This document shows positions 1 through 64,000 of a DNA stretch of 64,000 nt, one piece after another (within the stretch, counting starts at the first letter, position 1; every line of letters starts with the position of its first letter). Under the pieces are notes generated by a model. That model was given only the letters and a program-made list of their open reading frames with translations, ran no database searches and had not been told where the DNA came from. Made by a program: the position numbers and the translations under genes. Source of the DNA: Vermamoeba vermiformis (lineage: Eukaryota); NCBI GenBank assembly GCA_045837725.1, contig JBEWZL010000135.1, positions 1-64,000 on the forward strand, given 5' to 3'.

Positions 1-706
1 TATGCTGTATTAGAAATGTAAGCATAATGTAAATAAAGTTGTAATTACCATAATCGATAGTAAATTCTTCTCCTTTTGCAATATCTCTTTTAGCCTTAAT
101 TCCGCGGTACTGGCATGCTTCCTTTGTGCTCCAAAATAATTCCCAGCGGCAATTTGGACTTTCAGAGTGGTTTATCCACCTTCCATATCCTCTGGGATCA
201 TTTAGGTGTGACTTGCCATCAATAATGAAGGTTCCATCATCTCGAACGTACGTGGCATCCAGCAGTTGATCTCGGTATTCCTTTGAGAGGACTTTCCCAA
301 GGTAAAGGGTTACCAATTCGTTAGCCTTGTAATCCCTAGTTGCAAACAGCCCTGGAAACTGTAAGTTAGTACGAGAACACACTTAGGTCGAGAATGCAGA
401 TGCATTTAAAAATCAACAAAAAATAATTAAAATCAAATACAATATATAAATGATACCTTTTCCCTCAATAGGTGAATTGCTGATGATTGGTGCAGGCTTT
501 TCTGCGGTCGAGCTGGTGAATTCTTGGACAAGTGGATCTGCTGCTTCTCCTGCTTTAGAAAGGGATTTTGCGCATGAGGCGCATATAGTGTTCTTCTTTC
601 TACCTTTAATGTTAATGTTGGCTGTAGCAGAACACTCCCATTCTGGCCTCAATTTCCGCCAGCCCGATGAGGTTGTGGTCTTGCATATAACACAATATCC
701 TCTCAT
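1..706 (-). CDS. C4 (GATA-like) zinc finger + SET-domain lysine methyltransferase; 3' end runs off the window
   Basis: Exon 706-457 encodes MRGYCVICKTTTSSGWRK...ICASC...SPIEGK. Splicing GT(456) to AG(352) gives SPIEGKGLFATRDY. Exon 351-49 then encodes GYGRWINHSESPNC and AKRDIAKGEEFTIDY, the canonical SET motifs (GxG, RxxNHS..PN, GEE.T.DY). A further intron lies at 48-5. Confidence 0.85.
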
Positions 707-883
707 TTTAGCAATATGCACATGTGTATTACAGTTATTAATAAAGGTATACATTAACGAAATAAGAATTTGATGCTTGTATAACACAAAAAAATTGGAG
801 CAATCCATTGAAGCAAATGCACCTGCTAATTATGAGGTGCAGGTGCAGGTGCAGGTGCAGAAATCAGACAAATTTACGAAAAT

Positions 884-1867
884 TTATTTGTCTTGTTCTT
901 TAGCACAAAGTGCTTGCACCAAATATTTTCCCCAATCTTCGACAACTGATTGAAGAATAAAAAGAGCAATACCACTCCATTCGACATCTTCTCGACCCTT
1001 GGTAAAATTTTTTGTGATCGTCAGAACGCCCCTTTGGAACTCGTGCTTATCCACCTCAAGTTGTGCGTCCTCCTTTAGCCATTCAACTATCTGTCTAGGG
1101 TCTTCTTTAAACAGATGTTAGCATAATTAGTTGTTGGAGATTTAAAAGGTTAAACTTGCCGGATGAAATCTCTGCGATCGCCGTGGATAAATCTTGCTCG
1201 CTATCTTCTTCCAATTGCTGCTCTGTGGTTTGGCTGTCAGCAATTGTTGTTGAATTGAGCTCGATCTTTTTTTGTGGCTCTAATGTCTCGTGTTCAAGCT
1301 TCCTTTTCTTTGTTGCGGGCATATCCTCTTCAATCAATGATCTAATTGCCGATTGTGGATAATGTCTATCTTTCACCTCCATTTCTTCATCTATTTCTTC
1401 ATCAATGGCCACGGATTCATCAACATACTCTTTGAGGCTACCAACACGTCCTTTCGTATTGAATCTAACATTAACTGGCTCGTCATTATTATTAGCATAA
1501 TTTTCATTAATTTTTTCACTTTTCTTCGGCTTTGTTTCTTCAACGTGTATCTCAAATTCTTCTTCGATGAGCAGATTATCTTTACTTTCATCCTCATTTA
1601 CCAATTTTGTTTTTGTTGCAGGTGAAATTGGTGGAGGTTTTCTCTTTACTTGCTTTTGACTATAAAATATTACGTAATGTTCATTAAATATTAAATTATT
1701 ACTTACTATATCGGTATATTATCTCGAGATTTGGCTACTATAATTTTTGAAGGAAATACATAAATTGGTTGTGGGCTGGTTTTAGGAATCATAGCAATCC
1801 TCGTGGATCTTCTTCTTTTACCAACTCTTCTTCTTTTTGACTCATCTCCGCTTTCACTACTTGACAT
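884..1867 (-). CDS. Orphan acidic/basic protein with NLS-like motifs (3 exons)
   Basis: ATG at 1867 (MSSSESGDESKRRRVGKRR), ORF 1107-1604 (PATKKRKLE), last exon ending EQDK* at 884. The second intron appears to use a GC donor. No recognised domain. Confidence 0.6.
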
Positions 1868-1926
1868 TTTGTTGCCGTTTACAAGGCGTAAAAAATTAAA
1901 AAAATATGTTTTAGTAAATTCGAATC

Positions 1927-3171
1927 ATGAAGAAAAACGACAGGTAAAAGGAAAGTGACATGAATGTCACTAACATTTAATTAAAAGGTACAATCTGATA
2001 GATGGAGCTTTGTTCGATAGAACAGCTCGTAAGATATGGGTGTCGAATGTTTGGATCGCTGGCGTGTCCTCTGCAGATCCACCAAAAATTTCAAAACTAA
2101 TTTCGGACAAATACTCAAAGCTAGGTAAGTGCAATTAATATTTATTTGAATCGTAATACTAAGAAATTGATTTTAATTTTATTTTTTTATTCAACCAGAT
2201 CAGTCTTGGTTTATTCGAAAGCTCAATATTGAAACGCCTCAATCCATTAATTCTTTGAATTGGGTGGAATTGAGCACTGCACTGAAGATATTTGGAGAGA
2301 TTGACTCAGATCCAGCAGTCGTAACCGAACAAATTAAGTAAGTTTTTTATTATGTTTTATTTCTCAAATTGAGTCTAATACCAGTTATACTAGTAAAATG
2401 ATCAAATTATTCGAAGTGGCAAATGATTTCAAGGTTGAATGGATCAAAAGGAAGAGACAAATTAAGTTGACACGAACTTATTCTGGCAATTCGGTGGAGA
2501 CAGTAGTCAGTTTTAAGGCAGCTGCCACCACAGGCACTGCATCAACAAAGCCATGGCGGGCACATGTTGTGCCCAAATCACAACATGAGGAGGAGGAGAT
2601 TAGAGAGGAGCAAGATGCTATGGACAACATTGTCAAGTACGCTGGCATTCTATTACAAATTCATTCAACAGTTATTGCCAATGTTTATGGAGTAAGTACA
2701 TGTAAGTATAACATTAATGATCGGGCTAACCATTTTATTAAGATCGAAGATGCCACAGATGAAGTGCTAGCAAAAGATCCAACTTTTGGGGAGAATGTAA
2801 ACTTAGAGAGCCTACAACAAACTCGAGGTATGCTGAAAGGCATTACGCAGGATGAAACGGCCCAGTCATGTCAAGTTTGGGGGTACCAGCCAAATTTAAA
2901 GGCAATAGCAGATCCCAACTTTGATACTTGCCATTGGTTTCAGGGCTTGTACCCTCCGACAGTAGCCGAAGTTGCACAAGCACATGCACATGAACATGCA
3001 CCTGCACCTGCACCTGCACCTGCAGATGAGTCCCTCGATAGTGACTTGCTGGTGCACGAGGATTCATCATTATCAGAATATGTCCCCATGGACGAAGATA
3101 TTGGAGATGATGATGCTAGTAGCAGTGATAGTGTTGAAATGAGCTATTCTCGTTCTAGCGATATTTTGTAA
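1927..3171 (+). CDS. Orphan protein, possible N-terminal DNA-binding domain, acidic C-terminus (4 exons)
   Basis: In-frame spliced reading MKKNDRYNLIDGALFDRTARKIWVSNVWIAGV...LNWVELSTALKIF... joins ORF 2398-3171. AATAAA follows the stop. Confidence 0.6.
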
Positions 3172-3230
3172 ATAAATAAAAATTGTAGTTGTTCGGTACA
3201 TTTTTTTTGTTGCAGAATCCAAACAAACTC

Positions 3231-4099
3231 ATGGCTTCATCTTTTAAAAAGTACTGTATCAATCCAATATTCATTATTACTCTATGTTGTAGTATTAACA
3301 ATGGTTTTCATCGCAGATCTGGACAAACTAGGAGAAAGCTTACTTTTTGCTCTGTTGAAATACAAGCAGTCTCAGAGCCTGGTGGAAATCTCTTCATCTC
3401 AGATTTGGTGAGTTTCAATTTAAATTAAGCATTTCTACAATTTTAAATTTTGTTTTCTTAATTCGAGAACTATTTTATTTAAATTAAATAATTAATTATT
3501 CTTCATTTAATTACTCAGAAAGCCTACCCTGATATTCCGGGCCTCCTTACAATAGGTATAAAATTGCTGGACCCTTGCAACTTAGATCCGATCCACATTG
3601 TACGTCCGTCAAAGTTTGACTTGGTCGACAAGAGCAGATTAATGGCCAATTTTCATCTTGCTTGTGGAGTCTCTCTGCTGTGCGATTGGTTTGCAAAAGA
3701 ACAAAACAGCTCTGTGATGGCAAGATGTTGAATTACTTGGCTTCAAAGGGGAAGATCAAGTACATGATGGCACTTGTCGCTCAAGGAGTTGAACCTACCA
3801 GCGATACATGTGAAGCAGCTGCTTTACATGGTCAACTTGCCAGCCTGATCTACTCGCATACAGTTCTTCGTGCCCCTCTCGGAGTTTCTTTGGAGGCTGC
3901 AGCCATTGGAGATCATGGGTGTATAATTGATTACGCCGTTTTTGTTGGTTGGAACACTGGTACTTCTCTCTGGCAAATTGCTGCAGCTCATCGATCGTCC
4001 TCTGTACTTCGGGTGATCGTGAATGCAAATCATCATTGTGATCTCTATGCCATAAAGAAGATGTCACTGGACTTGTATAATGAGGTTATGCAAGAATAG
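3231..4099 (+). CDS. F-box-like + degenerate ankyrin-repeat protein (Pandoravirus/amoeba type)
   Basis: Four exons splice in frame. SLSAVRLVCKR is F-box-like, and TCEAAALHGQLASLIY and LEAAAIGDHGCIIDY are ankyrin-like repeats. Confidence 0.65.
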
Positions 4100-4365
4100 T
4101 CAGAATAAAAAAATTACCTTTGCGACAGGTGCAGGTGCAGGTGCATGTACAAGTGCAGGTGCAGGTGCATGTGCACCAGTACCAATGAGATGCACGCACT
4201 GGTGCACTGTTTATCTGAAAGGTTCTGCAGCTTCCAGAAACAATTCAAGTAAATATTTATGTGCTAAATACTTTTATGTGCATAATATAACTGAAAATAT
4301 CCAGCTCTCGTGACTTTGTGACTAACTGTATTTTTTGTTCAAAATATAGACAACTAAGGATAATT

Positions 4366-5020
4366 ATGGAACAGACGTATCGTGCCCAGCTTCAACGAGT
4401 GAATGAGCGCATTGAGCGCCTTGATTTCAAGATGTATATTGCAACACTCCGGATCAAAATGAGTATCACCTCCTTCATTGCGTGTAAGCATCTAATTAAT
4501 TTCAACAATATTATATATAAGACATATTCCACACTTTATTTTCATTAAAATACAAAGTAATTATATTTATGAATTGCAATTTATTTTTTTTAAATTCAGG
4601 TGCAACTCGGGATCACAATTTCGTTCCGCAGTCTCTCAGCATTAGTGAAGAGTATCAAAGAGCAAGAGAGCAGTTCCCAAACCACCACTTGTAAGTAAAA
4701 AATTATTTTTTTAATTTTTATTTCTAATATTTTTTTGCATAGTTTTTTGCAACATCCCGATGCCATCCATGCAACCACTCTGTACATGAGGGCCGCCAAG
4801 TTACGAGAACGCACTAGAATCAAGCTGGTTGGCGAACAAGCCAAGAGAGACGAAATCATTCGCTCCCTTATTGAGTGTAAGTACTTCTTTGTTTAAAAAA
4901 TTATTCTTTATTGTTTAAAACATTCCTATAGACCTTACAGGGCAGAATGTTGAGGCAGAGGGCCTATTGGTTGACCTCGACCAAGAACTGGCAGCTCGTG
5001 GTTATGTCCAACGCGAGTAG
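4366..5020 (+). CDS. Small multi-exon orphan coiled-coil protein
   Basis: MEQTYRAQLQRVNERIERLDFK start, several short exons with GT/AG boundaries, ends GYVQRE* at 5020. Confidence 0.45.
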
Positions 5021-5220
5021 TGTCTTCCAGCATGTAGCTTTTGTTCTTTGTTTAAAATAAAGAATTAAACTCGTTAATTAGCGTTTTCTTACTTGGCTAC
5101 GTGGTTGTGGCATGGTAGGTGCATGTGCAGGTGCATGTGCAGGTGCAGGTGCATTTTATGTTTTGGAGCTTGCTGCCAGAGGCTTCGGTTCCATGTTTTT
5201 TCTTTGAAACTACAGATTCT

Positions 5221-5388
5221 CAGAATTTCCTAATATGGTAATTGAGGCACGTGGAGACCGTCGGACGCGTCAGACGCCCTTTTCCAGTACATGAAATTTT
5301 TTTGCAAAGTAATTCTTCTGACAATTCCCAGAATTTCCTAATATGGTAATTGAGGCACGTGGAGACCGTCGGACGTGTCGGACGCCCT
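5221..5388. repeat. 60-bp direct repeat, 2 copies (5221-5280, 5329-5388)
   Basis: cagaatttcctaatatggtaattgaggcacgtggagaccgtcggacg(c/t)gtc(a/g)gacgccct; 58/60 identical by eye. Confidence 0.9.
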
Positions 5389-5540
5389 CCCCCCTTTACA
5401 TACCCTAACATCTTCCCCAAGCACAAAGACTACAGTCCAAAGTCGAACCTATGTGCCATCATCTCTAGACTGTTTGCCTCTCTTACGTACTTCCCCATTC
5501 TAATAGTATTAGCTTGATTGATGCAACACCTCTTTGCTTG

Positions 5541-6150
5541 AGGCCGTCAGACCGTCTGACGCACCCCCCCCTTGCCAGAGGCCGTCAGACCGTCTGACGC
5601 ACCCTCCCTGTCCCAAGGCCGTCAGACTGTCTGACGCACCCCCTCCTTGCCAGAGGCCGTCAGACCGTCTGACGCACCCCCCCTTGCCTGAGGCCGTCAG
5701 ACCGTCTGATGCCCTTTGCTGCCCCAGTGCAGGAAAAGGGGGTGCCTGTGCATGTGCAGGTGCAATGCCTTTGCACCTGAGGCCGTCAGACCGTCTGACG
5801 CACCCCCTATTCCAAGGCCATCAGACTGTCTGACGCACCCCTCCTTGCCAGAGGCCGTCAGACCGTCTGACGCACCCCCCATGTTCCAAGGCCGTCAGAC
5901 CGTCTGACGCACCCCCCCTATTCCAAGGCCGTCAGACCGTCTGACGCACCCCCCCTCCTTGCCAGAGGCCATCAGACCGTCTGACGCACCCCCCCTTGCC
6001 TGAGGCCGTCAGACCGTCTGACGCCCTTTGCTGTTGCAGTGCATGACTGAGGGTGCAGGTGCATGTGCATGTGCAATGCCTTTGCACCTGAGGCCGTCAG
6101 ACTGTCTGACGCACCCCCCCATCCCTAGGCCGTCAGACGGTCTGACGCCC
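5541..6150. repeat. Tandem array of 14 copies of the 17-bp palindrome CGTCAGAC-N-GTCTGACG, ~37-bp period
   Basis: Cores start at 5545, 5583, 5620, 5658, 5695, 5784, 5819, 5856, 5893, 5930, 5970, 6007, 6095 and 6131, with C-rich linkers. Two related ~70-bp TGCA-rich linkers split the array 5+7+2. Confidence 0.95.
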
Positions 6151-6570
6151 TCCTGCTGCACCAAGAACAAGGTTACCCATGTTTGAAGTACAATTTTATT
6201 TTAAAAACTGGCCAGCCCTGGCCCTAAACACCCTTTAATTGGTCAAATTCAGCTCTGCGAGAGGAAAAAATCAATGACGGGTTTTTACAAGGGTTGCAGC
6301 TCCATGATGTTTACGTTGGCATCACTTACACTCTTAAAATGTATGTTAATTCGAATTAGGCTTTTTAATAATTGGCTTACAGGCAACTGCAAATCAAAGA
6401 CTTGGATGGTGATGAGACAGAGAGTGAGAATGAAGAGGACAACTTGTCAGTCAAATCCGATGTTACAATTCGGAGAAAACTTTGTAAAAAATTTAAAAAA
6501 ATGGCACAACAATACAAGATAAATAAATTTAGTTAATCAAAGTTTATTTTATTAAGATGAGGTTTTGATT

Positions 6571-7130
6571 GAGGTTGCATCCTCCTGGACAACGACCTTC
6601 CTTGCCGAACAAGGTCGCATCCTCTTGGACGACAACCTCCCTTGTCGAACGAGGTCGCAACCTCCTGGACAACATCCTCCCTTGCCGAACAAGGTCGCAT
6701 CCTCTTGGACGACAACCTTCCTTGCCGAACGAGGTCGCATCCTCTTGGACAACAACCTCCCTTGTCAAATGAGGTCGCATCCTCCTGGACGACAATCTTC
6801 CTTGTCGAATGAGGTTGCATCCTCCTGGACGACAACCTTCCTTGCCGAACGAGGTCGCATCCTCTTGGACGACAACCTCCCTTGTTGAACAAGGTTGCAT
6901 CCTCTTGGACAACAACCTTCCTTGTCGAAAGAGGTTGCATCCTCCTGGACGACAACCTTCCTTGTCGAACAAGGTTGCATCCTCCTGGACAACAACCTTC
7001 CTTGCCAAACGAGGTCGCATCCTCTTGGACGACAACCTTCCTTGTCAAACGAGGTCGCATCCTCTTGGATGACAACCTCCTGTCAAAATGAGGTTGTGTC
7101 CTGTTGGACAACAACTTGCCGTCTAAACAA
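6571..7130. repeat. 40-bp tandem repeat, 13 copies plus 1 degenerate
   Basis: Consensus GAGGTCGCATCCTCTTGGACGACAACCTTCCTTGTCGAAC with an exact 40-bp period from 6571 to 7051. Confidence 0.95.
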
Positions 7131-7519
7131 GGTGAAAGGAGGTCACATCCCCTCACGCGGCAAGAAAAGCCCCAGAGGGCCACTAACAACCCCATAACCC
7201 ATAGGGTGGGCAACCCTAAATATATATAAAATTTACTATTCCCTTCCCTGTCTGCAAATATTGAACTTAGGACATCTTTGCAGATTTTCCTTTTCTTGGG
7301 CAGCATCTGGGCTGTTTTTTGTTGTCGAGTGTGGTGTTGCATTTGTGAGGGTGAGTAAAATGAAATTTTTTTGTTTCCAAACATTACTATTGAATTTCCT
7401 CCCTTTTTATTTAGGGAGGATATTTTTTCCCTCCCTGGCTCAGAGAGGGAAAGTTTTCTGCAAATGTTGCTTCTCGAGTTGAAAATCCCTTACTGCTTAG
7501 CAGTTTGTCTTGGAGGGAA

Positions 7520-7696
7520 TGGGGGGGAAACCCCCCCACACCCCCCAGCAACATTTTTTTCCTTTCATAGCCCAGGATGTTTTGATCTGTGCTTCGTTTC
7601 CTGATGCAATTTGTCCAAATTCGAGTCTCTAGAACATTTTCCATGATTGGAGACATTGGGGGGGAAACCCCCCCACACCCCCCAGCAACATTTTTT
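7520..7696. repeat. Duplicated 40-bp element containing a G7-AAA-C7 hairpin (7520-7559, 7657-7696)
   Basis: tgggggggaaacccccccacaccccccagcaacatttttt occurs twice. Confidence 0.9.
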
Positions 7697-7971
7697 CTCA
7701 TTTTTTCTTTGCTTTTGCCTTGCCGAAACCCCTTCGATCTCTGATTTTGTCCAGATTTTTCCTGATTTTCTGTTGTTTTTGCCTGATTTTCCCTCAATTT
7801 TGGAATTTTCGCCTCAATTTCCTTCGTTTTTCCCTTTGTTCTTTCGAAATCCCCTGTCTCAGGGAGGGATTGCCTTGTAGGGGAAGGGATTTTCATCACT
7901 CCCTGTCTTTCTTGTTGAATTCCCTTCTTGAGCCAAAGAAGGATTGTCTTTCGAAAACGGCTTTCACAACC

Positions 7972-8561
7972 CTAACCCCGATGTTTTTTGATATTTCTCA
8001 TATAAATCCAGTGCAGACTCTTCTTCGGCTCTGGGCTTAATGTCTTCTTTGGCCTCCTCTTCAATCGCATCCACGTGTGTGTCCAAGTCTTCTTCGAAGC
8101 CATCTCTTCATCGTCATAATCCAGCTCCAAGCCTTTGAGGTAATTGACGAATTCTTCTGCCGTGCTCACGTGTTCATTGATTGTTTTTTTTCCGTTAGAT
8201 CTGCTGATCCATGTGTGCAAGATGGAGTTGACCTCTTCTAGTGTCCAATAATTGGTCTTCAATATGGACTTGGCAGGTGAAGTGTCAGTAGTCCAGTGGT
8301 TGATTTGAAGACCTTTGAGTACCTTTGCAGGAGAAGGTTTGTCGGGTAAGTACTTATTCACCCTGGAAAGGAACGAATTAAAACTTATTCCCAGCAATTC
8401 TGCTATGGCAGAGCTATTAAGCCAGTGCTTTTGCCCGTCCGAGGTTGCCAAGTGGAAGTGACTGTGCTGAGAGTTGCACCAGCAAGAGTAAGTTTCTTTT
8501 CTAGTTGAGAGTAAGACAAAATATAATGGTGTAATTCATTTACTTACTTATCAAAGCTCAT
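7972..8561 (-). CDS. Orphan protein with Bro-N/KilA-N-like appearance; probable frameshift near 8105
   Basis: ATG at 8561 splices in frame to ORF 7972-8451 (HWLNSSAIAELLGISFNSFLSRVNKY). The acidic tract DYDDEE continues in another frame as DGFEEDLDTHVDAIEEEAKED. The domain call is resemblance only. Confidence 0.5.
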
Positions 8562-8719
8562 GTGTGTGTTATCGGTTCTTTTGTTAGTTCAATAAAGCGA
8601 TTTTTCATAAAAAAATAAATTTGTTATTTGATCCTACACCACTTTTAATATGTATTGGCAGTAAATTGATGAAAATCATTAATAACATATTAATACCTCC
8701 TACGGAAGTTATTCCTAGG

Positions 8720-9507
8720 TAAGGAATTTCAAACAGCACCTCTCATCACAGCATGCCAGACAAGCAAACAAAAGATGGCTTCAGTGCTCCACAACATCAC
8801 CTGAAGCCCATTGTTCACAGCACCTCTTCAAAGCAAGACACTTCATGTAAGCAAGTTGTCCCCACCGCTAAGAATGGACCTCAGCCATATGCCATACCCC
8901 AGGGTATTATTAGCCATTAAGCCCCCAAAATCAGCCTCATGGTGGAACTTCTTCAAAATGCAGCAGACCCCCAACTTGTGGGCCATGGCAGGATCAATCA
9001 CCACCCAGGATCCTTTGGCTCACCTGATGCAAACAAATGCCAACAGTTGCCCAAAGAGAGCCCCACCCACAAAACATGGTGCCCCCCCTTGTCAAACACC
9101 TACAAAGAGCCACTACCCAACAACGGACAGGTGCCTTTGCCAAATTTTCCAGCAGTGGTACACATTGATAGAAACGGCAAGGATCAGAAGCTCATTGTAG
9201 AGAAGTATCACAATCATCCGAAAGTCAACATAGAGCACATCATTCAAAAGTCAGATGTCTTTGGTGATGATGTTCAGCAGCCACAAACTCCTGCCTCTAA
9301 TGCCAGACCCAACCAGCCTTTAGCATCAAAAAACGTGATTGAAATCACTCAGACTGGCACTGTGGGAGAGCAAAGTACCTTCAGTCTTTGCTCAGACATT
9401 GTCATTGATGATGACAAGGAAATTGTTGTGGCTGAACCAGACAGAGAAGTCATCATCATTATCATGATGATGAATCACCTCCAAAAAAGAAGCACAAGCC
9501 AAATTAA
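8720..9507 (+). pseudogene. Degraded orphan gene with SIM-like motifs and a frameshifted C-terminal NLS
   Basis: ORF 8939-9544 has VIEI, DIVIDDD and EVIII. A shifted frame gives DDESPPKKKHKPN* followed by AT-rich sequence. Upstream frames contain stops, and CpG is nearly absent. Confidence 0.4.
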
Positions 9508-9697
9508 TTATTATTATTATTCCTTTTTTAATTTTAGACCATAGTTAGTGTATTTTTAGTTATCAATAATAATAAATTTTTACTTTCTAACCACCAATCA
9601 CAGGATAAAAACAAGTTGAACATTGCACATACCTTTCAATATCTGAGTCAGTCAGATGGCAGTGGTATCTGAAGGGCATCACCTTGCTTCTCTCTGA

Positions 9698-9910
9698 GTA
9701 CTTGCCTCTTACTATAAACCATTCATTCTTTCCACTGACGCATCCCTATCTGGTACCAGGGTGCAGTCCTCACAGGCTAGTGACAACAGTCCTCCTGAAT
9801 ATGTGATTAGTTACTACTAATGCCTGTTGCTACCAACAGAAAATAAATATTCAATCACTGAACTAGAGGTGTTTACAATGGTAAAGGCTATAGAACATTA
9901 TCACCCCTCT
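9698..9910 (+). mobile_element. Ty3/Gypsy LTR-retrotransposon RNase H relic
   Basis: Translates VLASYYKPFILSTDASLSG..Q...EYVISYY*CLLLPTENKYSITELEVFTMVKAIEHY. This matches the KPF.L.TDAS..G / Y.SR.L...E..YS..ELE RNase H pattern, with an in-frame stop. Confidence 0.85.
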
Positions 9911-10123
9911 ACTATTGCACAAGAATCTCCCTCACATGAGAAGAGAAGGTTGATGACAACTAATAGAGACTTGTTTGCCACTGTTGGTCAACCTCTGCAT
10001 CCATCCACTTGGTCATTCACTTCAATGTGTACCTTCAATTCACCATTACAATTACTGTTCTGCATCACCACAAGTTGTAGCTCAGAGATAACTGGAAACT
10101 TCATTTATTGGGTGCTTTACACA

Positions 10124-13100
10124 CTAAAAATAGCGCGAGTACAACATGATGACATCTTTCAAAAAGTAGCAATTGTTCATGAGTTGTTGGTGCTTCATTG
10201 CACTTGAAGGATCACTGACAGCCATACGTGCAGATGCAACTGTCCAACAATTAATTTCTGCAAGACTGCATTCATGTTTATTTAACTTACCCAGTAGTTG
10301 CCCAGTATCAGTTGCCTTCTGAATGAATTCCTTTGCTTTGTTATTTTGGTTGGCATCTGGCAAGTTGAGCGAGCCCAAATAATTTATCAACGCCTTCAAA
10401 GTGGAACCCAGCAAGTTAACACTGCTCATCAATGTTTGGACATTGCCAACAGCGCCTTGAATCTCATTGATAACAGTGGAGATAGTTGAGCCATACTTGT
10501 CAATTTCATTACCAACAGCGCTTCGCCCGGGTTTAGGAACGAAGTTTGCTGGTGTCGGAGCAGTAGTGACAGGTCGAGTAGGAGTGTTGTTTCCTCCACG
10601 CAAGTTCTCGCCAAATTCATCGTCAAAAGTTGTGCGAACGACAGGAGCAGGGTTTGGACGAGGGTTGAAGTTCATATCGCCCGAGCCTCGCTTGAAGGGC
10701 AGCAATGTCAGCCGTTGTTTTAGCCGGTAATGGTGGCGGCATTGTGAAGCCAACTGGTGCTCCAGAAGTTACATATGAAGTGTTTGACAAAGGACCCTTG
10801 GCAGGCAAAGGAGGTGGTTGAGGATTGGCACCAATTTGAGGTGGCAATTGACGAACTTCGAGATGAGCAACGTCGGCCAATTTGTTATCTGCAACAAGGT
10901 TAGTGACCATTTGTCATAATATTTAGGCTTCGGCTACATACCGACAGGACCGCTAGCTGAGCTCTCCAGTTGCTTTTGATCGAGAGTTTTAGCTTGTTTG
11001 AACAACTCGCGTTCTAATCGCTCAACAACCTCACGGTTAATTGAACGCACATCGACAGCAAACACAGCTCGCATTGGTCTGTGGTCAGAGAAGTGCATCT
11101 CGCAACGACCATAAGTTTCTAAATCGGCACGGCTGTATGGGTTGTTCTTGTTGACGAAGTACAAAATGCGATCAGTCCAGGCTGGGACACGTTGTTTCTC
11201 GCTCGTGTCATAACGATCAGTGCCAGAGTCGTACTTGTAAGTTGGAGCAAAGTCAAGGTTGCCTTCCTCGAAATCACGGAAGATGAGACCCTGACTCTTG
11301 GCAATGCGCAATTGGTCGTAGCGCTTCAAGTACTCCCAGTTCTTCTCCGTGATGCGAGTCAACGCCTCGAAGTAAGGAACGTTCAAGCGGAAGTTGAAAT
11401 CTCCAAGCCAGAACACGTAACTATGAGCACGTTAGTACAAGCATTTGAGGCTGCGGAGAATACTTACTCGTTGTCCATAATAGTGGAACCGTAAGTCTTG
11501 ATGGCACCAAATCGAATGCCGCTAGTAATGCCCTCAATGTCACTAATTCGGTCATTAACATTGTTTTGACCAGCACTCAGATGCGCGCACACGAAGCAGA
11601 AAGAGCTGTCGTTGTAACTGCGAGATTTGTTAGAAAAATAGTTGGCTAGGTAGGTCACGTACTCAAAGCGAACGGCCAGAGCACCCTTGTTGCCATAAAA
11701 GCCATAGAGACCAGTCTTAGAGTTCTCCAAGTGCAAGTTCTTAATGTTGTTCACTATATCTTCAGACACGAAGACGCACAACAAAATGCCGACGAGCTGC
11801 TCGGATCTCAACATGACCACCTTCTTTTGTCTGCGAATGTTAAGCTGATGAGTGACGACTTCCTCCCAAACTCGTCTGCTGTAATCGCTTGGGCTGCTGC
11901 TCATGACAGAGCCGACACCAAGGTCCACAATCTCTTGGAAACCAATGATCCAAACATCGACGCTATCATAATCAGTAACTTTAGGATTGAACCAGACGTC
12001 AAGATCGAAAGCCTTGTTTGGCGGCACTTGTGCGTTGACGTTGTAAGTACCAACAAAGACACGTTTCTTTTCAATGGTCGTGAATTCTTTCGAACGGGCA
12101 TTCAGTTGCGATTGTACCCACTTCTCTTCGATAGTCTACAAACTTAATTAGCACCGCATGTAGGTTAACAAGATCGCCGCTATTTACCTGCTCCATATCG
12201 TCTTGGAAGTCTTCAATGGTACCCAAAAAGAAGTCAATGGCTTCTTGCTTGTTCTCGTCACTGAACTTGGCGTGGTAGAGACGAGTGACAGACTTGACAC
12301 CGTCATCCAACAAGCCAGCCAAAGTGCTCTTGCCTTTACGAGTGTACGAGCTCTTCATGGCACCAGTTCCTGCATAGACCTTTGAGATTACGTCTCCGTG
12401 GTTGGCCCACATCGTGTTGAAGGCTTGACCAAGTCGCGAGACCTCTGAGATGTGACCCTCACCACCCATCTCAATAACAATGTTGGACAACGCAGCACGA
12501 GCAATCGCAGTTTGGGTGACGTTGGTTCTGTCCAAACAGTCCAAGCAGTTGGTCCTGTAAATTCCGCGTTGAACCTTGTGTTGTTTTCCGGGCTTAGTTG
12601 ACCACATGTAGAAGCCACATGCTTCGATGTCTTTTTGGATACGATGGATCAAGTTCCAAATGCCAGAGAAGTCACGCTTGCCGCACTCAGCGTGGAAATC
12701 AAAATAGTTGTACTTGATGCTGTCGCTCTTGTAACGGCGCTGCACATTTGTTAGTATAAGCGCAATTCATAGTTAAGTTGTGATGACTTACCAATTGCTC
12801 TTCGTAACCTTGGGTAACACTCTCTTCAGAGCTCTTGCTCTTGGTCAATAAATTGACAATGTGTAACGATTTGTACAACTTTAAGACCTCTTCTACGTGC
12901 TTTCTGAAAGCAGGAGCGGCAGCCTCTGGAGGTCTTGTGATGGTCAACTTGCCGGGCTTCTCTTCCCAAAAAATTGGAACCGAACCACGAATTTGAACGA
13001 ACGAGATGAGTGTATCTTGCATGACCACCAACTGTTCTGTCTCCCAGAAATTGGCCACATTGCCATCGTCGTTGATACCACGAGTGTTGTAACGAGTACC

Positions 13101-15285
13101 AGCACGCATGCAACTGTTACGCGTGAACAAGCAGAAGTCGAAGGGCTCCTTGGTTTCGGGCATGAAATGCTGTTGGTCAATTTGGAAGCTACCACGAACA
13201 AAGACCGAAATCCACTCGTGCAATCGCTTGCTGATGAAGTGGCGCATTAAGTATCTGTTCCAAAAGAATCTCTTGTCGGCAACTTTCCACACGGGCTAAA
13301 TAGTCGTTAGCGACAATACGGACAACAACTTTAACGTACCTTTGATTGCAATTCAGCAGACAACTCTTCTTGTCGTTGCACGGTGTGAGTCAAGTGATAG
13401 TCGTACGAGAAATACATATTGCCCTCCTCGACGAACTTTTGTACCTTCGATGATCTGTAGCTGATGTAAACATCGGTAAATAACTCTAATATTGGGATAC
13501 AAATATATCACTATCTGTAGTTGGTAAACACTTACGGAGGCTTGAATTGGCCCGTGGAGTAATCAAGTTCTTTTCTGTAATCGAAGCTGATGAACTTAGT
13601 GCCAGTAACACAAAAGATTTCAGCGCCGCGAATTGAGCCGATCATCGTAGCTTCAGTGACCAAGATCAAAAATGACTCGTTTTCCAAGTTGATAATACCC
13701 ATAACGGCATAAGCGTCGATAAAGGTGGCCACACGAGTGTCGGGAGCTCTGTCCTTATCTAAAATCCAAGTTACTCACTGATTTTAAACCAAATGTAGTA
13801 ACGTACCCTTGAAGCGAGTGAAAGCACCAGGATTAGCACCCTTTCGCTCAATAATCAACGGATCTTCGTTGTTCGAACGAGCGTTACGCAAAACAAAAGC
13901 GTCAGGAGTAGCAAAGACAGAGATAGGCTTCTTGGTTCTACCACAACACGTGTTAGTTGGCGCGACTTTTTGGATAGTTAGAAAAGACATACAAAGGTTT
14001 CAAAATAGTGTTGCGAGCGACAATTGGTAGTGGCTTATTCTCAATTGATGCACTCGGGGCCGTATTATTAACAATTGATGCGTCAACTACCGCCACGGAG
14101 TTGTCAGCAGGCGTCGCACCACTGTTTCTGAATGGGTGATGGGTTGGATGGCGCACGAGTACGACCAGGGACCTGGCTCTGCACAAATCGTAAGGTGCAC
14201 GTTCACTACAATAAATTTAGAAAACTTACGGGTGCTGGTGACACAGGAGTGGAGTGATAACGCGGGTTAGACCCATCACTGAAAAATTGGTCGTCGTACT
14301 TCTAACAAAGAGTGTTAGCAAAAATGTTCTCAAGTGCGGTCAAAGCAATTAAACGTACGTTTCCTGCTGAGCTGCCAACGACAGGAGTGGCTGGGGTGGA
14401 TTGGCTAAGGTAATTCGGTTGCGCAGTTGCACCGGTGTTAGAATGCATCTGTCCGAAATCTACGTAGTCATCGTAGCTCTTAGTGGGAGCTACGTTTAAA
14501 AAAAATAAAGTTTGTTAGTTCGATCGACATTATTACCGTTACGAGGAGAATCAACTAGATTTCGTAAGCAAATTTAATGATAATGCTCGCTATAATAAAA
14601 TGAAATTGCACTTAACACGTTGTAATTTTGGAAAATAAACCCCGTAGAAAGATCCTTCCGCTAGATCGGCTAATTCGAATTTTAAAAAGTTAAGAAAAAT
14701 AGCCGTTAGAGGAATCCATAAAGTACGTGATTAATTTGTACGGGTGCATTATATTACACAAGCTAGCTAGCGAAGGAATACTGATCAGCAGATCAGCCGA
14801 AAATTTAATAGATTTGGCCCGACGCTATCTCAATTAAAAAAACTATCGAAAAAGAACATGTTACGTAACCATGTTTTAATTTAGCACAAAGGCCATTGAG
14901 GTAATTTCACAATTGAATTAAATATTAAAAAATATAATTTTCGAATTTTACTCGGTTACTTACTGGGCGCAGTATTGACAAATGGATTTGTTGATGCGAC
15001 ATTTTGACCAGTTTGGCCATAGCCTGGAGGCCAGCCTTGAGGTGGTACTCCCTGTTGGGGACCACCGACGTTCGGGCCGTAACCAGGAGGCCAGCCTTGT
15101 GGCGGTACTCCTTGCTGTGTATAAACAGCGTTTGGAACGTAGCCAGGAGGCCAGCCTTGGGTCGTTATTTGTTGAGTATAACCGGCGTTTTGATTAACGA
15201 ATGGATTCGTTGATGAGAGATTCTGCTGTTGTCCATTCGGGCCATAACCAGGTGGCCAGCCCTCTGGCGGTATTCCGTTTTGCAT
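10124..15285 (-). CDS. Synaptojanin-like phosphoinositide phosphatase (Sac1 + inositol 5-phosphatase)
   Basis: Sac1 motifs RFFWN, RAGTRY..RG, QIRGSVP and RTNCLDCLDRTN (CX5R). 5-phosphatase motifs GFQE, FWLGDFNFR, PTYKYD, PAWTDRIL and SDHRP. The GWPPGY/NPF exon 15285-14964 splices in frame to downstream exons. Apparent 1-bp frameshifts near 10681 and ~14135. Confidence 0.92.
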
Positions 15286-15403
15286 TATGGTCTTGTATTG
15301 TGTAATAAAGCAAATAGAATAATTGTGCAGCAGAAAAAAAAAAGACTGAACGGAGTGTCACGCAAGAAACCGACTTTCAACCGAAAAGTCTGCAACGCAA
15401 AAG

Positions 15404-16240
15404 ATGCAGGAAACAAAATTTGATATATTTGGCCAAACAGTAGACATAAAAGAGCATATAGCCAACACTCAGCAAACAGGAACGAAGATATGGACGAGTG
15501 TAAGGACAATCATTTTGTCTTCTAGACCGTTTTGCGATATTAATACACGCCATGTAGAGTATTATTTTTTCTCGATTTTTGGAAGATAACAGGAAGAAAT
15601 TCAACCTAAAACAAAAAAGGGTAGTCGAGCTTGGATCAGGATGTGGCTTGGCTGGAATAGCCTGTGCACTTCAAGGTAACAATAAATTAGAATATTAGTC
15701 GCAAAATATTTATAAACCCACTGCAGGGGCGCAGGTTACTTTCACCGACATCCCGGATATGATCTACTTGCTTGAGCAGAATGTACGGAATAATCTCTCG
15801 AGCGAACACAACCCACTTGTTAAACCTCACACATGGTATGATTTCATCCTACAAATATAAGCCAATTCATGAAGATAACATTTTATCAATAGGGGTGAGG
15901 ATGTCTCGTCCCTCGAACCGCCCTTCGATTACATAGTAGGAACGGATGTTCTATTTAAAATTCAAATGGTTGACCCGTTGATCAAATCACTCCTAAATTT
16001 GTCATCGAAGAGCACCGTGATAATAATTGGTTCGTATTTTTACCACACAAGTTGATTCAAGCTTGCTGACACTGTTTAGCACACGAGCCGCGTGACCCAT
16101 TAGTAATCGAAGAATTTTACAAAGTAGCGCAAGATCATTTTACAGTCTCAAAAGCTAAAAAACCGAAGCCTAGAAACGACGAAGAGAAAGATATGCTGAA
16201 TTTTGTAGAAATTTACACGTTAAAAAAGAAGCTTAGCTGA
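15404..16240 (+). CDS. METTL21-like (family 16) protein-lysine methyltransferase
   Basis: TGTKIW, KRVVELGSGCGLAG, VTFTD, WGE and FDYIVGTDVLF motifs across short exons. Confidence 0.85.
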
Positions 16241-16249
16241 ACACATGCT

Positions 16250-17683
16250 TTACTTGGTTAATTTAACGTCAGCACCAACAGCTTCGCGCACGTTATTATA
16301 GCCGTCTCTCTTGAGCAACTCGGCGAGCTCTTTCTGAATTTTGCGCGCAATACCCACGCCTTGTAATGACATAGCCGTGTAGAGTTGTACGAGACTTGCT
16401 CCGTTTCTAATCTTTTCGTATGCATCTTGACCTACAGAGCGACTATTAGCGACCACCTGTGCATGCTGATATTTTAGTCACTTACCAGAACTCACACCGC
16501 CACATCCAACGAGCGTCACTTTACCACCAGTGAATTGATACATCTTCTTCAATGCAGAGGTTGACAAGTCCTTTACGGGGCGACCACTCAACCCACCAGT
16601 AATGTGCGCATATTCTAAATCCGATTAATAGGGGACCTTTTCGTTAATTAGATGTCAATAAACTGACCTGGCAACAGCTTTGACGTTTGTATAGTGGTGT
16701 TTGAAACGATTAGGGCATCAATATCATATTTTAATGCCAGATCCGCGATGTCTTTAAATTGATCGTCCGTGCAATCCGGTGCTATTTTAATGAATAGAGG
16801 TGGCACTTTTCCCTACGTGCATATTTTTCATTAGCACTAAAACATTTGACTTGGTACTTACGTTATCCTGTTTAATTTGAGATATTTGATTCACAGCTGT
16901 CGAGAGGAGCTCTTCCAAAGGAGATTTGTCTTGCAATTTTCGCAAATTAGGCGTGTTGGGAGACGATATATTGATCACTACATAGTCAGCATAAGGGGCC
17001 AGCTCTTTAATACCCTGTACATAGTCGGCAGTGTTGCTTTCCGACAATTTATTCTTGCCCAAATTCACGCCAAGAGCTCTTCCACTGTTTCGGTGATATT
17101 TTTCCAGTCGCTTTTTAGCTATGGAGTCAATAAGAGTCAGCACAATCTGCACTTAGTAGTTATTAGCCCAAGGCGTACCTGGCGGAATTCCTTGCGAGTT
17201 AAAGCCATAGCGATTGATCACTGCATCGTGTTGACTCAATCGGAATACACGAGGTTTATCGTTACCAGGTTGAGGTAATGGAGTGATGCTGCCAACTTCT
17301 ACCAACCCAAATCCAACCGCGAACATCTCGTCAAACACACGTGCGTCTTTATCGTATCCTGCAGCCAAGCCAATACAATTGTTAACGCGTAGTCCGTTGC
17401 GACCCGATTTGAATTGAATGTCGGTGGACAACAGCTTTTCTATTTCTTTGGCGTTTGTGTCATTAGTGAATGGTTGGATCGCCGATCTGACTTTCTGACC
17501 AATGGAGAATGGCTTAAATGTTTCCAATAATTTAACACTGTATTCGTGAGCAGCTTCAGCAGTCTCCATTCCAGTTGATTTGACGACCGAAGGGACTAAT
17601 CGTGTATGAAACATACTCTCGGGCGAGGTGACTTCATATCCTACTAATCCTGCCACTCCGAGTGCAACCAATTTTTTCATCAT
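16250..17683 (-). CDS. DHODH: Dihydroorotate dehydrogenase (quinone), class 2
   Basis: [57 protein letters not shown] (catalytic Ser), KIAPD and GASLVQLYT, with a hydrophobic N-terminus. Confidence 0.97.
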
Positions 17684-18006
17684 TTTTCAAAGCTGAAATA
17701 ATTTGTTAGATCCTCTTGTTGTAAAAATCAAATTGATTTTAAAATCAGATCGAGAAGAACGCCTCCAGCAAGCTGTATATACATATGCAATGCATTTAGT
17801 CTTACATTCACAGATAGCTCTGTCGTGCGCGGCTTGAAAAAATGCGCAAAAAGCTTGTGAGGACCAGCCTCTCAAAAAAAACAAAAAAAAAAGGAATATT
17901 TTTTTTACATTTATCCGGCGAACGCTACAACAGCCCGGTTTTTATTATTCTAGAATTAGTCGATAAAAGGCGCTAATATTGCTTCAACATTTGAAGAGAA
18001 GATCAG

Positions 18007-19762
18007 ATGGCAGATCATAAAACTCTATTAGAAGACGTAATTGTTGGACTATACAATATTGGCGCTGTAAAATTCGGCGACTTTAAGCTCCGATCAGGCG
18101 TATCTTCGCCTGTTTACATCGATTTACGCTCGATCGTGGCGTATCCAGAACTTTTGAAAAATATTAGCGAGCTTGTATGGCTGAAAGTCCAATCAGCAAT
18201 CTTGCCCAAAGTCGATCCCTCTCACCGTGCCTACGTATGCGGTGTTCCATATTCTGCGCTCACGATCGCCACATCCCTCTGCGTCAATCATTCCCTTCCT
18301 TCCCTTATCGTCAGAAAAGAAGCCAAGGTTCATGGAACAAAGAAATTAGTCGAAGGAATTTTGGAAGACGGCAAGAAGAACTTTGTCATCGTTGTAGAGG
18401 ATGTTGTGACTTCGGGTATTAGCATCTCTGAAACTGTGGACAAAATTAAAGGTAATTTTTTTAAACAGTGCTGACTACCTTATTTTCACAAATAATAATA
18501 CTCTCAAAACAAGTTTTTCTCACACGATCGATCAGGATCAGGATCGTTTGGTGCTTGAATAATTAATATTACTAATGCTATTTATTGTAGACGCCAGCAA
18601 CAGCGTGATCGTTACTGAAGCAATTGCATTTTTGGATCGCCAGCAGGGAGGTGAAGCTAATCTGAAGAAAGCTGGAGTGAACGTGCATTCCATTGTGACT
18701 TTGCACTTACTTGCCGAAGTTTTGGAAGCGAAGAAGCATATCTCCGGGGAAATGAAGGACAAAATCTTTGCCTACGTTCACGATAACCAGATCAGCCTCG
18801 AGCCCGTGACTAAGCCAAAGAAAAAGGAGCTGTCGTTCCAAGAGCGAAAGAAATTGTGCAAGAGCGAGTTCAGCCGCGTGGTCCTCGATTTAATGACTGA
18901 AAAGAAGAGCAATCTCGTTCTCGCAGCAGATGTCAATTCTACCAAGGAGGTGCTGCACCTTGCTGACTTGCTGGGCCCTGAGATCTGCATGCTCAAGACT
19001 CACGTTGATATGCTTGGTAAATATTAACTTATCTGATCTTAACACATAATCTAATAACCATTTAGACGACTTCGATGCCGAATTTGTGAAGCAACTCAGC
19101 GATTTGGCCAGAAAACACAGATTTTTAATCTTCGAAGATAGAAAGTTCGCCGATATTGGCAAAACTGTGAAACAACAGTACACTGGTGGTGTGTACAAAA
19201 TTGCAAATTGGTCTCACTTGGTCAACTGCCACTTGATCTCCGGCAAGACCATCGTCAAGGCCTTGAAGGAAGGTGCTCAAGAGGCCTCGACTTTGCACAA
19301 CACCGTGACTAGGTACAACATCATTCACGAGACGATGCTTTTTAAGCAGCTAACAACCTACTTTTCAGAGGGCTTTTGTTGATCGCTCAAATGAGCTCAG
19401 TCGATGCCAACACGAACAACTCTACCGCTGAATCGGCCTATGCCACTGCCTTGGAGAATGAAGAATTCGTCAGCGGCTTCATTTGCCAAGAGAAGTTCCC
19501 TGAGCTGCTGAACTTGCCTGAGCACGACAAAGCCGACGCATTTTTGTACTTCACGCCTGGCGTTCACTTGCAACAAGATAAGACCGACAACTTGGGACAA
19601 CACTATAACAGCCCTGAATACGTCATTATCGAAAAGAAGACTGATGCTATCATTGTTGGCACAGGTATCTGCGGACAACCGACCGATGAAGCTAAACTTG
19701 CAACTGCTAAGCAATACAGAAAGCTTGCTTGGGAGGCGTACGAGCAGAAAATTCATCAATAA
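18007..19762 (+). CDS. UMPS: UMP synthase (OPRT-OMP decarboxylase fusion)
   Basis: [66 protein letters not shown]. Confidence 0.97.
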
Positions 19763-19886
19763 AGCTTGTCGCTAACAAAACAAAAAAGCTGCGACTACCA
19801 AATTTGGGAATCGATTCCTCCGCTTTTTGTTTTCGAAAACAAAAAGAAGCATTTAATTACCTTTGCAACACTTACGCATCATAGGT

Positions 19887-20843
19887 ATGAGCGAATACCG
19901 CATTGTGGTGGTAGGGCCTGGGGGAGTTGGCAAATCCGCACTTACGGTACAATACAAAAATTCAATTTTGCTTATTAACTACTTATTTTGCATTGCGTAT
20001 TTTTTTATTATTCCTTTTCCGTCTTATCCTCATTAATCGACTTTTTCTTTCAGATTCAATTGGTACAACGGCAATTTGTGGCTGATTATGACCCAACTAT
20101 TGAAGACTCGTAAGTTTCCAAATATTCTACTATACTATAATATCAATATATTTATATTTACAATTTCCTCCTTCAAATTAATCGTTAGCATTCAATTTCG
20201 TCGGATGCCGACTTACGCGTCAATTTTATTATGCAGGTACCGAAAGATTTTATGCGTGGATAATGAAAATTGCGCTTTGAATATATTAGATACTGCAGGG
20301 CAAGAAGAATACGTAAGAAATTTTCGGCGTTTAACGGATCTAATTGCGTTTTGCTATTAATCAAGGCTGCCTTACGAGACATATATATGAGCAGCGGACA
20401 AGGATTTGTAATAGTATTTGCCCTAAATAATCGGGAGAGTTTCGGCTACGTACCGAGTTTTTTCGATCACATTCTGAGAGTAAAGGATGCGGAGAGGGTG
20501 CCGGCCGTACTTCTTGGAAACAAAGTAGATCTGGCGAATAGAGCTGTATCAACAGAAGAGGCAAACCTGCTAGCAGCACAGCTTAAACTTCCCTACTTCG
20601 AAACAAGGCAAGTAAACAACATTCAATCGAAACAAGCCACAGGCTAATTGATATCCTATTAGCGCCAAAACTAGATTTAATATTGAAGAGGCCTTTTATC
20701 AATTAGTCAGAGATATTAGAAACAGCGAAGTACTCGGATCACCAGATTCGCCAAACGTTACTCCGAGATCCCGTCACAAGAAGAAAATGGGTATCAAAGC
20801 TCAGATTGAATCAACCTTTAAAAACAAATGTAAAGTAGTTTGA
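19887..20843 (+). CDS. Ras-family small GTPase
   Basis: GPGGVGKS, YDPTIEDSY, DTAGQEEY, NKVD, ETSAK (across a GC-AG intron 20608-20662) and CaaX CKVV. Confidence 0.95.
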
Positions 20844-20931
20844 TCGTTGGCCTCCAGATTTGTAAATAAATGTCTCGGCAGATTTGCTTTTATTTCATTT
20901 ATTCAGTGTACATACAATAACACCCAAAACA

Positions 20932-22404
20932 ATGTCAGAACACGTGGTAGGAATTCCATCTGAAGAACGTCGAAAGCTTGACAGGTTGGACAAGAAAGCT
21001 GAGCAAGCTCAATCTGGGATCGAGCTTTTGCAACAAACGCAGGTATGAAATATAATATATTCTCGGGCTAAATAATCGGTAATGCAATTCTCTTATTGTC
21101 GCTCAAACAATGGGATAATAAATTAATTGAATAATTTTTTCCTACCGAGAAGGTCTAATATCACTTTATTTGCATTTGTTAATATCTCCAATGTTTTATG
21201 AAACTCTTAAAATTATTTTTATTTTTTTTTTGATGCGGATGAGGCTCAGTCTCGCGATCATGATCTGAAGTAGTTGAGCAGGTTGCCGAATTACTTCCCG
21301 AAAATGATGAACGACTTATCATTGCCAATTGGGACGATAGAGTTGCCGATGTACTCAAGCGATTAAGTGACAACAAGATTCTCTCCGTGCCCATTTACAA
21401 CCGCAATGTACAGCGTTACACCTCCTATATTGATCTCGTTGACATTCTCGTTCATGCGTTGAACGTGTTTGATAAGGTACGATATGACCCCAATCGATAT
21501 TTGCTCAATTTAACCTCTCGTTTCAGTCTTCCTCAACGGGCTTGACCTACGCCCTTGAGAACTTGCTCAAGCTTTCTGACTTTGCCGACGCTCACGTGGG
21601 TACTCTCGCTGATATTTCCAAGCGCAATCCATTCCAGTGAGTAGCATGCTATCTGTTTTGTAATTGTTAACTAATGCCCGTGTCACAGGGCTGTAGAGTC
21701 TTCGATGAGCTTGTATGACTGTCTCAATTTGATGACAAAGTGGAAAGTTCACCGTGTACCTGTCGTTGACAGCATGGGCACGTTGCTTACGTCCATTTCA
21801 CAGTCCTCTATCGTCAAATTTTTGTGCCGCATCATTGCCAAATTCACCGTTGCCGAGAAGACCGTAGAGGAACTTAAGCTTGGCTATAAACCAGTTGTGG
21901 TAAGCCTACAGCCCTATTGAAACGCTGAATTAATATAATACAGCACTCCATTCAAGAAACCAGGCCATTGCGCGACGCATTTACCCTGATGCGCGACCAA
22001 GGTGTCATGGGCTTGCCAGTGGTGGATCAAAACGGTCTTGTTGTGGAATCTGTCAGTGTTAGCGATTTGAAGCAAATAGGATTTGATGGCAGTCTATTTT
22101 CAAAGCTTGATATTAGCATTAAGGTACGTGATTCACGGAAGCGAATGAAAGTAGCTAACCCCTTCAGGACGTATTTAAAAACTATTCAAGACAAGGACCT
22201 TACCTAGTGACACCTAAGAATACGGTAGCCGAAGTTGCTGAGCTATTAACTAGAGCGAAGTTAAGTCTCAACACACGTCAGACAAATCCAGATCTAACTT
22301 TTCGTAGGGTTCATCGTGTATTTTTGGTTGATGAGAACAAGAAGCCAATCGGAGTCATTTCGCTTGGAGATATTTTAGAATTAATTAACAAGTCGATCCA
22401 CTAA
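20932..22404 (+). CDS. CBS-domain protein (four CBS repeats, SNF4/AMPK-gamma-like architecture)
   Basis: KILSVPIY, KVHRVPVVD, GVMGLPVVD and RVHRVFLVD...GVISLGDIL repeats. Confidence 0.85.
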
Positions 22405-22447
22405 CCGGTAAATAATATATTTATTCTTATAATAGCTTGTTACAAAT

Positions 22448-25400
22448 TTAGTTGCTTTGCACTGAATCACGTTTGACCTCCTGATTATCCTCTTCGATAC
22501 TATCCTTTTCTTGAATGCTCATTTGCAATTTTATCAAATTGTCAATCGTAGGTGATCTAGTCGGTCTCGGCTTCGATTTATCTGTGCAAAAGTTAGTCGA
22601 GCTCGGATTCAAATCTCTAGTTCTTACCCTTGATGTAGCCTTCGAACATTGGTGAAGTTAAGAAATTGGGCCAGCACACGTTCTCCAACATTGTCCAAAC
22701 GTTGTCTTGCGCTGCTTTAAACATGTCCGACGTAGGGTTTTCAAGCTTAGTTTTAATTGCCTAAGATATCCGTTAGCACTCGAGCACTAACATTGCGTGG
22801 TTGCACTTACATGCAGATCAATGTTATCGTCCAGAGTAATGGCTAGCTCGCTGTCAACATCGAAAAACTTGCTCCAGATGGCTCGCGCCTTTTCCTTCAA
22901 CTGATCCTCCGAGCGTGTTCTAGTGAAGATTTCTGCATTGAATGTAAGTTATTATGATTGAAGATAACTTTGCTGAAACTTGCCGGCGTCGATCCAGAAC
23001 GAGAAGTTTTCGTTGCAGTAAATCGAGTACAAATACTCTCTGAACGTCATCATCAAATCAACGTTAGATATAGCCTCTGACAACTCCAACACGATCGCCT
23101 TGGACAACTTCTTCGAAACTATCTTTTCGTTTTCGTTTACCACTTCACGGCGCACTCTCGCGTCGCGCACTCGGATTAGCAGTTCCCACCGAGTCACCAA
23201 ACGACTTGGCAACAATTTGGAATCCGCACGAGGACTGAGTGAGCCAGTGGGCTTATTTGCCTCGACAGGAGGAGTCAAGAACGCGACCGGTGACTTGGTG
23301 AGTTGCTCGTATTGCTTGCTCTTCAAGAACTTGATATACCAATCGAACTTCAGTTTGCGCCATTGAGCATTCTCTAGATTGAACAAAGTGAAGCGCGTAG
23401 AGTCTCTTTCTGCCTCTTGCTCGATGTCTTTGATGTTGCATCCCTCTGCCTCCAAAGGCTCCTCGCCCATAAAATACTCACGCAGAATGTGCAGGCACTT
23501 TTCAGTGGTCGGTGCATCGTTTCCCAACCGATAAGTAGCTATACTTATTAGTTGCTATTCTACTTGCGACAATGTCTAACTTACCAGCATCGAATACGAA
23601 CTCAGCCAAGCGAGTCTTATTCTGCATTGTTAAGAACTCGAAGAATGATTGAGCCAAGTCTCCGTTGTAGAAAATATCATCGATGCTCATGAAGGTCGGT
23701 GTTGGCGATTGATCCATATTGAGTGATGTTCCGCGCTTCATCAATTCCTAAAAAAGAAAGTAAGCATCATCGATCAAGATTTTTTCCAAGCAAAACTTAC
23801 ATCTAAATTCTCCAGCGTTTCTCGACGACCAGTTCTTGGCTGTACAACCTCGGTACCTTCAATTTCTAACAGATTGTCAACGTTTGGCTCTGTACTAATA
23901 ATCCTCTTACGCTTTAGGTACGAAGTCCAGTAGGTCGAAGAGCGGAAGTTGACGAAACATTGCGAGCTCAAAATGTACCACGTCTCATTCTGAGCGTAAG
24001 AGAACATATCACGACGAGGCTCTTTAGCCCTTGACATTTCTTCCATGTTCTACCGCCAATGATCAGTAACTAGAACTGACTCAACATTATGCGCCTACCG
24101 CGATATCTGCATTGGTCAAGTTGTCGATGTAGATCACGTATGGGCTCTTGTCGTCAAAGTATTTCTTGAATATTTGCGGTGCTCTTTTCTTGCGCTGCTT
24201 TTCAGGCAAAGACTTGAAGATTTCTGCAGGCGGTCAGTCATCCGATAGACTTGGCATTCATAACATACCAGCTTCGAGCCAGAATGACAAAGATTCGTTA
24301 GCTTTGATTGAATGCAAGTATTCGCGGAACCAAAAAATGCAATCACGATCGTCTATAGCATCCTCCAAGCGAGGATTGTCTAACTTCAACCACTCAGGTC
24401 GAATCCGTTTCTTCGCGACGGCATTTCTGCCGACAACGATTAATATTTTGCACGTACAACAAATTGTGCTGCCTACCCTGCAAGCACTTTCATGGCTTTC
24501 ATTTTACCCAATGAAGGGCTTCGGAGTCGCGGTGAGCGCTCAGCGTCAATAACTACAAGGTCATTAATGATTATCTCCAGCATCGGCAACTTACAGCTCT
24601 CGCGTCTCTCGACTGCAAATCGATCATCCTTGGCACTTAAGCTCCGCCCAGGACGTCTACCAGGGCTCTTCGATCGGTTCTTTCGCTTCTCTGCAACATA
24701 ATCTTCAGCATCTTCCTGCTGTTGCTTGATGTAAAGCGCAAACGTTGTGCCGTTCTTTTTGCGGAAGTTATCGCCACGTACGTTATTAGGATCATCTAAA
24801 CGCCATTTTCAGCAATTCGCTAGTTATACATACAACCCGGTTGGCTCACTTACTTGCAAGACGACGGCCGTGCTCCGACATTATAAAACTCGAGAACATG
24901 TCCTTCTTAATCTTTTTAAAAATGTTTTCTTGAACGTCGTTAAATGCATCAGGGTCTCCCTTTTTTAAGCGATTTTTGATGCCCTACATTCATATTATAA
25001 TCGTTTTTGTTTTCTTCTGGAAATTTACCTTCGGATCCTCCACCTCTTCCTGGTCCAAAAAGAAATCGCTTTCCAGTACGAAATATTTCTCCCATATTTG
25101 CTGTCCTCTTTCTTTTAATAACTCGGGAGGCAACATTTTGTACGTTTCTGCATCCGGTACAATAATTAATGAAAAATTGTTACGTAGCAAGATAACAATT
25201 TACGAATTTAAAATAATTTTGCGAAAAGCTCGTTATACTAATTATGTCATTTGAAGCGTATTTCGCTTCGAAATTGATTTACTTACCAATTTCCATCCAG
25301 CAACTCAGATCACGCCACGCCGAGAACATGTATTCCGTGAAGGCGGAATACACTGCAAAATTCTCAGGCACTATAACCTCAGGCTTCAAAGGGCCTGTTA

Positions 25401-25452
25401 ATAGCAGACTTTTACGGTGCCCTGCGAGACCTTGCACGAACGTTTTCTCCAT
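22448..25452 (-). CDS. Multi-RGS-domain protein (about four RGS domains)
   Basis: AFTEYMF..DLSCWMEI, FREYLHSIKANESLSFWLEA, SFFEFLTMQNKTRLAEFVFDA and FREYLYSIYCNENFSFWIDA. Confidence 0.8.
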
Positions 25453-25620
25453 CCCTTTCCTAATGCGCACGAATCGTGTTCAATGTGCTATAATAATTGT
25501 AAGAACAGAGTCTGGAGATTATCCGTAAATAAAAATTATGAACCAAACAAATTTAAACGAGTCTATTTTTGGCACCGAAATGAAAACAGTCCATGACGTT
25601 TAGTTTAGACACCGGTCACA

Positions 25621-28539
25621 ATGGACGAACACACCTCAATATTTACACAACTTCCAATCGAGGTGCTGGTCGAGTTACTTTTATTGACGGATGCCAAATC
25701 CATTTCACAGTTTTATGGCGCGAATACAACCCATAAAAAATTATTTACGCGACAAAATGGTTTATGGCAACTATTATCGTGCAAAATTTGCTCTTGGAGC
25801 GCCGCAGGTAATTTTGAAACCAGATCTGTTTAGAAGGCCTCCCAAATTGCTAATATCGAGTATTTGACTTACAATTTTCCAAAAATATTTATTATTATTA
25901 GTATGAGAAAATAAATCAATTGCTAACTTTCATAAAATGCAGATGTAAAACTGATTCACGATCGGCGAAAAAACAATAGCGAAGACTCAGCTATAGACTG
26001 GCACAAAGAGTTTCGTGTCGTTTCGTTCTTTGATTCAAAGATTCGCAACGCTGAACTCACTCATAACAATTTAAAGCCTCGTCCGCCCCTGCTTCAAACT
26101 GTCGCCAAAAATCATTTCAGGGTGGACAATTGCCTTCCTGATGATTTCGGAGTCGACTATGCTTATTGTGTAAGTGATTAGGGCTGTGGTGGATTTCATG
26201 AAATTAGATCTTGACATTTGACAAGGCACTTCAAGCAGAAGACCCTCTCTATCCTCTTCCGCTTGGTAATTTTACCGTTGCCTATTACGAAGTTGAATTG
26301 CTCAAGCTCGGACAGTACGTTTGAAGCTTGTTAATTATCCGTATCGATTAATTTCGAAATTCCAGATTTGACTTTGTGGTTGGTGCAGCCCAGGATGGTT
26401 ATGTTGGTTACGTAGGTCTCGGCAGATCTTCGTTCTCATTTGGCAGCGATCCGACCAGTGGAATATTTTATTTGGGTTCTGAATTCGTGAGCGAAGAGTC
26501 ACAATCCAATCCGCTTTATTTTCTTCACATAGGCGATATAAGTATGAAATAAATATTACTATAAACAGGCTCTCATGACCTAATTGTTTATTGTAGTTGG
26601 ATTTGGCATTGATTTTAGTAAACGGTCTGTATTTTGGACGAAGAATGGCGAGTTCATGTTCGAGTCTACGGTGGATGCGATGCAGAATCCCATTTTGAAC
26701 ATCAATTCGTTGCATGCCACCGTATCAATGGACAACCACGAGTTGAAAGCCAACTTTGGCAGCAAGCCGTTTGCATTCGATATTTTGGGGTATCAAAAGA
26801 AGCACTCCGCCGCTACCGAATTGAGCCTCTACTCCAACACTAGTACGTGTATAGCATGCATGTGATGACTTTTAATACGACATAATACTGACATGTATAT
26901 TATAGTAATGCCTCACCTGTGCTCGTTTCAAGATTCGGACTCGTTCACCGGCAAATTCTTCAAGGCCCATTCGGCGTTCTATCCGCTGGCTTCAGACTTT
27001 ACTCCGCCCAAATTTACCGCACATGTCCCACCCTTACTGTACATGGTGACCTACTGCCGCAACGATCCGAATTTTAAAGAAACCGAGGTGTCCACTGATC
27101 TTTTCATGCAACTGCAAACGTGCCGCGCTGTGTGTGCCTGGGCGAAGACTTTGCAAGAATTGTATGTATCTTTCATGAACGACAAACTGTTAGATTAACT
27201 ATTGCCGTTAAGAAAGGAGCCAGTACACAGATCCACCCAACGATTTATGCAAACACTTGCAACCATGTTCGGTCAAAATGTATGTTCGCATACCTTTTGA
27301 ATAACGCTTTAGATGCTAAATTATTATTACCACAGGATTACGAAGAAAAATCTTGGTCAGATAAAGTTATGACAATTGCAAGACTCGCTGAGCCCCACGT
27401 GATGAATTTAATTGGCGAGTTGGTCCATGTGACTATAGAATCTACTACGACTGAATATGCATTTACTGTACGTAACTACTTCCGTACTTCCTTGTATCGC
27501 GATTTTGACTTCAGTTGTAGGGCCTTGCACCAGACTGGGCCGTGTGCACTACTGCCTTTCATCAACTAAGTACAGACAAGTGCATTTGACACCGCTTTTT
27601 GTTTATTAATTTCTATGCTCTTAGTTTACGGCGACACGCCACCCGGTCATTACACCAAACAGGCAGCGATTGACTTGCTGCAGGAACAAGCTGGTGAGCA
27701 GTTAAATACAGTCGATCTCGTCATCTTCGCATTTGAAACAATTTTGAGGTATTGGAATGTTTTTCAGAAAACTCGCTGTTACTAATAGTGCAAACAGACT
27801 TCGCACATCTGTGATGGAAAGTGTAGCTAATCAACGCTGCATGGAAATTGTAGCCAAACAAATCAAAGAGCATCGAGAGTTAATGGTACGCCACTTGTTC
27901 TAGAGATACAATTTGTATTAATACTTGTTACCACAGCCAATTTACAACAACGACGCACACTTGATAGCAAAAATCAAGGAAATGTACTCAGAATTGCGCT
28001 CAAGAGTCGACAAGAGCAATCACCAAACTGAATTGGAAAAAAGATTGGGTCCGATCTACCTGTACAACAACTTAAGAGGCATTGATGAACCAGGACCTAC
28101 TGGCAATTCATTCTCGGCTTATTTCGTGCTGTGCGGCATATACAAGCTGAAAATTGACCCCACCCCATTCCCTACAAAAGAGGAGTACCTGAACGAGGTC
28201 AAGAAACAGCTCCGCGTGTTGATGACCGACGAAGATCTGCTCAGAGACTTCTTACAATACTGCAAAGATCACGCTGAATGCAATTTTGATAACGATTCCT
28301 TTGTCCGCGCTGTGATTCCCTTGCAGTACCTTGGTTTGGATCCCGCTTTAATTAAAGGCCCTGATCGAGAGCTACGCGATGCAATCCTCATGATGAAGTC
28401 CGTTGCGATGAAAAGTACAAACACGCAATCGAACGCCAAGCACTCCAGCAAGGTTGCACTCGGTGTCGGAATCGTTGCCGGTCTCGCTGCTATTGGGGTT
28501 GGGCTCGGATATTACTTGTTTAGAAAGAAGTTCAAATAA
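25621..28539 (+). CDS. F-box-like + SPRY domain protein with C-terminal transmembrane anchor
   Basis: FTQLPIEVLVELL is F-box-like. YYEVE, VGFGID...VFWTKNG and ANFGSKPFAFDI indicate SPRY. C-terminus VALGVGIVAGLAAIGVGLGYYLFRKKFK. The single-gene model is inferred. Confidence 0.65.
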
Positions 28540-28606
28540 ACCTAAAGAAAGACAATCCAAAATCATTTCGTGAACGTCTCTGGTCTCGAAACTTATCTTA
28601 CATTTA

Positions 28607-31600
28607 TTAGATGAAACCAGCCCGCTTAGGTGTTTTGCGTACAAGTCCTCCTGGTGTCTGTGAGCCACTTTCTTTCATGCCAGGCGTGACAATTTTCTGC
28701 CGTTTCCTTCGAAGTGCTTCGATCTCATCGTCTTCTTTTTCGATGCCAGCCGCCTCTTGCAGTCGCTTATCCATCTCTTCTTGCATCGTCATTTTGTCTT
28801 CTTTTTCTCGCTTACGTTTGAGCTGTCGGCTGTCCAATGATTCCTTCACTGAAAAGAACATCGGGCCCATCTCTGCAAGCCATCGCGGATCCACTGCAGT
28901 GACACATTGCATGTACTCTTTGGACGTGTAAACGAGCTCGTGATACACGATGTATTCGGCAGGGAAGCCCAAGCCGTAGAGCGCAGATGTTGGATGTAAG
29001 AAGCACGGCATGCCTGTACGAAGATTGAAGTATTCGCCGATACCTTTCATCTTCGCTGCGTTGTGGAAGTACGCGGAACAAATGGCACGGCGGACAGGGT
29101 CCCACGAAGTGCCTGATGATCGGATCTCCATCTTGTTCTTTTCCATAATATCAAGGAGCTGTGATCTAATCTCCTTAACTCGACGCATGGCCTTGGGCTG
29201 GATGAAATTATCATTGCACCACGACGAGCTGTAATTCTTCGCCTTCCACTGCTTGTACACATTGTACAGTGTCAAGTGATCGGACTCGGCCACCATGAAC
29301 TTCTCTCGTCGTGCGTCACTTTCTTCTTCGCGTCCTTTAGGTCTGTAGAACACCGTCGGAACGCTCAACATGGACACAATAGTCACAACTTCATCCGTGC
29401 AACCAAGCTCCTCGCTCGTGAGAAGCATCTTTGAGAGGGGCGGATCTAACGGGAATTCGACCATTTTTCGACCAACAGGCGTCAAGTCACCGGTGTTGTC
29501 CAATGCACCTAAGATCCACAACTGATAGAGGGACTGTTGAATGTTGTCTTGAGGTGGCGGATCCATGAAGTCAAAGTCGAGCATGTCTTTCACGCCCAAA
29601 GACTTCAATAACAAGATGACGTTGCTGAGGTTTGTGCGTTGAATTTCAGGCACAGTATTGAACAACATCTCGTCTCTAAAAATACGCTCGGTGTACAAGC
29701 GATAACACTGACCGGGACCAGTACGACCGGCACGACCCGCACGTTGATTGCCGTTGGCTTGACTGATCGGAAACACTTGCAAAGCATCCATACCAATCTT
29801 GGGGTTGTAGACCTTTAACTTGCAGAAACCAGAGTCGATCACGTAGAAGATACCATCGACTGTGAGTGACGTCTCGGCAATGTTTGTGGCCACGATGCAC
29901 TTGCGCGCACCGCCTTCAGCACGGTCAAAAATCTTCGCTTGAAGATCAGAAGGGAGCTGCGAGTAAATGGGGAGAATTTGGAGCGGTGGCACGCCTTCGC
30001 CAAGTGCTTGAAGTCTGTCATGAACGAGCACGCACGTGGCTTCAACGTCTTCTTGACCAGTCATAAACACGAGAATGTCGCCACGAGGTCTGCCCAAGTG
30101 AATGGCAAGGATTTGTTTCACGGCAGCATCGACGTAGTCCTCGGCCGGCGACTTGGAAAACATGACTTCGACGGGGAAAGTTCTGCCGGGAATTTTGAAC
30201 ACGGGCACATTGCCAAAGAATCTGCTGAACTTCTCGGCATCCATGGTTGCTGATGTGACGATCAATTTCATATCGTGACGACGAGCCACGACCTTCTTGA
30301 GCACACCGAACAGCACATCCGTGTTGAGACTGCGCTCGTGTGCTTCGTCCATAATCACAGCGCTGTACTGATCCAGATCAGGCTCGTTCAAACTCTCGCG
30401 TAACAAGACACCGTCAGTCATGTACTTGATGAGAGTCTCGTTGGACGTGCAGTCTTCAAAACGAATGGCATAACCGACTGTGCCACCAAGTTGACAGCCA
30501 ACTTCTTCACTGACACGCTTGGCCACGGACATGGCAGCGACACGACGAGGTTGCGTGCAGCCAATCATGCCATAGCGCGTGTACCCTTCTTCGTGCAAGT
30601 ACTGTGCAATTTGAGTGGTCTTGCCTGAACCAGTCTCACCGACCAAAATAATCACGTTGTGGTCTCGAATGATGTTCATAAGCTCGCGACGGCACGTGAA
30701 AATCGGCAAGAACTCTCGTTGTTCTTTCATCGTCTTCGATCTTGGCGAAATCACTGACAGCCTCGTTCTTCTTTGTCACGAACTTGGAGTACTGACTTCC
30801 AGCGCGGTCATTGCCACCGTCGTCATCGAGTACTTTGCTCATCATGTCCTCCTCTTCGTCATCGTTCTTCTTCTCGCCTGGCAGCAGTTCACCACCAGCA
30901 ATGCCAGAGCTGCTGTTGGCAATCTCCCAGAACTTCTTTTGAGCCTTCAAACGCTCTTTCTGCTCTCTGAGCTCGCGCAACACGGCACTGCCTCGCTTGG
31001 CCAGCTTTGCAATGTCGGAGGTCGGGTCTTTGACGGGCAAAATAACGTCCTTCATCTTCGTGAATGTGATCTCGCCAGTCAAGAATGGCGGCTTCGTGTC
31101 GTGTACTAGCAAGTGCACACCAGCCTCTTCTTCTTCGAAGTCTTCATCGCCACCAGCACGAGTGACGACACCAGAGGCCAACAGACGCGCTTCTTCCCAC
31201 TTGGACTGATCTTGATTCGCTTGCAACTTCCTCGGGTTTACACGACGATTCAATCTCTTGTGCGCTAGCTCTTCCTCGAAGATTTTCACTGTTTGAGGAT
31301 CCGCTAAGAACGGATCTTTAGTCAAATCTGCGACTTGTTCTTCATCTTGATCGTAGTAGTCGCGATCAAAATCATCGTCGCGCTCGTCATCAAAATCAAC
31401 CGGTGATCTGTCGCGAGCAGGGGCGTTGTTACTCTCCCATTTGTTGTAGCGATGTGACGGTGTCGAGGCAGGTGTTCTATCGTATCGAGCACGTGAATCA
31501 CGGCTCATCGAATCACGTGACGGTGTTCGTCCTCCTTCACTGCGCGAAGGTGTTCTTCCTCCATCACGATCACGTTCTCTGTCTCTGTCTCTGTCTCTGT

Positions 31601-32580
31601 CTCTATCATCTCTGCTGTCTCGACTTGAACTTCTGTCACGATCACGTTCTCTGTCTCTGTCACGATCTCTGTCTCGATCGTCTCTGCTGTCTCGTCGATC
31701 ACGACCGTCGCGTCTATCTCTGTCGCGATCACGATCGTAATCTCGATCTCTATATCTTTGTCTGTTGCTGATGCGTTCTTTGACGGCCTCGTTAACACCG
31801 CCAGGGTGAGAAGGTGTTTCTGCACGGTGAGATCTGTAATTCTTTTCACCACGTTCTACACTTTTGTTAGTGCTTGTACTTTATTATTATGTGTATTTAA
31901 GTTCGTACCTGACTTGACTAATCGCTCTTCTTTAATTTCGCTGCCCGGATCTTCGTCATATTTTTTGACTTGGAGATCTTCCAGTCGTTTCTTTTCAGCG
32001 AGTCTGTCTAAACCAAGTATTGATTTTTTTGGCTCGGGCTTGATAAACATTGGTGCCTAATAATTCATATTAATACTATTATCGGAAGAGAATAATAATT
32101 GCCATTTCTATTTATGCAAATTTTCAAACATACCTCCGCTTGATCGTCTGGTTTGATAAGACCTCCTCTCTTTTGCGCATCACCTCCTAATTTTTCTACA
32201 TAATTGGAGAAGCCACCAAATTTGATATCAGATCCCTTTGAATCTGGACCACCTTCAAAAAATCCAGTAAGGGTGCCAAAAATATCTCTGAGTGCATTAT
32301 AGTGGTTTGGGAGTGTGAAACCGAGGCCCAATTTGACACACGCTAAAAAAATAAATTAATAATTATTTTAAAATTTCGATTAGAAAGCCTTGTAAGCTGC
32401 GACTGCACTATAATTTAATGACCACAAATAATTACCTGTTTCGAAATCTTTGTATTCTTTGGTACTTTTGCCTCCTTTTCTGAATTCGCTGATGATCGCT
32501 TTCGCAAGCGTCAAATTCGTGCCTTGAAGATTTAGGGCACGAGCAGCCTTGTCCGCAACTGAATGTACAAGACCTTCCAT
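28607..32580 (-). CDS. DHX38: Pre-mRNA splicing DEAH-box helicase PRP16
   Basis: [48 protein letters not shown] and an RD-rich N-terminus. One extra base at ~30740 splits [16 protein letters not shown]. Confidence 0.95.
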
Positions 32581-32992
32581 TGTGTTGCTGATCAATAAGA
32601 ATGAATAAGAAAAAACAATTTGGTTGGGAAAAAGCAAACCGGATTCTCGAAAAGACCGAAACAGTTTAATGGTCCAATGTTGTTATAAAGAACATGTACA
32701 CCCTTGAACTTGACCGAAATACTCGTATTATTCCCCGTTCTTTTGGTTAATTTCTCCCGCCAAAACAAAAAACGGTAACGACGCCGTGTCATTGTCTTTC
32801 TGCGCACTACCAAAACAAAGGTAACGGGTGGTCTTATTTTATACAAAAATAAAGGTCAACGAAATTTGGCTTTTCTGCCGCAACAGGCTTTATTATAAGA
32901 AACTAATTGTAAGTTCTAGGACTTTTAAAGTAAAAATAACGAAAAGAAAAACTTTTGTGGGGGACAACGAAAGAGACGACACCGTTAAGCGC

Positions 32993-34148
32993 ATGAAATA
33001 CTCAAAGGTACTTGTTAAATATTAAATATTTACGCAGATTTTAATTATTATTTGTGAAGGAACCCGTCACTTGCCAAGGATCGCCTGAAATGCCTGACGA
33101 TGTTTGGTTCTTGATATTTGACATTATTGATAGTTTATTCATATTGTGTATTTTATCATCAGCATCAAAAAAATTCTGCTCCTTGTGTCAACGTTACAAG
33201 AATGCTCGTAATATCAAACCAGCACCACTCACATCAGCGCAGTTTTCATTTTATTTTGCAGAGAATGGTTGGCTGAATTGTCTGCAATATATGGTTGAAA
33301 ATGGAGTAAACTTAGACGAATACACCTCATTCGTGGCTGCTGCCAAAGGTCATTATTCCTGTGTTGCATTTGCCTGTGATAATGGGGGTATGTTTACACA
33401 GATTTACATACTGACTAACTTGAGTAGCATATTTAAATGAAGAACTGTGTGAAACAGCAGCATTCGTTGGTTGCCTTGACACTATCAAGTATGCCCAAGC
33501 ACATGGATGTGAATTCTCTTGGCGACGAGTGGCCTTCAATGCAGCACTTCAGGGCCACAAGCATATTCTTAAACATATACCTGTAGAAGAACGTAAGGTT
33601 TACTATTTTCAAATTGATGATTTAATCAATTACATTACAAACAAATAGTGAAAGAACTAGCCCCAGCAGCAATGTTGTTTGCCACTATTGAAGGCAGATT
33701 AGACTGTCTCAAATACTTGCATGAAATTAGCCTTGATTGGGGAGATTTTGTTTGTGAATCTTCAGCAAGTCCAGGCAATCTAGATTGCATCAAATATGCT
33801 CATGAAAATGGTGCAAGATGGAGTGACAATGCAACACTGAGTGCTGCATATTATGGGCAGCTCGATACATTAATTTATGCTCATGAACAAGGTGCTCCAT
33901 GGGATGAATCGACTTGTTCGCTTGCAGCAAGGGAAGGATTCTTAGATTGCATGATCTATGCTCACAAAAATGGAGCTCAATGGGGCAATGCATGCTCCAT
34001 GGCCTTGAAATATGGAAATATGGAATGTATGATTTATGCTCATGAACATGGTGCCATATTAGATGTTAAAGAATTGGATGGTGATCTTTTTATTGATGGC
34101 AATTGCCTTCAATATGCACAGGAGAAGAAATGGTTACCTGACACTTGA
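32993..34148 (+). CDS. F-box + ankyrin-repeat protein (Pandoravirus/amoeba type)
   Basis: MPDDVWFLIF F-box, then repeated A..G.LDC(L/I/M).YAHE.GA.W units. Start position approximate. Confidence 0.85.
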
Positions 34149-35087
34149 ACAGTTATTGCTTTAATTGTAGATATAAATGAACTCCTGAATGGTGATTATC
34201 TAGATACTACATGTAATATGATGTACTAGCACTTAGCAATTGCTTGATGCGGCAAACGGTAACGATTGTGCCAAGTAGCGCTGACACTGGAAGGGTTACA
34301 AAAGTGTCAACACTTTTGTTCGTCGCAACAAAGCGTTGACTTCAGGCACTGCACACATGAATAAGCTAAAGTTAAATACAATCACATAATGAAAAATTCA
34401 TACTTACACGAATGGCTCGGTCCCATCGTACCATGAGACGCCCTTATTAGCCTACAACTTGTAAGGGATTAGCGGCAGGATTATTATCCATAAAATTAAT
34501 TAATTTGAAATTATTTAATTAATCAAATATTATCGTGAGATAATTACACGAGCAATTTATGCGAGCTAGGTTGAATAATATTTGTATTATTTTTAAATTA
34601 ATTAATTATTCTATTCTCCAATTTCTTCTCCCTAGGTTTAATTGTAATACATACATGTTACCAAGCTAGCAGCATTGCTCGAGGCTCTGTTGATCAAAGG
34701 CACGAGGACCTTTGACAATAAATCGTTGTGGTTGTTGTCGCAGATCATTCGAAAACAAATAAACGAGAGCCAATAATTGAGGTTACCCACTGACAGCTTC
34801 ACAATGGCTAAGGCGATGCAGGCTACAATAGGCCAGCATTAAGCGTTTGGAGCCATCCACCTTTTACTGGCCGATCAGCGGTAAGCATCTCTTGTCCGCT
34901 CTCTCCTGCTGTTAAAAAGTGTTTTTGAAAATTAAACAATGCTCAAACCAAAAAACACTGTTTTCTAACTACAGCGAAGCCAAACGTCAATAACTTTCGA
35001 AAATCAAATTTGTTTTTATTACTTTACCGGAGAACACAATCCTCCTATCCTATATCACCAGGAACCTAGCAACCTTCAATAGTCAGC

Positions 35088-36549
35088 ATGGCAGGACGTA
35101 CTGTGACTTGGTTATTGGTGATCTTGGTAGTTACGCTGTTCGGGATGAACGGATTCCTTCTGTTGCAGTTAGCCAATAATGACGGCCCTAAATCATCGCC
35201 AAATATTAATAATCAGTTGCAAGTACTAGCTGCAGATAGATTTGGCTCAGATGACGGAAAGTTCGATATTCGGATCGCCCATTTATTTTTGTTACACGTA
35301 AGTATTCTTCTTCTATGTAGTATAAGCATCCAGCGATATAACTTAGTGCATATTATATTTAATATTTAATATTTTGATTTTCCGGTCCTAACTTTTACCG
35401 GCTTTATTGACATTTTTCCGAACTACCCCTAATCGTGATTACCTTTAGAATGAAGGCATGGTAAAAGGAGCTGCAAGAATTTTAAAACGCATCTGGAGAC
35501 CTCAGCACACCTTTGTCGTGCACATGGACGTTAAAGCGAATATAACTCTCAGTGCAACCAAAGCTCTTCTATATAAAACAGGTGCGTATAATACACAAGT
35601 ATTTCCTATCATTACCGCCTAATTTATTTCTTGGCCTAACGAACTTTTCGAAAAGTTTTTGGGGAAGAAGGGCCCAGCGAAGACAACTTCGTCTTTATTG
35701 CCACCCAAAATGTTGTATGGGCGGGCATTACAATGATCCAAGCAGAACTCGATTTATTATCCTCTGCATTCCAAACAGGAAGATGGTACGCGATCTCCAA
35801 CTTGTCCGTACACGTCAACACTTACACTAACGCGTCATGTTATATCATAGGTGGGATCAAGCTTTATTATGGAGCGGTCGATGTTATCCAACGAAGACAA
35901 CCGAGCAACTCGAAAAGAAGTTGTTGGAATGGAAAGGCAAAAATATTCTTGAAATGTGGGGCCGTGGAGGATTTGACGACAAAAAGAAAGACGATAGAAC
36001 TAAATACGTTTGCGTATCTTTAGCTGATCAAATGTTACCTGAGGTAAGCTTGTCAGATTCAAACTTCTATTCCGATAACTCTAATTTCTCTGTAAGTGTA
36101 TGGAGGCGTTTTATGGACGACGAGGCAAAGGACCAGTTGGCATCGATACTTTTAGACACGGTGCGCAATGGTTCATGATTTCACGAGAATTTGCCTACTT
36201 CGCTCTTTATTCGGATCTGTCGCGCAATTTGATGATGTTTATGGCCAATACTTACGTACCCGATGAAATGTTCTTCCAAACACTGCTCTATAATAGTCCA
36301 TATAAGAATAACGTGCTCGACACCAAAAAGTACGTTTGGAGACACGAGAAGTGGTTTGGATGCGAAGGACAAAAGTTGCCTTGTTTGATGACTTTTGGTA
36401 TGTTAACAACACTCATAGCTTATTATACTAACAATCGTATAGATGAGTTGAAATATGCTGTTAAAGATACTCCGTTGATTGCGCGCAAGTTTGATCCAGA
36501 GGACAACACTTTCTACGACTTTGTGGACAAATTATTAGACAAGCAATAA
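35088..36549 (+). CDS. GT14 glycosyltransferase (core-2/I-branching or xylosyltransferase family), type II membrane protein
   Basis: N-terminal TM, VVHMD.K, VVWAG, SG.CYP, GAQWFMISREF, PDEMFFQT and ARKFD. Confidence 0.88.
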
Positions 36550-36590
36550 ATGTACATAGCTGAATTGATACACCTTTATTTACAAGCTTT

Positions 36591-37976
36591 CTATCGACGT
36601 CTCGGCGAACGAGATCTGGATCTGGACCGTCTTCGCGGAGGCGATGGTGAACGATTCTTGTGTCGCGGGGGAGATCGTGAATCAGATCTCTTCCTTGGTG
36701 GCGACCGTGAGGGAGAACGAGCAGCACGTCTTGGCGGTGACCGCGATGCTTTTCTTGGGGGTGATCTGGATCTCGATCGCTGCGTGCGACGAGGTGGTGA
36801 TCGAGAAGGCGAGCGCTTTCTTGGTGGTGATCGCTCTTTGTTGCTACTTCGGTTTGGTGAAGACGATCGTTTTCTTGGCGGTGACGGTGAAGCACGACGA
36901 CGAGGAGGTGAAGCCTCAGCGTGCCTTGGCGGAGATGGTGATGACTTGCGACGTGGCGGAGATCTCTCAGGTGATCTGTCGCGGTGACGTGGCGGTGATT
37001 TCTTTCGATCTCTTGAACGTGACCTTGACTTGCTTCGATCACGTCGTTGTCTCTTTGACGATCTATCGCGGTCCTCGTCATCATGCTCGCGTTTTCGTTT
37101 CTTTTCTTTCTTCTTCTCTTTCTTGTCTCGCTTATCTCTTTTATCTTTTTTGTCCTTCTTATCTTTTTTGTGCTTTTTTTCTTTTTTGTCCTTGCCTCTT
37201 CCTCTGTCTTCAGAACTGTAATCGTCACGTTTGAATCTCGCGTTCTCAAACTGCTCTTCACCGACCTCGTCAATAGCACCAAGTTGATTGATGTTCTCGC
37301 CCGAAACATTGCGGTCACCGACGTGTCTCTCCTCGCCGAAACCTAAGCCCGTCACACGACTTTCTGCGTCGTACATGTTATTGTCCGTCTCATCACGGGA
37401 AACCAACTTCTTCAGCTCGTCGTCATCTAATTGATGTTGTTGTGCAGAGTGTGCTTGTCTTATTTTCAAAGGATCGACACCTAAAGTGACACGTTAGACC
37501 AACCTCAAAAAAAACCTCGGTTTACACGTACCTGCAGCCAGCAATGCCATCATGCGCTTTTCTTCTTCTTGAATTTTAGTTAAATCGACCTTCTCCTTCT
37601 TCTTATTATCGTACCACCAGCCAGCATTAGGATTGATATTATTGAAAGTTCTTTTGTTGCTCGTAAATAAAGAATGGGCTGTATACAAAATATTTAAATA
37701 TATTAGAGTAATTTAAAATAGTAATAAAGCGTGTAAAACGATACAATAAATTTATTGAATTTTTTGAATTAATTTGTATTTCGAAATCGCCTCGCATCCA
37801 GTGAAAAAATGTGCGCTATATGCAATAATTACCTAAATAATTTTCCTTGTATTTATCTGAAGAGACCTCCTTCCATGAGAACTCTATGCGGATTCCGTTA
37901 GATCAAGGTTTACAGCACCGGAGGTAAACTTACGGTCACGGCCTCCACGTGCTCCTCCACCTCCTCCTTTAGACAT
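36591..37976 (-). CDS. MMTAG2/C1orf35-like protein with RS-rich tail
   Basis: GARGGRD, FSWKEV..DKYKENYL, WWY and EEE.RMMA..L, then K/D-rich and SR/SP repeats. Confidence 0.75.
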
Positions 37977-38128
37977 TTGTGGTTCACGGTGCGATTTCAA
38001 AAACCAACGGAGAAGGAGAAGTGAACTCCGTTTTGACGGGCCGAGCCGCGATTTTTCCCAACGCAGAAAAAAAGCTGAAGCAACAGTTTTGAACCAGTTT
38101 GTACAACATTATCCACTTGTCAACCAGG

Positions 38129-39520
38129 ATGGGCGTTCTTCGGGCTGTCGGCAAAGGATTCTTCTTCCTTTTCCTGATCGCATTTGCGTTCTTCGGATAC
38201 CGTTTTGCGGTATTCATGTTCGTCCCGATTAACCTTCGATTAGACTTGCTTAATCCCAGCACTGAGCCAACCAAATACGACATTGACGCAATGTCAGTGC
38301 TCACCGACGTAAGATCAAGATTTTTGTCTTATTAAATAATTATTACGAACGACAAAAAATAATTAATTGACAATCTATTAGCAATTCGTTAAAACGAGCG
38401 ATGGGATTAACTTACACGTTTGGACCGGAGGCAAGCCCGATCCCAATAACGTTCTAATCTTTTTGCACGGGTTCCCAGAGAGCGGGTAATACTGCCACAG
38501 CACCTTTTACGCTATTATTAATATTGTGCTAGATTAATGAGCTGGAAAGCACAAGCCAAATTCTTCGTGGACAAAGGCTATTATGTCATAATTCCCGACA
38601 TGCGTGGCTACAACACTTCAGACAAGCCTGAAGGTAATATTTCACTCGATTACTGCATTCAAATATTAACTGACGGTATCTTAGCTGAATCTTCATATCA
38701 CATGGATTACTTAGTGGCTGATGTCATTACGCTCATTGACACGTTCGCTGGCGCGAATAACAAGGCACTCGTAAGTCCTAATCTTTGAATAGACAACGCC
38801 ATTTATCAAACTAACGCGAAGCACAGCTCGTTGCTCACGATTGGGGCGCACTTGTGGCATGGTCCTTCGCTGTCAAACACTCCGACCGCTTGAACAAACT
38901 TGTCATCTTGAACGTACCTCATCCCGCTGCTTTCCCTAATGTCATTAAAGCCAATCCAAGACAACTGCTGAAATCCTACTACGTGTTCTTCTTCAACTTC
39001 CCCTATTCAATGGTTGAATACAAGATCACCAAGTAAGTACCGGTCCAATATCTCATCAAAAGATGTTAAGATCTTAACATACCTCTAGGGATAATTTTGG
39101 ATTCCTGTCTGGCGCTCTGACCATTGCCAACAATCAATCCTATTCGTTGTACGATCTGCAAGAAGCACGAAAAATGTGGGCTTACAAGGGCAGCGCAATG
39201 GCAACTGTGAAGTACTATCGCGCGAACTTTGGGTAATAATTGTCATATTTTTACGTAATTTTTACAGCGTGTGCTAACGGAATTATTACTTCAGTGGTAC
39301 AACTGGTCTTGATCCAGCAACACAGATCGTCAATGCACCCACTCTTATTTTATGGGGCAAAAATGATATTGCTTTGGAAGTGGAGTGTGCATCCGAAAGT
39401 GTTAAGTTCTGTCCGAATGGCAAGTACGAGATCTTCGATAATGCATCTCACTTCATTCAACACGACATTCCTGAAGTTGTTAACGAGAGAATATACAAAT
39501 ACTTTGTGTCTGGTAACTAA
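38129..39520 (+). CDS. Alpha/beta-fold epoxide hydrolase (EPHX3/4-like)
   Basis: LHGFPES, DMRGYNTSDKP, AHDWGA, IWGKND and ASHFIQHD, with an N-terminal hydrophobic segment. Confidence 0.9.
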
Positions 39521-39702
39521 ATTTCCTAATACAAAGGGACATTCGTGAAGCCAACAAAGACCGTTCTTTTATTTTTAACAAAAAATCGAAATTTATGGCA
39601 GTTAAATTCGGCAGTTTGAATTTACTCACGCATTATATATTACCGAACGATATATACTACAACAGAATCCAACAATATTACAAAACTTATCAACTTAACA
39701 AA

Positions 39703-40883
39703 ATGTCACAAACAAGCATTTCGTGTTACATCTGCTACGCTGACTTCCAAGCCGAGCGCCCGCTTAGCGAGGACGGACCAAACAAATACGCGCCAATTTC
39801 TGATGACAGTGCGTACTTTTGGACAAAGCAGTTGCATCCGCAGTGTAATTACGTGGATCAATTTCTCTGTCGGTCTTGCATTGTCAAGCACCTGACACTT
39901 AGGTTGGATAGTAATCTACCGCCCTCGTGCACCTACTGTGGCTCTCCTTTAGAACACGAGCTAGTGATGCAGCTTCTACCAGAAGACAAGCGAGATCAAT
40001 GCGAAAAGAAATTTTGGCAAGGCAAGGGGTTGAAAGAGTGTTACAACACCGATTGTCGCTCCAACTTTATATTTGAGGTAAAATAACTTTCTATCATTTT
40101 TATTTAACAGCTAACCAAAATCTTTTTCAGAGATCCGACGATTGTTCGAATCCAATCATTTACTGCCCCGAGTGCCGTTACCCCTATTGTGCACAGTGCG
40201 GCGATCAGTTCCACGGAGCACTCAATTGTAAAACATATGTCGAAGCGCTCGACATCATGCAAAACAAAGTGCGAAAGAACGGGTTTCGCTACTGTCCGGT
40301 AAGCCAATCCACACCATCTTAACCGTAGCTTGGTAACTAACCTTGAGATTAGACTTGCAAGACGCCAATTGAGCGTATTTCGGGCTGCAACCACATGCAG
40401 TGCACTCAGTGTGCGCAGGAGTGGTGCTACGACTGCGAAGTGCCATTCAACCCGAGCCATACCTGCACGCAGGAATCAATGCTTCGCGTCAAGCGGCTCG
40501 AAAATCTTACCAGACTGTTCGAGAGACTCGATGTGTCTCGAGACCAGCGAGGTGGAAGGGGTCGCGGTGGGCGTGGTAGATTTGGACGAGGAAGAGGTCG
40601 TGGCAGAGGTCGAGGTGGACGTGGCCGCGGCGACCGAGGACACAACGCTGCTGAGGCTGTGGCAGTATCAGTGCAGGCGCAACCCCCTCAAGAGCAACCC
40701 CAAGAGCAACCTCAAACCCAACCTCTTCAAGCTCCGGAAGCAAGAGGGCGCGGTAGAGCTCGCGGTGGCCGTGGATTTGTACGAGGAAGAGGTCGCGGAA
40801 GAGGCAGAGGTGGACGTGGCCGCGGTCGTGGTGCGAGGAACAACCCCGCTTCAACACCCGCCCAAGTGCCTCAGACGGCATAA
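39703..40883 (+). CDS. RBR (RING-IBR-RING) E3 ubiquitin ligase with RGG-rich tail
   Basis: CYIC...CRSC...CTYC; IBR CPECRYPYCAQC...H...C; RING2 CPTCKTPIERISGCNHMQCTQC...WCYDC; two RG/RGG tracts. Confidence 0.88.
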
Positions 40884-41205
40884 TTTCGTCAATTTTCAAA
40901 GCAGACGAAGTGTTGCCGGTGTAAAATATTTTGACATATTAAATCTGGTAATTGTAAATAAAACTAAACGGCGAAAAAAACAATGCGTGTCATCACACTA
41001 AATTGCCCTACTTGGAAATGGGAGGCCTCATGATCAGGAGCGCAGAGTACTCTTGGACTCACTCGCGTAAACTCATCGGCCGCTGGATCTACTGGTGTAA
41101 TTTGCCTATCATATCTTCGGAAGTTCAGGAACTAACAGCTGTGGTTTTAAACGTCGTGGGGTAGGAAAGGATTGAAAGGGCGAACACAAAAGCAGGAAAT
41201 GATTG

Positions 41206-41239
41206 CCCGCCAAAAAAATTCAAATCGTTTTTGTAACGG
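41206..41239. promoter_or_regulatory. Clustered E2F-like (CCCGCCAAA), CHR-like (TTCAAA) and Myb/MSA-like (TAACGG) motifs upstream of the polo kinase
   Basis: Motifs at 41206-41214, 41219-41224 and 41234-41239, 140-170 bp before the ATG. Short motifs; function unproven. Confidence 0.35.
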
Positions 41240-41376
41240 ATACATGGTCCGAACATATTTTTTTTGTCAGTTCGAAACGATCAAATTTCCTTGAGGAAGT
41301 AGCGAGCACAACAGCTACTGGCGGCGTAGTATAGTTAGTTTTTGTATTATTTATTTATTTGTAGATTATTTTCAAC

Positions 41377-44121
<2,745 letters not shown>

Positions 44122-44276
44122 AACCTGTCAATATTGTACTATAATAAATTCAACACCCGTATTAACAATCAATTAGTCTTTGCGCAACCAACAGAGTTCT
44201 GTAAAATTTCTGTGTCACAAACTGACGTAGATATTGTTAACAACCATTCAGTTGAAACAACACAAGTAAAGGCATC

Positions 44277-44943
44277 ATGGCCAACGTACCAAAGAGAATT
44301 TTGTTCTACAGCGAGCGAGAAGAGCCTTATGGCGTTTTCTCCAATTTTTCGCCGCATCCGGTCAATGTTAACGGAAAGCAATATCCTACAACAGAACATT
44401 ATTTCCAGGTAATATTTTATAATATTTTAACAGCGAATAACAAAATTTGTCAATGCCGTTGAAGATCTACAAAGAAATATCTAAGATAAGCTTTAAATTT
44501 TGAAATGATTCTCAAAATTACGATTATCAGGCCATGAAGTTTGTTGGAACTCCCGAGGAAGAAATGGTCCGAACGGCGAATACTCCTGCTGATGCCAAGG
44601 CTCTAGGAAGAAGCCGATCTTTTCCTCTTCGCGCAGATTGGGAAGAGGTGAGTTCTATTATTAAAGCTAGGACCTTTTTTTTTAATGTGGGAATTGTTTG
44701 ATTAATTCTGACGTTAAATGGTAGGTCAAAGACCAGATCATGTACGAAGCTATCCACGCCAAGTTTTCGCAACACAAGGAGTTGAAAAAAATATTATTGG
44801 ATACTGGTGACTCCTCCATTATTGAACACACGAAAAATGATGCTTACTGGGGAGATGGAGGTGACGGATCTGGCCGAAACCAATTAGGCAAGACACTGAT
44901 GAAAGTACGAGAGGAGTTACGAAATGCCAAGAATAAGGACTGA
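44277..44943 (+). CDS. NADAR family (YbiA-like) N-glycosidase / ADP-ribosylhydrolase
   Basis: YGVFSNF, YPTTEHYFQAMKF, AKALGR, DWEEVK, AKFSQH and NDAYWGDGGDGSGRNQLGK.LM..R; two introns. Confidence 0.93.
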
Positions 44944-45096
44944 GGACTTGTGTATAATATCATGATCTTTTATAAATAAATCTCGTGTCTATCTGAACGA
45001 GGATTTTGTGCCGCCGTTTTTAACCATTTCGAAACACGGCCGAAAGAGGCTAACGCTATCAAGGAGTTTAATAATAATAATGATATATAGAAGACT

Positions 45097-48000
45097 ATGA
45101 GTAACAATAATCTACGAGCAAGTGGTACCGCCCCAAAAGCTATCAATAGCGCAAACTCAACGCCAAGATCGAGGTAGGAGACAGAAAAATTTCGGTTAAA
45201 TAATTTAAAAAATAATTCATGGACGTAGATCAAGGACGTTGACTGTGTCTGGGTCACTCCCGTCAGTTGGCTTGGCCAGGTAAGAATTAAATTAATTTTT
45301 CAATGGATGGCGATTGAATAAATTCTTATTTTATTTTCAAGAAATGAATCCCTCCAGCGTGGAGTAAATAATAGCATTTTAATTGTGCAATAGCTTATTT
45401 GCCCCATTAAATAATTGATCTCGAAATTGAATTGCATCTATTTTATAAATCAAAAGATATCTAACTACTTATTTTAGTCCTACGAGTAGCAAATCAAATA
45501 CTCCTACACCAAAGAGCCCGAGTACTAGTAAGCGTGCCACAGTAAATTTGTCTGCCATGGGATTCGATCCAAAATCGATTTCCATTCCGTCCTCGCCTTC
45601 TAGCACGGCAGAAAATTCTCCAGTAGGATCTGCGCGCTCAGATAGACGAAGGTCAATGTCGATAAGCAAATCACTTGTTTCAACTATACTCGCAGAACCA
45701 CGAGACAATTTCTCGTGTTACATTACGCCGGATCTACTCAAGAAAATCTCGAAAAAAGATAATTTAAAGGATATTACATCACTGGCAATACATCAGCCAG
45801 ATCAACGAGTCAAGGTATCAATTATTATGAATTGAAATAATATAATTTTGTGACCCGAACTAACATTTCTCCGCAGTACATTGAATCGTTAGAAGAGTGC
45901 ACAAATTTGCGAGAATTGGATTTAAGCCAAAATATTATCGAAAAAATCAAAGGATTGGATACTTTGACAGCGCTAGAAGTGCTCAATTTGAGTTCGAATT
46001 CCATCACTAAATGGGAGGGCCTGTCTACTTTAAAAGCCTTGCAAACTTTGGATTTATCGTCGAACGGGTTGACTAGATTGTCATCCTCCATTGCAAATCA
46101 CGCAGCGCTAACAGTATTGAAATTACACGGAAATCAACTCAACGTCGTAAGTCAGATCTAGCATACTTTTCTTTCACCTACTAATGCCTTTACAAAGCTA
46201 CGAGACGTTGTATTTTTAAAATCATGCAAAAATCTGATCGAGTTGACCTTACACGACAATCCTTTGGCTTTACTCGGCTCGTACAGAGAATTCGTTATTT
46301 TTCAACTGCCTCAATTAGAAGTCCTCGACGAGACTCACATTACTTCCGACGAACGTGCAGCAGCTAGTGAACGATTCGGAAGAGGTAGGTTAATTATATG
46401 CACGATAGTAGAACTAATAGTATCGCAGAGGAAATCAACTTATTGGAGACTAAGATAGCCCAACAGCAACAAGAGCTAAACGATTTCAAGTACGTAGATC
46501 ATTTTGGCTGAAGTACAGACTGTATTAATCGAGTTAATAGGAAAAAATACGATGAGGTTAATGATGCTTTGGCGAAATTGAAAGACTCTGAAGGTCAATG
46601 GAGTAGTCGCGAGAAAGAATGGCAGAACAATAAAATTCGATTGGAACAAGAATTACAAACCAAAACAGACATGGTAACAGCGATTCGATAATAGTACTAT
46701 AAGTCTTCAGAATTCTAATATTACGCTAGTTAAATAATAAGAGTAACGAACTTATCAAAATGTGCGAGCTGCTCTACGAAGTCAAGCAAGAATTGGCATT
46801 TTACAAGGTACATAGACCACTCTTGAACTAGCCACGAAGTACTAACAATCGTTCAGATTGATGCATCTTTCGATGATAACCCTGCTCAAAATGTCCGCGT
46901 AAACACTTTTGATATGGCGCCGGTACGTGGGCAAACATATTATCTTGGTTTAATTATCTGACCGGTGTCACGATAGGCTCCAATGAGCATTCAAATGTCA
47001 CAAGCAGTGCCGCAACGAGGAACGATTACTATGGGCACCCATGATTCCCTCGAAGGAAGTAAGTATTCCACTCTTCAAGTCACAACATGAGCTCTAACAA
47101 ATGTACAGGTCTTGATGAATTTATCGATTCAGGCGTGGACACGAGCGAGTTGAAGAATAAAATCAGCGAGTTAGAGAGGCTCGTGCAGTCGCAGCAACAG
47201 CTCATTCAAGACTTGCAGAAGTTCCAGCACGATACTTTTGCCGAGCAGGGTGCTAGTTCTGACACCATTGCAGCACTTAAACGCGAAATAGAGTTGCTGA
47301 GAAAAGACCGCGAGCAACTTGAGGCCAATGTCAAGCGCAATCTTAACGCTGCAGCTGAGGTCGTTAATTTACAAGGCGAAGTCCAGCGACAACAGGGTAT
47401 CATTGCCAATCTCAAGACCGAGATCGGAGTTTCTGGCGGTCAGTCGGAAGAAGAGCGAAAGCGCGTGCAACAACTTGAAACTGAAGTGCAAGCGATTAAA
47501 GCTTTCACTTCACAGCTTTTGGCTCGTGAAGAAAAACTGAAGTTTTCGCTCATGGAAAAAGAAGAGCATGTCACGGAACTCAAAGAGGCTCTTGAAGAGA
47601 TGGAGGAGAAAAAGAAGCAAATGAAGCAACAAATCAAAGACTACGAGGCAAAGATTGTCGATCTCGGCTCAAATCAAGCCTCTGCATCTCAAGCACAGGA
47701 TCAAAACGTAGCCTCGTTGAAGAGCGACAAAGACCGACTCGAGGCACAGACATTTGTGTTGCAAGGTCAACTGAGCGCGATGAAGGAGGAGCTCGAGAGA
47801 TACAAAAAAGATCTCGAGACTGCCAGTCAAAAGCGCGAGGAAATCAATCTGAAGGCTCAACAGTACTTCGAAGAACTTGTCACGTTGAGACATCAAGTCC
47901 AAACTCTTACAGCACAGAACAACACTTTGACCGAGAAGAACGCTGACCTGCAAAAGAAAGTCAGCGAGCTTGAGAAGCAAAAGAGTGAATTGGATGCCAA

Positions 48001-51000
48001 GTTGGCGAATGCTGTTCAAGCGTCTAGTTCTCACGCTGGCGAGATTGAGTTCTTGAAGCGAGAGAAGGCACTGGAGATTCAAGGAATCAATCAAAAGCTG
48101 ACTATGATCGAGAATGAACTAGCGCTGGTCAAGGCCGAGAAACAACGCGTGTACAGCGATTTGGAGCTGTTACGAAGAGAAAAAGATCAAATTGAAATCA
48201 ATGCCAGGAAGTCTTTTGACGAAGCCGAGCGACTGAAGCGGGAGAAAGAAGGCAACGAGTCAATTGCGTCCATCGTTAACGAAATCGTAGCGTTGAAAGA
48301 CGAGAACTCAAAGCTGAAACGAGATCTCGAAGGCGCTCAATCGACCCAAGAAAATGCTCAGCTTGGTCAACAGCAGTCTCTGGTCGAATTGCAACGTATC
48401 AAGGGAGAACTGGACGAGCTAAGACTTGAGAATAAGAACATCACTGCCGTGAAGAACTTGAGTGACCAACGTGCAACTCAGTTACAGAGCGATCTTGAGG
48501 CATTGAGACGAGAGCTTAACGAAGTGAAAGCTAATAGAGACAATCAAGCGCTCATCCAGCAGTTGGAGCAACAAATCCAACAACATTTGCGCGAGATTGA
48601 CGAGCTGAAGAAGTCAAAAGAAAACCTCGCCACAACACTTCAAGCCAAACTTGCAAGTGAAACTGAGCACTTACGACGCGAGACTGAGTTACTTCTCAAA
48701 GAGAAGGACTTGCTGCTCAAGGCTCAGGCCGGCAAAGTAGAGTCGTTAGAAGGCGAGTTGAAGGCCCTCCGTGCAGAGAAACAGTCTGCTGGACAAGAGC
48801 TAGACACGTTGCGAAGAGAGCGAAATGAATACGAACTCACGGCAAAGAGGTTGCAAGAAGAGAACACCATTCTGCAACGCGAAAAGGAAAGCATTGACTC
48901 GATCAGCAAGCAGACAATGAGCTTGATAAATGACATCGCTGCTCTCAAAGACGAGAATTACAAGTTGAAACGCGACGCTGAAGTAGCACTTGAAGAGAAA
49001 GAGAAGGCCCTTACCGACTTGAAGCGTGACTCATCGAAGATGGAAGAGGCTCACACGCGACTGTCCGAGTCTGAAGGCACCAGGAGACAACTTGAGAGTC
49101 AAATCTTGTCGCTTAAGCAGGAGATGCTGGACCTCAAAAATAACAGTGCAGACGCAGAGCTTCAAACGCGCAAGAAACACAGCGAAGAGGTGGCCAGACT
49201 GACTGACGAGAACAAGAAACTGCAACGCGAAGTCGAGCAGCTGAACTCGCTCAAGGCTCAGTTGGCCGACAAGACGCCTGAAGAGCAAAGCCGTGCCGAG
49301 ATTGAGTACTTGAAGAAAGAGATCGAGTTGATCAAGCGAGAGAAGGACTTGGAAGTGCAAAAGGAAAAGCAATCGTTGTCACAAGCCGAGAAGGAACTTG
49401 AAGGCAGCAGAGCTGAGCGACTGAAGCTTGAGTCTCAATTTGAACGATTGAAGCAAGAGAAGGAGCAATCGGAGCTGTCTGCCAAAGAGCAAATCTCTCA
49501 GTTGGACACGAGGGTTAAAGCTTTAGAGCTTGATCTGAATCATGCTCAATCTATTAAGAAGCAGAAAGAGCACGAAGTTGACGACAAGCACGCAAAGATC
49601 TCACAGCTTGAGGCTGAGTTACTGAAGCTCAAAGCTGAGAGCGAAGGTAGAAAAGTTGAGCTGGCGAAGATGAACCAACAGCTCGAGAACGCTGCCTCCC
49701 AAAAGGGCGAGATCGAAGTGCTCAAGAGTCAGACGATGCAGAACTTGCGTGTGCAGGAAGAGCTCACCGACTTGCGCATCAAGAACAAGCAACAAGAGGC
49801 TGATTTGGAATTCGCCAAGAAGCAGCTTGAAATTCAACACGAACAATATTCTGAAGTCAATCTGCAACTCGAGAAGATTAAGAAAGAGAAGCACGAACTC
49901 GAAGACACCATGCAACGTGGACCTTTGGCAGAAATTGAAATGCTTAAGAGCGACAAAGCGAACCTAGAACAACAACTGCAGGGCTTGCGAGACCAGCACT
50001 ACAGAGAAATCGATGACTTGATCAAAGGCCACCGCGACACACTGCGACTATTGGAGGCCGAGTACGTGCTCAAAATTAAGGCCATTATCAATCAGTACTT
50101 CCCGCTCGAGAAGGTAGACAAGACACCAGAGCAAATCGCCGAAGCTGAGCAAGAAAAGCAACGAAAGCTTGAAGAGAAAGAAAGGGCTCGACAACGCAGA
50201 CTGGCCGAGGAGGACAGTGACAGCGAAGATGACAGCAGCGATAGCGATGACGAAGATACGCCCAGACACGACCCGAGATCGTTGGAAGAGGCTGTTCATA
50301 CCTTGCAACAACGCATCATCAAGGCATTCAACATTCAACAGCAGCTGATCTTGAACCCAAAGACCGATGACACGTTGATGAACAATTACAACAACTTGAA
50401 GCGCGAGCACGATGAGTTGAAAGAGAAGGTTCAGAACTTGAACGCTAAATACTCTAAGAGACAATCGGAGTTCCAAGCTATCACCAATCAAGTCGTTGAA
50501 GCGCAGTTCAAGTTGAATCAGATCATGACACAGTACATGGCTGCACGCGAACAATACGAGAAAGTTCAACTTGTTATCGCGTCTGCAAAGACAGCCGCTG
50601 AGATCACAGCCAAGCAAACACCCGTGCCTGAGCCTACAGTAACTCAACCTCACCCTCCATTGCCTGACGTCACTGTCAAGCCTCCTACACCTGTAGAGAC
50701 CACTCCTGTCGTCAGTCATCGACCCTCGCGAAAAGAGGCCCGTAGAAGTGTTGTGTTGAAGCTTGGTGCAGGTGATAGCATTGAGATGTTGCAAGACGAA
50801 ATGGAACGACTTGAGCAACAGTTGGACAGCCAGGCACAAGAGATGCAACAAGAGCTGAAGGGCTCCTCTCCCCTACCACCAAAGAGAGCATCATCAGCGA
50901 GCATTAAACTTGAAGACGACGAGCCTGAGGCACCAAAGACCCCCGCTAAGAGTCCCATAGTGACACCTGTCACCTCAAAATCACCGACACAAGTTGCACC

Positions 51001-51399
51001 TTCAAAGCCATCAGTGTCTTCTCCTCAAACATCCATCACTGACACGCGCACTAACAATCAAACTAGTCCGCAAGCCACTCACCGTTCCAAGCACCACAGG
51101 CACTGCGTCAATAACTCCAATCAAGCCAGTCGTTGTGTCAGTCCATTAGTTGGACTGCTGAGCCTACTGCTTCATCGCAGTCGGGACAAGCAACTGACAC
51201 GCAATTATCACCGCGATCAAAGCAGTCGAAAATGCTTGCTGAATTAACGGCACCGCCACAGCAACCTCAGCAGCAACAAGTTCAGCCGACGGGTGCTGCA
51301 TCCAAAAGAAGTGGCGTACTTGCCTTGATTAGTAAGCTCAATTCAGCGATTAAAGAGCAAGAAGATAAGAATCAGTTCTCGGTTACGAAAAACAAATAA
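45097..51399 (+). CDS. Centriolin-like LRR + long coiled-coil protein
   Basis: SDS22-type LRRs (LRELDLSQN.I.KI.GL, L.L.DNPL...YR.FVI..LP.L..LD), then YEVKQELAFYKIDA as in centriolin, then >1000 aa of coiled coil. Frame disturbed near 51070-51135. Confidence 0.75.
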
Positions 51400-51529
51400 G
51401 TCGCTTTGAATTGCCCGATCAAGAAAACTTTTGTTCAAATTTGTACAATAAAATCAAATTATTTATTGCATTCCATTTCAGTAGCAACAATAGTGCTCAA
51501 TTTGTATTATATTATTGTAAATATTTAAA

Positions 51530-52947
51530 ATGAGCTTTTTTAAAGGGTTGCTCTCGAAGGTAGAGAAAAAGTAAGTCCCTTTGAATTGGATTTGCTCGAT
51601 CAAAATCAATAATCATCCAGCGACGGTGCAATATGCCATCAAATATTCAATTACAATTATTAATGAATTAACAAAATAGACTGGAGGAAATTAAAGCCGA
51701 TACTAAGATAGAAGGCTTAGTAGAGAATCTTCGTGGCAATAAAATCACGAAAGAAGGCGAAAAAATAGCAACTCAAGTTTCGACTAATATTAAAGCAGAA
51801 GTTGATAATTTAAAAAAGGTAATTGACCGCATCTATTAAATTTTCGTTAATGAAATCTAGACCTCTTTGACGGAGATAGAGAACCGCCTTGGCATAGACA
51901 TACGACAGAATGTAGACGTGCAACTTTACAAGAAAGATGTCAATTTAAATGCCGGCTTTGAGCTGATCCATCTGTAAGAAAATTTCTCGTGCTTCTTCTA
52001 TGTCTTACTGACGCATGTTACTCTAGATTTGATTGCAATCTACTAGCACTTCATATCAATAACAGAAAATTAGCTGAGCAAGCGGACGTAGGTTTAATTG
52101 GAGTTAAATTTCGCACTTACTAAACTTGGACATGTAGATTTGCAACAAGAAGGTTGAGGCCCTCTATGACGCGTGTTCTCGACGTAATGCGGAGCTAAAA
52201 GTACTACACGCGCATTTTCAAACATTACCAGCAGTATTAACGAATATTGAAAACGTTTCGAAATCCATTGGTACGTAAAGGCCCATCCGCCGAACATTTC
52301 TTATGATTCTTACTAACCGCGTCTATAGACGATATATGCACTAAGATTAACGAAGTTGAGGCATTGCTCGATGAACAAATCAACAAGACGGCGCAACTAC
52401 AAATAGAGAACTTGGCCGTTGAAAAACACAAGGAACTCGCCGCTTACAAAGTCCAACGCGAAAAAGAGCTTCAAGTGTACGAAGGAGAATTATCAGCTAA
52501 GAAACAGAAGCTAGTCGCAGATAGAAGGTACGTCAATCAGCTTCTCTGGATTCGTAACTGGGAATCGCTACTAACTCCGGTTCTTGCAGGCGTAGAGCTG
52601 AATTGCTGCATCAGCAGTTGGAAGTCGAGAGCGAGAAAGAAAAGGAGAGGATCCGAACGGAGTTAGAAGATAAAATTCAACAGGATATGGTGGATTTCAT
52701 CTTGTGGGGATCAAAACGAAAGAGTAAATTGCCATACGTACCTTAATTTCGAAACTAACGATCTTGAACAGATTCACAGCCGCAACCGCAACAGGACACA
52801 TCGACGCTCAGTACATCGCCGAGTGCCAGGGATGAGTCCTTGAAGCGGGTCGAGTTGTCCGGTATTGACAAATCTAGCTTGGAAGACTTTTTGAACGACG
52901 AAGAAACTGATAACAAAGAACAGTCAAAAACTGAGACGGAGAAGTAG
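51530..52947 (+). CDS. Dysbindin-like (BLOC-1 subunit)
   Basis: NLNAGFELI..F...L.ALH, FQTLPAVL..I, ELAAYK..REKEL, QQDM..F...G and SL..VEL...D..SLEDFL match the dysbindin pattern as I recall it. Confidence 0.7.
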
Positions 52948-53250
52948 ATAAATGCTGAGATTTCGTCGGAAGAACCCGTGTTCGCAATACTTGAAAATTA
53001 ATCGGATGCATCCGCTATCGAGCATGTTTTGGCAAAGGTACTTAAGTATAATCCTACTAATATATGACAGCAAAACCGATGTCAAAGTCGATAAGGTAAG
53101 ACACTACTGTCGAATTTAACGGCACGCGTTACTCATAGTTGCCTTTTATGGTGTTTAATCTCAGTTTAATCTCGTCGCGAAGTAATTTTTAAAGAAAGTA
53201 ATTCCCATGTTTTTTTATTTTTACCTCACAATTTCAACTGAGCTCCACAA

Positions 53251-56200
53251 ATGAAGCTCTTTTACCTATTTATTATATTTTTAGTGTACTTTAGTTGCGC
53301 AAAAGCGCAGACCATTGATTGGTCTCTCTGCCCTGCGAATGGTAAGTTCCGGAGTTACAAAGCATCGAAATTCTAACAGTCTTGTTGTAGCTAGGGCTGT
53401 TTTCCAAAATGTTACGTTTGTTAGGCCACTCTCTTCACAGTTTTTATCAAACGTTAGAGCGGTTTTTCCCGAATTAAAAACCCCGAATCCATTGCTAGTG
53501 AATCAGAATATGAACGTCTTCCTTCAGATTACATCGGATAACACCACCATCGACCTTACGTACATCTTGTCAATCACCGGTAACAGAAACTCCTTCGGTT
53601 ACTACTTGTACAACCCGGCCAACGAATCCATCTTTGCTAACCCTGGTTTGGTGATGCTCTATCCTCTGCTCAAGGACGTAGTGCCTGCTTACCTACCCGC
53701 TGGTTGCATGAACCCTGGCTATACTATCACGTTGGGACCTTTCCGTGCGGGTACCATAATAGGGTTCTTCATTTACGTGTAAGTGGTATGAAACGCGTTT
53801 CATTCAAAAAACCAACAAAATTTATTTTTAGAAACGCATGGTCTAATGGCACTAATCCATTGAACCTTAACGCTCAAAGGTGGTTCAGTTTGACTGGCAG
53901 AAACGTAGTCAACACTGACGGTAACAAGCACGTATCTTGGGCGAATATCGACGGACGAGTTGTCTTCGGATTCGAAGATGCGAGCATGGGTGACCGTGAC
54001 TTTAACGACGGTATGAAAATCCTATTATATAGTTGACATAGGCTAATCTTTTCATCGTAGTGATGTTCTTCTGGAGCGTCAACGGAACTTACAACGAGAG
54101 TGCGATCAGCAAGTACGAAGATGGTTTCATTCAAGGTTGTATCGTCGCCAATATCATCAAGTTCGCTGACGTGGGCTGTCTACGCTATGCTATTCTTGAG
54201 AACACCAACTCACTCGGTAAATATGACGGAATTAAATTTATTTAACGATCAGTGCTAATTTTATCCTCAGGCTGCCAGAGTTTTATTCGCATTCCCGATG
54301 GCTACATCATCGCTCCTAACAACCAAGCAACGCTTAATGCAATTGCTGCGGCCTCTTCGACTTTCGCTTGGTCCGGTTCCGTATCTACATCCAATCTGAT
54401 CCTCAACGGTACTTGCGTGCGACCTGATGGCTCAGCCTGCACTTCACAAACCAATATCACATCCTACAAAGTGGATGGTCAATGCATCGGAACACCTTGC
54501 ACTCATCGTATCTTGCTCAGAACTCAGTACAACTTGCCCGGATGCACTGGTCTGGAGAACAACTTCTGCGACCCTAACATTGGCTCAACAATTATCAATC
54601 GCGAGCCTAGCACTCCTTCAACGAACAAGTCAGTTGACCCAGTGACTTGGGTGTCTTACGTCGTTCCTTCCAACGCCAACCCGACCGCCACTCTTGCTCT
54701 CACTTTGACCACTTTCGCTAACAACGAGCGTCCTTTGGATGTTATGATTGCTGTAGACCTCAACGGGATGAGCGCTGCTGACTGGGATACCTTTAGGTAA
54801 GTAACTCACTCAGCCTTCGGTCGAATGCAAGTTACTAATGATTGCTGCAGAACCAATGTCGTCTCATTCGTGTCCACTATCTCCGCTGCCTTCCCTCGCT
54901 CGATGCAGCTCGGCTATGCTATCCTTCGTCAAAGCACTATGGATGTCTCAGCATTGAGTACCGATGTATCAGGCACTTCAACGAGATTGCAAGGTGTTTC
55001 GTTGGGTACAACCTTCACTGCTTCTACATCGAACATCTACAGCAACGTGGCGACTTTGATGTCCAACGCCGGCAACGGCTGGCGCAGTCTCAGCAACAAC
55101 CCTGGCTTGTCGGTCATCGTTGTTGTAACCAAGACCGCTCCTGCTAACACCGGTCTTGCAACCCTGCAATCGGCTTCGGCTAGCAACAACATCATCCCTA
55201 TCTTCATCGCTGATGGTTCTGTTGTGACTTCATACCAATCCGTGTCTTTGCCGTTCTTCAACGCTAGCACTCAAGTATTCCCGAGATTCGCCACTGCTGC
55301 TCAATCTGCCATTACCTGGGCTGCTGCCACCTCGGCCATTACTCCAGTAGGCACTTTGGATGCGCAATTCGCTTCTGTATTGCCCGCTGTCACACCAGTT
55401 GCTGGCTTCCAAACAGTCAACTTAGTGTTGTCTTATCCTCGTCCTGCTCCTGCCAATTACGTTTCGCCCACAACCCTCACTTACGTCGTTTGGGGTTATG
55501 GTCTTGCTTACGTTAGAATGCACGCCAACTTGCCTCCTACTTTGACCGGAGCTAGCGTCGGCGCTGATGAAGATACCAACACGCAATTTTCGTTGAGCAC
55601 TGCCTTCTCTGATTCACAGAACAACAGACTTCAGTTCCGCTTCACTTCATTGCCCGCAGCGAACGTTGCTTCGATCACTTTGAACAACAACGCCGTCGGA
55701 TTGAACACTTGGTACCCTGCGACGAATACCTTCAATGTGCTTGGTGCAGCGAACTACAACGGTGCATTTTCAGTGAATGTACTCGTTTCAGACGGTTGTG
55801 AAAACACTACTGGTGCCATTCCCTTCACCATTCGCCCTGTCAACGATCCTCCTACGGCTCAAAGCTTTGGTGTCACGATGCTGGAAGACGAGCCCACCTT
55901 GAGCAAGCGCACTATCAACTTCAACAGTTCAATTGCTGATATTGATAGCCCCACTCCTATTGTCTACATTTCCAGTTTGCCTACAAACGGTCAACTTATG
56001 TTCGGTTCGACCTTTGCTACTGCGGTCACCCGAAACACACCTATCCCTGCTAACGCTGTTCGTTTCAATCCTGACCCGAATTGGAACGGTGTCACTTCCT
56101 TCATGTACTACGTGCAAGACAGCTCTGGTGCAAACTCTCAATCTGCTACTGTCACCATCACAGTTACACCTGTCAATGATCCTCCTACTTCCAACGACAT

Positions 56201-59200
56201 CACTTTGACAACTTACGAAGACACCGTGTTGACTATTGACCAAATTACTGGTTCTGATGTTGAAGGAGACGAATTGACCTTGATCATCACTCAGTATGTC
56301 ACCTCTGGTTCCTTGAAGTTGAACAGCGGAAACTTGGGCAATCTTCCAGCTTCGGTCACTGACACGTTGCTCTATACCCCTCCTGCGGATCAGAGTGGCT
56401 CTCCATTCACTACATTCAAGTTCCAATTCTCTGACGGTACTGACTTGTCGCCAATCTACACTGCTACCATCAATGTGTTGCCAGTCAATGACCCGCCAAC
56501 CGGAACTGACTTCACCGTCAACACCAACGAAGATACTCCTTTGACCATTAGCTTTATCAACCCTGCCCGCATCAGTGATATCGACACGGCTACTGCCAGT
56601 CTTACTGTCACGATCCGTAGCATTGGCAGTTCCTCACTTGGTGTTCTCCGTCAAACTTCTGCCAGCACCACCAACTTGGCTCAGGGCACTCAGTTGACGC
56701 AACAAAGTGTCTACTTCATTCCTCAACCCGATCAAAACGGCGCGTTTACGTTCACTTATGACGTTTCTGACGGTCAAGCCAGATCACCTTTGTACACGGC
56801 TACAGTCAACGTAATTCCCATCAACGATGCACCCACCCTCTCAACATCAAACAACGTCGTCCTTACTGACCGTCAAGTTCCTGCAGTCTTCTCATTGTAC
56901 ATTCGTGACGTCGATGATGGTGACTCTCTTACTGCTCGTGCCACTAGTTTGTCAGTGCAAGCGGCTGACGGAGCTGTTGCTGTCGTCACACCATCTGTTT
57001 CCGTCACATCTGGGGCTGTCACTGTCTTGAACACTTACAGCAACAATGACGGAGCTACCAAACAACTTGACATTCAATGGACTCCTAGTACCACCGCCCC
57101 CAACACCCTCAACGGTACCGTTACATTCCAAGTCACTGATAACAGCGGTGCTACTTCCAACGTTGTCACTGTGTTCCTTCGTGTCAGCGCCAACAAGAAC
57201 CCTACTGTCAATACAGTGCCTGACATTGTGACCGACGAAGATGTGACTTTCCTTAACTACAAGATTGAGGCCCAAGACGGCGATGCTGGTCAAAGCACTA
57301 CTCTCACAGCTTACATCGCGAGGTTGCCTGACTTCGGAACACTCGTATCCAACGGTTTAGATTACACGACTGCTGGTGTTGCTTTGGGTGCCAGACAAAC
57401 GACCTCCTCGACCACGTTCTATCGTTTGAACTACCGTCCCAATCCTAACTACAACGGTCCTGACTCGTTCACGTTCTACTTCGTTGACGTTCTTGGCGGA
57501 TCTTCTGCTGTTCAAACAGTGGACATTACTGTCAACCCCGTGAATGATCAGCCCATCACTAACGGATTCTCTGTCACTACTAAAGAAGATACAATGGTCA
57601 CCATCACTCAGTTTACTGTCAGCGATGTTGATGTTGGCGATACCTTCAAGTTGGTCATTACCGCTTTGCCCGCTCTTGGCACGCTTCGTCATCCTGCCGG
57701 TGACAACAGTGTAATTGCTGTCAATGAAGAGATTTCTTACAGCGACGCCGCTTCATGGGAATTGCGCTACACTCCACCTGCCAACGCTAACGGTTCACCT
57801 TTCACTACCTTCAAGTTCCGTGTACGTGACTCATCTGGTGCTGCCAATGATCTGTCGGCTGAGCAGATAGTCACCATCAATGTGCTCCCCGTTAATGACG
57901 CACCTGTTGCCAACGACATTAGCCTCACCACTAATGAAGACACTGCCACTACTTTCCTCTTCTCCGACTACGTATCCGATGTCGATAACACTGATGATCA
58001 ATTGACTGTGACTATTACGTCTTTGCCTACTAATGGTCGATTGGAAATCACTACTGATGGCAGCACTTACACTACCGTCACTCAAAGTCAATCCTTTGCA
58101 GTTAACTCGTTCAACACTCGCTACATCCCCGCAACTAACTACAACGGCGATGATTCCTTCAACTGGTTCGTGCAAGATCCTTCTGGCGCCACTTCTGCTG
58201 CTACCGCTTCCATTACCGTTAATCCAGTTAACGATGCTCCTTCGTCCCAAGACAAGTCCGTAACTACTATCCGCGACGTTCCTGTGGATATCACCAACTT
58301 CTTGGTGACCGACGTGGACAATGACGATTCTGAAATCGATCTGATTATCGTCACCTTGCCTGTAGTTGGTACTTTGAGCGATGGCTCCGACTTGACAGTT
58401 AATGACTTGCCTTACAATGCCGGAAACAACCCTTCGAGCCAAGTTCTTAAATGGACTCCTCCTGACTTGAGCGGTGTTTTGGTCAATCCCAACATCCCCA
58501 TCACTACGTTCACCTTCAAGTTGAATGACGGCACTGACGATTCTCCTGTCTACACTGTCTCCGTGTACATCTCTTACACCAACACTAAGCCTCGCAGTGA
58601 GCCTTCTGTGACTTACATCGATGAAGATACTATTGGTACCATCAAAATTCTGGCTGTTGATTTGGAGACACCCGAATCCGGTCTCAGCGTGAAGATCGTC
58701 TCAATTGCTCCTAGCTCCATTGGCACTTTCTACACTGATGAAGCTTTAACCCAAGAGGCTCAAATCGGTGCCTTCTTGCCCAACAACAGCAAGAACTTGT
58801 TCTACGTTCCTCCTCCCAATGCCAATAGCGCTAACGGTCTTCCTTTGGCCACATTCACCTTCCAGATCCGTGATGGTGAAGACGGCTACAGTCCAGTTTA
58901 CGACGGTCTGGTTTACGTCAATCCTGTCAACGATCCTGCTGTCTACAATGGCGAATCAACCCTTCAAGCCAAAGAAGATGAGGTCTTGAACATCAACTTG
59001 GGCTCTCAGCTCACCGACATCGATTCACCGGGCGACATTGACTTGTACATTGTCAAGACTGTCGCTCGTGGACAGCTCTATGTTTGCGCTGAAGGCTCAA
59101 ACCCTTGCCAACAAGTGGCAGTGAACAACGGCGACAAGTTGTCTGGTACTCAACGACAACTCAAGTTCTTGGCCGCTGCTAACGAGAATGGCGCCAACTA

Positions 59201-60308
59201 CACCACCTTCTCCTTCCAAGCTCTTGATTCTGATGGTCTTTACAGCGCTACTTACGTCATCACCATTGATGTCCTGCCAGTCAACGATCCTCCAGTGCTT
59301 GTTCCTCACTACAACATCCTTCCTGACCGTGTTGTTATGTACGAGGACAGCTCACTTGTGCTCGAGTGGGACGCCACTGATATCGACAATGATGTCTCGA
59401 CTCTTGTTGCTCGTTTGACCTCTGCAGTTCCTGACAACGCTAAGCTCTACGAATGCGATGTCACTGACGGTGCTTACTGCAACCAAGGCAAGGAGTTAGC
59501 GCCGCCCGTTGAGTTGAACAGCCCCTTCAGAAATGGTACTTGGAGAGTTCTCTTTGTTCCTGATGAAAACGCCTACGATGACCGCAACTTCGCTACTTTC
59601 TCAGTGGTCGTTACTGACGGCGAAGACGAGTCTAACACTGCCCGCTCCATCATTCGTGTCAGACCTGTCAACGACGCTCCTGTCATCGAAGCTGCATCTA
59701 CTGACTTCGTCTCCAACGCCGACACCACTGGCTTCTCTCGCACACCTCTCGCTTCATTCGTCATTAGCGACATTGACGCCAACAGAAAACCCATCGAGTT
59801 GACTATCACTAGTGAGGCTGACACTGGTTTCTTTGAATTTGGCAGCCAGTTGAACGACGTTCCTTGTGTCATTGAGCCTAACCGTATCATGTGCTTGGCG
59901 CCTCAAGCTGATTTGCGTGAGATCTACATGGCCAACTTGTTCTTCGTGAGCAACATCACCTCGCAAACGACCTTGAACATTACTGTCAATGACTTGGGCA
60001 ACACTGACTACGAGAACAGACCACTCAACACGACTGTCATTGTGCGCATCTTGTACAAGTCAGATACGGGTCTCATTGACGAACAAACTACCGACAACAC
60101 GCTCACCATCGCCTTGTCGGTCTCTGCTGGTGCTGTGGCCGCGGCTGTTGCCATCACCATTTGGCAAGTGAAGAAGAGAAACGCTGCTGTTGATGACTAC
60201 TTCGACAACATTACTAGCATGAACACCACTGCTTCGACTTCAGCGATCTATGCTGGTCGATTCCAAGAAGGTACCAACCCGTTCTATGAAGTAAACACTG
60301 GCAAATAA
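53251..60308 (+). CDS. Sib-like (similar to integrin beta) type I adhesion receptor
   Basis: Signal peptide, DUF4114-like GFED...DRDFND, VWA-like PLDVMIAVD, ~13 cadherin-like/bacterial Ig repeats (VNDxP), one TM, and a tail with SAIY and NPFY. Confidence 0.85.
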
Positions 60309-60516
60309 GCCGACGAGAAAAATTTGCACAAAATGTAAAATAATAAATTACCAATAAATCTAACTCCTTAATATTACAACGTAGTCTTCTATTTTTTGTT
60401 GTGCCCCTGCCGGATCACAGACAAAAAAAAAAATTTGCACCTACGCATTTTTTTCAATCTTATTTGTACATAGCAACACGCATACGTTATATTTATATAA
60501 ATATTAACTACCTATC

Positions 60517-62834
60517 ATGGAAGAGGAGTCGCCGATAGTGCGGCGAGCAAAGTCAGCGATTTTAATGCTGATCTTCGTCGCTATTGTAATCTTCCCGCTG
60601 TTTCAAGAAAGGAAAGAATTTTTCGAAGATAGAGTAGGCGATCCTGAGGTTCAATTATTGCCCAATACAGATAAAATGCAGATCACGTTATTTCCTACGA
60701 AAGGTAAAATAGAATAAATTGCTAATTTAATTTCAGGAATTATTAACGAATGTAAAATTAATCAATAAGCATCAAAATAATTATTCTAATATTTTCCGTA
60801 ATTTTTAGGTCAATACGGAACCGGGTATTACAGTATTTTGCCAGATCCTAAAAATGTAAGACATTTCACACGCTTAAAATATAATCTTATCCACATCAAA
60901 TAGTAATAATATTATTGTATTATTTTAACAATAATATTTGCCAGGCTACCGGATTCAGAATAATGATGGGCAATTTTCAAGGCGCATTGGCTCAAGGCGC
61001 GCTTACAGTAACAGCTGAAGGATACAACAGACTTATTATACAAGGCAATGATATTGAAGCAAGTGGTTATTTGGAGGGTTATTTGACACTCGCTAAATTC
61101 AAGCAATTTTATTCGTACTTGAAACAAGTCGTCTTGAGATCTGTTTTCGAAGACCAAAAATTACTAAATAAGGTAAATTTTATTATACTATGCCATATTA
61201 ATTCACTAAAATGATTTTTTTCAGCTTGAGAATTATTATCAACAAGTTTTTTCGGATCTGATGAAAAAAACGAACGGCAGTACTAATGCGTAAGCTTCAA
61301 ATTGCTAAATATGGAAACACTATAATTAATTATTATATAAATAGCTATGATCAAGCAATTTATCGCTCGTTGAAAAGATTAGAAGGAATTTGTAGAGGAT
61401 TTAACGACCACGTCAGCAATTCAGCGGTAAATCGTTACCCTTTATGCTTATTAAATACGATTATTAATGATCTATATTTAGAAAATTGATGTGAGCAAAT
61501 TATTCATGATCAATTCATTGCACGAAATGATTGCGTTGAGCAGTCAAAAATTCACGAACAAAACGACCCAAACAGCTGGATCCGCTGAACAGGCTGCATT
61601 CTTATTCGCTCAAAACTTTGGGTCTACTTTTATTATGAAGGTAATATTACGTCCTACTAAGTTCTTAATTCAACACAAACTAAATAGATCTGGATCGAAC
61701 TTACTTTTTTTAAATCTTAAAATTCGACGAAATTAATTTATATTTATTGATAATTGATAAATTGTGGGTTCTATAAGCTATTCTATATTAATATTTTACT
61801 GATTTTGACTAGCTTTCGAGTCAGTACATTCAACACGTGCACACCATGTACACGGCCATTCCTACGACGTATCGGCTCTCCAAATATTATTATCACACTG
61901 CGGGCAAGACAGACGACGAATCACGTGAGGTCAATCGCGAAATTTCAATCGTGTCCTATCCTGGCATGATCATCGGCATGGACTCGTTCAACGCCATAAA
62001 AAGGTAGGAACATTTTCGCGTTTTGACATTTATTACCATATTTGGCTAATTATACCATATTTGTAGTTCTATCATGTACACGGTTAATCCGTTGAACTCG
62101 ATGATTAAGAAGGCACAAGACGATGAGTCGCAATTTCCTTTTATGGAAAGTTCATCGGAGCCGTTTTTCTTGACACTCGCTGCGGCTAGTGCGATTGCCA
62201 AAAATGGAAAAGATATGACTGAACTGATTGGCCAGCACAAGGGCGATAAATTGTACGTTTGATCGCTTCAGTTATTATTTAGTACTAATGTCTTTATGCA
62301 CTAGGGGTTATTATTCGGTCACTATTATTGACGTCATTTCGCTGCGTGAAAAATTCGATGCGACTGCAAAGAATGTGGTGTTGTTGCTTGAAAAGGCAAA
62401 GGATCAGATCGAAACGTAAGAAATATTTGCAAACAATCATGGAGATATTTTTTTAATTGTAATCACATTGTATTTAACAGCGAAGATATTACGCAAAAGT
62501 TAATCGCGAACAAATTGTACGTGAATGACGGCGTGGCAGTGAATGACAATGTGCGACAGCAATCAATGCTCGAAAAGAATTCACTGAACGGCTTGTTCGA
62601 TCACGAGAAATTTGCTACAGGCGCTAAAGTACGTATTATTCGTTGATTTAATGATCATCACAAATGAGTGCTCATTATTTATTTGTTATATAGAATGCGT
62701 ATACTTTATCTGGCCTAGCGTTAGCGACGAAATCTAGTTTCAATCAAGAGCTGATCCAATCGGCGGTCGAAGGAAAGAACATGTTTGGTGTAGAGTTAGA
62801 TTATATTGAAGAGGGCTTGACTACACGACTGTAA
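60517..62834 (+). CDS. Divergent phospholipase B-like (Ntn-hydrolase) membrane protein
   Basis: N-terminal TM, ASGYLEGYLT and SYPGMIIGMDSF. GSTFIMK sits where CSAL.K is expected. Confidence 0.6.
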
Positions 62835-63057
62835 ATAATACTAAAGTTCCTCAGATAATTTACTATATTTGTTGGTGGTGCGACAAACTGTTACTATTGG
62901 TCTCACGTCATTAGTGCTGGCAGTAGAGTTCTATAATCTAAAGCTTAGCAATTTTGAAAATCTGTCGTTTGTTGAAAATTTCATCAGATCCGTTACTAAA
63001 TTTAGTAGTCTGAATAACTGGTACCAACATAAAGAGGTTTTTACGAATGTTTACTTA

Positions 63058-64000
63058 TTAATTATCGTGCAAATACCAATCAAACATCTCGTGCACCAAC
63101 GCATTAAAATTAAATGCACCTGCGACAATGCAAAGGTGCCAGATCTGATGACTCGTTGGCTAAAAATACATTAATAAACCATTGTGATATGCATACAGTT
63201 ATTTACTTACAAATATACTTAATCTTCCGTCAGGGAAGGCTCGTTCAGGAAATCTCGTTATAAAAAAAGCTAATCCGACGCCATAGCATAGGTATGTCAA
63301 CGCGTAGCGCTTGAGGACGAACCAAGTCTACATATAATCGATTACTAATTAATATTATTGATTATAATAGTAATCGGAGTTTTGCAATGAATCAATTTGC
63401 GCTTGGTGAATCTGGATCGACTATTTTTTGGCCAAATAGCTTACTTGATTCATGATGGATATCTTCGCGACTAATATTATTCCGAATATAAACATAAATA
63501 ATAGCATTTTCATCCTATAACAACGTAAATTAGAACTGTCTTAAACTTGAATTTTTGTACTGGATCTTGCCTTCTAGCCTCGTCTTTGATTAAATCGCAA
63601 GTCAATAAGAAAGATATGACTAAGTACGATAAATATACGAGTACTATTAAATACAAGCATGCTTGCGTCGGATGTTTGTGGAATCCGTAAAAAGTGACGT
63701 AGAGCTCTGAAAAAATGAACGCTGAAAGAATTCCAACGTGATCGATTCTTTCCCTAATAAGGAAATAAATTAATTTAATAAAATTGATGTGATAATTCGG
63801 GTTTGTTTTAGCTACTTGCCAGCAATGACATGCGGATTCGGAATGACAAGAAAATAAATGATACAAGGCACTTGAGCCCAAGCACAATATTACTCCAGTA
63901 TAGTACATTAATAATAATGCCCTAGCGAAAGGAAATATTAGCGATTAAATTGATTGGCTCCAGATCCAAAAATATGATTAGTTGGCGTTACCCATGTATT
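63058..64000 (-). CDS. PAQR / adiponectin-receptor (haemolysin III) family membrane protein, 5' part outside the window
   Basis: SALYHLFSCHS, RIDHVGI, PERFPDG and SHQIWH. Confidence 0.88.

Follow-up and report, generated by a model that had tools for sequence, protein, structure and literature searches.

To our knowledge, all eukaryotic rolling-circle transposons described so far use HUH enzymes. VANDAL transposons, with their VANC proteins, carry element-specific tandem arrays of CpG-rich motifs and counteract silencing, and in Rep_trans systems the conserved nick site adjoins an inverted repeat that is specific to the family. Helitrons insert in a fixed orientation at AT or TT without target duplication, and the right ends of Replitrons coincide with translocation breakpoints (PMC10288648, in excerpt). 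Read-through of Helitrons upon terminator bypass has also been described (PMC6431247, in excerpt). The catalytic order of Rep_trans is D/D/Y/E (PMC5714925, PMC13107129, both in excerpt); a 2026 paper regards initiators of this type as bacterial with one archaeal sister family, and Rep-Arvir has K-x-Y and is unrecognisable by sequence (PMC13107129).

Here we analysed a stretch of 64,000 nucleotides of Vermamoeba vermiformis (contig JBEWZL010000135.1, positions 1 to 64,000; the window), which starts at the contig end in a 43-Mb genome with TTAGGG telomeres. Positions 1-10100 comprise five or more stacked fragments, and sharp joints lie at 6239, 7232 and 8007. Elements A (1-6239), B (6236-7232) and C (7229-8007) are the inner ends of three different repeat families, and the synaptojanin-like gene beside them is the outermost host gene on this chromosome end. 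The features are as follows.

1..6239, no strand: element A, centromere-side part; 96% copies in contigs C43, C83 and C61
2..715, minus: C4 zinc finger-SET gene, intron 456..352, 3' end outside the window; from Pfam SET, the GT-AG intron and motifs
884..1867, minus, exon limits approximate: orphan acidic/basic low-complexity gene; from ORFs
1986..3171, plus, exon limits approximate: orphan gene; from ORF 2338-3171
3301..4099, plus: ankyrin-like cargo gene; 33% identity to ORFs of elements in C267, C264 and C251
4366..5020, plus: small multi-exon orphan adjoining the array; exons 57-58% identical at the same position in the C258 element
5216..5388, no strand: 65-bp dimer of element A (units at 5216 and 5324) with a CGTC-N9-GACG-type site
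5528..6165, no strand: 37-bp array with palindrome CGTCAGACCGTCTGACG; 12.6 copies in 5540-6165, plus more
6210..6239, no strand: invariant end of element A, ..CCCTAAACACCCTTTAAT, joined at TAAT within element B
6236..7232, no strand: element B remnant, end ..CCCTAAATATATATAAAAT; invariant end joined at AAAT within element C
6571..7115, no strand: 40-bp array of element B; 13.6 copies, 86% matches
7229..8007, no strand: element C remnant, end ..CCCTAACC..CATATAAAT; invariant end
7510 and 7647, no strand: 50-bp dimer of element C; from repeat search
8002..8606, minus: fragment D, older element gene; 88% DNA match in C243, 32% protein match in C117
8646..9594, plus: fragment E, element gene; 86% DNA match, inverted inside the A-related element of C258
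9821..9910, plus: LTR retrotransposon remnant, weakly RNase H-like; Pfam RT_RNaseH_2 misses the cut-off at E=0.008
10124..13800, minus: host synaptojanin-like gene; from ORFs and spliced RNA reads, labelled by eye and after the earlier note

An earlier note on this DNA had described one coherent island around a non-coding core with four kinds of structured repeat. The repeats are real, and the sharp joints divide the four types among three different elements, so that the supposed island is a stack of truncated ends from several subtelomeric element families. It is very probable that this region is a pile of cut-off mobile elements at a chromosome tip that has been replaced repeatedly, and that it has the structure of one-ended elements.

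With regard to the genes, a scan of the window and the element ORFs with Pfam and PHROGs gave SET as the sole solid match inside the window. The zinc finger-SET gene proposed in the note was corroborated by a SET domain at 2-351 (Pfam E=1.5e-16, scored on the C43 copy) with the motifs GxGLFA, RxINHS and DYG, whose exon continues in frame across a 105-nt GT-AG intron into the C4 zinc-finger exon; a homologue in C258 is 35% identical, and a diverged homologue gave a weak GATA match (E=0.04). The F-box/ankyrin gene placed at 3620-4096 matched neither F-box nor ankyrin in Pfam, its ankyrin likeness being seen by eye only. The orphan at 884..1867 found no match in Pfam, and its last exon has a 39% match in C258; the orphan at 1986..3171 found no family in Pfam or PHROGs, and its frame at 2338-3171 is open in the C43, C83 and C61 copies. 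Regarding the claim of intron-containing orphan genes, the SET intron and orphan ORFs with AT-rich gaps were observed, and the automatic exon models of the other genes did not resolve. The SET, ankyrin-like and orphan genes are cargo. RNA runs X17 and X19 came from a diverged strain, with many differences that extend to the host gene, and their matches to element A were all poly-T artefacts. Synonymous and non-synonymous differences between element A copies were very few.

The genome copy search recovered element A at 96% in C43 (1-6151), C83 (1-6024) and C61 (2114-5647), as well as a diverged relative in C258 that shares the SET and zinc-finger genes and has a palindromic array and an end of its own. 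Thus the genes are multi-copy, rather than single-copy and syntenic, and travel together with the arrays, as expected from the mobility that the note had suggested. In C43 and C83, element A runs at least 2 kb past the contig start before the end of another family cuts it off (joint C43r:2556). Sites of the type CGT[CA]-N9-11-[GT]ACG number 13 in 5200-6200 versus 5 in 53.8 kb of host DNA, and the 37-bp array is a candidate for initiator or anti-silencing binding sites. The end of element A was found at 14 genomic sites, versus none in the reversed control; 13 of them finish in AAT, with 12 different flanks, and all 14 share one orientation, no more than about 20 kb from a contig end. The same end stands on a new flank in an independent isolate (run X3).

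Across the genome, at least 14 end types have a common sharp terminus, which consists of a CCCTAA-like motif, a short spacer and TATA..AAT and usually stands beside a subterminal array of family-specific palindromes. Without exception, the 95 junctions studied near contig ends, representing 14 end types, had the same polarity, and reused, base-precise ends are carried on 92 different flanks. A degenerate pattern of the end gave 40 matches versus 1 in the control, all 40 in the last 20 kb or so of a contig and in one orientation. The target was AT at 24 of the 27 joints having an intact target copy (AT background, 7.7%), and the bases downstream were unbiased. A composite unit common to C257 and C124 was dropped, its end not being AAT. 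Since the arrays adjoin the invariant end in most families, including families that showed no SET gene, a role as origin or initiator site fits them at least as well as a VANC-like module.

In each family a single precise end is joined to a target AT with no loss of target DNA on the inner side, and from this end the element extends toward the telomere; on the outer side the element is truncated by the next element or capped by the telomere. Several elements pass directly into (CCCTAA)n, their outer ends at telomeres differ from one another, and insertion into earlier elements has left nested stubs such as A in B in C. Each element has only one joint. The outer target flank was missing in 18 of 20 pairs, both exceptions being insertions into the same family, though the lost flanks could sit past contig ends because the telomere was reached in only 3 of the 20 pairs (flank absent in 2 of those 3).

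Long copies of the elements contain X1, a large orphan gene. Its 27 matches are spread over 17 contigs and, where lengths are known, lie at contig ends and point outward; the X1 elements of C209 and C164 are 83% identical and both end near the telomere. X1 is absent from element A in every assembled copy and unrelated to the long ORF of family C, which has no family assignment in Pfam or PHROGs; the element A of the window is truncated or non-autonomous. X1 is the most widely shared element gene, and its catalytic-type residues are invariant across copies only 20-35% identical. These motifs, D/D/K-x-Y/R-x-E, follow the order of Rep_trans nickases, and all five X1 motifs (hDxD, Q..GK, QD[LI]A, hKxY, RhE) were found in 6 of 8 genomic copies, one miss being a contig end and the other an exon that was left out. 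In a structural model with pLDDT 82.8, covering one exon and about half of the domain, Tyr and RxE are on beta-strands; searches with it (pdb, viral, pdb_via_wide) returned no Rep, the best Z of 6.5 belonging to helical bundles and Z of 5.0-5.5 to helix-grip folds. A first fold with pLDDT 49.6 had been set aside, its search being meaningless. In the ESM Atlas, the first X1 query reached Rep_trans/Phage_CRI clusters at 0.88-0.89, under the lead threshold of 0.9, and the second gave no usable match. The hhalign score against Rep_trans proteins (five, then nine) was 16.9 versus 12.5-22.5 for shuffled controls, PF02486 found no match in the genome with its positive control detected, and a PDB sequence search with X1 gave nothing. 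Outside the genome, relatives of X1 numbered 5 and 7, all of them unnamed proteins and one a repeat artefact; longer proteins and a metagenome scan yielded none. These results leave a Rep_trans-like X1 as a motif-level lead, for which the profile and fold searches gave no confirmation.

We propose, with a probability of roughly 0.55, that one-ended rolling-circle transposons rebuild the chromosome tips and are moved by X1 as a Rep_trans-like tyrosine nickase. The X1 protein would bind the family-specific palindromic array, nick at the TATA..AAT end and, like the transposases of Helitrons and IS91, link the 5' end to a 3'-OH of the target at AT. In the absence of a terminator, replication by the host would copy the donor outward to its telomere, or would break and be capped by telomerase. 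The old chromosome tip would be lost, so that only events near the tip would survive. The SET, ankyrin-like and LRR-like cargo may shield the element from silencing. The odds are about even that these elements form a new eukaryotic rolling-circle superfamily, with a TBP-fold (Rep_trans-type) tyrosine transposase, a single end, its own palindromic iteron array and chromatin- and ubiquitin-type cargo, which copies out to the telomere. The analysis did not reveal a helicase, a circular intermediate or a de novo insertion.

The same one-ended elements might instead be moved by X1 as another kind of nuclease or recombinase, or joined by another element gene. None of the statistical tests tied X1 to Rep_trans and many element ORFs are orphans, but the wide sharing and invariant residues of X1 make this reading unlikely, though worth keeping in mind. 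Terminon-like retroelements, whose RNA ending in ..TATAAU would prime on broken ends with a Penelope-type or telomerase reverse transcriptase acting in trans, share the polarity, the truncation on the outer side, the capping by telomeres, the chains and the C-rich motifs that resemble telomere repeats close to the inner end (PMC6431247, in excerpt). We consider them improbable, because the targets are ordinary AT sites and not telomeric repeats, 74 + 22 chromosome-end ORFs contained no reverse transcriptase (the weak matches inspected were retroelements bearing tyrosine recombinase (YR)), an Rfam scan of positions 1-10500 gave no hammerhead and nine matches far under the gathering score, and genes on both strands appear to retain introns. 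Slightly more improbable still is a tyrosine-recombinase crossover at the AAT core that would join a chromosome arm to an element which is circular or bears a telomere: YR-like, chromodomain-bearing ORFs are present near several chromosome ends (by eye, with no Pfam match), but these YR elements each have two ends and CCCTAA boundaries of their own, and the AAT ends showed no reciprocal junction or inverted-repeat att site, with only 2-3 shared bases.

Subtelomeres are mosaic in many protists, and the blocks shared by C163 and C236 extend into host DNA past the end, as would be expected if ectopic recombination and break-induced replication of the host had duplicated subtelomeric segments without a dedicated enzyme. 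Nevertheless, precise ends on 92 flanks, a common grammar over 14 types and the AT bias are unexpected from homology-driven exchange, and this explanation is largely refuted and very improbable. The endogenous virus also envisaged in the note, with oriP/hr-like arrays and virus-type cargo (vSET-like, ankyrin-like, His-Me endonuclease and DUF6939 genes), has a similarly slight chance, since the scanned element ORFs, with the collapsed outer parts absent from the assembly, gave no polB, capsid, packaging ATPase or integrase match, and the intron-rich genes and one-ended AT joints speak against it.

If the rolling-circle reading by X1 is true, a eukaryotic Rep_trans-like transposase would bring this enzyme type to the third domain of life and form a new class of transposase. 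Independently of the enzyme, base-precise elements with one end that replace tips at AT are the DNA equivalent of the retroelement arrays at telomeres, and searches of the open-licence literature found no description of such elements. Moreover, the co-existence of at least 14 end types that follow a common grammar and differ in array core offers a ready test of binding specificity.

Compared with known systems, the elements resemble Helitrons in AT insertion, single orientation and gene capture. However, Helitrons, including Helitron2/Helentrons, have HUH RepHel/PIF1, neither of which was found in the elements, and the present elements are confined to chromosome tips, which they apparently replace. 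The elements showed neither a Helitron-type second end nor a CTRR hairpin, and the scanned element ORFs contained no RepHel, reverse transcriptase, capsid or HUH family match. All three PIF1 matches in the genome (control positive) lay more than 50 kb from any contig start and outside the fetched elements, and Helitron_like_N had none in the genome, its positive control being silent as well. IS91/ISCR and Replitrons share with them the helicase-free tyrosine transposase proposed here, one dominant end and a short target (PMC10288648, in excerpt), but their enzymes are of the HUH type and Replitrons are flanked by terminal direct repeats, whereas no HUH motif was recognised here and the units exceed 10 kb. 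VANDAL/VANC shares element-specific tandem arrays with CpG-rich motifs and chromatin-related cargo, though Mutator transposase and terminal inverted repeats are absent here. Terminons/Athena PLEs and the HeT-A/TART arrays of Drosophila share polarised head-to-tail chains, outer truncation, telomere caps and many accessory ORFs; in contrast, the present elements have no reverse transcriptase (the RVT_1 genome matches all lie outside the fetched elements) or hammerhead, target non-telomeric AT and carry genes on both strands. Finally, Rep_trans proteins (pT181 RepC/RepD, PF02486) have Y-x-K and the R of RxD, whereas X1 has K-x-Y without that R and is a far larger, intron-split, eukaryotic protein with helical insertions and a proposed transposase function. 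The invariant element ends next to family-specific palindromes parallel the nick site of Rep_trans, and K-x-Y recurs in Rep-Arvir. What X1 shares with Rep_trans and Rep-Arvir at the level of motifs is the order D, D, Tyr and RxE and the beta-strand positions.

The window covers the opening 64 kb of contig C135, in a eukaryotic genome of 43.3 Mb in 309 contigs, whose telomere repeat is (CCCTAA)n. Host genes start only at about window position 10124; farther in, at 53285-60308, the host region holds a gene for a large cadherin-like repeat surface protein (1835 aa ORF). The features discussed here are as follows, with contigs of the same assembly designated by C and a number.

Features (window positions unless a contig is given).
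1-6239, element A
6236-7232, element B
7229-8007, element C
8002-8606, fragment D, older piece of element genes
8646-9594, fragment E, older piece of element genes
835-860, 2973-3028, 4126-4175, 5117-5153, 5740-5764 and 6052-6075, both orientations, (GGTGCA/TGCACC)n hexamer runs in element A
C4:3-2255 and C270:1-2214, family C orphan ORF, no relation to X1

The earlier note had read the first 10,100 bases as a candidate selfish island; three base-precise joints reveal instead a stack of several element ends. A genome search gave 64 matches, every one near contig ends, and alignment of the copies placed precise inner (centromere-side) termini at 6239 (A), 7232 (B) and 8007 (C). The joint of A lies within B, at TAAT, and that of B within C, at AAAT; intact copies of B and C carry on outwards past these points with different sequence. 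The genome has 14 copies of the A end, against 0 in the reversed control. All of them face inwards and lie no more than 13.3 kb from a contig end; 13 finish in AAT, on 12 different flanks. In a second isolate, the A end is joined to yet another flank. In one read run (labelled X1, distinct from the gene of that name), the contig over fragment E, at window positions 8477-9505, had a depth of about 8, against about 60 in adjoining single-copy host DNA, a hint of variation in this chromosome tip between cells or between homologues.

Walking outwards led to further families with the same end grammar, namely CCCTAA-like motifs (one or two) followed, after a short spacer, by TATA..AAT. A search with a degenerate form of this pattern gave 40 sites, against 1 in the control; none lies farther than about 20 kb from a contig end and all point in one common direction, and they include both ends of chromosome-sized contigs (e.g. 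C124 and C239). One additional end type gave 15 matches, of which one lies 48 kb inside C260 and three are on contigs of unchecked size. The polarity was common to all 95 junctions of 14 end types in fetched contig-end stretches, which were picked mostly for containing hits. An intact homologue was available for 27 of the 92 distinct flanks: AT directly precedes the joint in 24 of these and AAT in 17 (AT background, 7.7%), and the bases after the joint are unbiased. Of 20 pairs compared, 18 lacked the outer target flank; a telomere was reached in only three pairs, two of which lacked that flank. Twelve stretches start with a telomere: nine have a recognised end and one more has a variant of it, and of the five that were selected for the telomere alone, three do. 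On C44, the telomere adjoins an element's final 12 bases. These elements have a single precise end, target AT, share one polarity, keep to chromosome ends, nest in one another, are truncated or telomere-capped on their outer side, and carry cargo (probability about 0.9 for this structure).

H-type ends at C209:12138 and C84:908 terminate in ..TACTATAAA, suggesting that some families target AA (TT on the opposite strand) rather than AT. In family F, seven contigs (C108, C227, C239, C253, C179, C263 and C215) all stop at almost one base, so the young outer portion of this family has been collapsed and is absent from the assembled sequence.

With regard to cargo, the earlier note was right to see mobile DNA bearing arrays and chromatin-type genes. 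The SET domain is genuine, with a C4 zinc finger spliced in frame onto it, and the remaining genes are orphans. For the proposed F-box/ankyrin gene, the ankyrin assignment was made by eye and from ORFs of three further copies at chromosome ends, to which it is 33% identical. The proposed F-box, NLS and SIM features were not confirmed. The hexamer runs lie both within and between genes. Homologues of the SET, zinc-finger and small genes and of fragment E occur in a 12-kb relative of A on C258, which has palindromes and an end of its own. An element on C267 with the same end type carries the ankyrin-like gene and, 7-9 kb farther out, the large orphan gene X1; every assembled A copy ends short of that position. 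The family C ORF is intronless, at least 751 aa long and runs off the contig. Element chains also contain a His-Me endonuclease zinc-loop ORF (C243:8830-9999) and DUF6939 ORFs (C243:3026 and C130:585).

Other mobile DNA is found near chromosome ends. Tyrosine-recombinase-like ORFs at C205r/C163, C16, C117 and C85 had no Pfam match; several have a chromodomain-like tail by eye, and at least some copies are bounded by CCCTAA. They are possibly Crypton-like elements targeting telomeric repeats. The starts of C244, C3 and C24 hold apparently intact gag/RT/tyrosine-recombinase retroelements, of DIRS/Ngaro type by eye.

The 37-bp palindromic array, 40-bp array, 65-bp dimer and 50-bp dimer reported in the window are all real. 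In most families a tandem array lies no more than 1.5 kb from the end, and many families place their own core within a common frame, CGT[CA]-N9-11-[GT]ACG. There are 13 such sites in 5200-6200 versus 5 across 53.8 kb of host DNA, and none, by this strict pattern, in the B and C remnants of the window. The layout, a conserved joining site next to palindromes that differ by family, would be that of a rolling-circle origin. The arrays may also have a VANC-like anti-silencing role.

Scanned element ORFs contained no RT, RepHel, polB or capsid, and the lack of the last two makes a viral origin, as once suggested, unlikely. DDE transposases and tyrosine-recombinase-like genes near the ends look like separate insertions. 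The most widely shared element gene is X1 (27 genome matches), a large orphan with multiple exons; it lies on the outer side, and its transcription runs towards the tip. Its copies, only 20-35% identical, keep hDxD, Q..GK, QD[LI]A, hKxY and RhE. Rep_trans initiators are described as having Asp, Asp, Tyr in a beta-strand and RxE (PMC5714925; PMC13107129), and an archaeal sister family as having K-x-Y (PMC13107129). The motif order of X1 is the same, the pT181 sequence also being compared. Clusters of Rep_trans and of Phage_CRI came up at 0.88-0.89 in one ESM Atlas query, which counts as a lead only, and a second query returned nothing. A confident single-exon model (pLDDT 82.8), in which the N-terminal half of the domain is absent, runs strand, helices, three strands, helical insertion, strand and long helix, with Tyr and RxE on strands. 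This topology is, we presume, compatible with one TBP-like repeat. Fold searches with the model were negative for Rep, as were the PF02486 search of the genome and hhalign of X1 against Rep_trans. On balance, we slightly favour X1 as a predicted Rep_trans-type enzyme.

If so, X1 would nick at the element end and transfer the 5' end to an AT in the target. Replication by the host would copy outwards with no terminator, and the old tip would be lost, restricting survivors to subtelomeres.

In the literature covered, mostly open-licence with subscription journals thinly represented, no description of such elements was found. The superfamily works as one-ended transposition does in Helitron/IS91 (PMC10288648; PMC6431247) and resembles Terminons in its chain-like arrangement (PMC6431247), but it departs from Helitron, IS91 and Terminon alike, in each case in a defining feature.
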